Of a stretch of DNA of 64,000 nucleotides, positions 1 through 64,000 are shown piece by piece. The first letter of the stretch is position 1; each line of letters starts with the position of its first letter. The notes beneath the pieces are model-generated. The model was not told the origin of the DNA. It worked only from the letters and a program-made list of their open reading frames with translations, and made no database searches. Source of the stretch: Convolutriloba macropyga (lineage: Eukaryota); NCBI RefSeq assembly GCF_964194025.1, contig NC_134474.1, forward strand, positions 65,100,001 through 65,164,000, read 5' to 3'. The translations under genes and the position numbers were made by a program.

Positions 1-981
1 CACGTTGAACATATTTCACGTGGACTCAACTCACTGCTACTTACAGAAAACTGGCCAACTTCTATCTGAATTTTTTTTTTGTGAGCAGGCCTGTCAGTTT
101 ATCTGAATCAAGATCTACTAAATTTCTGATGAATAGAGGTCGATTGATATTAAAATCAAAAGAAACCACCAATATGATGTTGACTAAAATTGACTTCAAA
201 AACAGGCAGTTTACAATGTAAAATAGCATTTACTTTTGGCAACGAGTGCATAGAAAATTTCAGGGAGGAAAAACAAATTGTTTACTAACAAGATGTTTCT
301 GGGTGTAACTGTTGCCAGAACTGTCAGAATGTAAATAGTAAATAAAAATAATTTCACTCCAGAAACTGAAGTAAACATATCTCAATCAAAGCTGAAATTA
401 ATTAAAGTTCAGCCGAGCACTGAACTGTTTATCAATTTGACCGATTGGCGGTAACTCGGTTAAATTAGTAGTGGTAACTTTTTAAGCGCGAGCGTATTAA
501 ACCCAGGAAGCGAAACAACAAAAAAACAGTCTTGAGTTTGTTCACAAAAAGGGGGTAATTTGGTCACATGTAAGGCTTGAATGTGGTCGAAATTTATTAC
601 CGTTTAGCAGTAGGCCAATAAATTTTCAAAGACATTTTTCATTATAGTAGAAAGCATGGCTTCAAAGCTCAGCTTGATTTTTTCAGTATTTTTATCACAC
701 TTGGGCAAAAAGCTCTGCTAGGGAAAAATCACCCAATTTTGTTTACTTTTATTTACAGTTTGTTATTTTCTCAGTCTAATAGCTTAAAGTGTTAATTTGT
801 GAAAACAAAAAAACAAAAGTTGTAAATTATTGAGACGGCAAAAAATTGTATAACAGTAAATTCTGCCGAGATTACGAAAACCTGAAAGCCGCGACACAAT
901 CCGAAATTGAATTTGGGGCACAGACAACCTGAACAAAAATAAACCCAACGATTCGGTGGTTCAAATTGAGAATGAACAAAA

Positions 982-1172
982 AAGGGATTCTTTCCGTTTG
1001 TAACCCCCCCCCCCCCCCCCCCAGCATAGAGGGTTCATATCATTTGCACCCCAAGCGCACGTGTCAAATTTTCACATAAAGATTTACTATGTAATGATCT
1101 GTGCTCTGTAATTGGGGGTACGCATAAGGCACTTTGGAGGGGGGGGGGGGGCACTGGGGCTCATAAAGATCC
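982..1172. mobile_element. Degenerate MITE, same family as 49831-49994
   Basis: Left end gggattctttccgtttgtaacccc; internal ttactatgtaatg...gtgctctgtaa shared with the 49.8 kb copy. Confidence 0.55.
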
Positions 1173-2112
1173 CAAAAAGATTAGATTGTTGATGTTGCAC
1201 TTTTGAGCTCAGCAATAAATAAATAAATTAAATCGCACAAGCATGTCTAGATGATATAAAATTGGGTCACCTTTCCGGGGGTAGAGAAGAGGAGAAATTC
1301 ACGAGGGATGACAGAATTCGCCCTGGAGTCTTTTCCCAAGTGCCAATTAGTGGGTCATAATATACCACCTACCCACTCGAAAGGTGAAATTGGATTTGTT
1401 TGTTTGTTTGTTGAGAGGTAGAGATTTTGAAATGATAACCTATAGAATATTGTATGATCTTTATCAGGTTGACGCTTCTTATTCAAAATGAACCCCCCCC
1501 CCCCTCCATCCACTCGTCCCCCTACCTCCTTACCAAATCAGTACTGAAAATTTAAAAAATTAAAGCAAAAAACTCAAATCGGTGAGTTATTAAAGTTCAG
1601 TTCAATTTGTTTGTTTTTTGAATATCTAAACCCAAATTGATCAAAATTTTATAAAAGTACATCCAGTTGCAACTCCTATGGTTAAATAAATTAACACGCA
1701 ATAATAATAATTTCTCTGTTATTATAAACAGTTATAGAGAAAGTTAGTGATTCACGAAATGCAAAGCTGCCTGCTTTTCTGAACCCAAAAAGTCTGAAAA
1801 GTTTTCATTCCATGTATCTTGGTACCACCGATGCTCCAGGATTCAATTTTTCCATGATAAAATAATCTAGAGTGAAATGAAAATTCAAATGTCAAGATGG
1901 ATACTGGTACTTGCAAGTAATTTGTTTTCATGTATGTCAAGAAATAAAGTCACTGGCCTAAATTTTTATCAAGATATGTCTGGAGCTGTCTTTAAAACAA
2001 TGAACAATAAAAGCGCCAACAGAGTACGTTCCAGGCGAAGATTGTTTTTTGCAAGATCTTCTGAATTAAGTTTTTATCTATTTTATTGAAGCTCAATTGA
2101 CTCGAACCCATA

Positions 2113-3965
2113 TTTTGACAACCATAGTGTTCCGTTTTCTCTGCGAGAAATTTTAACTTTTTCAGAGAGCAAGAAGCCATTGCCTGCTATTTAAAACATT
2201 GCAGACGGTGTTTTTGAATTTTCAGGAGCCAATAAAACCTGTTTTCCTTAAAAAATGATGTCAATTAACAGATGCCAACTTATTCAAAAATTTGTTATGT
2301 AAGTCCAATAACTCAGTTATGAACAATAAAGGGAAAGAAATGAACAATAAAGGCACCAATAGAGTACGTTCCAAACGTGGATTATATTGTTTGAAAAAGT
2401 TTCTGCATTTAGCGTTTACCTTTATTACTGAAGCTCGATTTTCAAAGGAAAATAGTGAACAGGTCGAAATAATACTTTTTTCTTGCAATCAGCTTTCCCT
2501 AATTTAGGTGTTAGGGTAAAATGAGTTTTTTCATTGTTCACAAAGTGATCAAAAGCCAAATTTTTAACTCTCACTTTTCCAAATACCCTAAAAAATATGG
2601 AGTGATGCTAAATTTTTATAGAAAGCTCTTTTATAGAATTGTTACTAAAGTGTCCAGGGAAGGCAGAGAAACAGTTCAGACAGATGACAGAGAAACAGTT
2701 TAGACAGATGACAGAACAATAATGGAAAAAAATGTCGGCAAATGCATAGGAAAAATCCAATAATTATATTATATTAATTTCACAGAGATTTGAAAAGATG
2801 ATATCAAGAGATTTTTTCTGCGCAGCAAAAATTTTGATTTTTAAAATTTTTCAGAATTTGGCAATCTCGTTCAAATATTTTACTAAACAGTTGATTTCTG
2901 CTGGAGAGCATTTTACGCTTTTCATTTCACATCATGGGTTTTGTCCAACTGCATACTTTCTGTTAAGCGCCTACCGAGCAAATTGTGTGTTTCAACTGAC
3001 TGATCAAAAACTGAGGGAGTAGTTACTTGTTATCGCTAATTTTTTTGTCGGACAAGCAATTGTAAGCTTTTCACGGAAATCTTAAATAATGAAAGTGACG
3101 TCAGGCAAAAACTTCTCAAACCCAGTTTCGACAATAACAGTATAACGTTTTCTCTGCAAGAATTTAAATTTTTCTTCAAGAGCAGGAAGTCATCTTGTGC
3201 TATTCAAAACGTTCCTTTATCGTAGACGGTGTTTTTGAATTTTGAAGAGCCAATAAAACCGGTTTTCTTAAAAAAAATGTCAAAAAAGATGTGAATTTAT
3301 TCGAAAATTTGTTATGTACACGTCAAAACTCAGTTGTGTTGTGGTGCCAGAAACGTAAAAGATCTAATCTACTTTTTTTAAATAGGGAAAAACCATGAAC
3401 AATATAAGCACCAAGAGAGTACTTTCCAAACGCGGATTGTTTTATTCAAAAAGGATTCTGCATTTAGCTTTTCTTTTTATTATGGAAGCTCAATTTTCAA
3501 AGGAACATACTGACTAGGTCGAAAGAATACATTTCGTCCGAGAATCAGTTTTCCCTAGTTTAACGGTTAGAGTTTAGGGTAATATGAGTTTTTCATTGTT
3601 CACAAATAAGATCAAAATCCAAGTTTTTAACTCACACATTAGCCCAACAATGGAAAATATTTATGGAAAATGCATAAAGAATATCCAAATATTAGTTTAT
3701 AATAATTTTACAGAGATAAAGAAAGATGATATCACGAGATTATTTCTGCGCAGCAAACTTTGATTTTCAAAATTTTTTAGAATTTGCCAATCTCATTCGA
3801 ATATTTTACTAAACAAAGTTAATTTCCGCTGGAGAGTATTTTACGTTTTCTGTTTCACATCACGTAATTTATCCAATTGCATACTTTCTGATCACCACCT
3901 AACGAGCATAAAAAATTGTGTAATTCTATTGACTGATGAAAAGGAATGAAAAAGGAGTAGTTACT
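2113..3965. repeat. Diverged tandem duplication, unit ~1 kb (2113-3027 vs 3126-3965), running into the N gap
   Basis: Colinear shared blocks such as agacggtgtttttgaattt, gaaagatgatatca.gagatt and ggagtagttact. Confidence 0.8.
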
Positions 3966-4209
3966 NNNNNNNNNNNNNNNNNNNNNNNNNNNNNNNNNNN
4001 NNNNNNNNNNNNNNNNNNNNNNNNNNNNNNNNNNNNNNNNNNNNNNNNNNNNNNNNNNNNNNNNNNNNNNNNNNNNNNNNNNNNNNNNNNNNNNNNNNNN
4101 NNNNNNNNNNNNNNNNNNNNNNNNNNNNNNNNNNNNNNNNNNNNNNNNNNNNNNNNNNNNNNNNNNNNNNNNNNNNNNNNNNNNNNNNNNNNNNNNNNNN
4201 NNNNNNNNN
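3966..4209. other. Assembly gap (N run)
   Basis: Run of N. Confidence 0.98.
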
Positions 4210-5479
4210 TATGCTTCTCAGTAATTGACATCTTCACAAGTTTCATTTAAAAGTTTTCTAAAATTGGTTTGCGGCAGTAGATACCTTGTTTTGCTCTGCA
4301 GCGCAATTTATGATCGGTTAATCACTCTTCGTTACTTGTTGTTTTTAAATTGGGGGGAGCATAAAAGTTTATCTATTACTGAGATTGTACAGAGCTTATT
4401 AATGTGGGTGTTGATGTAATTATTTTTGTAGATAAATCATAAAAGGTATAACGTTTTTTACCAACTTTTGAGATGCACTTATAAGGACAAATTCAAAAGC
4501 GTATACAGTTTTCTTGGTATTCAGGAAGAGACTGCGCGGTTAAACTTTTTAGCTGTCCTTAGAACTCTTTAGCTGTCTTTAGTTATCTGCTCCTTGCAAC
4601 CATTGTCTGATTTTTTGTTTTTTTCAGAGTTAACAAATTTTTTTAACAACGATTATGACTATGGCAAATATATCAAAAAAGAACTGCTTTCGTTAATTCA
4701 GCGGCGTGAGATAAAATTTTAATGCACGTTTTTCCGCTTGGAGAGTGAATGTTTTTTTTTTCAAGATTATTTTTCTTATGTGAGAACAACTTCTGTTTCG
4801 ACATTTTCACTATCAAAATTGAACATACCACAATTGTTATTTGTAGAAAAAGTGAAGTTATTATTTTTATTATTTCAATATGATATTGGATAAAAAACTG
4901 TTAGCCCGTAACTGAAGAAGACATCTTTGATAGCGTCATTGTAGAGTTAATAGCTAGAAAACTTTCGAAGCAAAAATTCTTCAATACAGTAAAAAACGTG
5001 AAAGTATGCAAATTCAATATTAAGAATTTCTCTTATTTTGGACCGAACTGAAAATGAAATTAACAGACAAATAGTAACAGTTAGCAAGGATAAATGTGGC
5101 ATGATTATAAGAATTAAATAAATTTTTGAGAAAATGTTGAGAGACTTCAAGCTGAACACATTTTTTATCTTTGAATAATTTTGTTGTCACTGTTATTGGA
5201 ATTTTTGATTTGTCTTAGTCACGATCATTGAGATAAAAACAATTTTGAAACCAAAATGGAAATTTTTGGTTGAGAATTTGAAATGTTCTCTTTTGAAATT
5301 ATTATAAAAATGTTTCTATGTTCATCCAACTAGAAAAATACTTGTACCTATTATTCACTCAGTATCAAAATTAGTTTAGAAACTTTTTGATTAATATCGA
5401 AATTTAGTACTAATAAAGAAAGATTTCACAATTTTCTCTGTAATGGTTCTGAATCTCTCTATATCAGAGCAAATTTCAG

Positions 5480-7470
5480 ATCTATTGCTCCTTGAATTTT
5501 TCCGCAAATAAGAGCTTGAAACATCTACAGGAACAATTGTTTTAAAATCAGAATTTGCAAAAAATCAGAGTACGATCGGAGGATATCCGAGCCAAATATG
5601 ACATGAACAGAGTCTGAATCAGTACTGATAAATTTCTGAAAATTATGATCCAGAGCTCAAATAATCTGAAAGTTAAATATCAACTAGATTGTGTAAATAT
5701 ATGGTGTAAAGTTTAGGTAACGAAAAGTCAATCAATAAACTTTTAATGCGTACTGAACTTATGCGTATAATTTGGGTCAAGTACTGTCAAGTGTTTGTGA
5801 ATTTAAAAAATGTGTGGTAAACTTGTTCTTTTCATCTACTGTTTGTCATACTTGTCTATTTGTCTCAACAAGGATATTTTTGCCTAAACCCTTTGAACTG
5901 GTTGCAATTGGACCCATTTATTGTTTTATCTTCTTGCCTTCATCTTCAATTTGGGATCCGTATTCAGTTGCGTTGATAGTGAGATTTAAATACCTTCCTA
6001 GAAACACCTCACGGCGTAGCAGACATGGATAAGAAAAATATCTCTTATTTTGTTTGAAAGACTTTCCAAAGACCATGAGCACAAAAAATGCCCATTTTCT
6101 GATTCATATAATATTTTTGCTTATAAATCTCACACGCTTTGAGATTAAAAAATCTCCGAGTAATTCAGCTCAATCGTATCTGTGAAACACAGACCAAAAA
6201 GCCAGCGGTATGGCAAAAATTTTAATAACTATGTAAAACTCTATCTCTACTAAAGCATTATCTTGAAGGTTTCCCAGGCTGAGGTCCCACACCGAAAGTC
6301 GATAAGTCCAGACCAAAATGAAAGCAGAAGGGGGTGTCCTACGCACAAAAAAAATACAATAAAAACCCAATTTCAATATTTAAATATTTAGAGAAACACA
6401 ATAACAAAATCAAAGTAGCATCAGATAACAACTGAATGAAAGCAATTAACCTCTACATTACTAAAAAATATTTTAAAAATTACCTGTTCTCAATCAGACT
6501 TCGCAATAAATCCTTAAAAAAAACAGCAGAAACGGCAAAGATCAAAAATAAGTTCACATTTCTGACCGTTGTTTTCTAAGTGATTAAAACCAATAGCTGT
6601 CAATTGAAATCATTACACCTTTTAATTTTTTATTGAAGAAACAATTGGTACCTGTGATTTTATAACTATTGAAGAACCAACTCAGACTTGTCAGTATCTA
6701 GATTTTGTCACACGAGTGCAAAAACATGACAAAAACAGGCACAAATTTTTCATAAAAAAATAAAATATTATAGCAAGAAAAGGGTGTCGCAGCCGTTTAC
6801 ACTAAATTCTATTCGCTGGACAATTACATAGGTTCAATTTTGCAATCTTTCAACGCCAATGGGACCACGGCAAGTGCCATACTCTGGCAGGGAGACAAAG
6901 AAAAATGTCAAAAAATTTAAGACATCAGAAAATGCATTTTCTAAAAATGAAAACTAATAGTACCACAGCCAAGAATCCTCTATCCGAAAAAAAACAGTTT
7001 GAAGACTGGATTAAGGCTGGCTAGGAAGTAGTTACGATTCGTTTTTGCGGAGACTAAACTACCTATTAACAGAAAGAAGGTAAAAGCTGAATTGAGAGAA
7101 ATCTCATTAACTTTTTAAAACAAATATTTTCAAAAGTGATAAAAAATCAAATTTTCAACCAATAAACGGACTCAATTTGAACTCTTTACGAATCAAGTGG
7201 GCTTGTAATTAGTGAGAATAAGTCATAAGACAAAAAAAACAGCAAACTCAAATTTTAACAAATAATTTACGATACTGCAGTTTTGAAGCCGTGAAACTAT
7301 AAGATTTTGGACTTGAATTTTGTCGCAAATAAGAGCCTGAAACATCTACTGGAACAATTGTTTTGAAATCAGAATTTGCTAAAGTTCACAGTACAATCAG
7401 TGTCTGAATCAGACGGTATCCGAGCTAAATATGATATGAGCAGAGTCTGAATCAGTACTGAGAAATTTGA
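5480..7470 (+). repeat. Dispersed ~150-bp repeat pair (about 5490-5640 and 7313-7470)
   Basis: Shared cgcaaataagagc.tgaaacatctac.ggaacaattgtttt.aaatcagaatttgc and cagagtctgaatcagtactga. Confidence 0.75.
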
Positions 7471-10400
7471 AGCCGTGAAACTATAAGATATTGAAAACCA
7501 TTAAAAAAGAGTTAAACTGAAAGCATTTCATTTCGTCAGTTGAATTTCAATGGGCAGTTTCTGCAGAAAGTTATGCGACAAAGACAAAAGGAACATAAAA
7601 TTTTGACCGGTATAGAAAATTTTTACTATGCGCTAAAGACATCAGTCAAAAGACGTAACCAACAAGGAAATTAGAGTTTACTCCTGCAAAAAATTAATGA
7701 TACCTATCAATAAAGACACGCATTTAGATGATGACAAAATAAAGCAAAGAGGGGAAAAATTCAAAAAACGTTTTATTTTTTTTAAAGTGTTTCATCTGAA
7801 AGTCATTCAAACAATTAGATAGATTATGGAATCATTGAATTGTTTCACTTATCCTTCCAGCCAAAGATCTTTCAATATCGAGATTTTTTTTCGAAACACA
7901 GGTGAAACAAAAAAAATCTAACAAAATTTGAGAGAGAACGGTGTCGCAGCCGTCAAAACCGTAAGACCTTCAACATAAAACAGTAAATTTATTCTCATGT
8001 GCAATCTGTAGACGTCAGTCGAACAATTCATTAGTGCGATAATTTGTCAAGCAATGAAAAAAGAACCGGAAAAAGGGTAATTATATAAAAATCAAAACGT
8101 TTTTTGTAAACTCGTATCACCAAAGCCAAAAACCCATTAGTTAAAAGTAAAAAAAAACATTGTAGAAATTATACTTTATTTTTTCATGGAAAAACGATTG
8201 AGCTGTTTTTACTGAGACTGAGTTACGGATTAGCTGGCACAACAATGATCTAAAAGATGCAAAGTTTAAAACTAAACTGATATTTGGATAAAATAATTTT
8301 ACAGAAAATCATAAGAGCACTTATATCAAATGAAAACTTGATATAAGTCTTCTTACCAAATTAAGAAGCCAATTGGATTTTGATTCGTGAGATTAGTTCA
8401 TTCTGGAACAAGAAAAAAAGTAGCTGAAACACAAAAATTCAATTTAATTTTCTCAATATTTTTTATAAACGCCTTGAAAACATTTATAAACATGTATTTT
8501 TATTGGTGTTCGTATATATGCAACTTGAATTAACTGAACATTGGTTTGAAATCATTGTTGTCACTAAATAGCATAAAAAATTACAAAAATTGCAAAAAGA
8601 GTTATTTGAAGAAAACGCCCCAAAATAAAGTCCAAATAATTCGTTTTTTAAGATTGCGCTATGAGAAAACACCAGCCCTCGAAAATACACGTTAGAAAAA
8701 AATCATATAACTGTTCTAAATAATTGCAAAACAGATAATCTGGCAAACGATTTATTTCAATCAATAAAAAATAAATGGTGCCTTTTGGATACATACCGAG
8801 CTATATTAGCAAATAAACGGGCTCTATTTTGATTCCAAAGACTCTTATAGGAAGCGCCCCAAAAAAGCCCTCTTTAGCAGTTGAAAAAGATTGTGTTAGC
8901 ATTTTTCAGGTCTCTACTTCTGCAATCTTGAACAAAATGGGTTATAAAGATTTTTTTGGCACCTTTTATATTATGGTCTCAAATTCGAAGTTTGGCCAAA
9001 TATTTGCACAAACACTCGGACTAAACCAACAGCAACTCTCCTCTATCCTGGAAGGTAAAATCACTACAGCTATTGTTGACAATTTTGGCAAACTTTTATT
9101 ATCAAATTTCAAGTAATTTCGTGTTAAAATATTGGAAAATGTGAGCATACAAAACAACGAAAATCGGTCTCCTATTCAAAAAACTCTTCTGTCTATAGAA
9201 CAAAAACTTTAACAACCAAAATTTTAGGTAAACTCGTTAACAATTTTAACAAATTTTTCAGCTAATTTGGCACAAAGTAGTAATATTACCCAAAAATATG
9301 AAAAAAAACAACTAAAATTAGTCAAATCTGTGAGCTCTTGTTATTGTTGGAGCTTGTGATCTTCACCAAGTCTTTTGTTGAAAATAACTATAGAGGCAGA
9401 TAAAACCAATTTTTGGGCTTTCAACGCCCATGTTAATAATCTGCTCTACTTGTGCTCTAATTGTGTTCCTTTTCTTTTAGTGCAAGAGTGAGGTCAAGGA
9501 ATTTAAGCATGCGCAACTGCCGTGAAAATTGACCAATCTCGTATTTACAAGCCTTGTGTGCTAACCATTACACAATCGGGTCTTAAGCTCTCGAACTTGG
9601 GCATCTCTTATAACCCGTTCTCACGTTCTTTCTTGTTCATCAAGGCTTCAATTCTCTAGCCAAGTATACGCTTAACAAGTAGAGCTTCGTGTCAAGTTAT
9701 GTCAAGCTTATCTTGTGAACAATTTACATTAGGTTGTTTCCTCTCAACATTCTAACATATGGACTAATTTTGACCACGATTTGTCAATATTTCGTCCAAT
9801 TTTTGTTGCATTCTTTAAATCGCTAGTCTGGATAAAAAATTGCAAACGGTTAGTGTTCTCTGTTCACACTTTACAGCCACTCAGAGGGCAACTTGGTTGT
9901 CTTAAAGACAAAAATTCAAAAATGTTCTTAATAGGGAATTGTTTGCCATTTCAACGAAAAATCCAGGCATTGTCTGGCTCTCCCCCTTTGCCATTTCAAC
10001 AAAAAATTATTGATTTTTATTTATAATGTTTACAAGAGTCTAAGGAAATACACCAGTAGAGCTATCAAGGTATTAAAATAACAATTTTTCAAGGTTTTGA
10101 CCGACTGGTGGACTGTTCATGTTGTAGAATTAAAAAACTTTACCTCTACGAGCTATCTTTTACTCTATTTAATACCCGTACTACTGACTTTCAATACCGC
10201 TGAAGTCGAGCATAGTTTTTTCCAGAAAAATAAATTTATCGATATTCGTTTTCGTTATTCGTTTCGTAATAAGGATTCGATATTCGTTTCAACGCTGTTT
10301 CGAAGAGAATGGTAAAATTTCTTGCAATTTTTAAGTTACGAATTTGTGGTCAATTCCAAAGTCTGAGTTCACTCTTAAAGATGTGATATAAATTTCCAAA

Positions 10401-13400
10401 TTGGTCGTCAGTGTCATTCTAATTAGTTTTCTAGACTTAAATAAACGACTATTAAGTGCTGATTTTCGTAAATTGCTAGCGGCTTCGAAAATTTTTTTTA
10501 ATATTGTTTTTTTTGCTATATTGAAGTCGGATGCACAATTTTTAGTTTTTTATAATATCATTAGCAGTAAAATGATTAATATTGAAAAGTGAATGTTTTA
10601 AATCAGTTGCAACTGGTTATAACTTTTCATCAGTTCTGATTTTTTTAAAAAAAATCAATTTTTCGTCCCCGAAAAAACAGTACTTTTAGTGTTTTTCGAT
10701 TAAACTTTGGAAGATATAAACATCTGCTAATTTTGAGTTTTTGATTTCATTCGCTAAATCTTTTCAATTCTTGGGCTTTTCTTGTTTTTATCATTTTTTG
10801 TGCATTACACGGTTTTTTTCTCAAATTTTGAATTTTTTCCTCTTCTACGAACAATCAAAACTCTTTTAAATCCTTGATTTTTTCTATCAAAAATTGAGAA
10901 GTTAATCTCTCAAAAAACAAATTCAATTCTCTCCAATACTTTACGGCTGTAACTGGTGAAAATTTACTAAGCCAGTTTTGTCTGATAAATAATAGTCGGA
11001 TAACAAGATTAATCTGCTAAATCACAAATTGGGTAAAAATCGAGCACAGAAAAGAACGAACCTAAAATTTCGTTTCAATTCTAATATCAGCTCTTATCTC
11101 TTCAAAAGCAGGGGATTTAATAACCAAGAGCAGAATTTAAGGCGATCTTAACCAAATTTTCAATGATTGAAATTAGCGATTTTGTCTGGCGTACAGTACT
11201 TGTTCTTATCTTAAGACATATAGCCCTCAAGCGGGGCTCAATACGACCCTATCTAAGGCAGAGAAATTAATTGGGGAGGAATTATCGAATACTGAAGAGT
11301 AGACAATTGATGCCCAGTTCGAATTACCAGAAACGATCTTCCTAAATGATGCTTGTTTATGGATTTGAAGTTTTCTATGTCTTCAAATGAAAAATCTCCT
11401 GAATTTGAGCACCAAATTAAGATCAAATGACGTCTTGTGGCTTCTAAATGAAAAGGAATGTCAAAAATTAACGAATTTGAAGCGAGAAAATTTGTAGGAG
11501 CCTTGAAAAGAAATTTCTTCCTATAATTGAACCAAAACACTGAAAAGAGATGTCATTTTCTGCTCTTTAAAGTACAATAGCATGTCAATATTATTTAATG
11601 TTTTTCTTAATGAAAATCTGGAGGCTGTTTCAAAATCTCACCTTTCTAAAAAAAACAGCTTTCAAATTCTCTTCAAACTCCCTTTTTGATCTTTCTCGGT
11701 GATTTGAGTTCAGATTTTTGTAATTATAGGCGCATTAGACGGCAATAAAAAAGCAATAAATCTATCCAACAATTTTTACAAAAGTGGCACTTAATAACTG
11801 ACTTGTAAAGTCAATGGTAGTAGGAAACTTTGCATATAGGCTCACTTGTGTTAACTTATATTCCATTCACCTTTCAGCATTGCCGACTCATTCGAAAGTT
11901 TTCTGAGCATTTTAGATATTGTTAAAAAATCAGTCGTTGACCAGCTGAAAAATAAAATTTAGCTTGACATTAGAAACCTACCATTTGTTGTTAAATTAGT
12001 AACCGACAAAAAAAAACTTTTTGGAACCTATATTAAAACTGCTTCTATTTTCAAAGTTGTTTCTTTGATCCGACATATACGAATTATTCTGGGGTGAGCA
12101 AGATACTATATTTTGTATTTAATTATTTTTCAAAAAGAAATTTTTCAACACGTTCAATCGGTTGAAAGGTTAAATGTTGCGTTTTGTTCCGTTTTTACAA
12201 TGCGAACCCTTTGAAAAAGTAATCAATTGTTTTTTGAGGTTTTTCAAATGTTTTCAATCACAATAGTTTGCTACGGAGTAACTCTGTTCTTATACTTTTG
12301 TGCCCAAAATGTTCTGAAATTTTGCCAAACAGGTTTTAAAGTTTACTCACTAATCGTAAGCTTGGACTTATCGAAAACTCAAATTTGACAAAATTCAATC
12401 AAATCGGGAATTTTACCGTTTGTGCACAACTGTCTCTCCAGCTACGTGGGTTTCGTGCCCCTCCCTCCCCCCACCTCCAAGAAGAAAAACGTGCGTTGTT
12501 GACATTCTAATACGGAGAAAGGGCTATAATGGGAAAGACCTACCACTTAGAAACCTGAACTAAAGCCAAAATAAAGTGGTATGTGGTGGAAGCAAAAATA
12601 AATAAATTATTAATTATTAAATAAATTAAATAATTAAATTATTAAATATTAAATAAATTATTCGTTTTAGGAAACAATTAGCGTCAGTGTATCAAAAAAC
12701 AGTTGATGAGACGAATCGAAAATTGATAAATTTCGGCTATCTGACACGTCTGCTATTCAAATACGCACTCTTTTGAAAGAAAAAAGTATGTCCTCTACCG
12801 TCGTCGTATGTGTCATAAATGTTGAGCTTAAAAGTGATTGGTTAATATTGAAGATTGAAGGGAGATAAGGGACGCCCTTCCATTAAGAGTAAGTGAATTG
12901 AACCAGAATGACAACCTCTGTCTAGACACTCAACCATCCATTAGGGATTACACAAAATGAGTTCTCACCAGGTTACACCACTATATTTTGCAAAAGGTAC
13001 AAAATTTGGGTTTTTCATGACAGCCCTCTAAAAAAGTACAACCCCCGCTTATTATGGCATATTTACGGTAATTGGTGGAGGAGAGGGGGCCAGATGGGAT
13101 TGTTATATGTCCACTAAGCCGGGGGGGGGGGGGGTGTTTGCGCGAGTAGAGCCTTCAAACTTTAAGTGTACAGTTGATAAATGGGTACTTTTTCGCATAT
13201 CAAAAGATGATGACAACAAACGGTGCTATTTATAAATTATATATTATATGGATCTGTTTGATTTCCCCGGTGAACAAAAATTTTGTTTTCATTAGCATGT
13301 CTGGACAAATGTAGGCTAATTTATACTACGAGTAACCTCACACGAAGCAGGACTAATTATAACTAATTATAAAAATATAGCGTTTTATAAACATCATTGA

Positions 13401-14119
13401 CGTAACGGAAATTGTCTGCAAAAACAAATTGTCAGCAAACATTGCCAGGAAAAAATATACAGCGTACAAATCGACACATTATCTGGGGCATTAAAGCGTG
13501 TTATATGCGTCGTAAATTTGATCATTGTCGTGATCTTCTAAAATCATATGTCCTACCAGCTGATTTAATTATTTCAAAATTTAGTCTGTCGAAACTTCAC
13601 GCAGATTTAAACCAGAAGATAACAGCAGAAACTTTTAGAGAATGTGAAAACAGCCTACAGTTAAAACCGAACAAAGGGACAAAACAGCTGATAATAAGAA
13701 GGCAATATTATACTGATCAGATTCAAAGATCATTGATATTGAAGAGCATACAAAAGTGGAGAAATTACCTCTTAAAGTAAGAGCGACGTGGAATAAAATT
13801 CTTTTCTGAAATTCTTGCAACGTCTGCATAAAAATATGCCAATAGACAGACAATTAGGGCCATTAGGGTCTTATTTTTACATAAAGATGAACGAAGAGCT
13901 TAATTGGTAACATTAATCAGTAACCAGAAGTTTTACAGAATTTTGCTTATTTTACTATTTGGGCAAAAGGCAATATTACTACATTGATTAAAAATACCGT
14001 AAGGAATCTAGGATCTTTTCCACTAGGGTCACCTTTCGCAGCTTTGAACTCTCCATACATCGTTGAACATACTGTTAAAGTTAAATAGATTTATACAAAT
14101 GCAAATAACATTTACATGT

Positions 14120-14995
14120 AATACAGCATTTTTTGCGAAAGTTAGAGATTACAGTCTAACAAAAATAACTACAACATTTCTGAATGCTCTAATTGATTGG
14201 TGTGCATGGGCGAATTAGGACAAGGAGAAGCCGAATTGAACCAGAGCCCTAATCAAATTGAATAAGACTTTTGTGCCTAAACGAAGAATTCCTCAAACTA
14301 ATAATCTGAACAAAGCACTTGGAACAGAGAAATAATAGCGAAATCTCGGAACTCATCACTGAAGAAAAAACCCACGGTTGAGCAATTTAAAAATACTAAA
14401 AGAGATAGCGAAAAAAACGTGATTGTTCTCATCATGTCAAAACTTTATGCAGTCTGCATGTCTGCAGTGCCTATGTAAAGTAGGACCTTTTTCCGCAAGG
14501 GCCACCTTNNNNNNNNNNNNNNNNNNNNNNNNNNNNNNNNNNNNNNNNNNNNNNNNNNNNNNNNNNNNNNNNNNNNNNNNNNNNNNNNNNNNNNNNNNNN
14601 NNNNNNNNNNNNNNNNNNNNNNNNNNNNNNNNNNNNNNNNNNNNNNNNNNNNNNNNNNNNNNNAAACTGCATGTTTGTAAAAGTTAGAGATTACACTCTA
14701 AGAAAAATGATTACACTACTTTTGAATGCTCAAATTGAATAGAAAACATGACCGAATTAAGACAAGTTGAACCACAGCCCGGTACTAATCAAGTTGAATA
14801 CGACTTATGTTCCTAAACCAAGAACTTTTCAAAGTAAAAAATTTAATAAAGCACTCGAAACGCAGAAATAATAGCAAAATCTTAAAATTCATCAACAAAC
14901 AAAAAGAACAACGGATAAGCAATTTACAATTAATAAAAAAGTTAGCAACAAAACGTGAAACTTTTCATCAGTGAACAACTTTCTGCAGTCTGCGA
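14120..14995 (+). repeat. Diverged direct duplication (~340 bp) flanking the N gap 14509-14663
   Basis: aaagttagagattaca.tctaa ... ctttatgcagtctgc / ctttctgcagtctgc on both sides of the gap. Confidence 0.75.
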
Positions 14996-15921
14996 TGCAT
15001 TGGAAATCTTAAAGTTTTGCCGAAATGTTTTTCAAAAAAACTTTCAAGCTTGCTAGAAATTCAAATTAATGGATCTAAAGTACCACACATTCCGCCACCT
15101 AATAATTGAAACTACAATCACTTTTGTTATATAGCCCTGTACTATGTCAACAATGATAAGTCAGCAAGAAAATTTATAAATTTCTGAGATGATTAGGGCA
15201 GAATCCAACTCTTTCTGTCAGTTTTATTTTAAAAATTTGAGCTTTCTGTTAACCTTCTGATATTTGATTAAATTTGGAGGTTAGAGAAATTTATTTTATA
15301 GTGTATTTGGAGTGTTAAATCATCACAGAGTTACACAGATACAACCAATCCTCTGTTGATTTTCCCCAAATGGAGAACTTAGAAGCACAAGGGGGTCTTT
15401 CACATTGTAGCTACTCCCCCAGCAAAATCATAGCATATAATTTTTGTATATCTACATTAATTGGGGTGGTTGTATAATTTTTTGCCCATTAATCCGTGGG
15501 AGAATGATGGGACGAACCCAGCAGAAGTCCTGCCAAAAACAAAGTTAAACATGGCAAGTTGACATTTCAATTATTAGGTGGTGTTGATATCCACGTAGCC
15601 GAAAACTACTCTTACCTTAAGTAAAGTTTTTAACATGAAGTTTTTTGTACTCCTTAGATTACTCCTATTAGAGGACGGCAGTTTCATTAGTGGACCAACT
15701 GTCGGCAGTTTTCATAGAAAACTGATAAAACTTGTACACAGGTGGTCGAATAAAACTTGATACAGAGGTGTAAAATGATATCAAAGGAAGTGTTGCCTAT
15801 AATGTAAACATCAATAAAAGGTACCATCAGCATCAGTTTAAGAATTATCGGATATATCGCAGGCTTGATCTTTTTGTATTTTCGGGAAACCGTTCCAAAC
15901 GTACTTTCAATCAACAATCTA

Positions 15922-16071
15922 TAGTAAGTCCCATAAAGTTGCAACGCAAGCGAACGTTCGAAAAGCTCGTGGCATGCAAATGGGCAGTGTTTTGCTCGAT
16001 ATCTCCATGTTTTAAATTTGAACTTTGACCTTTCAACGTTCGATAGCGTTGCAACTTTATGGGACTGACTA
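15922..16071. mobile_element. 150-bp MITE with ~40-bp TIRs and TA target duplication (Tc1/mariner-like)
   Basis: TA|tagtaagtcccataaagttgcaacgc...gcgttgcaactttatgggactgacta|TA. Confidence 0.8.
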
Positions 16072-17139
16072 TAACTAGAAAGTGATTTTGCAGTGACCTA
16101 TTATTAGCCTTTTTGCAATTTGCAGAAATTAAATTTTTGAGAGTGCCAAAATAACGGCTATGTAGGGTTGGCGGGATTCGGTACACCTATTTTTTAGTAA
16201 TTAACACACGGCTTGTTTTAAATCCTTCCTTTAGAAACTTTTCGGTCTGTCAGATTTCCATTCAATTTCATAAACAACTGTGAACACTGTTATAGCTTTC
16301 AAGGCCATCTTTATCGACTATACGCGTAATTACTGTTATGAAAGCGACTTGACTCTAGTAACTCTAAACGTTGACAGCCACTTATAGGTGTAGCCCAATG
16401 CATCAAATATCACATTTCAATTTGTTATTGTTTGCTGCATAATCAGCTGGGGTTTTTTCTCGGAGATATGTTAAATGAAAGACGGGGAGGTCTTCAATTA
16501 GAAATCATGCAAATGTTAAAGTACAAACGAATTGAAAGTAGTTCATGCTGAGCGGGGAAAAAATGAAGAATTCTGTGACTTATGCTGACGTACCTATTAA
16601 CAGAGTGAATTTTTGTCTGATCATAGGAAGCAAATACTTGGTTTTTGAACTTTTCAAAGTAATTTCAGAGATCGATTTGTAGCTGATTTTAAGTCTGCGC
16701 AGGCTAAAAAACGGCGTATGGCCAGAAAGAACAAAATAACAGACTTGAAATGCTGTACTGATTTCCTCTGAGCCTGTACTCGTCTTGTCAAGTAACATCG
16801 TTCTTTTGGAACCTAACTTGAAATTTAATATTGTGGAATTCTTTTCTTGAAATCAGTTGTCTCTGTGCTCATTAAACAAATGTTCGGAAAATACCCCCTT
16901 TCTTGCAAAAGGTGGGCTATTCTTTAATAGAATTTCAGTGCTCGATTTACAAACCAATCAGACAACGACTAACAACTTTTCACGCATGCGTATACTGTAT
17001 TAAAATAAATAGAACAAAACAAGCCATTTTTAACAATCATTCAAATTGGAATACAAAGCGAAAGAATTTCTGACTGGCAGTTCGGAGGTCAACCGAGCCA
17101 CGATTTCCGGATTGCATCCCACAGCGCATGAGAGTCATG

Positions 17140-17795
17140 ACCATGATTTGATCATCGAGGTGTTCAGAATGCAGTGACCTTTGAGCATAGCTGCGCTCGA
17201 ATTAAATGGTCTGGCGAAGTCTTCGGGCACACATTAGCCCGATCAGTGGACTGGAACTTGTCTGATCAGAGGTCACTTCGGTCTGGGATTATCTGATCAG
17301 AGTTGCATTGAAAAGCACATTGGTCCCACCAAACGCGGATTTGAGCTCGCAAAAAAATAAAGAGTGACTATCAAGCGCAGGATAGTCTGATCTTAGGAGG
17401 CCTTCGCGCGCGTTTCATTCTGATAAGCAGCTTTGAACGCGCGATTGTCTGATCAGAAATTGCTACGAGCAAACAAAAATTGTATTTTTCTTTATTCTCC
17501 AACGTCCCTATTTAGAGGTATGTTGATTTATCGATGCTGCAATATTGGCTGCAAACAGCAAAGATGCAAAAAGTAGGCAATAGTTAATTAGATCTTATCT
17601 TATGTTCTATCAACCAAACAAGCAGTAAAAGAACTATGTATGGACTGTTCCTTGTCTTCAAAAATGTTCACCAAAAACGAATAATAATAAAAAAGAAAGC
17701 GCAATTCGAGCACACAGTTTCGAGCGCACCATAGTCTGATCAGAGGTCTTTTTTGACGATCTCATCTGTTGTATTGGACTCTCTGATCAGAGGGA
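17140..17795. repeat. Degenerate ~30-bp minisatellite built on the palindrome TCTGATCAGA
   Basis: tctgatcaga at about 17261, 17292, 17448, 17735 and 17782, plus degenerate copies at roughly 30-bp spacing. Confidence 0.6.
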
Positions 17796-18779
17796 TTAAT
17801 TACGGTCACGACCCGAGACTGGGAATGTTTTCATTTCAAAAATCCGAGACACAGAAAATAGCGACAATATTTAATTAAATAAGTAAAAATTGGCAGTTGA
17901 AATTTCCAATTTAAAATAATTATAACATTGCGTAGCCTCGATTGCAAACAAACGGAATTTTAGATTTCGTGCCGCTTATAACACTTTTTATTCGGTCGAG
18001 AATTTTTTCCTTCTATCATAACTTTGGCTCATCAATTTGGTTGAAAAGAAAATAATTTTCAGTTATAAATGTACGCTATATAATTGTAGGCTGTAATTCA
18101 ACGCTTTTCAAGCTGAAATTTCAATTACGTTTAATTTAAAGTAGAGTAGCAAAAAATGAGATGCTTATTTTCAAAGCAACGACTTACATTGTATAGCTTG
18201 AAATTGTAGTCGCGAATCAATTGTAGTCGCGAATCAATTGTAGTCGCAACATTCATTGATCCTGGCCTGTCCAGTAAAAATCAAATGCAAAGTCCCAATT
18301 TTTCCCAACAAAAGAAAACTAACATTTAATTTTTGTACATAAGTTTTTCGTTTAAAACCAGCTATAGGTGACACAGTTTTTAAACAAAGAGTTAAAATAT
18401 ATTCGGTCCGTCTAATTGTTGTCTAGACATGTCAATTCAACATTGGCGTCCATTTTACCAATGCAAATAGTTTGTACATTTTTTTCGAAAATTTAGTGCT
18501 GTTTTTGGAAAAAATCAATTTTAGCGAACGCCGAAATTTTTAAAACCGCCACGAATTTTAGTAAATAGGCAGCTAAAAGAGGCACACAACGAATTTTTTA
18601 ATGAACCTTAACTTGAATTTCCGACAATAAGTAAAAGTGGAATTTAGTCAGGAAAAAAATGGATGAGAAAATGAAAACAAAATAGCTTCCAATCAAAATG
18701 ATGGTGATTTTATTTTACAGAGATCCAATCAAGTATTGCAAGCTAAAACGGGAATTTTCAAAAGATAGGGATGTACAAT

Positions 18780-19440
18780 GGAGTGTAAGCATAAGCGACT
18801 GATCAAGTTCTTTTTCTGCTACTGATGCAAAAGCGATCTTAATTTCCGAGCAATTACGCTAAAAGCTTTAAACGAGTGATTGGATTCACTTGACAATAGC
18901 AGAGCTCCTGTTCCCAGAATTTTCATTGCATGCGCAGTAAAAGCTGTAAAAATCTTAAGTTACTTACAATTCATGTTCAACGATGGCATTTTAGAACATT
19001 TTCAGTACTGTTCGAAATTTGTTTTCCCAGTCCTGTTTACAGTGGACGCACGGGTATCAGAAAATTATAGGCCGGTCTCAGTTACTCCATGTTTGCATAA
19101 CTTTTTGGAAGTGTTATATTGAACCAAGTAAATAAAACAACAAAAAATTTACCTGATGATACTCAATCTGGATTTTGAATAACATAAGTTGTCCGCAGAG
19201 GCGTTTAGCAATAATTTGAAGCCATGTTATTAGGCAAACATGATACATTTGAAAAAACAGTTAATGGTCTTTCATTTTATTGGTCTTTCCAAAGCGTTTA
19301 ACTCAATATCCCATCAAAATTTTTCTCAGGTAACTAGTTTATCGATTTGCCAAACTGTAACAATGTTTGATTCATTTCTTTCAAACAGAAAGCAAGGCGT
19401 GAAACTTGAGGCAGTTGGTTTCAGAAGGCACAATTTGTCA
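18780..19440 (+). pseudogene. Degenerate non-LTR retrotransposon (LINE) reverse transcriptase fragment, copy 1
   Basis: RT-like motifs SENYRPVSVTP (NYRPISLLP), QSGF, FIGLSKAFNSISH (FLDLSKAFDSV.H) and SFLSNRKQGV, broken by stops and frameshifts. Confidence 0.8.
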
Positions 19441-20792
19441 TCCTATTTTGGAAAAAAAGGGATGAGTACCACAAACAAAACAAGCTAACGATGAATACTG
19501 ACTAAAATCAATTTACTTTACTTTTCGCGAAAAAAAGATGCTTTTTGACAAGACATATTTCAACAGAAAACAATGAAAAGCAAAAGAACATTGCAGATAT
19601 TTAGAATTGGAGATTGCCTCAAGTTTGAGATGTCAAACACAAATTAATAACACTCCTCTCCTTCAAAACACTCAATATATATTAAACGTCATGAAACACT
19701 ACTTGGAGGACCTCTGATGTTGTTGAGATCCGTAGTACTCTCAGATAATAAATTTATTGCTCTACTGTTTCAAAGTCGTAACAATTGATAAAGTCAACGA
19801 AGTCAAGCAGTAAAAGAACTATGTATGGACTGTTCCTTGTCTTCAAAAATGGGAATGTTTTCATTTCAAAAATCCGAGACACAGAAAATAGCGACAATAT
19901 TTAATTAAATAAGTAAAAATTGGCAGTTGAAATTTCCGATTTAAAATAATTATAACATTGCGTAGCCTCGATTGCAAACAAACGGAATTTTAGATTTCGT
20001 GCCGCTTATAAGACTTTTTATTCGGTCGAGAATTTTTTCCTTCTATCATAACTTTGGCTCATCAATTTGGTTGAAAAGAAAATAATTTTCAGTTATAAAT
20101 GTACGCTATATAATTGTAGGCTGTAATTCAACGCTTTTCAAGCTGAAATTTCAATTACGTTTAATTTAAAGTAGAGTAGCAAAAAATGAGATGCTTATTT
20201 TCAAAGCAACGACTTACATTGTATAGCTTGAAATTGTAGTCGCGAATCAATTGTAGTCGCAACATTCATTGATCCTGGCCTGTCCAGTAAAAATCAAATG
20301 CAAAGTCCCAATTTTTCCCAACAAAAGAAAACTAACATTTAATTTTTGTACATAAGTTTTTCGTTTAAAACCAGCTATAGGTGACACAGTTTTTAAACAA
20401 AGAGTTAAAATATATTCGGTCCGTCTAATTGTTGTCTAGACATGTCAATTCAACATTGGCGTCCATTTTACCAATGCAAATAGTTTGTACATTTTTTTCG
20501 AAAATTTAGTGCTGTTTTTGGAAAAAATCAATTTTAGCGAACGCCGAAATTTTTAAAACCGCCACGAATTTTAGTAAATAGGCAGCTAAAAGAGGCACAC
20601 AACGAATTTTTTAATCAACCTTAACTTGAATTTCCGACAATAAGTAAAAGTGGAATTTAGTCAGGAAAAAAATGGATGAGAAAATGAAAACAAAATAGCT
20701 TCCAATCAAAATGATGGTGATTTTATTTTACAGAGATCCAATCAAGTATTGCAAGCTAAAACGGGAATTTTCAAAAGATAGGGATGTACAAT

Positions 20793-21453
20793 GGAGTGTA
20801 AGCATAAGCGACTGATCAAGTTCTTTTTCTGCTACTGATGCAAAAGCGATCTTAATTTCCGAGCAATTACGCTAAAAGCTTTAAACGAGTGATTGGATTC
20901 ACTTGACAATAGCAGAGCTCCTGTTCCCAGAATTTTCATTGCATGCGCAGTAAAAGCTGTAAAAATCTTAAGTTACTTACAATTCATGTTCAACGATGGC
21001 ATTTTAGAACATTTTCAGTACTGTTCGAAATTTGTTTTCCCAGTCCTGTTTACAGTGGACGCACGGGTATCAGAAAATTATAGGCCGGTCTCAGTTACTC
21101 CATGTTTGCATAACTTTTTGGAAGTGTTATATTGAACCAAGTAAATAAAACAACAAAAAATTTACCTGATGATACTCAATCTGGATTTTGAATAACATAA
21201 GTTGTCCGCAGAGGCGTTTAGCAATAATTTGAAGCCATGTTTTTAGGCAAACATGATACATTTGAAAAAACAGTTAATGGTCTTTCATTTTATTGGTCTT
21301 TCCAAAGCGTTTAACTCAATATCCCATCAAAATTTTTCTCAGGTAATTAGTTTATCGATTTGCCAAACTGTAACAATGTTTGATTCATTTCTTTCAAACA
21401 GAAAGCAAGGCGTGAAACTTGAGGCAGTTGGTTTCAGAAGGCACAATTTGTCA
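20793..21453 (+). pseudogene. Degenerate LINE reverse transcriptase fragment, copy 2
   Basis: Duplicate of 18780-19440. Confidence 0.8.
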
Positions 21454-23221
21454 TCCTATTTTGGAAAAAAAGGGATGAGTACCACAAACAAAACAAGCTA
21501 ACGATGAATACTGACTAAAATCAATTTACTTTACTTTTCGCGAAAAAAAGATGCTTTTTGACAAGACATATTTCAACAGAAAACAATGAAAAGCAAAAGA
21601 ACATTGCAGATATTTAGAATTGGAGATTGCCTCAAGTTTGAGATGTCAAACACAAATTAATAACACTCCTCTCCTTCAAAACACTCAATATATATTAAAC
21701 GTCATGAAACACTACTTGGAGGACCTCTGATGTTGTTGAGATCCGTAGTACTCTCAGATAATAAATTTATTGCTCTACTGTTTCAAAGTCGTAACAATTG
21801 ATAAAGTCAACGAATCAGCCGACAAATAAGTTAGAGAATCGAAGTTACCTACAGAAAAAAATCTAAAATACTACAGAGAAAAAAAGGAAAGATGAGATCT
21901 TGTAATGAAATCTCACATTTTAACAGCGGAAATGTCAATCACTAAAATGAATTTCGATATTAAGAAGTATATTCTTTCAGGAATTGTATTTCGTACAGCT
22001 ACTTTCTTATTGCGCGCAAAACGTGTCCAGAAGGAAGCAGCTCATATCAAAAGCATCTGATCTCTACAACAAAAAGGCATTCTGAAATGGAAATTTCCTC
22101 TTGAAATACCACAAAAACATCACCAGTTGCTAAGAATGTTAAAACAGCATCTGATACAGCAATTTACATTTGTATCTTTCGAAACAAAGATTTGAAGTTA
22201 TCTTTATGCTTAGCAGAATACAAAACACGGATTGTTATTCAAATATTGTACTGAGAACAAGAAAAATAAATCTTAGATCTCATTTCCAAATTTTAACTCT
22301 ATTGTTATGAAAGTAATTGACTGGTTAATTGAAAAATAAAATGTAAATATATTCCAAATACTTCAATTGTCTTCATATCCTTAAGTAATAAATTATTAGA
22401 TATTGGAATTACACATGCAAGCTATCATAAAAAGAGTGCAGTTCATTCAAAAATTCTAAGTTCAAGGCTAAAAAATTAAATAGTTTCCTCGATTTAAGAA
22501 AAACTATTAACAGACATTTCAGTATTTAATTTTAAAGGAAAATTTGAATGAGAAAATTTGCCACATGATTTTATAATTTTCATTGGTGAATTTTCCCCCT
22601 ATATTTTCAGGAAATGCCTTTTTAAAACCTCATATCTTCTTAGCCAAAACTAAATTCAAATAGCTCTGCAATAAATCAATAACTGAAATGTCTTTCTGTA
22701 ATGAATATTTGGGGCGGTCCAAAATTACAGATTTTAAAAACATCCGGGCATAGATTTCCTACCATAATTATATAAGGTTGCAACAATAGAACAGAAAGCG
22801 GTGACTGAATCAAGAAACTTGAATCAAGAAAGCGAATAAGAAACTTGAGAAAATTTCTGTTTTATATATTTTGGAAGATAGTAAACTTCTGTTAGTATAG
22901 CATTTCTAACCACTTATGTAGCTCTAGACGAAGTTGTTATTGCAAAAACTACATTGATTCTTTGTTTTATGTCACAAATTTCCCTTTCTGACCCTTTCTA
23001 TGGAGATGACTCCTAAAAGTTGAATACTAATGAATCAATATTTCGACCATTGAAGGTTTAAGCTAAGATAATATTAATATCGAAGCCCTTAGCGCCTAAA
23101 AAATAAAGACACCCTGCAATATAGTTCCCCATTACAAGTGATGCCTGAGCAATTACCTCAAAAAGCTTCAAATTGGCAAACAATAAATTTATATCAAGAA
23201 TTCCAAAAACAATTTTTACAA

Positions 23222-23893
23222 TCATTCAGTTACTAGCCAACAATCACTACTCAAGAAAATCTCAGAATCGTGCACTAATTCATCTAATACAGGTTTTAAA
23301 AAAACGGAAGTTAGTTTACAGTCTGAAACCGATCTCTGTAATGAAGGAAACATTTTCTGCAGTATTTCTGTACTTGGAGGTGGATTAAATTCTTTGATCA
23401 CGCTCTTCAGTTCCACTCTTAATTTGGGATCATTTCTAGGAATGTATATTTTCGGCAAACATGAGTTTTCGGAAGACTCAATTTGATCGTAATTGGGATT
23501 GATTTTGAGAATGATTTTATCGGTTATCAGACAATATAGAGCTATATCTAACACAAATTGACCGTTTTTGAAGCAAAACGATTGACCGACTTTCTCACAC
23601 CCTTTTTGAACACTTGACGCAAAAGTTGACTTTTGAAAATCGGTTTTAAAATTGCCAAATTTTTCACAAACTGACTGATCATTTGGTACTTTATTAGTCG
23701 GGAGAATAATTTTATAATCTTCTATACAATTTAAAACTCCGCTCTCCACGACATCTGATAGATCGAGCAAATAATGAGGTTTCGAAGATCGGAAGAACGC
23801 ATTGAGTCGTTCGGTTGTCATGGCAACAATGGAATCCAAGGACTTGATGGAATCCAAAACGAGGTTATCAAGAGCGCCGTTTTCCTGGTCGTC
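23222..23893 (-). CDS. STN1: STN1 coding exon 2 (winged-helix C-terminus)
   Basis: Acceptor tttttag at 23894-23895 is in frame with ORF 23222..23857 (DDQENGALDNLVLDS...). Confidence 0.75.
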   Translation of the reverse strand, partial: DDQENGALDNLVLDSIKSLDSIVAMTTERLNAFFRSSKPHYLLDLSDVVESGVLNCIEDYKIILPTNKVPNDQSVCEKFGNFKTDFQKSTFASSVQKGCEKVGQSFCFKNGQFVLDIALYCLITDKIILKINPNYDQIESSENSCLPKIYIPRNDPKLRVELKSVIKEFNPPPSTEILQKMFPSLQRSVSDCKLTSVFLKPVLDELVHDSEIFLSSDCWLVTE

Positions 23894-24915
23894 CTAAAAA
23901 ATAGTAAAAAATAAAGAAAAAGAAGAGGGATAATTCGGTCATTTTCTTTTGTTAGAAACTTATAATTTTTGCCATTAATTAGCCTTTTTTCTTGATTCAG
24001 AATCACAAGCTAGCAATAGAAATCATGCTTCTTACCAACTTTTCTCCAGCACTACTGCTAAATTTGAAGTACATATAGACTAGATGTGTTTTCACATATG
24101 CGCGGAGGTTAGGGATGGACATGGAAGGGTTGTTGGGGGGGGGGGGGTTCAGGGTTAGCCGTTTACAAAAAAAACAATCAAAATTTCGCAACAGTTAGCA
24201 TTACAGACTCTTTAGACAAATCATTTATTGAAAACATGAAACCAACTCAATATGTTCTCATAAACTTCATTAACTTATGGCTCACCTTGGCTTCAGTTTT
24301 GACAGGCCAGTAGGACACTATAGAACTCTTCACTTGACGACCATCCAAGTACTCTCTATGCTTAACTCTCAATTTCATGTAGTTCAACTCTTCATTCAAA
24401 CTCAGCGACTTTTCGTTGTCTTTGAATACACTGATTTCGAACACATCTAGAATCCTGGTCGAGTCCATTTGTTTAATGAAAGCTGAAACTATGACATCCT
24501 GGCCAAACTCAAGCGGTAGTTCTCCGTGTTTTATATTTACAAAGTCGTTTTTCCATAACAAACAATTCATAATATGCGAATCATCTTGGAGCAGAAATTT
24601 ATAAAAACTGTCATTGTCGACAATTTTTCGGACCATTCCGAACACTTTAACTCGTACAATTGGGTGGCCTCGATAATGAAAAACCAACTTATTGCTCTTC
24701 AATTTGTACAGAAATTTCAAAGAGTTGCGAATTTCATATATGCTCAAACAAACAGGCGTTGAGCCGAACTCGCTTTTGAATAACAATTCTTTGGGAACCC
24801 CGAATTCACACACGAGGTTCCGATATTCAGGACCGTCGAATATCTCAGTGAAATAGTGAAAACAGGCTGGGTCGATAAAAACTGAGCCCGGTTTGTAGTT
24901 CAAAATAGCTTGCAT
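23222..24915 (-). CDS. STN1: CST complex subunit STN1 (OBFC1), spliced gene; coding exons 24915-24286 and 23893-23222, ~433 aa
   Basis: The N-terminal OB fold FHYRGHPIVRVKVFGMV...FYKFLLQDDSHIMNCLLWK resembles STN1 (FLYNGHPIKQVDVLGTV...FYSYGVDDSTGVINCICWK). The C-terminus LKPVLDELVHDSEIF resembles the last STN1 winged helix (LQQVLELLEDQSDIV). The phase-0 intron 24285-23894 has an AAG|GTGAGC donor and a ttttttag|GAC acceptor. The start codon is uncertain; the first in-frame ATG is at 24915. Confidence 0.8.
24286..24915 (-). CDS. STN1: STN1 coding exon 1 (OB fold)
   Basis: ORF 24247..24924 trimmed at the GT donor after KTEAK; OB-fold motif GHPIVRVKVFG. Confidence 0.8.
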
Positions 24916-25205
24916 TGAAAGCACTTCAATTTCATTTTGTACCTCTCATTTAATTAGGAATAGGTTTCATACAAAAGTCGAACACAACTTCGAATCTGAA
25001 ACAGAAATATCATACACAAATTTATTCGAATCTTAGAAAAAAGTAGAATGCGCAATTAAGTGAACGAACCTTTATCAGACGTTCCGCGAATGCTTATAGC
25101 TACAATACGGCGCAAAAAACAGACAAAATATTATCCGCCTAATAATAGGCCACTAAAATAGGCCGTGTAGAATATTAGATGGATTCTCAATTTCCGCAAA
25201 ATTCT

Positions 25206-25572
25206 AACATAAACTGACTAAGGTCGGAGAAATTGCTCTCGAACGACAGGCCTAGATAATTTTTTACTAATGAAAAAAATCCGACCAATGAGGGTTTCGA
25301 ACCCTCAACCTACGTCGTACTAAACTGAAGCATTAACCACTCCTCTATCCGCGTATTGTTCTAGCGTATCTTAACAATGGTTTCATTTTAGCAAAGGACT
25401 TAATTTCTGAATACCATGAACTTAGATCCAGCGAAAATCAAGAAGTCAATTGTGAAAAAGTCACTCGGGAAGTGAAAACAACTGAATGTTCCAGAAGAAA
25501 ACGGTCAAGCAAAAATTTTTCATACAAAGAAACTCGTTTAAAATAATTGCTTCAGACTTTGTTCGAGTGCTT
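25206..25572 (-). mobile_element. Helentron/HINE-like non-autonomous element, family A, carrying a tRNA-like cassette
   Basis: Left end aacat-ctgactaaggtcgg-aattgctctcgaacga; degenerate right end aattgcttcagactttgttcgagtgc. Confidence 0.6.
25281..25352 (-). other. tRNA-derived (SINE-head-like) sequence with A and B boxes
   Basis: Minus strand: TAGAGGAGTGGTTAA (A box), GAGGGTTCGAAACCCTC (T-arm/B box), then a T run. The acceptor and anticodon stems do not pair properly, so it is not called a tRNA gene. Confidence 0.6.
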
Positions 25573-25911
25573 CAAATTCATAAATGTTATATAATGTGCA
25601 CACAAATTACGCAATACAACGCGTATTGTTACAGTAGTCAACTATGTCAAGCAGAAAACGAATCCCTACATTGACTTCATCATTTGTTTGGATCAAATTG
25701 TGTCGAATAGAGTTTAAAACAGAAACGCTTCAAATAAAAGGAAGAGCGAAACTGTTATGGTAATAGTAATTTAATAGTTAATAGTAAGCTATTTTTAACT
25801 TAAAATCTTTCTAGGAAGATACTTGGTTTGAGCCCATCCATATATTTTCCACGAAAAACGTCCTCTATAAAAATTTGAAAGGATGCTACGACTCAAATTT
25901 AATTGCAAAAT

Positions 25912-26706
25912 GAAAGGAGGGAAATCATTGCGGCCGAAAATCCTGGCCTTATAGCACAACGCTTTATCTTAAATTTGGTTATGCAAATTCTGAAAACCTT
26001 TCCAGTTCTTCCTTGCCGGTGAATCTATATTAATTTCGTGATAACTAAACAATTATTAATAATACAGGCGTAATTAAGACAATTAATTATTGACTAATGA
26101 AAACACCAGGCAAGGAGCATCAAAAATTTAACCAAGTCAATTTAACCAAGAAGGTTAAACCAAGCTTTAAAACCTCATATTAACTGTTTTTGAGGCAATT
26201 TGTAACTCATAGCGCAATCCTGTCAGCAGTATCACATAGTATTTTAAATAGCTTCTATCTAGGGTATTAACGAATTGGACTTTCTGAACATAGAAGCCCA
26301 TACACTTTACGTTTACGTTTAGAAAGTCCAATTCTTTAATACCCTAGATAGAAGCCATTTAAAATACTGTAACACTGCTGACAGGATTGAGCTATCATTC
26401 ATAAATTGCCCCAGAAAACAGTTCAATTTAGGTTTTAAAGCTTGATTAAACCTTCGCTAAATTGACTTGTCTAAAGATATTGTGCTCTTTAATCTTATCT
26501 TGTCTAGTTTTCATTAGACAGTAGAAGTGCCATAAAAAATTTTTTAGTTATTACGAAATGTAAACCGGCGTTTGGACCTAATATCTAACAGAGGTTCAAA
26601 GACAAGAAAGAGTTGGAAAGTTTTGCAGCATTTGCTTAGCCAAAATTAGGATAACAGGCTTGTGCTTTATGAATGTATTTTTGGACGCCATGGTTTCCCT
26701 ACTTTC
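25912..26706. mobile_element. ~795-bp imperfect palindrome (foldback element 1)
   Basis: Arms pair throughout, e.g. cttctatctagggtattaa.gaattggactttct / agaaagtccaattc.ttaataccctagatagaag; loop about 26287-26320. Confidence 0.85.
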
Positions 26707-26712
26707 TTCTAT

Positions 26713-27253
26713 AATTTTGTCCGCTTAGGAACGAAATTTTTTGCACGTCAATTTGCGCTCTATCAAAAAACGGTGTGAGCAGAAACAGCTCTACGGTGTT
26801 CAAATTTGTTCACCAGTCAAACTACTAGAAAATTTTTAGGACGTGCGGAATTTATGTTGAAAATAATTACTCCAAAATATTTAACTAACAAATACGCCTC
26901 CGATACTCCTCGTCGAGTCGTAAAAAACAGCGTATCAATACAGTTCAAATTCTTGGCTTTGTAATATACAAACGTTAAGTGTATGGGCTTGTTTTTAAAA
27001 ATGTCAAGAATTTGAACTGTATTGGTACGCTGTTTTTTCATGACTCGAAGAGGAGTATCGGGGGCGTATTTTTAATTCAAAAAAATTCGAGTGGGTCTGA
27101 AACAGAAATTCCCAACATCCTAAAAAATTCTAGTGGCTTGACTGCTGAACAAATTTGAACAGCGAAGAGAAAAGTTTTTTTGCCCACACCGTTGTTTTTG
27201 AGAGAGCGCGAAATTGACGAGCGAAAAAATTTGGTTCTAAAGCGAGCAAAATT
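26713..27253. mobile_element. ~540-bp imperfect palindrome (foldback element 2)
   Basis: cgatactcctc.tcgagtc.t.aaaaaacagcgta.caatacagttcaaattcttg / caagaatttgaactgtattg.tacgctgtttttt..gactcga.gaggagtatcg; loop about 26965-26995. Confidence 0.9.
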
Positions 27254-27886
27254 TTTTGTTCACCTGCGGTTACTTTAAGCAGTTTATAAGACATTGGCGA
27301 TTTTTCTTCTCTTAAGATTAAGTTTGAGAAGATAACTTAGACAATATAAAGTTTGCTTTGAGTTTTTTTTTAAAATTGTGATTTTTAATCAAGTTTCATG
27401 CTAATCTACACATTTTTTTTGCCATCTTGCTCTTTTTTAAGCCACATCAGTAATTTTTTGCGCATTGTTTTCTTCCATTGCAATTGCGGAGAAATGAATA
27501 GTCACCTATTGCTCCATATAATTTTGAGGCATCATTTTTTGCAGTCTTGAAAGCACAAAACCTTTTTTTAACTTTTTCTAAATTAGACGTTTTCGTGATT
27601 TCCTACTGTTGCATGAGCATTTCAATGATCACAATTTTATAAACGAAAAGTTGTCGTTCTTATGCGCACTTCCATTATATTAGGAAATAATTGAATTTTT
27701 AATTTTTTTTAGTTCACTTGGTTTTTTGGGCTAAAAATTTTGATAATTTAATTAATTATCTAAAATATTCTAATTTTTTTCGTGGGTGGTTTCAGTAGGT
27801 ATTTTTTCTGAATGGGTCTTTATTGGCTGAGATGACTCGAGTTGTTGCCGGAATTCTTCCGGCTAGGTTCTTTTAAAGATTTGTTT

Positions 27887-28210
27887 TCATGACTTTGAAG
27901 TCAAATTGAAGTGACGATTATGGTCAAACGGAAACAGGAAGTGGAACAAAACAGCTAGTGGTTTTGCTACGCGAAAGTTTTTCACACTAATTTTAATGTG
28001 GAGTGAGTCTTTGAACAAAAATTTGCTTTCTTCATTGTGATTTTTTGTGCACATAGGGCAATTTGGGTAGATTTTACTGTTTTTGATTTTTTTAATGGTT
28101 TTTGATTTTTTTCTAAATAGTTTCCCCAATGCTTTCATAGCCCTATCTAGGTCCAATTTTTCTAAGTCAATAAAAATTCGTTGAATTTTAGGTCAGGATT
28201 TGTGTCAAAT
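27887..28210 (+). mobile_element. Inverted copy of the family C HINE-like element (cf. 50220-50555)
   Basis: Reverse complement of 50280-50555; the ORF track gives similar spurious peptides ending NLTSKS. Confidence 0.7.
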
Positions 28211-29013
28211 AACTATTCCAAGAGTTTAACGTCGTCTATCGATCTTCTGATTAAACACAATTATTTTTTATCTTTCACGAGTGTGCTTACCATGGCAGAC
28301 AATTTTGAGGATCTCGAACCCCGGATCAATCTGTACTCTAAAGAGTAAAATATCCCGTTGCGGCAATCGAAGCGACTTTCGGAGAACAATGAACTCCAGG
28401 GAAGATCATATACAGTATTTTAAATTTTTAATACCAAATTCAAACTATTTAGGAACCTTTTGTACATGAGTTAGATAAAAAAGTCAACTAAATTGACTTG
28501 CAAAAGGTATAAAATGCTGCCGATTCTCACCATATCAAACAATCCACGAAAAAGGCAAAATTTGTGAAAAACTTTTTAATTTATTATTCTACGCTTAAAG
28601 TCTATACTTAAAAATCTCCATGAGAGCTACAGTTAACGATTATGTAAACGAGCAAACATCAGTAGTATCGACAAGGAACGAAGAAAAACTTTGTACTAAG
28701 CATGAAGAAAAACTTGGCCTATAAATTGGACTTCGGAATTTCGTGCAAGCCTTTCAACTTCATTCATACACGCACCTGTGTTAAAACAACGACCATACCG
28801 GGGCTCGATTGTCGCATATCAAAACCAACTGCGTCACATGAACTAGTCTTGCTAATTCAGTATACTTTTTCATTTAGCATTATTTATACTATATTAGGTA
28901 CATTTATCTTTCTACAACATTAACTTTTCTACAAGTGTCCTAATATCGATTTTTTTATCGAACTGCTTTCCGAGCAGTATAAAAATTATCTTGACATTAA
29001 ATTATCTTGACAT

Positions 29014-29603
29014 CTTGACCTACAAGGTCTTAGGTGGTGCTTTGGACCGGGTGACTATGCTGGCTTGTTGATTACATCGAATTCCCTGCCAGTTGCCTAT
29101 CAGCTGATTGAGAGTGATTTGCGTTTCTTCTCTGCTATAATGAGCGAACAAAATTGTCTAAGTTTTAACGATTTCTTCACAATTGAGACAAAGAGTGTAA
29201 ATACTCGTAATATGGACCTGGAACGCTTAGTCGTCTCGCGAGCAAGAAAACGTATTACAGAGAAGTCCTTCTTCTTCCGAGTGCAAAGAGTGGTCAATGA
29301 CACTGCTGATCTTCTGAATGTCGGTATAAGCAGCTTCAAATCGAAAAACCCATGTCAAGATCTTATACATAATTGTCTTTTGAACTTAACAAAAACGAAA
29401 TATGACATCAATAATACATGTACTTGGGCTTTAAAATGTAGATGTAGTGTTTGTGCAGGATAGGCTTTATTTTAATGTTTTAGTTCATTCTTTTTTGTAA
29501 TTATTAACCTTATTTTCTTTTGACATGTTAACAATGCTCACTCTATTTATGATACTGTAATATCCTATCAAAGGTAATAGAAGTCTTTTACTACTACTAC
29601 TAC
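29014..29603 (+). mobile_element. 5'-truncated LINE 3' end (ORF2 C-terminus, 3' UTR, (TAC)n tail)
   Basis: Open frame 29011-29463: QGLRWCFG..Y..LL..NSLPVAYQLIESDLRFF...TRN...EKSFFFRV..VVN...TWALKCRCSVC*, typical of the post-RT region of CR1/L2-group elements; microsatellite tail tactactactactac at about 29589-29603. Confidence 0.8.
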
Positions 29604-29752
29604 TTAATTTTCAAAAACTATTATCTTGACATTAATTTTCAAAAACAATTATCTTGACATTAATTTTCAAAAACTATTATCTTGACATTAATTTTCAAAA
29701 ACTATTATCTTGACATTAATTTTCAAAAACTATTATCTTGACATTAATTTTC
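29604..29752. repeat. 29-bp minisatellite (ttaattttcaaaaactattatcttgacat-like), 5 copies
   Basis: Directly visible tandem units. Confidence 0.95.
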
Positions 29753-32700
29753 TGAAAGCATCTAAGTTGCAGGCGAGTAAGTTGCGCAGGAAATTCCTAA
29801 AAACTTTGCTTCTTTGATGCTTCTGCTCAGCAGACAAACTTTAACTTGGAACTTAGACTGAATCACAACCAGACCCAGTTTCCATCGAAAGAGTGATCAA
29901 AGAGATATGATTCTGCTAAAGGAGGCTTCGTTAGAAATTAGGGTTAGAGATAAAACTAAATGTGATTAATCAACGGTCTGAATTTGGAGCAATCATCTGT
30001 AATTGAAATTTGCGTCTACCGAGAAATTTGAACTAAATTCTCATTAATAGTTAATTTGAAGAACAAAAGAACGCACAAGCAGCAATAAGATACAAGTAGC
30101 AAACTAAAAGCATTGTTTTCAAGAGCACTTGCACTTTTCTGAACTCAGAAAGGGGTGGAGAACCCCCCCCCCCCCCCCACCCCGCACGCCCGTCGTGGGA
30201 TTAAACTAAAAGTTTTCATAACTTACATTTTTCACTTTGATACTGGTGGTAATAGTTGTAATGGATAAATAGATAGTCCCTACTCTTAATAGGCGTCGCA
30301 AACCATTAATAGCGCTAAAATGCTCATCAATTTGACCACCAATCGTTAGGAAAAATTTGTTTAGAAGCTAAGAGGAAGGCTTATGAGTTTGATTTGATTA
30401 TCAGATTTCTTTATAATACTTGCTCTAGTTCCGTAATCTGGTCGGCTTGAAAAGTTTATAGAAAGATTGAGTCATTGTAAAGTTTTTTATTTTATCCTTA
30501 ACGACTCAACTGTTAAGTTAGGTCTGAGAAAATACAAAAAATATGACAAAAATCCCAGTGTTTTGACCCATACTTCAAATTATCAAAAGAAATATTATAC
30601 TGGAAATTTAAAGCCATCAAAATTCAAGACTTCAAAATGAAACTCGGATATTAATGCTGCTTAAAACCTTCAAAATATTTTAAAACCTTAAAATTTTCAG
30701 AGCCAAGCTTGGAAAAAAATATGAACCTCTATCGCAAATATTTTCTTAGATAGGAAATCAGAGCTCTGGATTCAAGAAAAATCATTGACGAATTCCTGAC
30801 ACACGACTTAGCACAAATTTCGTTGTGAATCTAATCGCTATCGATTAAGAGAACCAGTGATAGTTCTTGATCAGATGTATTAATTTCGGAACTCAGATCA
30901 AAGCCACATGAACACAAAAGCATCATCCATTATTACAATAAAAACATGAAAAACTACGAAATGGAATCGGGAGGAAACGCAAACATAATACTTCAATAAC
31001 AAAATGCATTAATAATAAATGGTCGAATTCTTCATCTTAAAGACAGGAAAAAGTTCCCAGAAGCGCACTATGCTGCCAAATTGAGACGATTTAGAGTTAA
31101 TTCAGCCTCGTTTGCAAACAGGTGAAAAATATCTGTCAAATTATTCTTCATAAGTAGCAGCCGATATTAATAAATTAGTGACAGGACGTAGACACAACCA
31201 TATTCCTAAAACACAAAAAAAACTCTTTTTATCAGCGGATGATTTATTGTATCTAATTTTCTTTAGTTCAAATTTAAACTACGCTTCAATGCTAAACATT
31301 TTCTCAGATACAGTTTTCTGTGCGTTTATTTTTTCTAAGCTTTTTTTAGAGAAATATTTTCAAAACAATTTTGGAATGTTCAGCCTTCCGACAAGCTAGC
31401 AACAGTGATGTTAAGATATGAAGCAATATTAATATAGACGAAAAAAATTCTCGCTTTCATCATTTTTCATCATCAGAAAAAAATTATCGCTTTAATCATT
31501 TTTAAATCCTGTGACATCAAAACGCTACAAGCATTGCATAGAGGAGGAACTTTTAAACAGTATTTCAAATTCTAGACTCTCATAATAAGAGTCAAAAAAA
31601 TTTCAACGCATCACTTCTCGTTAAAAGAAATAAAACCAGAAACTTTGTAAAATGAGGTCCCATTTTCACATGACTTAAATTTGACTAAATAAGAAAATCG
31701 AACAATCGAAAACCTTCAACGCCAAAAGCTTGGACGTCTGAATTGGAAAGAATTACAATGGTCACAAATGCGTCTCAATTAGGTAAGAACAAAAACTACA
31801 CTAATCGCATTTATGATTTTTAGGAAGCCTGGTTCGCTATAACTGATCTGATCAACCAAGCAACTCATATTCAAAAGCTCAATTTTTTAGAGCAAGGTTA
31901 AAAAAAATGGCCAACCTGAGCTATAAAATAGGTTCAAAAACAATACCTCAAACCTATAACAAGACAAGGAGGCTCGGTAATGTGCTTTTGCACATAGGGT
32001 TTCGACCCCGCTCAGCGGCCGAATGAGGAAGAGATAGAAAAATTTCCAGAAATTCATAACCGTTTAACAACTTAGCGAAAAAATTAATGATAGATTAGAG
32101 GATCGATGAGACTTGCCATTTATGAGAGTACCGGAGAAGATCTCGATCAATTACGACCAAAAAACTCGATGTCTATATTTAAAAAAAATCACTTATTAAC
32201 AAAAGAAAATGGAATCAGATAAAGCTAGAAATGTTCTATCAGACGCCCAATAAAAAATGTTGGACCAAAGATTACTCCGTATTTTAAAAAATATGAAAAA
32301 CATTGGTATGTACATCCCCTTCAAAATATATGGGACACAATAATACCAGTAGAAAACATGAAAAACTTACTATACTGTTTATGGATTTAAAATGTCCAAA
32401 CAACGGAAAAATTATAAAACAATGGAATATATTTATATCGGTTATATATCTCTAACATACCTTCATTTCTCAATGAAGTATTTCCTTTATGTCCAGTTAA
32501 AGTGAAGTTAATTTAACCTACCATAGCTCTCAACAGCTCTCTTAATACCTTGGTCCTTGAGAAAAAAAGTCAAGTGCCAATGCTTTCCAATTAACTTTTT
32601 CAGGAGCGCTTTTTTCTAGTACGTTATCATAAAAACTAGCTTGAAAAACACTAATTTTTGTTTGGTTGCAAGAGAAAAGCTCAAAAGCATTTGAAACGAT

Positions 32701-33007
32701 AAGTTATTGTCATTTATAACCAAAAACAAAAATAGATGAAAATGGGTAGTTGAATATAGTAGTTGAATATATCCAGACCCAAACTGTTGTTAAAAATTCA
32801 AAACAAACTGTAGAAAACGCTAGCCACAAGAGACCCGAAACTAAAAAAGAAAAAGCAAAGAACATATGAGAATTCATAATTTCATTCAGGATTAATTTGT
32901 GAATCAAATCTCAAACACTCAACTTAACCTCAATAATTTAGAACTGAAGTTATTCCGGAAGGCAATTCCTGTATAACCAAAACAGCTAAACCACAGGCAG
33001 AAGAAGG

Positions 33008-33161
33008 GGCAAAAACGGAAATTTGGCAAAAACCGAAATTTGGCAAAAAACAAAAATTTGGCAAAAACGGAAATTTGGCAAAAACAGAAATTTGGCAAAA
33101 ACGGAAATTTGGCAAAAACAGAAATTTGGCAAAAACGGAAATTTGGCAAAAACAGAAATTT
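33008..33161. repeat. 17-bp minisatellite ggcaaaaac(g/a)gaaattt, ~9 copies, abutting a family A element end (33162-33286)
   Basis: Tandem units visible, followed by ...aattgctatgaacttcgttcaagagcaatt. Confidence 0.95.
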
Positions 33162-36100
33162 TAGATCACGCGAAACGCAGAGCGTAAAAGTCACTCGAAA
33201 AGTCAAAACCGTCAAGCAAAGATTTGGCATAAAAAAGACACACACACGTTCACAAAAATTGCTATGAACTTCGTTCAAGAGCAATTAATCAATTCTAGTA
33301 AAATTTCTCAAATATAAAAATGAAATATATCAAGTGAACAGCAAATTTTACGCAAAAACAAAAAACATGAATCCAAAAGTGAGACAGAAGTAAAAGAAAA
33401 ATGACCTCTCCACTCACTTAGAAATCTAAATTGATAAAGCAAAATAAGATCGAATGCAAATAGAGGTTACCCAAGCTATATAATATCGAGGTCAGTCACA
33501 ACCCATCCAAAGTATCTTTGCCCTTGGAACTTATCAAAAGGTTGCTTGAGCAAATTGGTTGTCAATTCATATAAATAATGCGGAAGTGAAAAGAAGAACC
33601 CGAATAAAACTCCTAAAAAAATTTCGGCGCTAACCAAATACAACCTCTCAGTAAATTCTAAAACACTAATACAACAGAGCAAAAGTACATAGGATTGAGA
33701 AGGAAGCAGCTAGCACATCTTAAATTAGATGATTTCATTGATTAGATGATTGACGAGATAATTAGATGATTGATGAGATATTCGTTTATTAATTTTGAAA
33801 CAAAAACATCCAGAAGTTTCAATTATGCCTCTTGGAAAAATATTTTGTAATTGTGAGCAATCAAAACAATTGAGAAGTCCAATTGTATGTAGCTAAATTT
33901 AACAAAAAAAAACATTTGAATAAGCAAGTATAAAAAAAATCCCTAAATATTGACAAAGTCAACAGGCGTCAAAATTTAATCGATGTTTAGGCACTCGAAA
34001 ACAGATTTACATTCAGATAAGCGCTTGTTTGACAAAAATGAGATTGAAATACGAGAAAACAAAAAAGTCTGTCGTAAAAACAATTAGCCACTATCTACAG
34101 CTATTCATAGTCTTCTATTATACCACTACTGCAATCAAAGAGATCTCTCATGCTCATACGGTAACAACCTTCACAGTATAGAACATCTTCACAAAATAGA
34201 ACACAAAACAACATCTAAATTCAAAAATGAAAAAAAAATACTTAAATAATTTTGAAGAATCAATATCATCAACATCAAGAAGAATCACTATCAAAGAGAC
34301 ACATTATGTAGCTTATTGGGCTTCATTAGATCATAAAAAAGAACTCAAAATATTTGGACTGCGTAGCAAAACCCAGGAACAAAAATGGACAATTTATAAA
34401 TTTTAACGCAAACACGTAGTGTTGAAGTTAACAAAACCATTAGTTGCCAACAGAGAAATTCAGACAACAGCAATGCACCATTAACACACAAGCATCGCTT
34501 TTGATAGACTAAATGGTTCATAATTTGTAAATAAAACGTTGCTACATTCATCGAAAAATGTGCAAACAAATGTGTCTACAGGGTTTAAAAACACTGAAAC
34601 CATTTTTCTTCGTTTCACTAGAATTAACACCAATGGAACGACATTCATTAAATGAAATCTCATGCAAATTCATATTTTATAAACCGACAATTTCATCAAA
34701 TTAAATGCTCATTTTGCCAAACAACATAACAGCTCAGGAAATCAACATCTATCCCGTTTTCAAACTGAAGTTCAAACTGCAAAATCGCAAGTAAAAACTT
34801 TATTAATATTCAGCTCGATTGACCTCTGATTATTTTCAACTACACCATACAAGCTCAATTTAGATATATAATTTAAAGCAGATTATTTAAAAAAATTACC
34901 TTTGCTCCCACTTAATAAAGCTAAATTGAAAATGCCAATTCAAACAGAGGTCACCCAGGCTATATAATAATGAGCTAAGTTATTACAGAGGTATTTCAGG
35001 TTTGCCCTAGTCACAAACCAAACTTGCAATTTTAAAAAATATTCAATATCCAATGGATAGATTCAGATGCTTAAATTATGCTTCCTTCGAAGGAACCTTG
35101 GTCTTAAAAGCATTCAGAACAATTGATAGATCCAATGGTGAACAACAAAACGATTTCAGAAATAAAATAAACAAAATTCTCCAAATTTTTACGAAACAAA
35201 ATGGCGTCAATTTAAAAATTATATCTATCATTAGTTATCAAGAGAAAAGGAATTTTATATCCGGATATAACTCGATTTTGATCAATGAAGATTGATTTTT
35301 GATTGAAGTGCAAGGCAACAAAAAAAAACAAAGGTCGACTCAAATTTCACTTATATTTTATGATAAACCACACAACATCAACTCGAGAAGACCGCTTTAT
35401 TCTATTACTGAAATGAAATCAATGAGGCCTTTGTGACAGACTGACACATAGACGTAACAAACGTACAGAGGACAATGCATATTGAATTCTAACTGAAACA
35501 AATAGTTTCAACGTAATGAATGCCATAAAAAATGAGCCGTGAACTTTATTTCCGTTCATTAGACTTCACGACTACTTCAGTGAGAACTGTCAGTATTGGG
35601 ATTCAGAAACAAAACGATGAAAAACCAATTAGTTGAACTTATTTTAATGAAAACTTTTAGTGTCGAAGTCTCGTTGCCGGAGACAAATTCAGAAATAGCA
35701 TATAATTACCATCAAAACAAATAGCGTTTATTATATTACGCCAGAAATTCACAAAAAAGACACAAAATGGACGTCAAGTGGTCACAAAGTAAAAACAAAA
35801 CAATGCCAAAAATCTAGATCCAAATCCAAACTTGTTTTTTTCTTAAAAAAACACGATGAGCTAAAAAAAAAAATAGCGTCGATATCGCTTCAGTGTTACT
35901 AAAACCCGTAAATGTTGAAAATGTTAACATAATTTTTTAAAAATCAACAATTTTTTAAAGAAAAGAGTCCAGAAACGTTAAGAAAATCAGTGTTAAAAGA
36001 AGAATTTTCACAAAAAGTTTTGCGATAACTTCTTGAAAAAGACCAAAATTTTTAAAGGCTTTTTAATTTCTCAATGGACTGGTTTTCTAGAGATACCACT

Positions 36101-37700
36101 CGCAATTCTCCACGATAAATATATCGATCGGCCCAAACTTGACTGAACAAAAAACCCAGTTGAGCATATAGTTCTTTACTCCCACAAGTGGGGTCGGAAG
36201 AATTAGTTCCTAGCCACAATATCCAAAATGGATGCCAACAGAGTTTTCAAATTGGACAAACCAATAACTTTGTAACTTTGAAAACATGCCATGAAGGTCT
36301 ACGCGCTTTAGATTTGACTTGTGACACTAGCATTCTGAGCAATAGCAATTTGAACAAACAGACGCTCAATAAGTCCTACATGAGAAAACAGCTATTCTAA
36401 AGCATGATATACACACTTCTCTTGAGATCAATTAAAACAAATATCAGCAACAAATTTGAATTTCTATAAAATATACAAATTTGCAAGTTCAACATATACA
36501 AACAGAAAATATTTATTTCAAAATTAGTTGCCAAGTTCCATTAAATTAAATAAATCCATTAAATTGATAATACATTATAAATTCATAATTATGTACAATT
36601 GTAATTATAATTAATTGCCCTCTAACAAAAAAAATACTTTCATTCTGTTAATCAACACCTGGTGAGCTGTTTGTGACAAAAAAACTAAGGTCGTTAATTT
36701 AATTCTGTAATATACACAAGACATTCACATGACAAAAAACACAAACACGTACACTATCATATACAAAATCACTGAAAATGAATAATCATTCGACCTTTTC
36801 ATTATGAAGTTCTCTTTTTCTATCACGAGAACCGTGGCCAAACTTGAGAAATATTTTAGTCTCTAGTTACTTTCTTAATAGCATTAACTAATTTTTGATG
36901 CCACCGAAGCGATAAGTTCCTGTTTCTTTTATATTTAGTAAAGAATCTAAAAACTTAATAGCGATTTAAACGTCGTATAAAGTCTTCTAAAACTTTTTGA
37001 AAAAATTTGTTGAAAATGATAAGGACAAATTTTCTATTAATATTTAGTGGATATTAATAAACAAAATCATTTATTATTAGCAAATTTCATTTTGATGATA
37101 AAAGATTATTTAACAACAATTGGCTACTCTAATGCGAACGAAAGAAGCTTCAAGATAAAGACAATTCAGACGATTGACAATTGTGATTGAAACAAAAATA
37201 TACACATGATATTTGGTAATTATAATCTACGAAATATTGATTAATGCAAACACGTTTCCTTGTCTTATAGCTCAGATATTGTCCCATTTTCTATTGATTA
37301 TTGTTATCTGCAGAAATCGACAACGATTAAACCATTCTCGTGGATATTTCATGTTCGGCTGAAGATTTAGGTTTAAAAAATCTTGTTGTTCTGGTAATTC
37401 AAAATACCAGACATAACTCAGATGTTTAACTAGAAGCTAGAGCAAGACCATAAAGTTGACAATCTCGAGCAAACTACCTCGATTATTCAGGGAAATCTTA
37501 ACCAGATACTAATTCATGCGTTTTTAAGTACCATTACCATTAAAACCCTCACAAACCCAGGGCAACAAAATTACGGTCCCGGAATTAGTTTGTAGCCCCT
37601 GCTTGATACTCTAAGTTAGCATACAAGAAATTGATGGGGGGGGGGGTCAAGGAAACTGTTTATAACTAAAGGTATAGCTCAGATCGGTCCACCTAAATTA

Positions 37701-39275
37701 TTACAAATCCCAGGAAAACAAATGATGCTTCACCAGCAGATCTCTCACTCCCTCCTTCATCGGTTTGCTATTTCCACTGGATTGATCAGCCGATGACTTT
37801 TTAGACGTCGTTGTATTCGTAATTCCTATAGTCTTGATAGCCACATTCTCTTTTGCAGCCTTAGAGGGAAGTTCTGTGTGAACATGCAAATTGAACCCAA
37901 ACTCGCAGAGAATTCTGAGCTCACATTTAATTTGAACCCAGCCGGGCGAATTCATAAACGCTCCCTTGTTGTACCATTTGGCAATGACAGCCTCACAGGA
38001 CGCCAGGATTTCGAGCCAGATATGAAGAACTTGTTCGTTGAGACCCATGCAGACCCAAGATCTGAATTTGGAATCCATTCCAACATGCACAGAATCGTGT
38101 GTTTGGTTTATTGATTGCACTGAACGGTATAATAGCTCTTCAGGTGTCAAAACTTTACCGTCCTCGTCCAAACGATAAGTTTTACACAAAACAAGCCGAG
38201 AATAAACAGAGTTGAAATCTTTCTCAACTTCTTTGATGGCAGCTTCTTCAATAAATAGCCACGGGTGACATTCGTGACCAATCATTGCTTGCTTCATTCC
38301 ATGACGGAAAAACTTGTCCAAATTTGGGCACAAATGACCTCGAACAAGATCTGTAATCGTATCTGTAACTGAATCATCTCCAGCGTGCGTGTACTGTTTG
38401 CTTCGTTCGTCCAAAAGTTCCACAAATTTGGCAGGGAACCATCCTCGGATCCCATTAAGCTCCCCAACCCAACAATGCTCGTCTTTCATTGAAATGATTG
38501 TTATGACATCGTTTCTTTTGAAACCCAATTCATCGTCATCGTGACGTTCGAAGTCCAACAACGCTTTGGCCCTGCGACGTCTGTTCCTCGCGATTTTAAG
38601 ATACCTTTCGTGATCTCTTTGATGTGACTCCAAGCTGTAATCCGCTGCAATTGACAACGTTTTGTACTTCTTCTCAGTGGCTTGAAAATGCCTCGCGATT
38701 TGCTGCACCGAATCTCGGAGGTCTGTAATAATTTCAGTTTGCTGTATATTTTTAACCTTTACAGTTTCGATGTCAGCCGTGTTGAAAAACAGATTCATCA
38801 TCGACTTAGGTCTTCGCATTTGGCGTCTGTTTACAACTTGCTTATTGGCTCCGTCGTTAAGTTCGTGTCCTTTCGATTTATGTTCCTCAATCACAACCGT
38901 CATCTGCTTACGTCTTTGAGTCTCGATCAGCACTTCGGTTAAAGATCCCGCAGTTTTGGCAGAAGTCTGGAGCAATTTGTCGACGTCGGTGACCATGTCA
39001 GGTAGCTTGGCTAGTAAGTTGAAGATTTGTCCAGTGTTGGTCTGTTGAAGGATTTCGTCTTGGTGGAGTTTGAGCATTCCAAGTGTGATTTGGAACAGGA
39101 CGACAGATCCATCGTAGAAGAGCTGGTCCCAGACTCTGAGGAGTACTTTGGTGTGGAAAACTCCAGAGAAGAGAGTGAGGAACCAGTGGAGAGTTATCAA
39201 TGACAGTTCTATGTCATACTCCTTTAAGTGGATGTCTATTTCGGGCAAGTAGTTCATCACCAAGAGTCTCAAAAC
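37701..39275 (-). CDS. SGSM3: SGSM3 coding exon 4 (TBC C-part, SH3, RUN)
   Basis: tttcag|GTT TTG AGA (VLR); 524 codons to the TAA stop. Confidence 0.95.
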   Translation of the reverse strand, partial: VLRLLVMNYLPEIDIHLKEYDIELSLITLHWFLTLFSGVFHTKVLLRVWDQLFYDGSVVLFQITLGMLKLHQDEILQQTNTGQIFNLLAKLPDMVTDVDKLLQTSAKTAGSLTEVLIETQRRKQMTVVIEEHKSKGHELNDGANKQVVNRRQMRRPKSMMNLFFNTADIETVKVKNIQQTEIITDLRDSVQQIARHFQATEKKYKTLSIAADYSLESHQRDHERYLKIARNRRRRAKALLDFERHDDDELGFKRNDVITIISMKDEHCWVGELNGIRGWFPAKFVELLDERSKQYTHAGDDSVTDTITDLVRGHLCPNLDKFFRHGMKQAMIGHECHPWLFIEEAAIKEVEKDFNSVYSRLVLCKTYRLDEDGKVLTPEELLYRSVQSINQTHDSVHVGMDSKFRSWVCMGLNEQVLHIWLEILASCEAVIAKWYNKGAFMNSPGWVQIKCELRILCEFGFNLHVHTELPSKAAKENVAIKTIGITNTTTSKKSSADQSSGNSKPMKEGVRDLLVKHHLFSWDL

Positions 39276-42200
39276 CTGAAACATCAACAAACATACAGCT
39301 AAACTGCATCAAATTTACAAGTCAATTATATACCGACTAACGTCACGCGAATTGCTATCAAACGACAGGCGCGGAAATTTACTTTAATGGGCGTCTTGCT
39401 TTGAAGTTAACTAACATAAGCGACTAACGTCTAACCGACTAACGAAATGCTCTCAAACGACCGGCGAGCGGTTGGCTTCGTCAGTAGCTAGCCACGGTAT
39501 AGTGAGAAAGCTTCAGCGTAATTGAAGGGACGTGAGGTGAGCGCAGCGGGGGGGGGGGTTGCACCGGGGGCTGATGGGCGGGGGGCAACAGCGGGGGAGC
39601 ACCGGTGGGAGGGCGGTTTTTGGCTGTACGGGGCCCTTAGAGCCTGAACGATGTGCAGGGATGGGGATTGGGGGGGGGGGGGGTGAAGTGAGAGGGGGCG
39701 GGGTGATGTGTGTGTGTGTGTGTGGGGGGGGGGGGGGGTGTCAACCTCTAAGAACCGCCCTACACACCATAAGTATGTCTCCAACAGTTTCTGTTGAAAG
39801 GCTCTCAGAGCACTTAATTCCCGCTGGGCGTTACCTGTTTATTCCGTTTTTGAGGACGAGAGGTCAAATGGGTCAGACAAAAAATCGGTCAAGCAAAAAT
39901 CGCATTAAAAAAGACCAACAGGACAAATATAATTGCTACAAACTTCGTTTGAGAGCAATTAAAAAGATGGTTTATTGAAAGATCACATAAAGATTTACTT
40001 AATGATTTACTTTAAGATTTACTTAAAGATCACTGAAAAACGAACGCAAGCGTGACAAAGTCCCTTCAGAAGTCAACAAATGTTCTAGAACAAAAGCGCA
40101 AGAACGGCCAAGCAAAACATTGCATAAAAAAGACACATGTTCATAATAATTGCCTCAAACTTCGGTCGAGAGCAAGTAAAAGCCTTCAGTTGTCGGCTGG
40201 AATGGATAAAACCACAATTTTACACTCATTTCTGAAATCAATTCAAACTAAACGACCTATTTAGCAGCTGATTACTCACAAATATTACTTACTCACAAAA
40301 ATATCGGCTACGCGAAACAGTATGATAGGGGGTCCTGGACACCAATCGTTATGTCATCAATGCTATCTTCTATAGCAGAAAAACAATCCGACGCTTTATT
40401 CTAATTCTGAAGAGATCGTTCTGTATGATATATGCACTAACATAATGAATGAACATAACCGATTAACGGCAGAGTCAAACTCTAAGAACCGCCTTTCACA
40501 CAATAAATTTATGTCTCCAAAACAGAGAATCCGGTACTTAGAGTCTAATAAGCCGAAATGCTCGAAGAGAACTTAATGCCCTCCGAGCGTTACCTGTTTA
40601 GCCCGTTTTTGAGGCGGAAAAGTCAAATGGGTCAGACGAAAAATTGGTCAAGCGAAAAATCGCTAAAAAAAGACCAACAGGACTAACATAATTGCAACAA
40701 ACTTCGTTTGAGAGCAATTAAAAATCTTACCTATTGGTAACATAACGAATTCACATTTACCTTTTGGTCAGCCTGGACTCCAATCAACGACTGTGTGTAG
40801 TACGATGCCGGCACTATATCCTCAATGATAGCTGTAACCATCCAAAACGTCTCCTCTTCCTCCATGAACAGCAGGAACGTCGCCGCAATTGTACCCATAC
40901 CTTGACAATACCCAATCTCTGGGTACAGCCAGGCAAGGGCACGCAGCACCCGTCTCAGCCTCGGAACCCCGTACGATATCCCAGACGAAAAGAGTGCATT
41001 ATTAGGCAACGTTCTCAGTAAGTCTTTCTCAATTTGGCGAGATGAAATTAAGTTATCGTCCATAGAGTGCTTCACAATTTCCACGTAGGAAATCTCAGAC
41101 TTGACCTGCTTCAGTCTCCCACCCCCGAGACGTGACCAAATTTGAGGTCGCATGCAGTGCGGGATTCCTTCTTTGACCAACATACGAAGTTTTTCCGATT
41201 TGGGTAGAATGTCATCGACCTTGTCCCAAGTGAGGTCTCCAAGGTCGTTATTGCAAGTGAACTCGAGATGAGCTACCCATCTGAGAACTAAATTTGGGTC
41301 ATCATTCAGAGGTTCACTTAGAAGTTGGATGCTATTTGGCTCTGCGTCATCTTCGCGGTCTTCTCGGAAGCCGAATTCGTCATACCTAAACGAATCTAAT
41401 TGTAATCAATGCTTTCGGAATTTTTCGAAATTTTGTAAATAGTATCAGAATAACAGCTAATAGCAAAACCTTTTGGTGACAACAGTAAAAAAAATTGATC
41501 CGCCATGCATCTCGTTTAAAACGGTTACGCTCCCATTGCCGTAAATACTACGGGCAAAATAATGACCAACACTGTTGTGAGAGGTCACTGGTTGAATAAG
41601 AAAAGGGGTTCAATGTGTCAAGACTTTCTGGAAGTATCGTCAAAAATAGTCCATAAAATGCTCAAACATTACACGAATCCCGCTACTAAAGAATCCAGAA
41701 TAGAATTGCAACAAGTATCATAGCTTGCGTGCAGAACGTATTTCAAGTAGAAGTACCTGAATTCGGGCGACAGTCTGTACTTCTCGCTTTGGGTCAACAC
41801 ACTCAAGATATCCTGTGGCCACATACTGGGAGTGAGAGCACTGAAGGGTCCATGGGCAGGAGGGAGGAAGGGTCCGAGAGGTTTGCCCAACTGGACCAGG
41901 AGTGGCTTGGAGGCTGAAGTACCCGGCTTGACCAGCACTCCTATGTCCTTGTCCAACCGACCACTTTTGTACACCTTAAAGAAATACTTTGCAAGCAAAT
42001 GAAGAGAAAAATGAGCGTTTGAGCATCTAATGATGTTTATAGTAGTTAACTCAAACTTGAATGTAATTCATTTTTCATGTACCTTTTTAATTGAGAAATT
42101 GAGACACATACAAGCAATGCAATCATTTTGTCAACTTGTGCTCGAAGCTCCGATTCCTGAATTAAAACAATCAATTCTCAAGATACTCTCCAGGTTTATA

Positions 42201-42492
42201 GAAACTTTCGTCAATTCACCAAGATCGCATTCTAACTGTATCGACAGAAATACTACTCTTACAAACTTATCAGCGGTTTTTGCAAAAAAAACTGGTTCAC
42301 CTTGGATATGTTTCTAGCTTCCTCCTCTTCGTCGAAAGAGCCACCTCGTTTGGCGTAGTAGCCCTGGACAAGACCAGGTGCGATACTCGACTTCATTAGT
42401 TGTCCAGGTAGCAATACCTTGGCCATGTCAAAGCAGTTCAAACTGTCCGCTCTGTTTACTGTCTCAGCCGCTACTTTCGTCGATATCGGCAT
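37701..42492 (-). CDS. SGSM3: Small G protein signaling modulator 3 (RUTBC3; TBC Rab-GAP, SH3 and RUN domains); exons 42492-42301, 41974-41757, 41385-40761, 39275-37701; ~869 aa
   Basis: Diagnostic motifs: GPFSALTPSMWPQDIL; PEFRYDEFGFR across the exon 2/3 junction; TBC motifs QIEKDLLRT and GYCQGMG; SH3 RAKALLDFERHDDDELGF...GWFPAKFV; RUN domain; C-terminal KEGVRDLLVKHHLFSWD. All junctions are GT-AG with consistent phases 0, 2, 0. Confidence 0.95.
39330..40177 (-). mobile_element. Nested family A HINE-like elements in SGSM3 intron 3 (outer 39330-40177, inner G-rich 39413-39960)
   Basis: Two hairpin/subTIR left ends (39330, 39413) and two right ends ttcgtttgagagcaatt (39960) and ttcggtcgagagcaagt (40177). 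Confidence 0.7.
40452..40719 (-). mobile_element. Internally deleted family A element
   Basis: Shares ctctaagaaccgcc...gtcagac..aaaattggtcaagc...acttcgtttgagagcaatt with 39413-39960 and 52753-53189. Confidence 0.75.
40761..41385 (-). CDS. SGSM3: SGSM3 coding exon 3 (TBC domain N-part)
   Basis: tttag|G TAT GAC GAA TTC GGC TTC (YDEFGF) ... GVQADQK|GTAAAT. Confidence 0.93.
41757..41974 (-). CDS. SGSM3: SGSM3 coding exon 2
   Basis: Contains GPFSALTPSMWPQDIL; acceptor tttaag|GTG, donor CAG|GTACTT. Confidence 0.88.
42301..42492 (-). CDS. SGSM3: SGSM3 probable coding exon 1
   Basis: ATG at 42492, 64 codons, donor AAG|GTGAAC, phase 0 into exon 2. No recognisable homology, so less certain than the other exons. 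Confidence 0.65.
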
Positions 42493-43196
42493 CGAGATTT
42501 ACCACTTTCTAGTTCATTTTACAAAATGAGCTCATTTGAAATACCTGAAAATTATTCATGTTCAGAAAATTCCTACTAAAATTAAAACATATGTGGATTA
42601 AACATGACAGCAGCCGAGAAAATGTGTGTGTGTGAAAATATTTGAAAATTTGACGAAAATCAACACACAATTTAAAAAAATCCAGATAGAGAGATTTAAA
42701 GATGATTAGCTAAACTTTAAGACCTAAAGCAAACTTAAAGCAAAAGGCTAAAGGCTCAAAATTCGATTTTCTCAAACAAAATCTTTGTCAAAAAAATCCA
42801 CCATTAATGAAGCTTGCACAAATTAAAGTTGAGTGTTTCTGTTGTCTGAACTTAATTTCTGCTGACACAAGAATTTAATCGGATATTTTTTCAAAAATTT
42901 CGATGCCGCAGAAAACATTGATGCCTCATCACATCGCAGAAAAGGAAATTTAAAAATCATTAAAAATAAACCAATAAGTTAACGACGCACTTTGCCTGAG
43001 CTACGCTGAGCTCTCCACTTCTTCTTTCACTTTGAGATTTGAAGTTAAACAATAACAATTAGACAAAAATTAGAACTGCTGTATAATCCAGCCATTAAAA
43101 ACTGTCTGCTAAAATCTGCAAAAACTTGAGCAGCCCCGAATTTCAAACTTTGGGTTGTTGTTCTATTTGTTTTTCTAATTTAAATATACGAATAAA

Positions 43197-43541
43197 AACA
43201 TATCAGACTACCGTCGGGAGAATTGCTCTCAAACGACCGGCTAGCAGTTGGCTTCGTCAGTAGCCAGCTACGGTTTAGTGAGGCTAACTTTAGCTTAATT
43301 GAAGGGGCGTGAGGTGAGCGCAGCGGGGGGGGGCACTGGGGGGTGGGGTGATTGATAGGGGGTAACGTTGGGGGTGGGGGTCTCTTGCTGCTCGGGGCCA
43401 CGTCCTTACGACCTGAACGATGTACAGGAGTGAGGATTGGGGTGGGGTTAAAGTGGGAGAGGAGTGAAGAGGTAAGCGAAAAATCGCATTAAAAAGACCA
43501 TAGGACTAATGTAAATGCTACAAACTTCGTTTGACATTAAT
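43197..43541 (-). mobile_element. Family A element (G-rich subtype) between TUBGCP5 and SGSM3
   Basis: aaacat-cagactaccgtcgg-aattgctctcaaacgaccggc...caaacttcgtttga. Confidence 0.75.
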
Positions 43542-43777
43542 TAATAAACACGCGTACAGAGCTGCAACATCGCACGAGGTTTCCGTGCATACAATTTCCA
43601 CCTTCTCTAAACAGTCGAAAATGCATCAGCACTTGAATAGAAAAGACGTAACACTCTCTATCTAGATCTCTGGTGTCGCATTTCTCAATCTTCAAAAATA
43701 TACACTTTATTATCTACTCTTCTAAACAAAAGTAAAATTCAAGTATTTACAAATTAGCACAACCAACAAAGTAAGTT

Positions 43778-44092
43778 TCAAGACAGCGCAAAAGCTAAAG
43801 ACTCTAAATGTTGAAAAGATCCTCGTTTGACAAACTTCCTGAGAAGTGACTGAATAAACGTGAATATATTATCAAATGTCTTGTAAGCCTGTTCAATTCC
43901 AGGCGCAACTGCGCTCAAATCCGCGTTTGAGTCTATAATCTTTTCAGATTGTTTCACGAATATGAGGAACGTGTTCAAAGCCGACATCAGAGCTGATCTC
44001 ACTTTTGAAGACTCTGCGTTGAGAAGACATCTGTTCTTGAGAGTCGAGGCAAATTCCTCCACTGAGGCCATAACGTCACTGATAGTTTGAGC
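43778..44092 (-). CDS. TUBGCP5: TUBGCP5 coding exon 4
   Basis: ctgttcag|GCT CAA (AQTISDV...); ends RGSFQHLESLAFALS*; AATAAA about 70 nt downstream (43706-43711). Confidence 0.88.
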   Translation of the reverse strand, partial: AQTISDVMASVEEFASTLKNRCLLNAESSKVRSALMSALNTFLIFVKQSEKIIDSNADLSAVAPGIEQAYKTFDNIFTFIQSLLRKFVKRGSFQHLESLAFALS

Positions 44093-47000
44093 CTGAACAG
44101 AGAAAGAAATCGTTGCCGACTGTTTAATTAATTTTGAAACAATCAAACTTTTCGAGAGCAGGGGAAAATATCAGATTTATTTGTATAAAATAGCTTCGAA
44201 AAATTTACATTCGGAGCCACTGTTTTAAAAAATATGAGCTCTTTGTTTGTATACCATGCTATGTTTGAACGTCATCGTTAACAAAATTGCAACCGATGTA
44301 TGCGAAATTACAAAATATGGTTAACCATTATTTTGTTCATTTTAATTGCTGACATGTAATGCAGAATCTTGACCACCTTATAAAGCCTAGTTATTTCGGC
44401 CCGCTTTAAGCTTTATTAAGTTTTTATTAAAGATAAGGAGCGTTCGGGAAACTTTGCAGGATTTGACAAAAAATGTTGATGACTGCCTATTCGGAACCAA
44501 AAGTATGTCTGCGATTCCATTTAAAAACGATAAAACTTAGCGGAGGGTAACTAACGGTCACATGTTTCAAAATTTTTATTTGAAAACTGTAAAAGGAGAG
44601 AGATGAAGATGAAGTGACAAATCATGTGAACACCTTTTCTCTCATTAGGATTGGAATTCTCTTCTAACATTTAACGTTCAAGTTCTTTCGAAGATAAATT
44701 GTTTTGTATTGAGGAACGGGAGATGAACCAAGAATTAAAAATATTGGGGGTAACTTTGACATGTATGGACATTCTAATTCGACCTGGCGTTCAACATCCG
44801 TTCAGTATCGGTGTTGAGGGAGGGCGGGGGAGGGGGGGGGGGGGGGCTGAAGAATTAACATATGTAATTCCAAATAAAGCTGGAGCCTAAAGTGTTCAAA
44901 TCATTCTATTTCTTCAAATTCTTGCTATGTCTGATATGTAGCACTAAGTGAAATCTCAAACTCTCCATTTTTCTCTACAAGTTCTATATGCTAAATAGTA
45001 CATGAAATTTCTTAGTACAACAAAGTTCACTTATATTGAAGTTATTACAAGATTTGCAGTGAGCCGAAATTAACCAAATAGGACAAATCGAACCTAGTTT
45101 CGACGAACAGCACACTTGTAAACAAAGATTGCGTCTTATCAATATGTTGCGGGGGCTCCTGTAAAGAATGAAATAATTGACCCCAAAACATTGATGACGT
45201 GATTAACCTTTTTAATGTTGACGTTCAGGAGACTGTGGGTCGCATGAACTATTCGCGTCATGAAATAGGTCTCCAAAACATTCACAAAGTGAATTATTCT
45301 AAATCTGAACCGGTAGAACAAATTCATCAATTTAGAACTAGTTCTTTCTTTTTGACCTTGAAAATATTTGTTCAACATCGATATCTTCAACCTGGTAGTC
45401 GAATATTTGGCCCATTTGATTTGAGATAGAAATACAAAAACTTGATTCAGAGTGTTGAAAACATCCGGCGAAAAGACGACACTAATAGGCCATCTCACGT
45501 TGACCATTATAACTAATTCTTTTAACTGGTTTATTACATTTTGGTTGAAACCCGAATCGTTTTTGACTGTAGAATTTATTGATGCTACAATATTTTCGTA
45601 AAACTCCTCTTGAAATCCGCCTCTATTGGCTTCGAAAACGTCTTGTAGTTTCAAGGTTAACATCGTCGGATCCTTCCATTTCTGTTTCCGTGAAATATCC
45701 TCAAAAAGGTCGAACAAAAACTCGTGCATTTCAGAAGCGTTTGACTGGAACAAATAAAGGGCCGAAATTCCGTTTGTAAACAACTCCATTTTAGCCGTTT
45801 TTATTTCAGAAAGCAGTAATCCATTAGCTAAATTCAAATCTTTTAAGATAAGTTGATATGTCGAACTTTTAGCACGCGAAATATTCCTTTTAAACAAAGG
45901 AATTGAGGCATCGACTAAATACTTTTCCGATTCATTGACTTTAATTTGAGTTTCAGCAAATTTCTCCAAATTGGTTGATGTATTTTGTTCGGAATCACTT
46001 TGAGCAAAAGATTGGTCGCGTTCAGCAACAGTTGTAGGTTCAAAATCAGATTTTGATTCATCAATTTTGAGCTCACTTTTATTTTCCGAAACGTCAAGCC
46101 AAAAGACCGAATTCAAATTTTTCTTGAATATTTCTGAAATGTCCGGCGGAAAATCTTTCGGTAAAAACTTTTCAGAGCTCGTTAGCATTTCAACTGATTT
46201 CGCTACATCAGTTAACTGTATGAAAAATTGACAATCGTCCCGGCTGAGAAAGTTAGCAGTTTCTGGTTGCAAGGAAAAAGCTTCTTTCCAGTACCTTGAA
46301 GAATTAATCGCAACTTCCGAATTCCTTTTGACGAAAAATTCGTTGGCTGTTGTTTGGTTCAAACCTCCGTAATTAATCCAGTTATGAAATATGTCTAATG
46401 AGCTACAGTACACAGCTGCGAATAAGTTGACAAAAGCCTTTATTGACAAAAAATTAGGAAAAGATTGTCCGAGTAAAAATTTATTCAGAATAAAGTTAGC
46501 CTGTTTCAGCAGCAACAAAGTGACTTTCGAAATGGCATGTGCCGCCAACTCCTTTTCTGGAAAAACTAAAATTTCTTGCATACTTGCGAATATTTCATTG
46601 CAAATAACTGCAAAAAATGCAAAAAATGGTTTCCAGTTTGATAATTCTTGGCAAAATTGAAGTAAAGTATAAGTAGTAAAATCATCTTTAGCTTTTTGCT
46701 CGATTTTGAGCAAAAATTCTTCAAAGAGCTGTAAAATTTCATGCCTAAAAGCTTGCGTGAATTTGGTTAATGCTAAACAGTTAACTACCGAATCAAAATC
46801 AACGCAAAGTTGTCGGCAAATTGTGACGTCATTTCTCAATTTAAGAACACTTTCAAGAGTTCGTTTTAGTGATTCGAAACTTAAATGGGTTAGAAAAATA
46901 TCAGAATTAACAATGAAACTTTCATTATCAAATGATCTGATAAAAATTGTCACGTTAATTTCATTACTCATAAGCGCCCAGATACATTCACGTATTATCG

Positions 47001-50000
47001 TAACTTCAGTTAAACATTTTGATGAAGATTTGACCGGTTTCATCAACGGGTTAAAGCTTCTCATAGCCACAAACGACCTACTAAAGAATGCATTTTCGTC
47101 GTTATTCGGATCAGAAATCAATTCCCGCTGAAGTTTCTCAAAATTTCGTCCCATCCGCCAATAGAATTTGCTTTCATCGATATTATGAAATGTGAACTCA
47201 ACGTGTTTTAAACTGAAAACATTTTCAACTTCATTTCCGCTGTTTTCAGAATCACTTGAGTGACCCGATTTCAAGTCAGTAGCCTCATCGTCCGAGGCTT
47301 CGAAAACTAGAGGTTCCTTTTGAAATCTGGCTGTTAACAATTCGAGTTGATTGTATGACTTGGATCGATTTTCTGATGTATTCTTAGCTTCGTCATCACA
47401 GTCCCAATCACTCAAATCTGATTGGTTATTGTCATCAACATCGGCATCATCATCCTAATAACAGAGCCCTTCTTACAAAAAAGCAAGTTAAATTCATAAC
47501 ACTGCAAAATGTTTACCTTCAACGTTATAGCGAGATTGAAATAGCTAACTTCATAACTCCTCATTGGTAAAATAAGGTCGCGTGAGCAATTATACATTAA
47601 AAAATCAAGAAAACTCGGCGCTATATTTACAAAAAATATTTTAAATAACCGATATCCGGGAGCGCCAATTTGCATTAAGCTGCGGTGTTACGTTCCATTG
47701 AGTTTGATTAAGACTTGATAGAAGCTAAAAGTATGTTAGCATTCTGTCGAAAAAACGAACTAGATTTTTTTTTCAATTAGGGCCCAAAACGGTAAAAAAA
47801 AACAATTTGTTGCAAATGAGGGGGCTAGGTTCCTGTCCTACTAAGCGATAAGAGTTGATAAAGAGCCGAATGTTCTGCTACAATTTTTTAGGAAGGTGAT
47901 GAAAATTTTCGGCCAATAGACGAGTTTCAGTTGAGTTATCTTTCTCATATGCCAAAACCACAGAAAAGCTTCGAAATACATAAACATAACTGGCAGATGA
48001 CCAGAACATAGCCGCAATAGCTTCGTAGATCTGCAGTCTCAAAAAGATAGTTAAAGAAACAAACCAAAACATAGCTGGCAGATTGCCAGAAAATAGCCGC
48101 AATAGATTCGTAGATCGGCAGTCTAAAAAAAACAGTAAAAAAGACAGACCAAAAAAATTCGTCTTTTCATTGAAGGCTGATCTGTTATATTTTGATTAAA
48201 AATCTGTATAAGTTATTGCTGCCTCTATTAGCTGATCTCAAATATCCTTCATTTAGAGTGATACACACCCATTTGATCTTATCTCTTTGAATTAAAGTAA
48301 ATAAAAGTCAATTTCAAAGTGAGGAAGTCATTTTTGAGAGTGAGGTAAGTCAAGTGTGACCAAAAATTTAATCACGCGCATGAACAAAAAAACTCGCTCC
48401 ACTAAGAGCGAAAAATGACGTCACACATGCAATTCAGTTGAAATTGCATGAACGAATGAACAAAAAATGGCTGTGACGTCATATGGTCGTAACAAAAATC
48501 ATGACGACGAAATAAAAAAAAACCAAGAGAAGGCCAATAATAGCCTCAGCTATCGCTGTGCGGCTATTAAAAACTTCCTTTCATTAAACGAAGTGGTGAG
48601 ATGTTATATTTTGACTAAGAATCTGTATAAAAAGAAAGCTGCTTCTGTTAGCTGGTCTTGAAAAACCTTCAATTTGACACACATTTGCTAATCTCTTTGA
48701 ACTAAAGCAAAGAAAAGTCGATTTGCGACAGAGGAAGCCCCTTTTGTGAGGTGACCAAAAACTTATTCACACGATTGAAAACTCGTTCCACTAAGAGTGA
48801 AAAATGAAGTCACGCATAAAATTCAGTTGAAATTGAATGAGCGAGTGAATGAAAAGCAGATTTGAAAAGGTTGTGACGTCATATGGTCTTAAGAAAAACT
48901 TTGGTCGACGGAATAAAAAACAGCAGGACAAGTCGTGTCCTGCAATATAAAGAATTTTCAAAAATAAAATACTAGACGTAGAATGCACAATAGATCGATA
49001 GTGAAATCCGCTAAAAATAAATCCGATCAAAACATTTTAAAAAATTAGCAAAAACCCAAGTCAAAGAGCCGCATGTGAACAAAAAAAATCGCCATCGAGA
49101 AAGCGAATTTTGTTCAAACGCCATTTTCTCACTTTGAAATTGGAGTGAAAACAATTTACGCCCCAAAACCACTCGCTTCTTTGCATCACTTCCTGTTTCA
49201 GTTAGACCAAATCATAACTTCAATTCGACTTAAAAATGTGTGAACAATGAGTGAAAATGTATGACCAGCTTCTAAACACAGCGCCCCAATACAATTAAAA
49301 TTTTTTGAGTTGTAAACGAAGCTGACAGATTGCCAGAAAACAGCCGAAATAAGCTGCTCTCAAATAACCTTCATTTAAATTGACACACACCCATTTGACC
49401 TTATTTCTTTGAATTAAAGTAAACAAAAGTCAATTTCAAAGTGAGGTACCCATTTTTGAGAGTAAGGTAAAACATTTGACCAAAAATTTACTCACGCGAA
49501 TGAACAAAACAACTAGCTCCACTAAGATTGAAAAATGACGTCACGCACGCACTTCAGTTGAACGAATGAACAAAAAGCAGAATTGAAGTGATTGTCATGT
49601 CATATGGTCGTAACAAAAATCTTGACGAAATAAAACATAGCCGGAAAATAGCCGCGATAGACGCTTGGGGCCTTCCATGAATTGAAACAACTAAAGAGAT
49701 TAGATAGACAGATCGACCACCAGTCCTTTAATAGACCACAAGCACTAGACTTTTTGGGTTAGCTTTGGACTGTCATTTTTATGAGACACATAAGCTCTGA
49801 GGAGAAAGCCCTAATAGGGCTTTTCAAAATTAGGATCTTTTCCGTTTGTGCCCCCTCAGCTTAGTGGGCGCATATTATTTGCATCCTCAGATGCACGTGC
49901 AATAATTTTTTACAAAATGACTTACTATGTAATGGCACGTGCTCTGTAACTGGGGGCGCATAACGTACTGGGGGCACAAACGGAGAAGACACCAAATTAA

Positions 50001-52039
50001 TATCCGAAATCAAAAACTCTAATAATCAAGAATTAGTGCGTATATGTTTGTCACTACTTAGATGCACACTATTGACCTTTAACAAGTAAATGTTCATAAA
50101 ACTTAAAGTTCCATAAGTGAGTTCAGAAGTCATTTCTTTGAGTGAGGTAAGTCATTGAAAAAGTCAATTCCAAGTAGTCAGGGTAAGACGAAACAAAAAT
50201 CTGTTAGACGAAGTAAAAAAACATAGCAGGACAAGTCCTGACGTACAATTCAAAGAACTTTCATTGACTAAACAAATAACTAGACCTAGAACGGACTATG
50301 AATGGATTGGGAGAACCATTTAGAAAAAAAATCCGACCCAAAAAATCAAAACAGAAAAAATCAAAGTGAAATTGCCGCATGTGAACAAAAAACCACTAGC
50401 GAGAAAGCGAATTTTTGTTCAAACACCGTTTTCTCACTCTACTTTAAATTCAGAGCGAAAAAATTTCACGCCGCAAAACCACTCGCTTTTTCGCTCCACT
50501 TCCTGTTTCGGCGTGACCAAAATCACTACTCCAATTTGACTTCAAAATCATGAAAATGTGTGAACAGATCTTAAAAAAAAAGACAGCGCCCCAATACAAT
50601 TCAAATTCTTTGAATTGTAAAAAAAATTAGGAGCGCTATAATAGCCGCCTGGAATTGAGGACGCGGCTATTAAAAAATCATAGCACGACAAGTCCTGAAG
50701 CACAATACTAAGAATCTATTGACTTAACAAAAACTAGACCTAGAACAGACTATGAGTGAATTGAGAAAACCATTTCAAAACTTTTTTTGAAAAAAAAACA
50801 GAAAATCACTATTCCAATTTGACTTCAAAAATCGTGAATGTGTGAACAGATCATGTAAAAAACCAAGAGAAGGCCAATAATAGCTCCAGCTATCGCTTAA
50901 AGGTTATTAAACAAAAGAGGGTCTGGTTGGTACAAAAACCAATTCGAAAAATCGAGCGTTACAAAGCCTAGATATTCCATGTCTAAATGTTTTTATTAGC
51001 TTTCTTATAAACGTTGCATGTGTGTCGTACTCTCTCAGTACTAATGACTAGTCTAAGTTATGGCCATGAAGTTAATAATAGAGGTTAAAACTCACTAGAA
51101 TGAATCCGTTAGCTCTTCTGTTGCTAATGAGCCAATCTGTCCACAGTTTGACATCTTCGTCCTCCTGGTCTTGAGTCACCCACTGCAGTTCAGGGGTGAA
51201 ATCATGACCTATCAAAACATAACAAGGTCAAAACAATAAATTCATTAGAGCACAAGGTACCATTGGTATCAAAGAAAAAGATTTTTAAAACAATAAGTGT
51301 CGGGCTAAAAAAGTTTTAAAACAAGATAACTGCGAAATGAGCATCGAGTTCATTTCGTCATCGTATGAGGTCGAAGAAACTTTTTCTTATCATCAAAACT
51401 GAACTCAGAAACTGTACTGACCACTTCATGCTCATAAAACAATCCAGGAACTCACATATCTGATGATTACAGATCTTTTGACCAGAAACAAAGAGCCACA
51501 GTTACGGAGTTCTTCAGAATTCCGCATAATCTTGCCTCTCGCTTTCTACAATACAGATGCATCAGTGAGTCAATATTACTGATTAAAACAATCCCTCAAG
51601 GTTATGTAGTCCTCCCCACCCCAAGTATAAAAAGATTGGAGAATAAGATCAGAAAGCAACCGATAACACTTTCAATTGGGTAAATTCAACACAAACCTGT
51701 CGGCTGATGGGCACAGAGGTGCAAAAATGAGACACACCCGAAGTGGAAGTCACTCATCGCAGCATTCTCCTCAAACTCTAACTGGGTAAAATTATCAAAC
51801 AGTTTCACCAACAGGTCTGCTTCTGGCAGCTTATTGTGAACTCTAAACTTATGTTCCAGTCCTTCGACCGTTCGCTGTACTGCGTGGCTGTTGACATCAA
51901 GATATCTGTGATGTTTTAAAGTCCATTTGGCCGATTTTTCGCATTTCTGGGCAACGTCTGTTAACATCGATTCCTCCTCAGTTATATGCAGAATCAACCT
52001 CTGAACAAGGTTCTCAACTTCTTTCGTGTACGCAAACAT
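43778..52039 (-). CDS. TUBGCP5: Gamma-tubulin complex component 5; exons 52039-51697, 51208-51096, 47454-45208, 44092-43778; ~1005 aa
   Basis: Exon 1 HRYLDVNSHAVQRTVEGLEHKF matches the GCP5 N-terminus (HRFLDVNSHKIEKTIEGIYEKF). GRIP motifs LTEVTIIRECIWAL, LTHLS, NEFFVKRN, VRWPISVVF...QIKWAKY and HFVNVLETYFMTRI are present, and the C-terminus is RGSFQHLESLAFAL. Junctions are GT-AG with phases 1, 0, 0. An alternative ATG lies at 52066. Confidence 0.92.
45208..47454 (-). CDS. TUBGCP5: TUBGCP5 coding exon 3 (2247 bp; GRIP1/GRIP2)
   Basis: tattag|GAT GAT GAT in frame with ORF 45139..47415; donor AAG|GTTAAT. Confidence 0.9.
47983..50910 (-). mobile_element. Cluster of family B and family C HINE-like elements filling TUBGCP5 intron 2
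   Basis: Family B: hairpin ctggca-gat-tgccag + aatagccgca (48075-48101) and tgcggctatt (48559-48568). Family C: hairpin caggac-aa-gtcctg + tacaattcaaagaa (50227-50257) and ttctttgaattgta (50606-50619). Several partial copies of each. Confidence 0.7.
49831..49994. mobile_element. ~165-bp MITE (possibly PIF/Harbinger-like)
   Basis: TIR ggatcttttccgtttgtgccccc / gggggcacaaacggagaagacacc; a related copy lies at 982-1172. Confidence 0.65.
51096..51208 (-). CDS. TUBGCP5: TUBGCP5 coding exon 2 (not in ORF track)
   Basis: ttttgatag|GT CAT GAT...(G)HDFTPELQWVTQDQEDEDVKLWTDWLISNRRANGFIL|gtgagt; phases fit both neighbours; acidic stretch followed by W, as in GCP5 (DDFDWGKYL). Confidence 0.8.
51697..52039 (-). 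CDS. TUBGCP5: TUBGCP5 coding exon 1
   Basis: MFAYTKEVENLV...HRYLDVNSH; donor ACAG|GTTTGT, phase 1. Confidence 0.88.
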
Positions 52040-52326
52040 AACACAGTCTAAAACTATTATTAACATGACTGATAGCAGTTTGATAACAAACCAAATTATG
52101 CGGCTTCTTATTGTGATCCTGATTGTGTTAAGAACTAAAGGTAAATCAGATGAAACCGGTTTTGAAGACCAATTGTTTTGGTTTTATTTTTGAACATGAC
52201 CTCAGCCGACCTTTTGAATTCATGTCATCACAGTGATTGACTAAGATTGTGCGAAATAGGATAACTCCGATTTTCAGGTAAAAACGCACAGAAAACAGTG
52301 AATAGAACGATCAAAAAATCAAAATG

Positions 52327-52726
52327 AACATGAACCAACTAACGTCGGACAAATTACTCTTGAACAAAAATTTGCGGCAATTTAATTCAGAGGGGGCTGT
52401 AGCAAAGAAAAACTTTTCTTTATGGGTACAAAAAAAACAACTTGGGAGGGATTCGAAACCTCGACCTCCTCCGTCTTAGGCTGCAGCGCTTTCCCCTCAG
52501 CTATCAGGTCCTTCTCATCTAGCTTATCAATCAGGTCCTTACCAATCGCTTTTTTGCAACGCAGACTCAACTTCTCAGTATGAGCAATTCTGTTCAAGCA
52601 AAAAAATCAAAAGTCAATTGTGAAAAAGTCACTCCAGTAAAATCGAAAGAATGTTCTAGAACAAAATTGTCAACCCAAGACACAGACGTTTACAATAATT
52701 GCTTCACACTTCGTTCGAAAGCAATT
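52327..52726 (-). mobile_element. Family A element carrying a tRNA-like cassette (52440-52511)
   Basis: Left ccaactaacgtcgg..aattactcttgaac; right aattgcttcacacttcgttcgaaagcaatt; minus-strand TAGCTGAGGGG (A box-like) and GAGGTTTCGAATCCC (B box-like), then a T run. Confidence 0.7.
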
Positions 52727-52752
52727 TAAAAGGGTGAACAATCGAAATGAGC

Positions 52753-53189
52753 AAACATAACCGACTAACGTCGGGCGAATTGCTCTCAAACGACCGGCGA
52801 GCGGTTGGCTTGGTCAGTAGCTAGCCACGGGGGGGGGGGTGCACCGGGGGCTGATGGGGGCAGCACTGGGTGGGGGGGGGGGGCAAAAGCGCGGTGGGGG
52901 GGGGGGGGTGGAGCCAATAGTGGGGGTGGGGGGTCAACAAGGGGGGGGGGTGTCAACCTCTAAGAACCGCCCCTCACACCATAAGTATAAGTCTCCAAGA
53001 CAGTTTGAGCTGAAACAGACCTGAAAGGCTCTAAGAGCACATAATACCCGCTGGGCTCTACCTGTTTATCCCGTTTTTGAGGACGAAAAGTCAAAAGCGT
53101 CAGACGAAAAATTGGTCAAGCGAAAAATCGCATAAAAAAAAGACCGACAGGACTAATATAATTGCTACAAACTTCGTTTGAGAGCAATT
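52753..53189 (-). mobile_element. Best-preserved family A element (G-rich subtype)
   Basis: Perfect hairpin ccgac-taac-gtcgg (52761-52774) and perfect 16-bp inverted repeat aattgctctcaaacga (52778-52793) / tcgtttgagagcaatt (53174-53189). Confidence 0.8.
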
Positions 53190-54029
53190 AAAAAACAGCG
53201 AAATTGTTTTCTAAAGTCAAATCAACGAATTGCTTTCGAACTACAGGCGGGAACTCGACTGTTTTCTAGCACGCTGTCAACTTGAAGGCGTGGGTCCGTA
53301 GGTTGGTAGTGTGTAATAAGGTCTCTAAGGGCCGAGAGCTAGGGGGTTCACAAGGGGGTTGATAGACCTAATTATAGACGTCGATTAAAATTTAAAGCGG
53401 ACCAACGAAAAAAAATTGAAACTCTTTCTATTTTTTGACGGTAATCTACCGCCACTTGAGTTCAGCTGCCTATATGTCTGCATGGAAGAGAAAATAAGAT
53501 TACACAAACCAAAAGTCAAGGAACTTGCAGTCAAAATGGCACAGCAAAAATGTTACAGCAAATGGAACAGCAAAAAAGACACGCCACAACAATATATGCT
53601 TTGACATTTTTGTTTAACTTCAAATGTTTCTCAAACTTATGGTCAGTTTTTCTCGGAAAAGCGTAATCAAGGATCAAATGTCAATTATGACAAAAGAGGG
53701 CAGACACAAACAAAGCTCATTTATTTTCCAAATAGCTGAAAAAATCAATTAGTCCTTAACATGAGCGACACTTCAAATTAGAACTAATATCTACTGATAT
53801 ATGGAAAGCGACAAAGGAGACTACTCAGGTTAAGACTTCAATTTACAGTAGCTAAAACATCTAATGAGAAACTACTTAAAATTCCATATTAACAAACGCA
53901 TAAAAATCCGTCAACAACAAAACAGCCTCTTATTTTTTATCTCTTCTTTAATTTTTTTTCACTAAACAAAGCAATCCCTGGGACTCATTTTGCTGTTAAA
54001 TTCATTATAAATCATTGGTTATGAAAACC

Positions 54030-55010
54030 ACACTACCTGTACTCAAAATGTAAAAAGAATATATTAATTCCTGTAAATCGACAGTTGATTGAGCGCTGAG
54101 TCATTAAAGGATATTTTGAAAAATTAGCTGAATAATAAGTTTTGCAGACACGAAAGCAATTTCAATACAAATGATTGAATACATTAATTATAGGACTCAC
54201 AATGATTTATAATTTGATCACTTCGTATAGCCCTCGCCTGCATTTACAGCTAAATATGTGCTTATATCAAGAATATTGCAATCAAAAATTGCTGCACTAT
54301 GATATATTGATCTGTTCGTCAATTTTACAGCTCATTTTTCAACGATTGGTTGGTGCCGAGGTGCAGATATCTTTCAAAAGAAATTCAGAACATTCAAGGA
54401 CCTCATTTGCGAAAAAGCCTTTTCGACTACTTGCTTTTTCAAAATTTCCTGACAATTTTAAATATTAGCAAAATTTTGTTTCACTTCTCATATTCATTAA
54501 ATGACTTCCTCTTTTCACCGTTCAAATTAAAGCTAAATTCACTACTTGAAAGTTGGAAATTACTAAACCACTGATAACATTATAAGCAATTTTCCTCCAT
54601 TTTTAGTCATTTTTGTTAAGAAAAAGCACTCCACCGGTACTCAGAAAAAGATACTAATTCCTGTAAATTGACAGTTCATTCAGCGCAGGATCTCAGTTTT
54701 AACTAGAGCACTTTTGAAACAACTTTCTCATCTCACAAATATCTTCTGCAGCAACGAAAGAAATTTCATTAGAATCTGTTAAAACATTAAATATAGGGCT
54801 CAAAATGATTTTTTAATTTCTTCATCAAAAATAACTAATTAGAACTTTTTGTGACCCTGGCCTGCATTTACAGCTACATGTGAGCTTATATAGGTATAAA
54901 AAAGAACGATGCATTCAAAATTTAGCCGCACTATGACAGACAAGGTAGTATTGACAGTTCAATTTTTTTTAAGATGTGCTGGTTTTCAGGTACGGATATC
55001 CTCCAAAAGA
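54030..55010 (+). repeat. Diverged tandem duplication (about 54030-54385 vs 54630-55010)
   Basis: Shared taattcctgtaaat.gacagtt, ccct.gcctgcatttacagcta.at.tg.gcttata and gatatct/c.caaaagaa. Confidence 0.7.
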
Positions 55011-58000
55011 AGTTAGGGTTATTCAGACTAAATTGCAAGGTAGCCAAAATAGCCTCTCAATAGATTGCTTTAAGTCTCAAAGTTCCTATGAAATATCGCA
55101 GTTTGAGTACTTTCCGATACATATCAGTCTTGTATTTTGAGACTACAGAAAGTTTTCATCAAGCAGCCCAACAAATTTCTTCCAACAAGTAAGTTGTAAG
55201 TTAAGGAAAAGACCCTCCTTTCACCGGGTTCTCTGTAGTTGCTCCTTTATATCATTTAGAGAAGATAAAATCTTTTTTGCCTGTTTTCTTTCTCGAAAAC
55301 TTAAGCAAAATCTTAAACTTCGCCTCGGATGTTCATTAAAATTAATTCCTCCACTCATAACTAACATTTACTTTGCCATTACAGAAATAAAACTAATGCT
55401 AACTTTATAAAAGTTGAAAAAATTATCTGGGCCATCAATTAACCGAAGCCTATTGAAACATTAACAATTTTCTTAGTTTTTAGTTCTTGAAAATTCCGCC
55501 CTAGTGTCTTTTTGATCATAAGAGATTAGATAGATGATGGATTTTAATGACATCAAACATCTCTTTTTAATCCTTGTTCTTACTACTTTCCATATTTCAA
55601 TCACACTTGTATGCAATTCAGAAGCCAGAAAACAGCTGCCACTGATTTCAGCAAAACCGATTGGGATTTAAAGAACAAAACAAAGAATAAAATAACTGTT
55701 GTACAAAAACATCTTTAAAGTGCGAACAATTTTGATTTCATTTTATAATTAGATAAACACTTGTTTCTTAATAAGAGGATATAGGCGCTAGTATCAGTAA
55801 AGTTCAAGTAGTGGGCATCTAGAATTCGGGTTTAATGGGCTTATCCGGTTTCCATTTTCAATTCAGTTTAATTTCCAATTTGACACTGTTGATTGTAGTT
55901 TGTTTTATTGAGCAATTCCTGTTTAAAAGCACCTGCAGCAGAATGAAAGAGTGAATAGCATAGAGAAGTAAAAAAAAATTCACGTTCATGTTGAAAAGTC
56001 TGTGAACTAAGGTGGAGCAAAACGAAATTTGTTCTACGACAAAAGCATAGCTGGACGTCCTGACAAAATTTGGACGTCCAACCAATCAACTTTAAAACGA
56101 CAAATTGAAAACAGAAGCCCAATAGCTCACAAGTAGCAACTCCAACCAACTTATTTTCAACATATCTTCCATTGAAGTTTCTGTACATTATGCATAATAG
56201 GATAAGAAAATAATACATACTGACGTACAACACAGGGAAAAACAACGGAAACAAACAACACATTTGAAATCTGATTAATGTTAAAAGCACAAACCTCTGA
56301 ACAAATTGTAATGCATTTTTGTAATTGTTGCCTTTATTGACTAAATACATGCCTATTTAATAACACAAAACACCCAGAAAGGTCAAAAAAGCAAAAATGA
56401 ATAGAAAACATTTCAGTGAAAAAATGGAGTCTCAAAGTTTCAAATTTCCCCTGAAGTAAAATAGCCTGAAGCAGTAAATAAATGAAGCCTGATAAAAAAA
56501 TGAACCGAAAAAAGAAGTCCTAAAAGCATAAAAACACAAGAAAAAGACAGTAATTATTGTTGCCAAAAAACAACTCAAAATTATCAGAAACTAACTGAAA
56601 AGGTGAACAAAACAACTAAACTAATTGACTTCAATCAAAACACCCATAATACAAAAAAATGAAAATGGATAACAGTAAAAATAGGGTATAAAACTGGAAA
56701 TGACAACAATAAGTTAAAATTGCATCTAAATGTCTAATATTCCCTTATGATGGTCGGAAACGCTTCTAAGTAAATTAAGTGCAAAAACCACTTCAACTAA
56801 AAAAAGTAAGAGTTAAATTTAAAAGCCACAAGTGAAAAATTCGCTCGCTTAGACTAAATTTTTCAAACCTACTTTTATATCATATCATTCAAAAACCGTT
56901 ACCAACAAAAGAACTACACTAACTTTCTCTGTTCTTCTACCGATTGACCAAAGCAATTGTTTTCAAAGCATTGATTTTCACGCCCTGTTTAAGAACATTT
57001 CGACCTTACGAAGATTTCCGGAAGCCATTCAAAGATCGTCTTCCCCAAAAAGCCTTTGGAATATCTTTAACATCTAAAAACCATAAAATCAATCTGAAGT
57101 CAAATAATACAAAAAACTAGCCAGCAAAAAAGCTTAAACGAAAAAATTTAAGTTTCTCCTTTAATAATAGTGCACATACAAACAAGAAACCTTCTTTCGT
57201 GCACTTGATATCGAGAACAGGCTGAAAAAATAGGCAGGTCATAGTAGGCGGACAAACTTCCAACTTGAACAAAAAAGTAAAAACGATAAAACTGAGAAGT
57301 TAAAAATTTATAAAATGAAATCATATTTCTCAGTGAACTATTTTTGATACCAACAAACTGTAATCAATTTTTAATTGACAACGCGAACGCCTACAACCAA
57401 TTGACACTTATTCAATTCCCAATAGATGTAATAAAACAAAAGAATGGATCAAAAATTGCTAAATTAGTCCAAAAGTTCACGCGGAAAAGTCCATAAAAGA
57501 CACGTTTACAACAATTGCTTCAAACTTTGTGAGAGCAATTAAAAACCACTCATTCGCTCCGCTCTTTTCAAATTTTATCAGCAGGGACACGTATTTCACG
57601 CGTTTCACTTCCTGAGTCAATTTCACTCCAGATAATTATTGATTGAAAAAAGACTTCTCTAGTAGTTTTCTGAATCGTGAAAAATCCCCTCGTTGAGTCG
57701 TAAAAACAGACAGAGCCCCAAATGTCAGCTGTCTTTAAATTAAAAAATGGGCCGCTATAACAGCCGGTTGAGATTATGAGGCCGAGTATTAATGGTTAGA
57801 AGGGTCGCAAAATTAGATTCCCATATTCCTCATAAGTATTCGTGAATTTGATAACTAGGCATTAAATACGATTTTCACGGTTCCAAAGTTAAAACTCTTT
57901 CAGCTTAAAAAAATTCTCAGCAGCTTCAGGTAAGGGTAATAAAATAGGCAATTAAGGGCTCATAGGATCAAAAACAACTTCCTAATCAATATATCCGAAA

Positions 58001-61000
58001 ATTGTTCCAATTAAACTTCAGCAGTAACTTGCATATATGGCCAACGTTATAGTATTCCTTTAAGCCATATGTTGCACTCTTCTACTAAAAAGATTTTGCG
58101 TACAATGAAAGTCATTCCTTTGAATATAAAAAGTTGAAAAACGCGTCTTGTTAAAAACTATCAGTTCTGGGAAATGAACTAAATTTTGAGCATGATTTAA
58201 TGACATCGAAGAAGGTAGCCTTAGAGCAGCTCATTAAGATAACAGTTGTTCAAAGCACTCTCTATTGACCTTCGAATTTTCATTGAAAAAATGAACTGGT
58301 TACCCGCTTAGTGTACTTTTGACCTCCATTTAAACCCTAAATTGTGGGTTAATTGGACTAATTTCTTTTGTTGATTTGGGTCGCCAAATCTGCGCCTCTT
58401 CTCTGAATTTACAAACAATAACGCCCTCAAAATTATAAAAGGGTCACCATCTCGGTAGAGATGAGTATCTGCAACACTGCATTAAATACAGCTGACAATG
58501 ATTATAGTAACAAATAGTTATAAAAAAATTAAGATTGAAACTAAAAATTAACATTAAAAAAAAGAAAAATTAAACAAAGATTGAGAAAAATTATGAACGA
58601 TAATTGTTGAAGTGCAATTCCTGTGATGTACTATTGTCACATGAATTGCTTTCAAACGACGGTCGAAGCCCCAAATTTTAAATTCTACCCTCTCTCAGTT
58701 TTAAAGGCGGAAGGGGAAGTTAAACCGACCAAAGTAATGGAGGAATTAGAGCTCATTTTTGGTCACTTAAGTGATTTGAATTGAAATGAAACTAAAATCG
58801 GGAACTCATTTTAATCAAGCGCGCGCAAAAAAATCAGTACATTTTAATCGTCTTAGATTTAAATTTGAAACCTTATTGAAGCTTGGAAACAAACTAGGGA
58901 TATTTTAGAAATATTGGGAAATTAGATACACTTTAGGGGTACTGGGCTGTCATGATCAAAGCAAAAACATGAATTCGATAATTAGTTCACAAAGATTTAT
59001 GAAAAGAAAGGTTTTGTTCATGCGGGAGGGGGGGTATGTTGTATTTCGAGGGCTGCAGTTGTTAAACAGCGGGGTATCATGCATCACAAAATTATAGTTT
59101 TTCTGAGAAAAGAAAAGTAAAAGTACAATTTCACAAAAATCACTCACGCCTTTCCTACTCTGTGTCACCTGTCATGAGATTAAACAAAAATTTACGTATT
59201 GAAACTAAAGAGAATTGAATAATCGAGAATATTGTCCCGAGAATTGCTTAATAATCTTGTTTTTAAAGAAATTGTCAGGTGATTTTCTATGATAACATCG
59301 ATGAATCATAGTTATTGCATCTGGCCAAATATTCGATGTTTCATTGTATTTTAGTTTCAATACTTGTACTTACAACATGAGAAAAGAAAGCATGAATTTG
59401 TTGTTTTTCTTTACTCATAAATAACTGCAAGTGTCATTAGACATGCTCAAACAAATCTAGTGCTCGCCCTTGCAATTTTTTTCAGAAAATTACACCGTTG
59501 CTAAAATAAGCGCATTCTAGAAAATGTTTACTGTAAAATTGCTCTGTGAACATTTTCTATTTATCAGCCAAGCTGTTACATAGGTATTAGAATATATATA
59601 TATACGTTTGTGAAGTATTAGATCGGAGCTCGTTTATTTAATCAATTCATTTATAGGTTGAAAGAAGTCACAAATACAAATCTGCAGTAATAATTTGGTT
59701 CAAATTTGCAGTTTGACCTTGGCTAGACTCAATAACAAAGAGACATTTTCTGTGAATTCATGATATTGTTGATATAGTTATTGTAATAGTTGTATTTGAT
59801 TAGCCGAATAAGTCGTTTCAGATATTCTACCTACTCGCTCTAGTGCATAATTATTTCAGATTAACAAGATCAACTGTTTCGATTCCTGTTGAATATGACT
59901 AACTACATTACTGTTTGTTAGAAATAAAGCTTGTTTTCAGAGAAATAAAAGACAACACGACTAACATCGAAAGAATTGCTCGCGAACGACGAGGGAGGGG
60001 GGTCATTAATAACCTCATTTCAAGGGGCCTAAATTATTCTTATAAAAAGTTTTAGTTTTCGTTTAAACTTTTTTTTTCATTTAAACTCTTTTAACAGTAA
60101 ACTGCCGCCAAGTCAAGCCTGATGATACCGATCGTAAACTCAAATGGCCTGACAAAAATTGATCCAGCGAAAAATTGTATAAAAACGAACAACCGGAAGC
60201 AAACGGGAAAAGCGGAGGTCGTTAATGGGGAAAGATTTAAATTCGTTATTTTTGACGGATTTACTCCTGTTCCGTATCATATTCTTCGATTCCTCAAAAA
60301 ACTTTTGGCCGAAAAAATAAATTTTCTGGGTTTTTTTTACAGACCGAAAGTCAACAAGAACTGAATGCTTTCACGTTTGAAGCTGATGCATGAATAACGT
60401 TTGTTCAATTTTTAAATACAGTTCCCGTAATGTAGTAATGCCTCTTCAAATCTCCTTTTCAAACCATTACCAGTCAATTGACATTTTCAGTTAGTTTATT
60501 AACACGATTAGCTCTGAAAATCGGTCCAGAACATATGACAACATACCTGTTACATTGTTATTAAACAAAGATTTTTAAAAGTTCATATAGAGTAAGGATA
60601 TTGCTACAAGGTTTGACTTTGAAGCGTTGAGATCATAAAGACCACGTAAAAATTAAAGACACCTTCATGATCAAAAAATTTAGTCACGCGTGAAATTTAA
60701 ATGAATTTAGTAGTACCTTTGGATGCATTCAAAACTCAATAGACTCAAAATTAACTCAATAGATTTCAAAAAATTTATAAAAGTTGCCAAGGGAAAATGA
60801 CATTTGCCGAGTTTTAGTCAAGTTTCGTAGGGTCGTCAATTATTTGAAAATCGATACCCTCTCCCTCAACAATTTGTCTCGAGACAGAAAGCGATGACAA
60901 ACGATCCCCTCGACATTTCGCTTAAAAACAAGACAATTTGTTAGCGTGTGCGTTGCAAAACCATCAAAAACATAATTAGGTTAAAGAACACAAATTGCTG

Positions 61001-62924
61001 TGAACATTACAATCAAAATCAAGTCTCTTAAATAAGTTTCTTATAAATCACTGTTTAACCAGTTGAATTTGAAAAATTGAACACTTTCTTTTTGCGTTTT
61101 GCATTTTAAAATCTTCAAAATTGGAAAGGTGTCCAAACTAGATATCAAGACACTGAAGTTCGTGCGCTAAGTGTTATTGTGCCGCGTTCATTTTTTTCCA
61201 ATTGCTTGCAATTTTAATTCAATAATTCCAAAACTTCTTGCTCCTCGGAAAAGATACGCGAAACTCAGTAGACGATTGCTCAAATTTTGAAATTTTAATA
61301 CGGTAATTCCACTATGCCATTGAGGTGCAATTTAACTTATATGTTTTCAATCTTTGATCGTTGGCATTGCTGCTTGTCACGAAAAAGTCTGAAATAAGTT
61401 AAGAGCGTTGTGTTCAAAATTTGCGGTTTTCGATCAAATTAATTAACAATTTTTGACGGTCTTTTGCACTTGGCCAGCCAAGCAGCGAGAGCTGGATCCA
61501 TTCAAAACATTGAAAATCGCTTTTAAAAACACCCTAAATCAAACGTCAAGAATTAAGATGAAATAAAGTTAACGGTGATTTCTTGACCGTTTACGTAGCT
61601 CTTGAGCATGAGCTTTTTATGAAACGTCCAATCATACTTAGCAACCTCAATCATGCAATTTTTTCTGACCTAAGGATTGTTCAGTTTCATAAGGCTCATT
61701 AATCAAAACCACAAACGTTTACAACTCAATTGAGTAAGACTAATGATCAGAATTTCAAATTTCTTTTCGCAAGTTGTTTTTTTGTGGAATTTTGCAAATT
61801 GCTTGGAACTTTAACATTTCTTGACAGTCTTCTATTGACAAGGCAATCTCTATTAAGCGCACAATGTCCCGTACTTGTTAACTCTAGCTGGTGGTCTTTA
61901 CCTTTAACTCTTTTGATCCAGAAATCCAAAGAGACAAGTAGAACTCTTCGAAAGTTTCGCGAATAAAAAATTAGTTTTTAATTCTAAATTGAATTAAAGC
62001 TTTTATTCTTCGCAAAAATTTTTAAAAGTTGTGTGTGTCTTTTTGGATTGCTGGATCGCTAAAAGTTTCTTTTCTCTATTCACTGAAGCCAGTCACTTAG
62101 ATTTTAATTGATTTCCTTTCATGAATGAAAATTGCTTCGTGGATTTTGAAGGCCGTTTCTGGTCAATTTCGATCATCATTCAAAAGACTTTTGTGCACTT
62201 CAGTATATTTAGTTCAGGTGGATCACGAATGAAAAACCTGTTTTCGGGGTTTAAATGTCACAAGAAATAATGAAATTTTTCAATTTTGCACTTGTTGCTT
62301 ATTAATATAAGATTTCCTTCGAATGCAACCAAGATATCTCGGAAAGTAGATATGTACTTAAAGGGAAGAACAAATGCTGAAAAAACAGTAAAACTATTTA
62401 CCAACTGGTTGACATGCACTAGTCCAAAACATGTCTCTGACTTCTTTAAGTATTCAGAAAACTTCCCTCAAAAATAATAAATTAGACTTAAGATATATTC
62501 AAGTCGCCTCATAACCTCCAATTCCAACAAAAAAAGTCAGTTTTTGTGTGAGAAAAGTTCAATTGGAGAGTGACATAGGTCAGGTGTCACCAAAAAAAAA
62601 TCAAGCGAACAAACAGAAAGATTCCAACGAGAAGGAAAAGATTCGCGTACTCGATTAGATCCAAAAAATGAATTAATTAAATGAATGAGCAACAAGCTGA
62701 AGTAAGAACGACTCTACAAGCCGCAGCGAAAAGTTGACGACAGCAAAAATTAGCAAAACAGGAAAAAAAACGGCGAGTTGAATCAAAAATTTGAGCGATT
62801 TCAAAGAGATCCAATGCAAAAGTCTCACCTGCAAAAAATTTGAAAATATGTAGACGTGAAAATACTTGTCGTAAACTCGTCGTTTATGAAAAAGAAAGAA
62901 AAGGGATTACAAGTTTGCAAAACC

Positions 62925-63856
62925 AAACATTACCGACTAAACGTCGGAAGAATTGCTCTCGAACGACTAGTGAGAGCTCTAATCAATTACAGCCTGCTTT
63001 AGTCGGGGGGATCCCAAAATGGGACTAAGAAGTTCAATAGTGGGCCTCAAATAACCACAGAGGTTAACATATATCACTATTAAGATTTGAAGTGAAAATT
63101 GGCACCAGTTTCGGCGCAGTTTTCAGTTGACTTTTAGTATTAAATTGCCGCCAATTGAGTTCAGCTGCTTGAAAATGTGACTGAGAGAGAGTTTACAATC
63201 ACCCAAAACGCAAAAAGTCAAGGGCGTAAAAGTCTAAACGGTCAAGCGATAAATTTGCATATAAAAGACACACGCGTTTACAATAATTGCTTCTCTACGA
63301 GAGCAATTAATAATCCATTTAAACTTCTTAGGAGACCCATTCAATTCTTCAGAAAACAGTCAAGATAAAAAATGCTTGAAAAAGCCGCACGTGAAAAAAA
63401 AATCCGCTCAATTACAAAAAAAAATCACACCTCAATTTTGCTAAACATCAGCATTAACACAAAATCATTCTTTACACTCCACAATCAAATTGATTCAAAG
63501 AAGACTAAATAAAGACGCACCAATACAATTCAAATTTTTTTCAATTGTAAAATCTGAGAGCGCCTAAATAATGGCCAAATGAGGTCATTCGAAAGTCGCA
63601 TCCAAAAGCTTAAGATTTAAAGTAAAAAATGACACCCGTTTCAGCGCACTTTTCATTTGACTTTTAGTATTAAATTGCCACCAATTGAACTCGGCTGCTT
63701 GAAATTTTGATTGTGAGAAAATATTAGATCACGCGAAACGCAAAAAGTCAAGGGCGCTAAAGTCACTCGAAAAGTCAAAATTGTCAAGCAAAAATTTTGC
63801 ATAAAAAAGACATACACGTTTACAATAACTGCTATGAACTTCGTTCAAGAGCAATT
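62925..63856 (-). mobile_element. Family A element (62925-63308) plus a second related copy (about 63610-63856)
   Basis: Left ccgactaaacgtcgg..aattgctctcgaacga; right ends gagagcaatt (63308) and ttcgttcaagagcaatt (63856); duplicated internal gacttttagtattaaattgcc.ccaattga. Confidence 0.7.
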
Positions 63857-64000
63857 AACAACGTTATAGAAAATCTAAATATTTTTGAAATCAATCTAGA
63901 AAAGTTCTTGTTCCCGAAAATGAGAACACAAGAACGGAGCAAAAATTCTACAAAAAAATTGCAATTCACATTTTCTGGGTCTTAAAATTAGCCTTGAATA

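Follow-up and report, generated by a model that had tools for sequence, protein, structure and literature searches.

The window analysed here is a 64-kb stretch of the Convolutriloba macropyga genome. Two of its genes look like ordinary host genes, both on the minus strand: one at 37701-41183, whose long exons encode the RabGAP-TBC, SH3, and RUN domains of an SGSM-like protein, and one at 45139-47415, which encodes a gamma-tubulin complex component C-terminal domain. Positions 23222-24924, also on the minus strand, hold open reading frames (ORFs) of 225 amino acids (MQAILNYKPG...) and 211 amino acids, the first weakly matched in Pfam to Stn1, a telomere protein (E 0.0014, under the gathering score). 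Judged from these frames and this match, the interval is possibly a two-exon STN1-like gene, which would start about 1 kb from the first of the foldbacks described below. High-copy dispersed repeats flank the foldbacks at 25250-25571 (about 320 bp, with 1976 candidates at a first look) and at 27837-28203 (about 367 bp, 2814 candidates), the latter forming tandem runs at some loci (e.g., C1:35388695-35390138). The subject of this analysis is a pair of foldbacks in the intergenic DNA 1 to 2.3 kb upstream of the STN1-like ORF.

Both foldbacks are long imperfect palindromes, and the sequence and a repeat finder place them at 25912-26706 (foldback 1) and 26713-27253 (foldback 2), which confirms the coordinates and the spacing of about 6 bp given in an earlier note on this DNA. 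They are the only inverted repeats of at least 40 nt within 1.5 kb in the 64-kb window. Foldback 1 consists of an outer (left) arm, A (25912-26293), which is single-copy and non-coding and is taken as the resident original; an unpaired 21-nt centre, c (26294-26314, plus strand), with the sequence AAGCCCATACACTTTACGTTT; and an inner (right) arm, A' (26315-26706), which is a mirror copy of A. A gapped alignment of A' with the reverse complement of A covers 369 aligned nt and 36 gap columns and gives 80.2% identity overall; locally, the identity falls from 92% beside the centre to 67% mid-arm. A 6-nt joint, TTCTAT (26707-26712), separates the inner arms of the two foldbacks; it matches the continuation of neither, and arm homology stops on either side of it. 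Foldback 2 begins with its inner (left) arm, B (26713-26969, minus strand), followed by its 21-nt centre, c' (26970-26990, minus strand), which differs at one position from the reverse complement of c. B' (26991-27285, plus strand) follows and includes the outer arm of foldback 2 (26991-27253) as well as 32 nt of repeat sequence that continues past the palindrome (27254-27285). Over 252 nt, B is 84.5% identical to the reverse complement of B'.

The arms of foldback 1 and foldback 2 are unrelated to each other, as the earlier note had seen by eye: their local alignment scores of 17 to 23 are at the level of shuffled sequence (mean 19-20, sd 2.2-2.6). The match between the centres, described in the same note, is equally firm. 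Read as its reverse complement, 26970-26990 is AAGCCCATACACTTAACGTTT, identical to c at 20 of 21 positions and therefore in opposite orientation, and none of 100 shuffles of the window gave a centre-centre match at up to 3 mismatches. At 26303-26320 (ACGTTTACGTTT), c ends in ACGTTT and the right arm of foldback 1 opens with these same 6 nt in tandem; this tandem at the turning point may be a trace of slippage or priming.

The paired-foldback structure is real DNA rather than a product of misassembly. In an artefactual fold-back the arms would be identical, whereas these are 15 to 22% diverged, with many indels. Short-read data support the same conclusion. A contig from run X1 spans 24747-27038 with zero differences and so covers most of the structure, taking in foldback 1, the joint, and the left arm of foldback 2 with its centre, although X1 is possibly the sample behind the window assembly. 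Run X3, which has SNPs of its own and stems from a different sample within the same study (P1), yielded a contig over the inner arm at 26326-26722. The depth on foldback 1 is normal, equal to that of flanking single-copy DNA in runs X2 and X3, and in the mapped runs depth is even across genic and intergenic sequence, which is what DNA runs should show. In run X5, which is labelled as organism B and is sparse and patchy (12 of 30 bins), reads fall at 25891-26143 and 27043-27192 with 0 to 6 differences; only the outer arms have reads in this run, with none at 26152-26939. A taxon without the duplication would give such a pattern, though at this coverage it carries no weight.

It is tempting to see the shared centre as the conserved feature of the pair, in contrast to ordinary MITEs with their conserved termini, and this was the earlier note's view. 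However, the innermost arm sequence is as well conserved as the centre. Its 1 difference in 21 positions is what the innermost arms would predict: their innermost 50 nt are 92% identical in foldback 1 and 86% in foldback 2, and at most one difference in 21 has an estimated probability of about 0.3 at the innermost-arm rate and about 0.06 at the whole-arm divergence. Nor is a contrast with MITEs meaningful here, because neither foldback is a multi-copy element.

Motif searches covered the whole genome, 1,175,981,408 bases (1.18 Gb), in which c occurs only at 26294-26314 and 26970-26990. At up to 2 mismatches, the 21-mer finds both centres and one additional match, which is at control level and does not lie at a palindrome centre. 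At up to 3 mismatches, the genome holds 66 matches versus 71 for the reversed control pattern, and inverted 300-nt flanks were found at none of the 29 near-match loci examined, where the scores (16 to 31) were those of chance. Recurrent 3-mismatch variants, such as AAGCCAATACACTTTACATTC, sit inside three unrelated repeats with sequence conserved on both sides. The outer 12-mer of c, AAGCCCATACAC, has 27 genome matches versus 26 for the control and reveals no further inverted pair. There is, then, no population of motif-centred palindromes in this genome, and this goes against the centre as a motif that recurs at palindrome centres. The earlier note had suggested a site at which flanking DNA is copied into an inverted duplication. 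The flanks are indeed copied in mirror orientation around the centre, but with two adjacent copies in 1.18 Gb, the motif shows no sign of being a recurrent binding, nicking, or resolution site.

The arms themselves come from two kinds of DNA. Foldback 1 is single-copy, since a genome search on both strands returns itself alone, and A' is thus a local mirror duplication. The arms of foldback 2 match a dispersed repeat with at least 475 candidate loci; the 40 loci that were scored are 72 to 75% identical to these arms and about 94% identical among themselves. Copies of the repeat elsewhere are solitary and none is palindromic, and foldback 2 as a whole is unique. The repeat, about 2 kb long, is non-coding and mosaic; its copies have a shared start and mosaic lengths, and the foldback 2 arm is its first part. 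Based on BLAST and a MAFFT alignment of 27 copies, family homology runs from about 26988 to 27285, so that B' represents the opening ~295 nt of the element in an old copy. This homology begins at a recurrent family boundary, TTTTTTACAATTC, which coincides within 1 to 2 nt with the inner ends of both foldback 2 arms. On the right, it extends 32 nt past the palindrome; the left arm ends at 26713, next to foldback 1. B' reaches 32 nt deeper into family sequence than B, which marks B' as the resident original. B is thus truncated and mirrors only the first ~257 nt of B'; repeat-family members match B in the opposite orientation. Against the family consensus, the two arms share 40 sites and have 22 and 28 private changes; the shared sites indicate that mirroring affected a copy that had long been in place. 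Just inside B', a TTTTTAAAAA run at 26992-27001 may have been a preferred nick or stall site, which is a guess.

Several features of the repeat family were noted in passing. As seen in L034:498-2467, L036 (in reverse), and loci L006-L033, it has three recurrent 5' starts. One class carries a hairpin "leader" of about 50 nt (AATAGCC...GGCTATT), which is duplicated in L036, and stand-alone pieces made up of the first 50 to 100 nt of the repeat lie upstream of some copies. The ~2-kb copy L034 has no ORF of 120 or more amino acids, and no clear terminal inverted repeat (TIR) or target duplication was seen in the family copies. We also compared the inner end of A with the repeat leader, a homology that would make c an insertion into a contiguous repeat, and found it not significant (z of 0.2 to 1.4).

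How did two palindromes with unrelated arms come to turn on the same 21 nt? We consider it probable that both are the scar of one old, locus-specific rearrangement, arising in repair or replication and now decaying neutrally. The arms mirror adjacent resident DNA around a short, non-palindromic 21-nt spacer, as in fold-back and snap-back products. The inner arms abut directly, which is expected if two newly made ends were joined. The arms of foldback 1 differ by a p-distance of 0.218 (K2P 0.257) and those of foldback 2 by 0.177; the gap is estimated at about 1.3 SE, which makes the two values statistically equal. Both palindromes can therefore be of the same age, which fits a single event.

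The ancestral order that we infer is A-c-B', in which A would be single-copy intergenic DNA, c 21 bp of no special character, and B' the terminal part of a repeat copy that was old by then. During break repair or disturbed replication at c, synthesis would have doubled back on either side, leaving c unpaired as the loop of each turn. A would have been copied into A' (about 390 nt) by one fold-back and B' into B (about 257 nt) by the other, and joining of the new ends via TTCTAT would have produced A c A' B c' B', with three new junctions by either route. The centre would then be one ancestral stretch kept twice and not a recognition site. In the replicative route, three template switches would take a nascent strand that had copied A and c back along A, into B', back through c, and then forward. 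This would copy c once per orientation and so yield the observed opposite loops directly. In the break route, both ends would keep c, snap back, and join, and one loop would later be flipped by recombination between the then-identical arms. Loop flipping through recombination between palindrome arms is plausible.

Some observations sit less easily with this origin. A simple break model, in which both ends snap back with c, predicts loops of the same orientation, whereas the observed loops are opposite. A random breakpoint would rarely be expected to place the inner ends of the foldback 2 arms within 1 to 2 nt of a family boundary. In addition, the copied tracts are 260 to 390 nt long, compared with snap-back insertions of tens of nt in PMC2943611 and PMC11724301. 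Finally, c has no stable self-structure (MFE 0), and in its present letters, after about 10% divergence per arm, the possible pairs are limited to A1-T21, A2-T20, and C4-G18.

An alternative that we judge unlikely, though worth setting out in full, is that the pair is an excision footprint. In this scenario, a TIR transposon with ends c and c' would have lain between A and B' and been cut out with a long stagger that left 21 nt per end; each 3' overhang would have snapped back and primed copying of its own flank, and the ends would have been joined, the element end being AAGCCCATAC. The transposase of the Drosophila P element makes a cut with a long stagger, leaving 17-nt 3' overhangs. Without any extra step, excision predicts the same 21 nt twice, in equal lengths and opposite orientation, each looping a mirror copy of its own flank, and it also predicts that just a few nt would separate the joined inner arms. 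AA/TT and C-G pairs are possible between the two ends of c, in the manner of the 3- to 4-nt repeats that prime snap-back synthesis (PMC2943611). However, no element with a c terminus rises above chance in 1.18 Gb, and the 3-mismatch relatives lie inside other repeats in which both flanks are conserved. There is no target-site duplication around c...c', and snap-back tracts of 260 to 390 nt were not found in the excision-repair and break-repair literature searched. If the excision reading were true, these giant snap-back fill-ins would be a germline fossil of excision repair, and they would point indirectly to a P-like cutter that acoels have since lost.

A functional role for the hairpins can be given very little weight. 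If the region were transcribed, long hairpins would form, and since the repeat to which the foldback 2 arms belong has at least 475 candidate loci, the locus might be a source of endo-siRNAs under selection, with foldback 2 acting against the dispersed repeat. Substitutions between the arms tell otherwise. Transversions dominate over transitions, 53:28 in foldback 1 and 30:15 in foldback 2, and G.U-compatible pairs are in no excess over A.C pairs on either strand (14:14 and 9:6, respectively). With arms that are 18 to 22% diverged and carry many indels, nothing indicates selection for an RNA hairpin. Foldback 2 is, moreover, merely 72 to 75% identical to the family that it would target, and foldback 1 has no other genomic homologue as a target. 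An Rfam search returned generic miRNA-precursor matches only, far under the gathering scores (43 versus 100 and 39 versus 83), and such weak matches reflect hairpin shape only.

We hold it just as improbable that the two foldbacks have separate origins, with foldback 2 formed by two independent head-to-head insertions of the repeat beside c', foldback 1 formed on its own, and the shared centre produced by a small secondary copying. In favour of such insertions, both foldback 2 arms begin at the natural family boundary, and they are only modestly closer to each other (p 0.217) than to sampled family members (0.26 to 0.30). However, a third member of the subfamily that this implies was not found, the best other match being 74 to 75%. 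The left repeat copy ends exactly where foldback 1 begins, and on this view the second c has neither a source nor flanking homology from which it could have been copied. The equal divergence of the two palindromes would have to be a coincidence.

The earlier note's other suggestion makes c the shared core of a family of palindromic transposons with changing arms. This idea, like that of c as a site of binding, nicking, or resolution, accounts for a centre common to two palindromes with unrelated arms, but it deserves almost no credence, given that just two adjacent copies exist in 1.18 Gb, foldback 1 is single-copy and foldback 2 is repeated only as solitary single arms, the centre is no better kept than the innermost arms, target-site duplications are missing at the ends (..gcaaaat/GAAAGG...CTTTC/ttctat and ttctat/AATTTTG...CAAAATT/ttttgt), and an ORF scan of the region found no frame above 74 amino acids and no enzyme, and none of the linked recombinase or transposase ORFs that the note had envisaged lies nearby. 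Two further candidates were rejected on the flanks, which consist of unique DNA and another repeat family to the left of A and, to the right of B', of the continuing repeat and then unique DNA. An inverted triplication of the ODIRA type would place forward copies of the middle segment to the left and right, which these flanks do not hold. Nor do the flanks fit a reintegrated circular inverted dimer.

If the single-event reading is correct, a break or stalled fork has left a compact natural trace at this locus, with both flanks mirrored around the same 21 bp and rejoined. This mirrored-flank outcome is already known in miniature from break-repair experiments. The paired foldbacks add no gene, regulatory system, or novel class of element, and the motif is without detectable function.

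Comparison with known systems helps place the structure. Like MITEs and Foldback-type transposons, the foldbacks are small and non-coding and consist almost entirely of inverted arms. In contrast to those elements, which are multi-copy and have target-site duplications and conserved termini, they show none of these features. When a P element is excised, short pieces of its two inverted ends stay behind in the donor DNA, facing in opposite directions, and c and c' resemble such remnants; they differ in having no detectable source family and in the unusual length of the mirror copies of their flanks. In ODIRA, as set out in PMC10766183, an inverted triplication arises through template switching between leading and lagging strands at short inverted repeats. 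The locus shares with it two palindromic junctions around an inverted middle segment (here A'B), whereas ODIRA gives full forward copies on both sides and two different loops, and here the sequence to the left of A is not B', that to the right of B' is not A, and the loops have the same sequence.

Break repair provides comparisons of another kind. In Drosophila, snap-back synthesis at breaks is primed by inverted repeats of 3 to 4 bp and followed by joining (PMC2943611), and PMC3907307 and PMC11724301 describe short templated inverted insertions at breaks and fold-back duplications in humans and yeast. As in snap-back microhomology-mediated end joining (MMEJ), a 3' end that folds on a few bases, copies its own flank, and joins would leave an inverted repeat across the junction (PMC2943611 and PMC11724301). 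Compared with the reported insertions of a few to a few tens of nt, the tracts here are of unusual scale, at 257 and about 390 nt, and would have formed at both ends at once. Fold-back inverted duplications with a short single-copy spacer are also reported among human germline and tumour rearrangements (PMC3907307). Unlike those duplications, the structure here has arms of 260 to 390 bp in a continuous chromosome, with both sides mirrored and two palindromes that abut and have the same spacer. Like them, it is a one-off and not mobile, with resident DNA mirrored around a short unpaired spacer.
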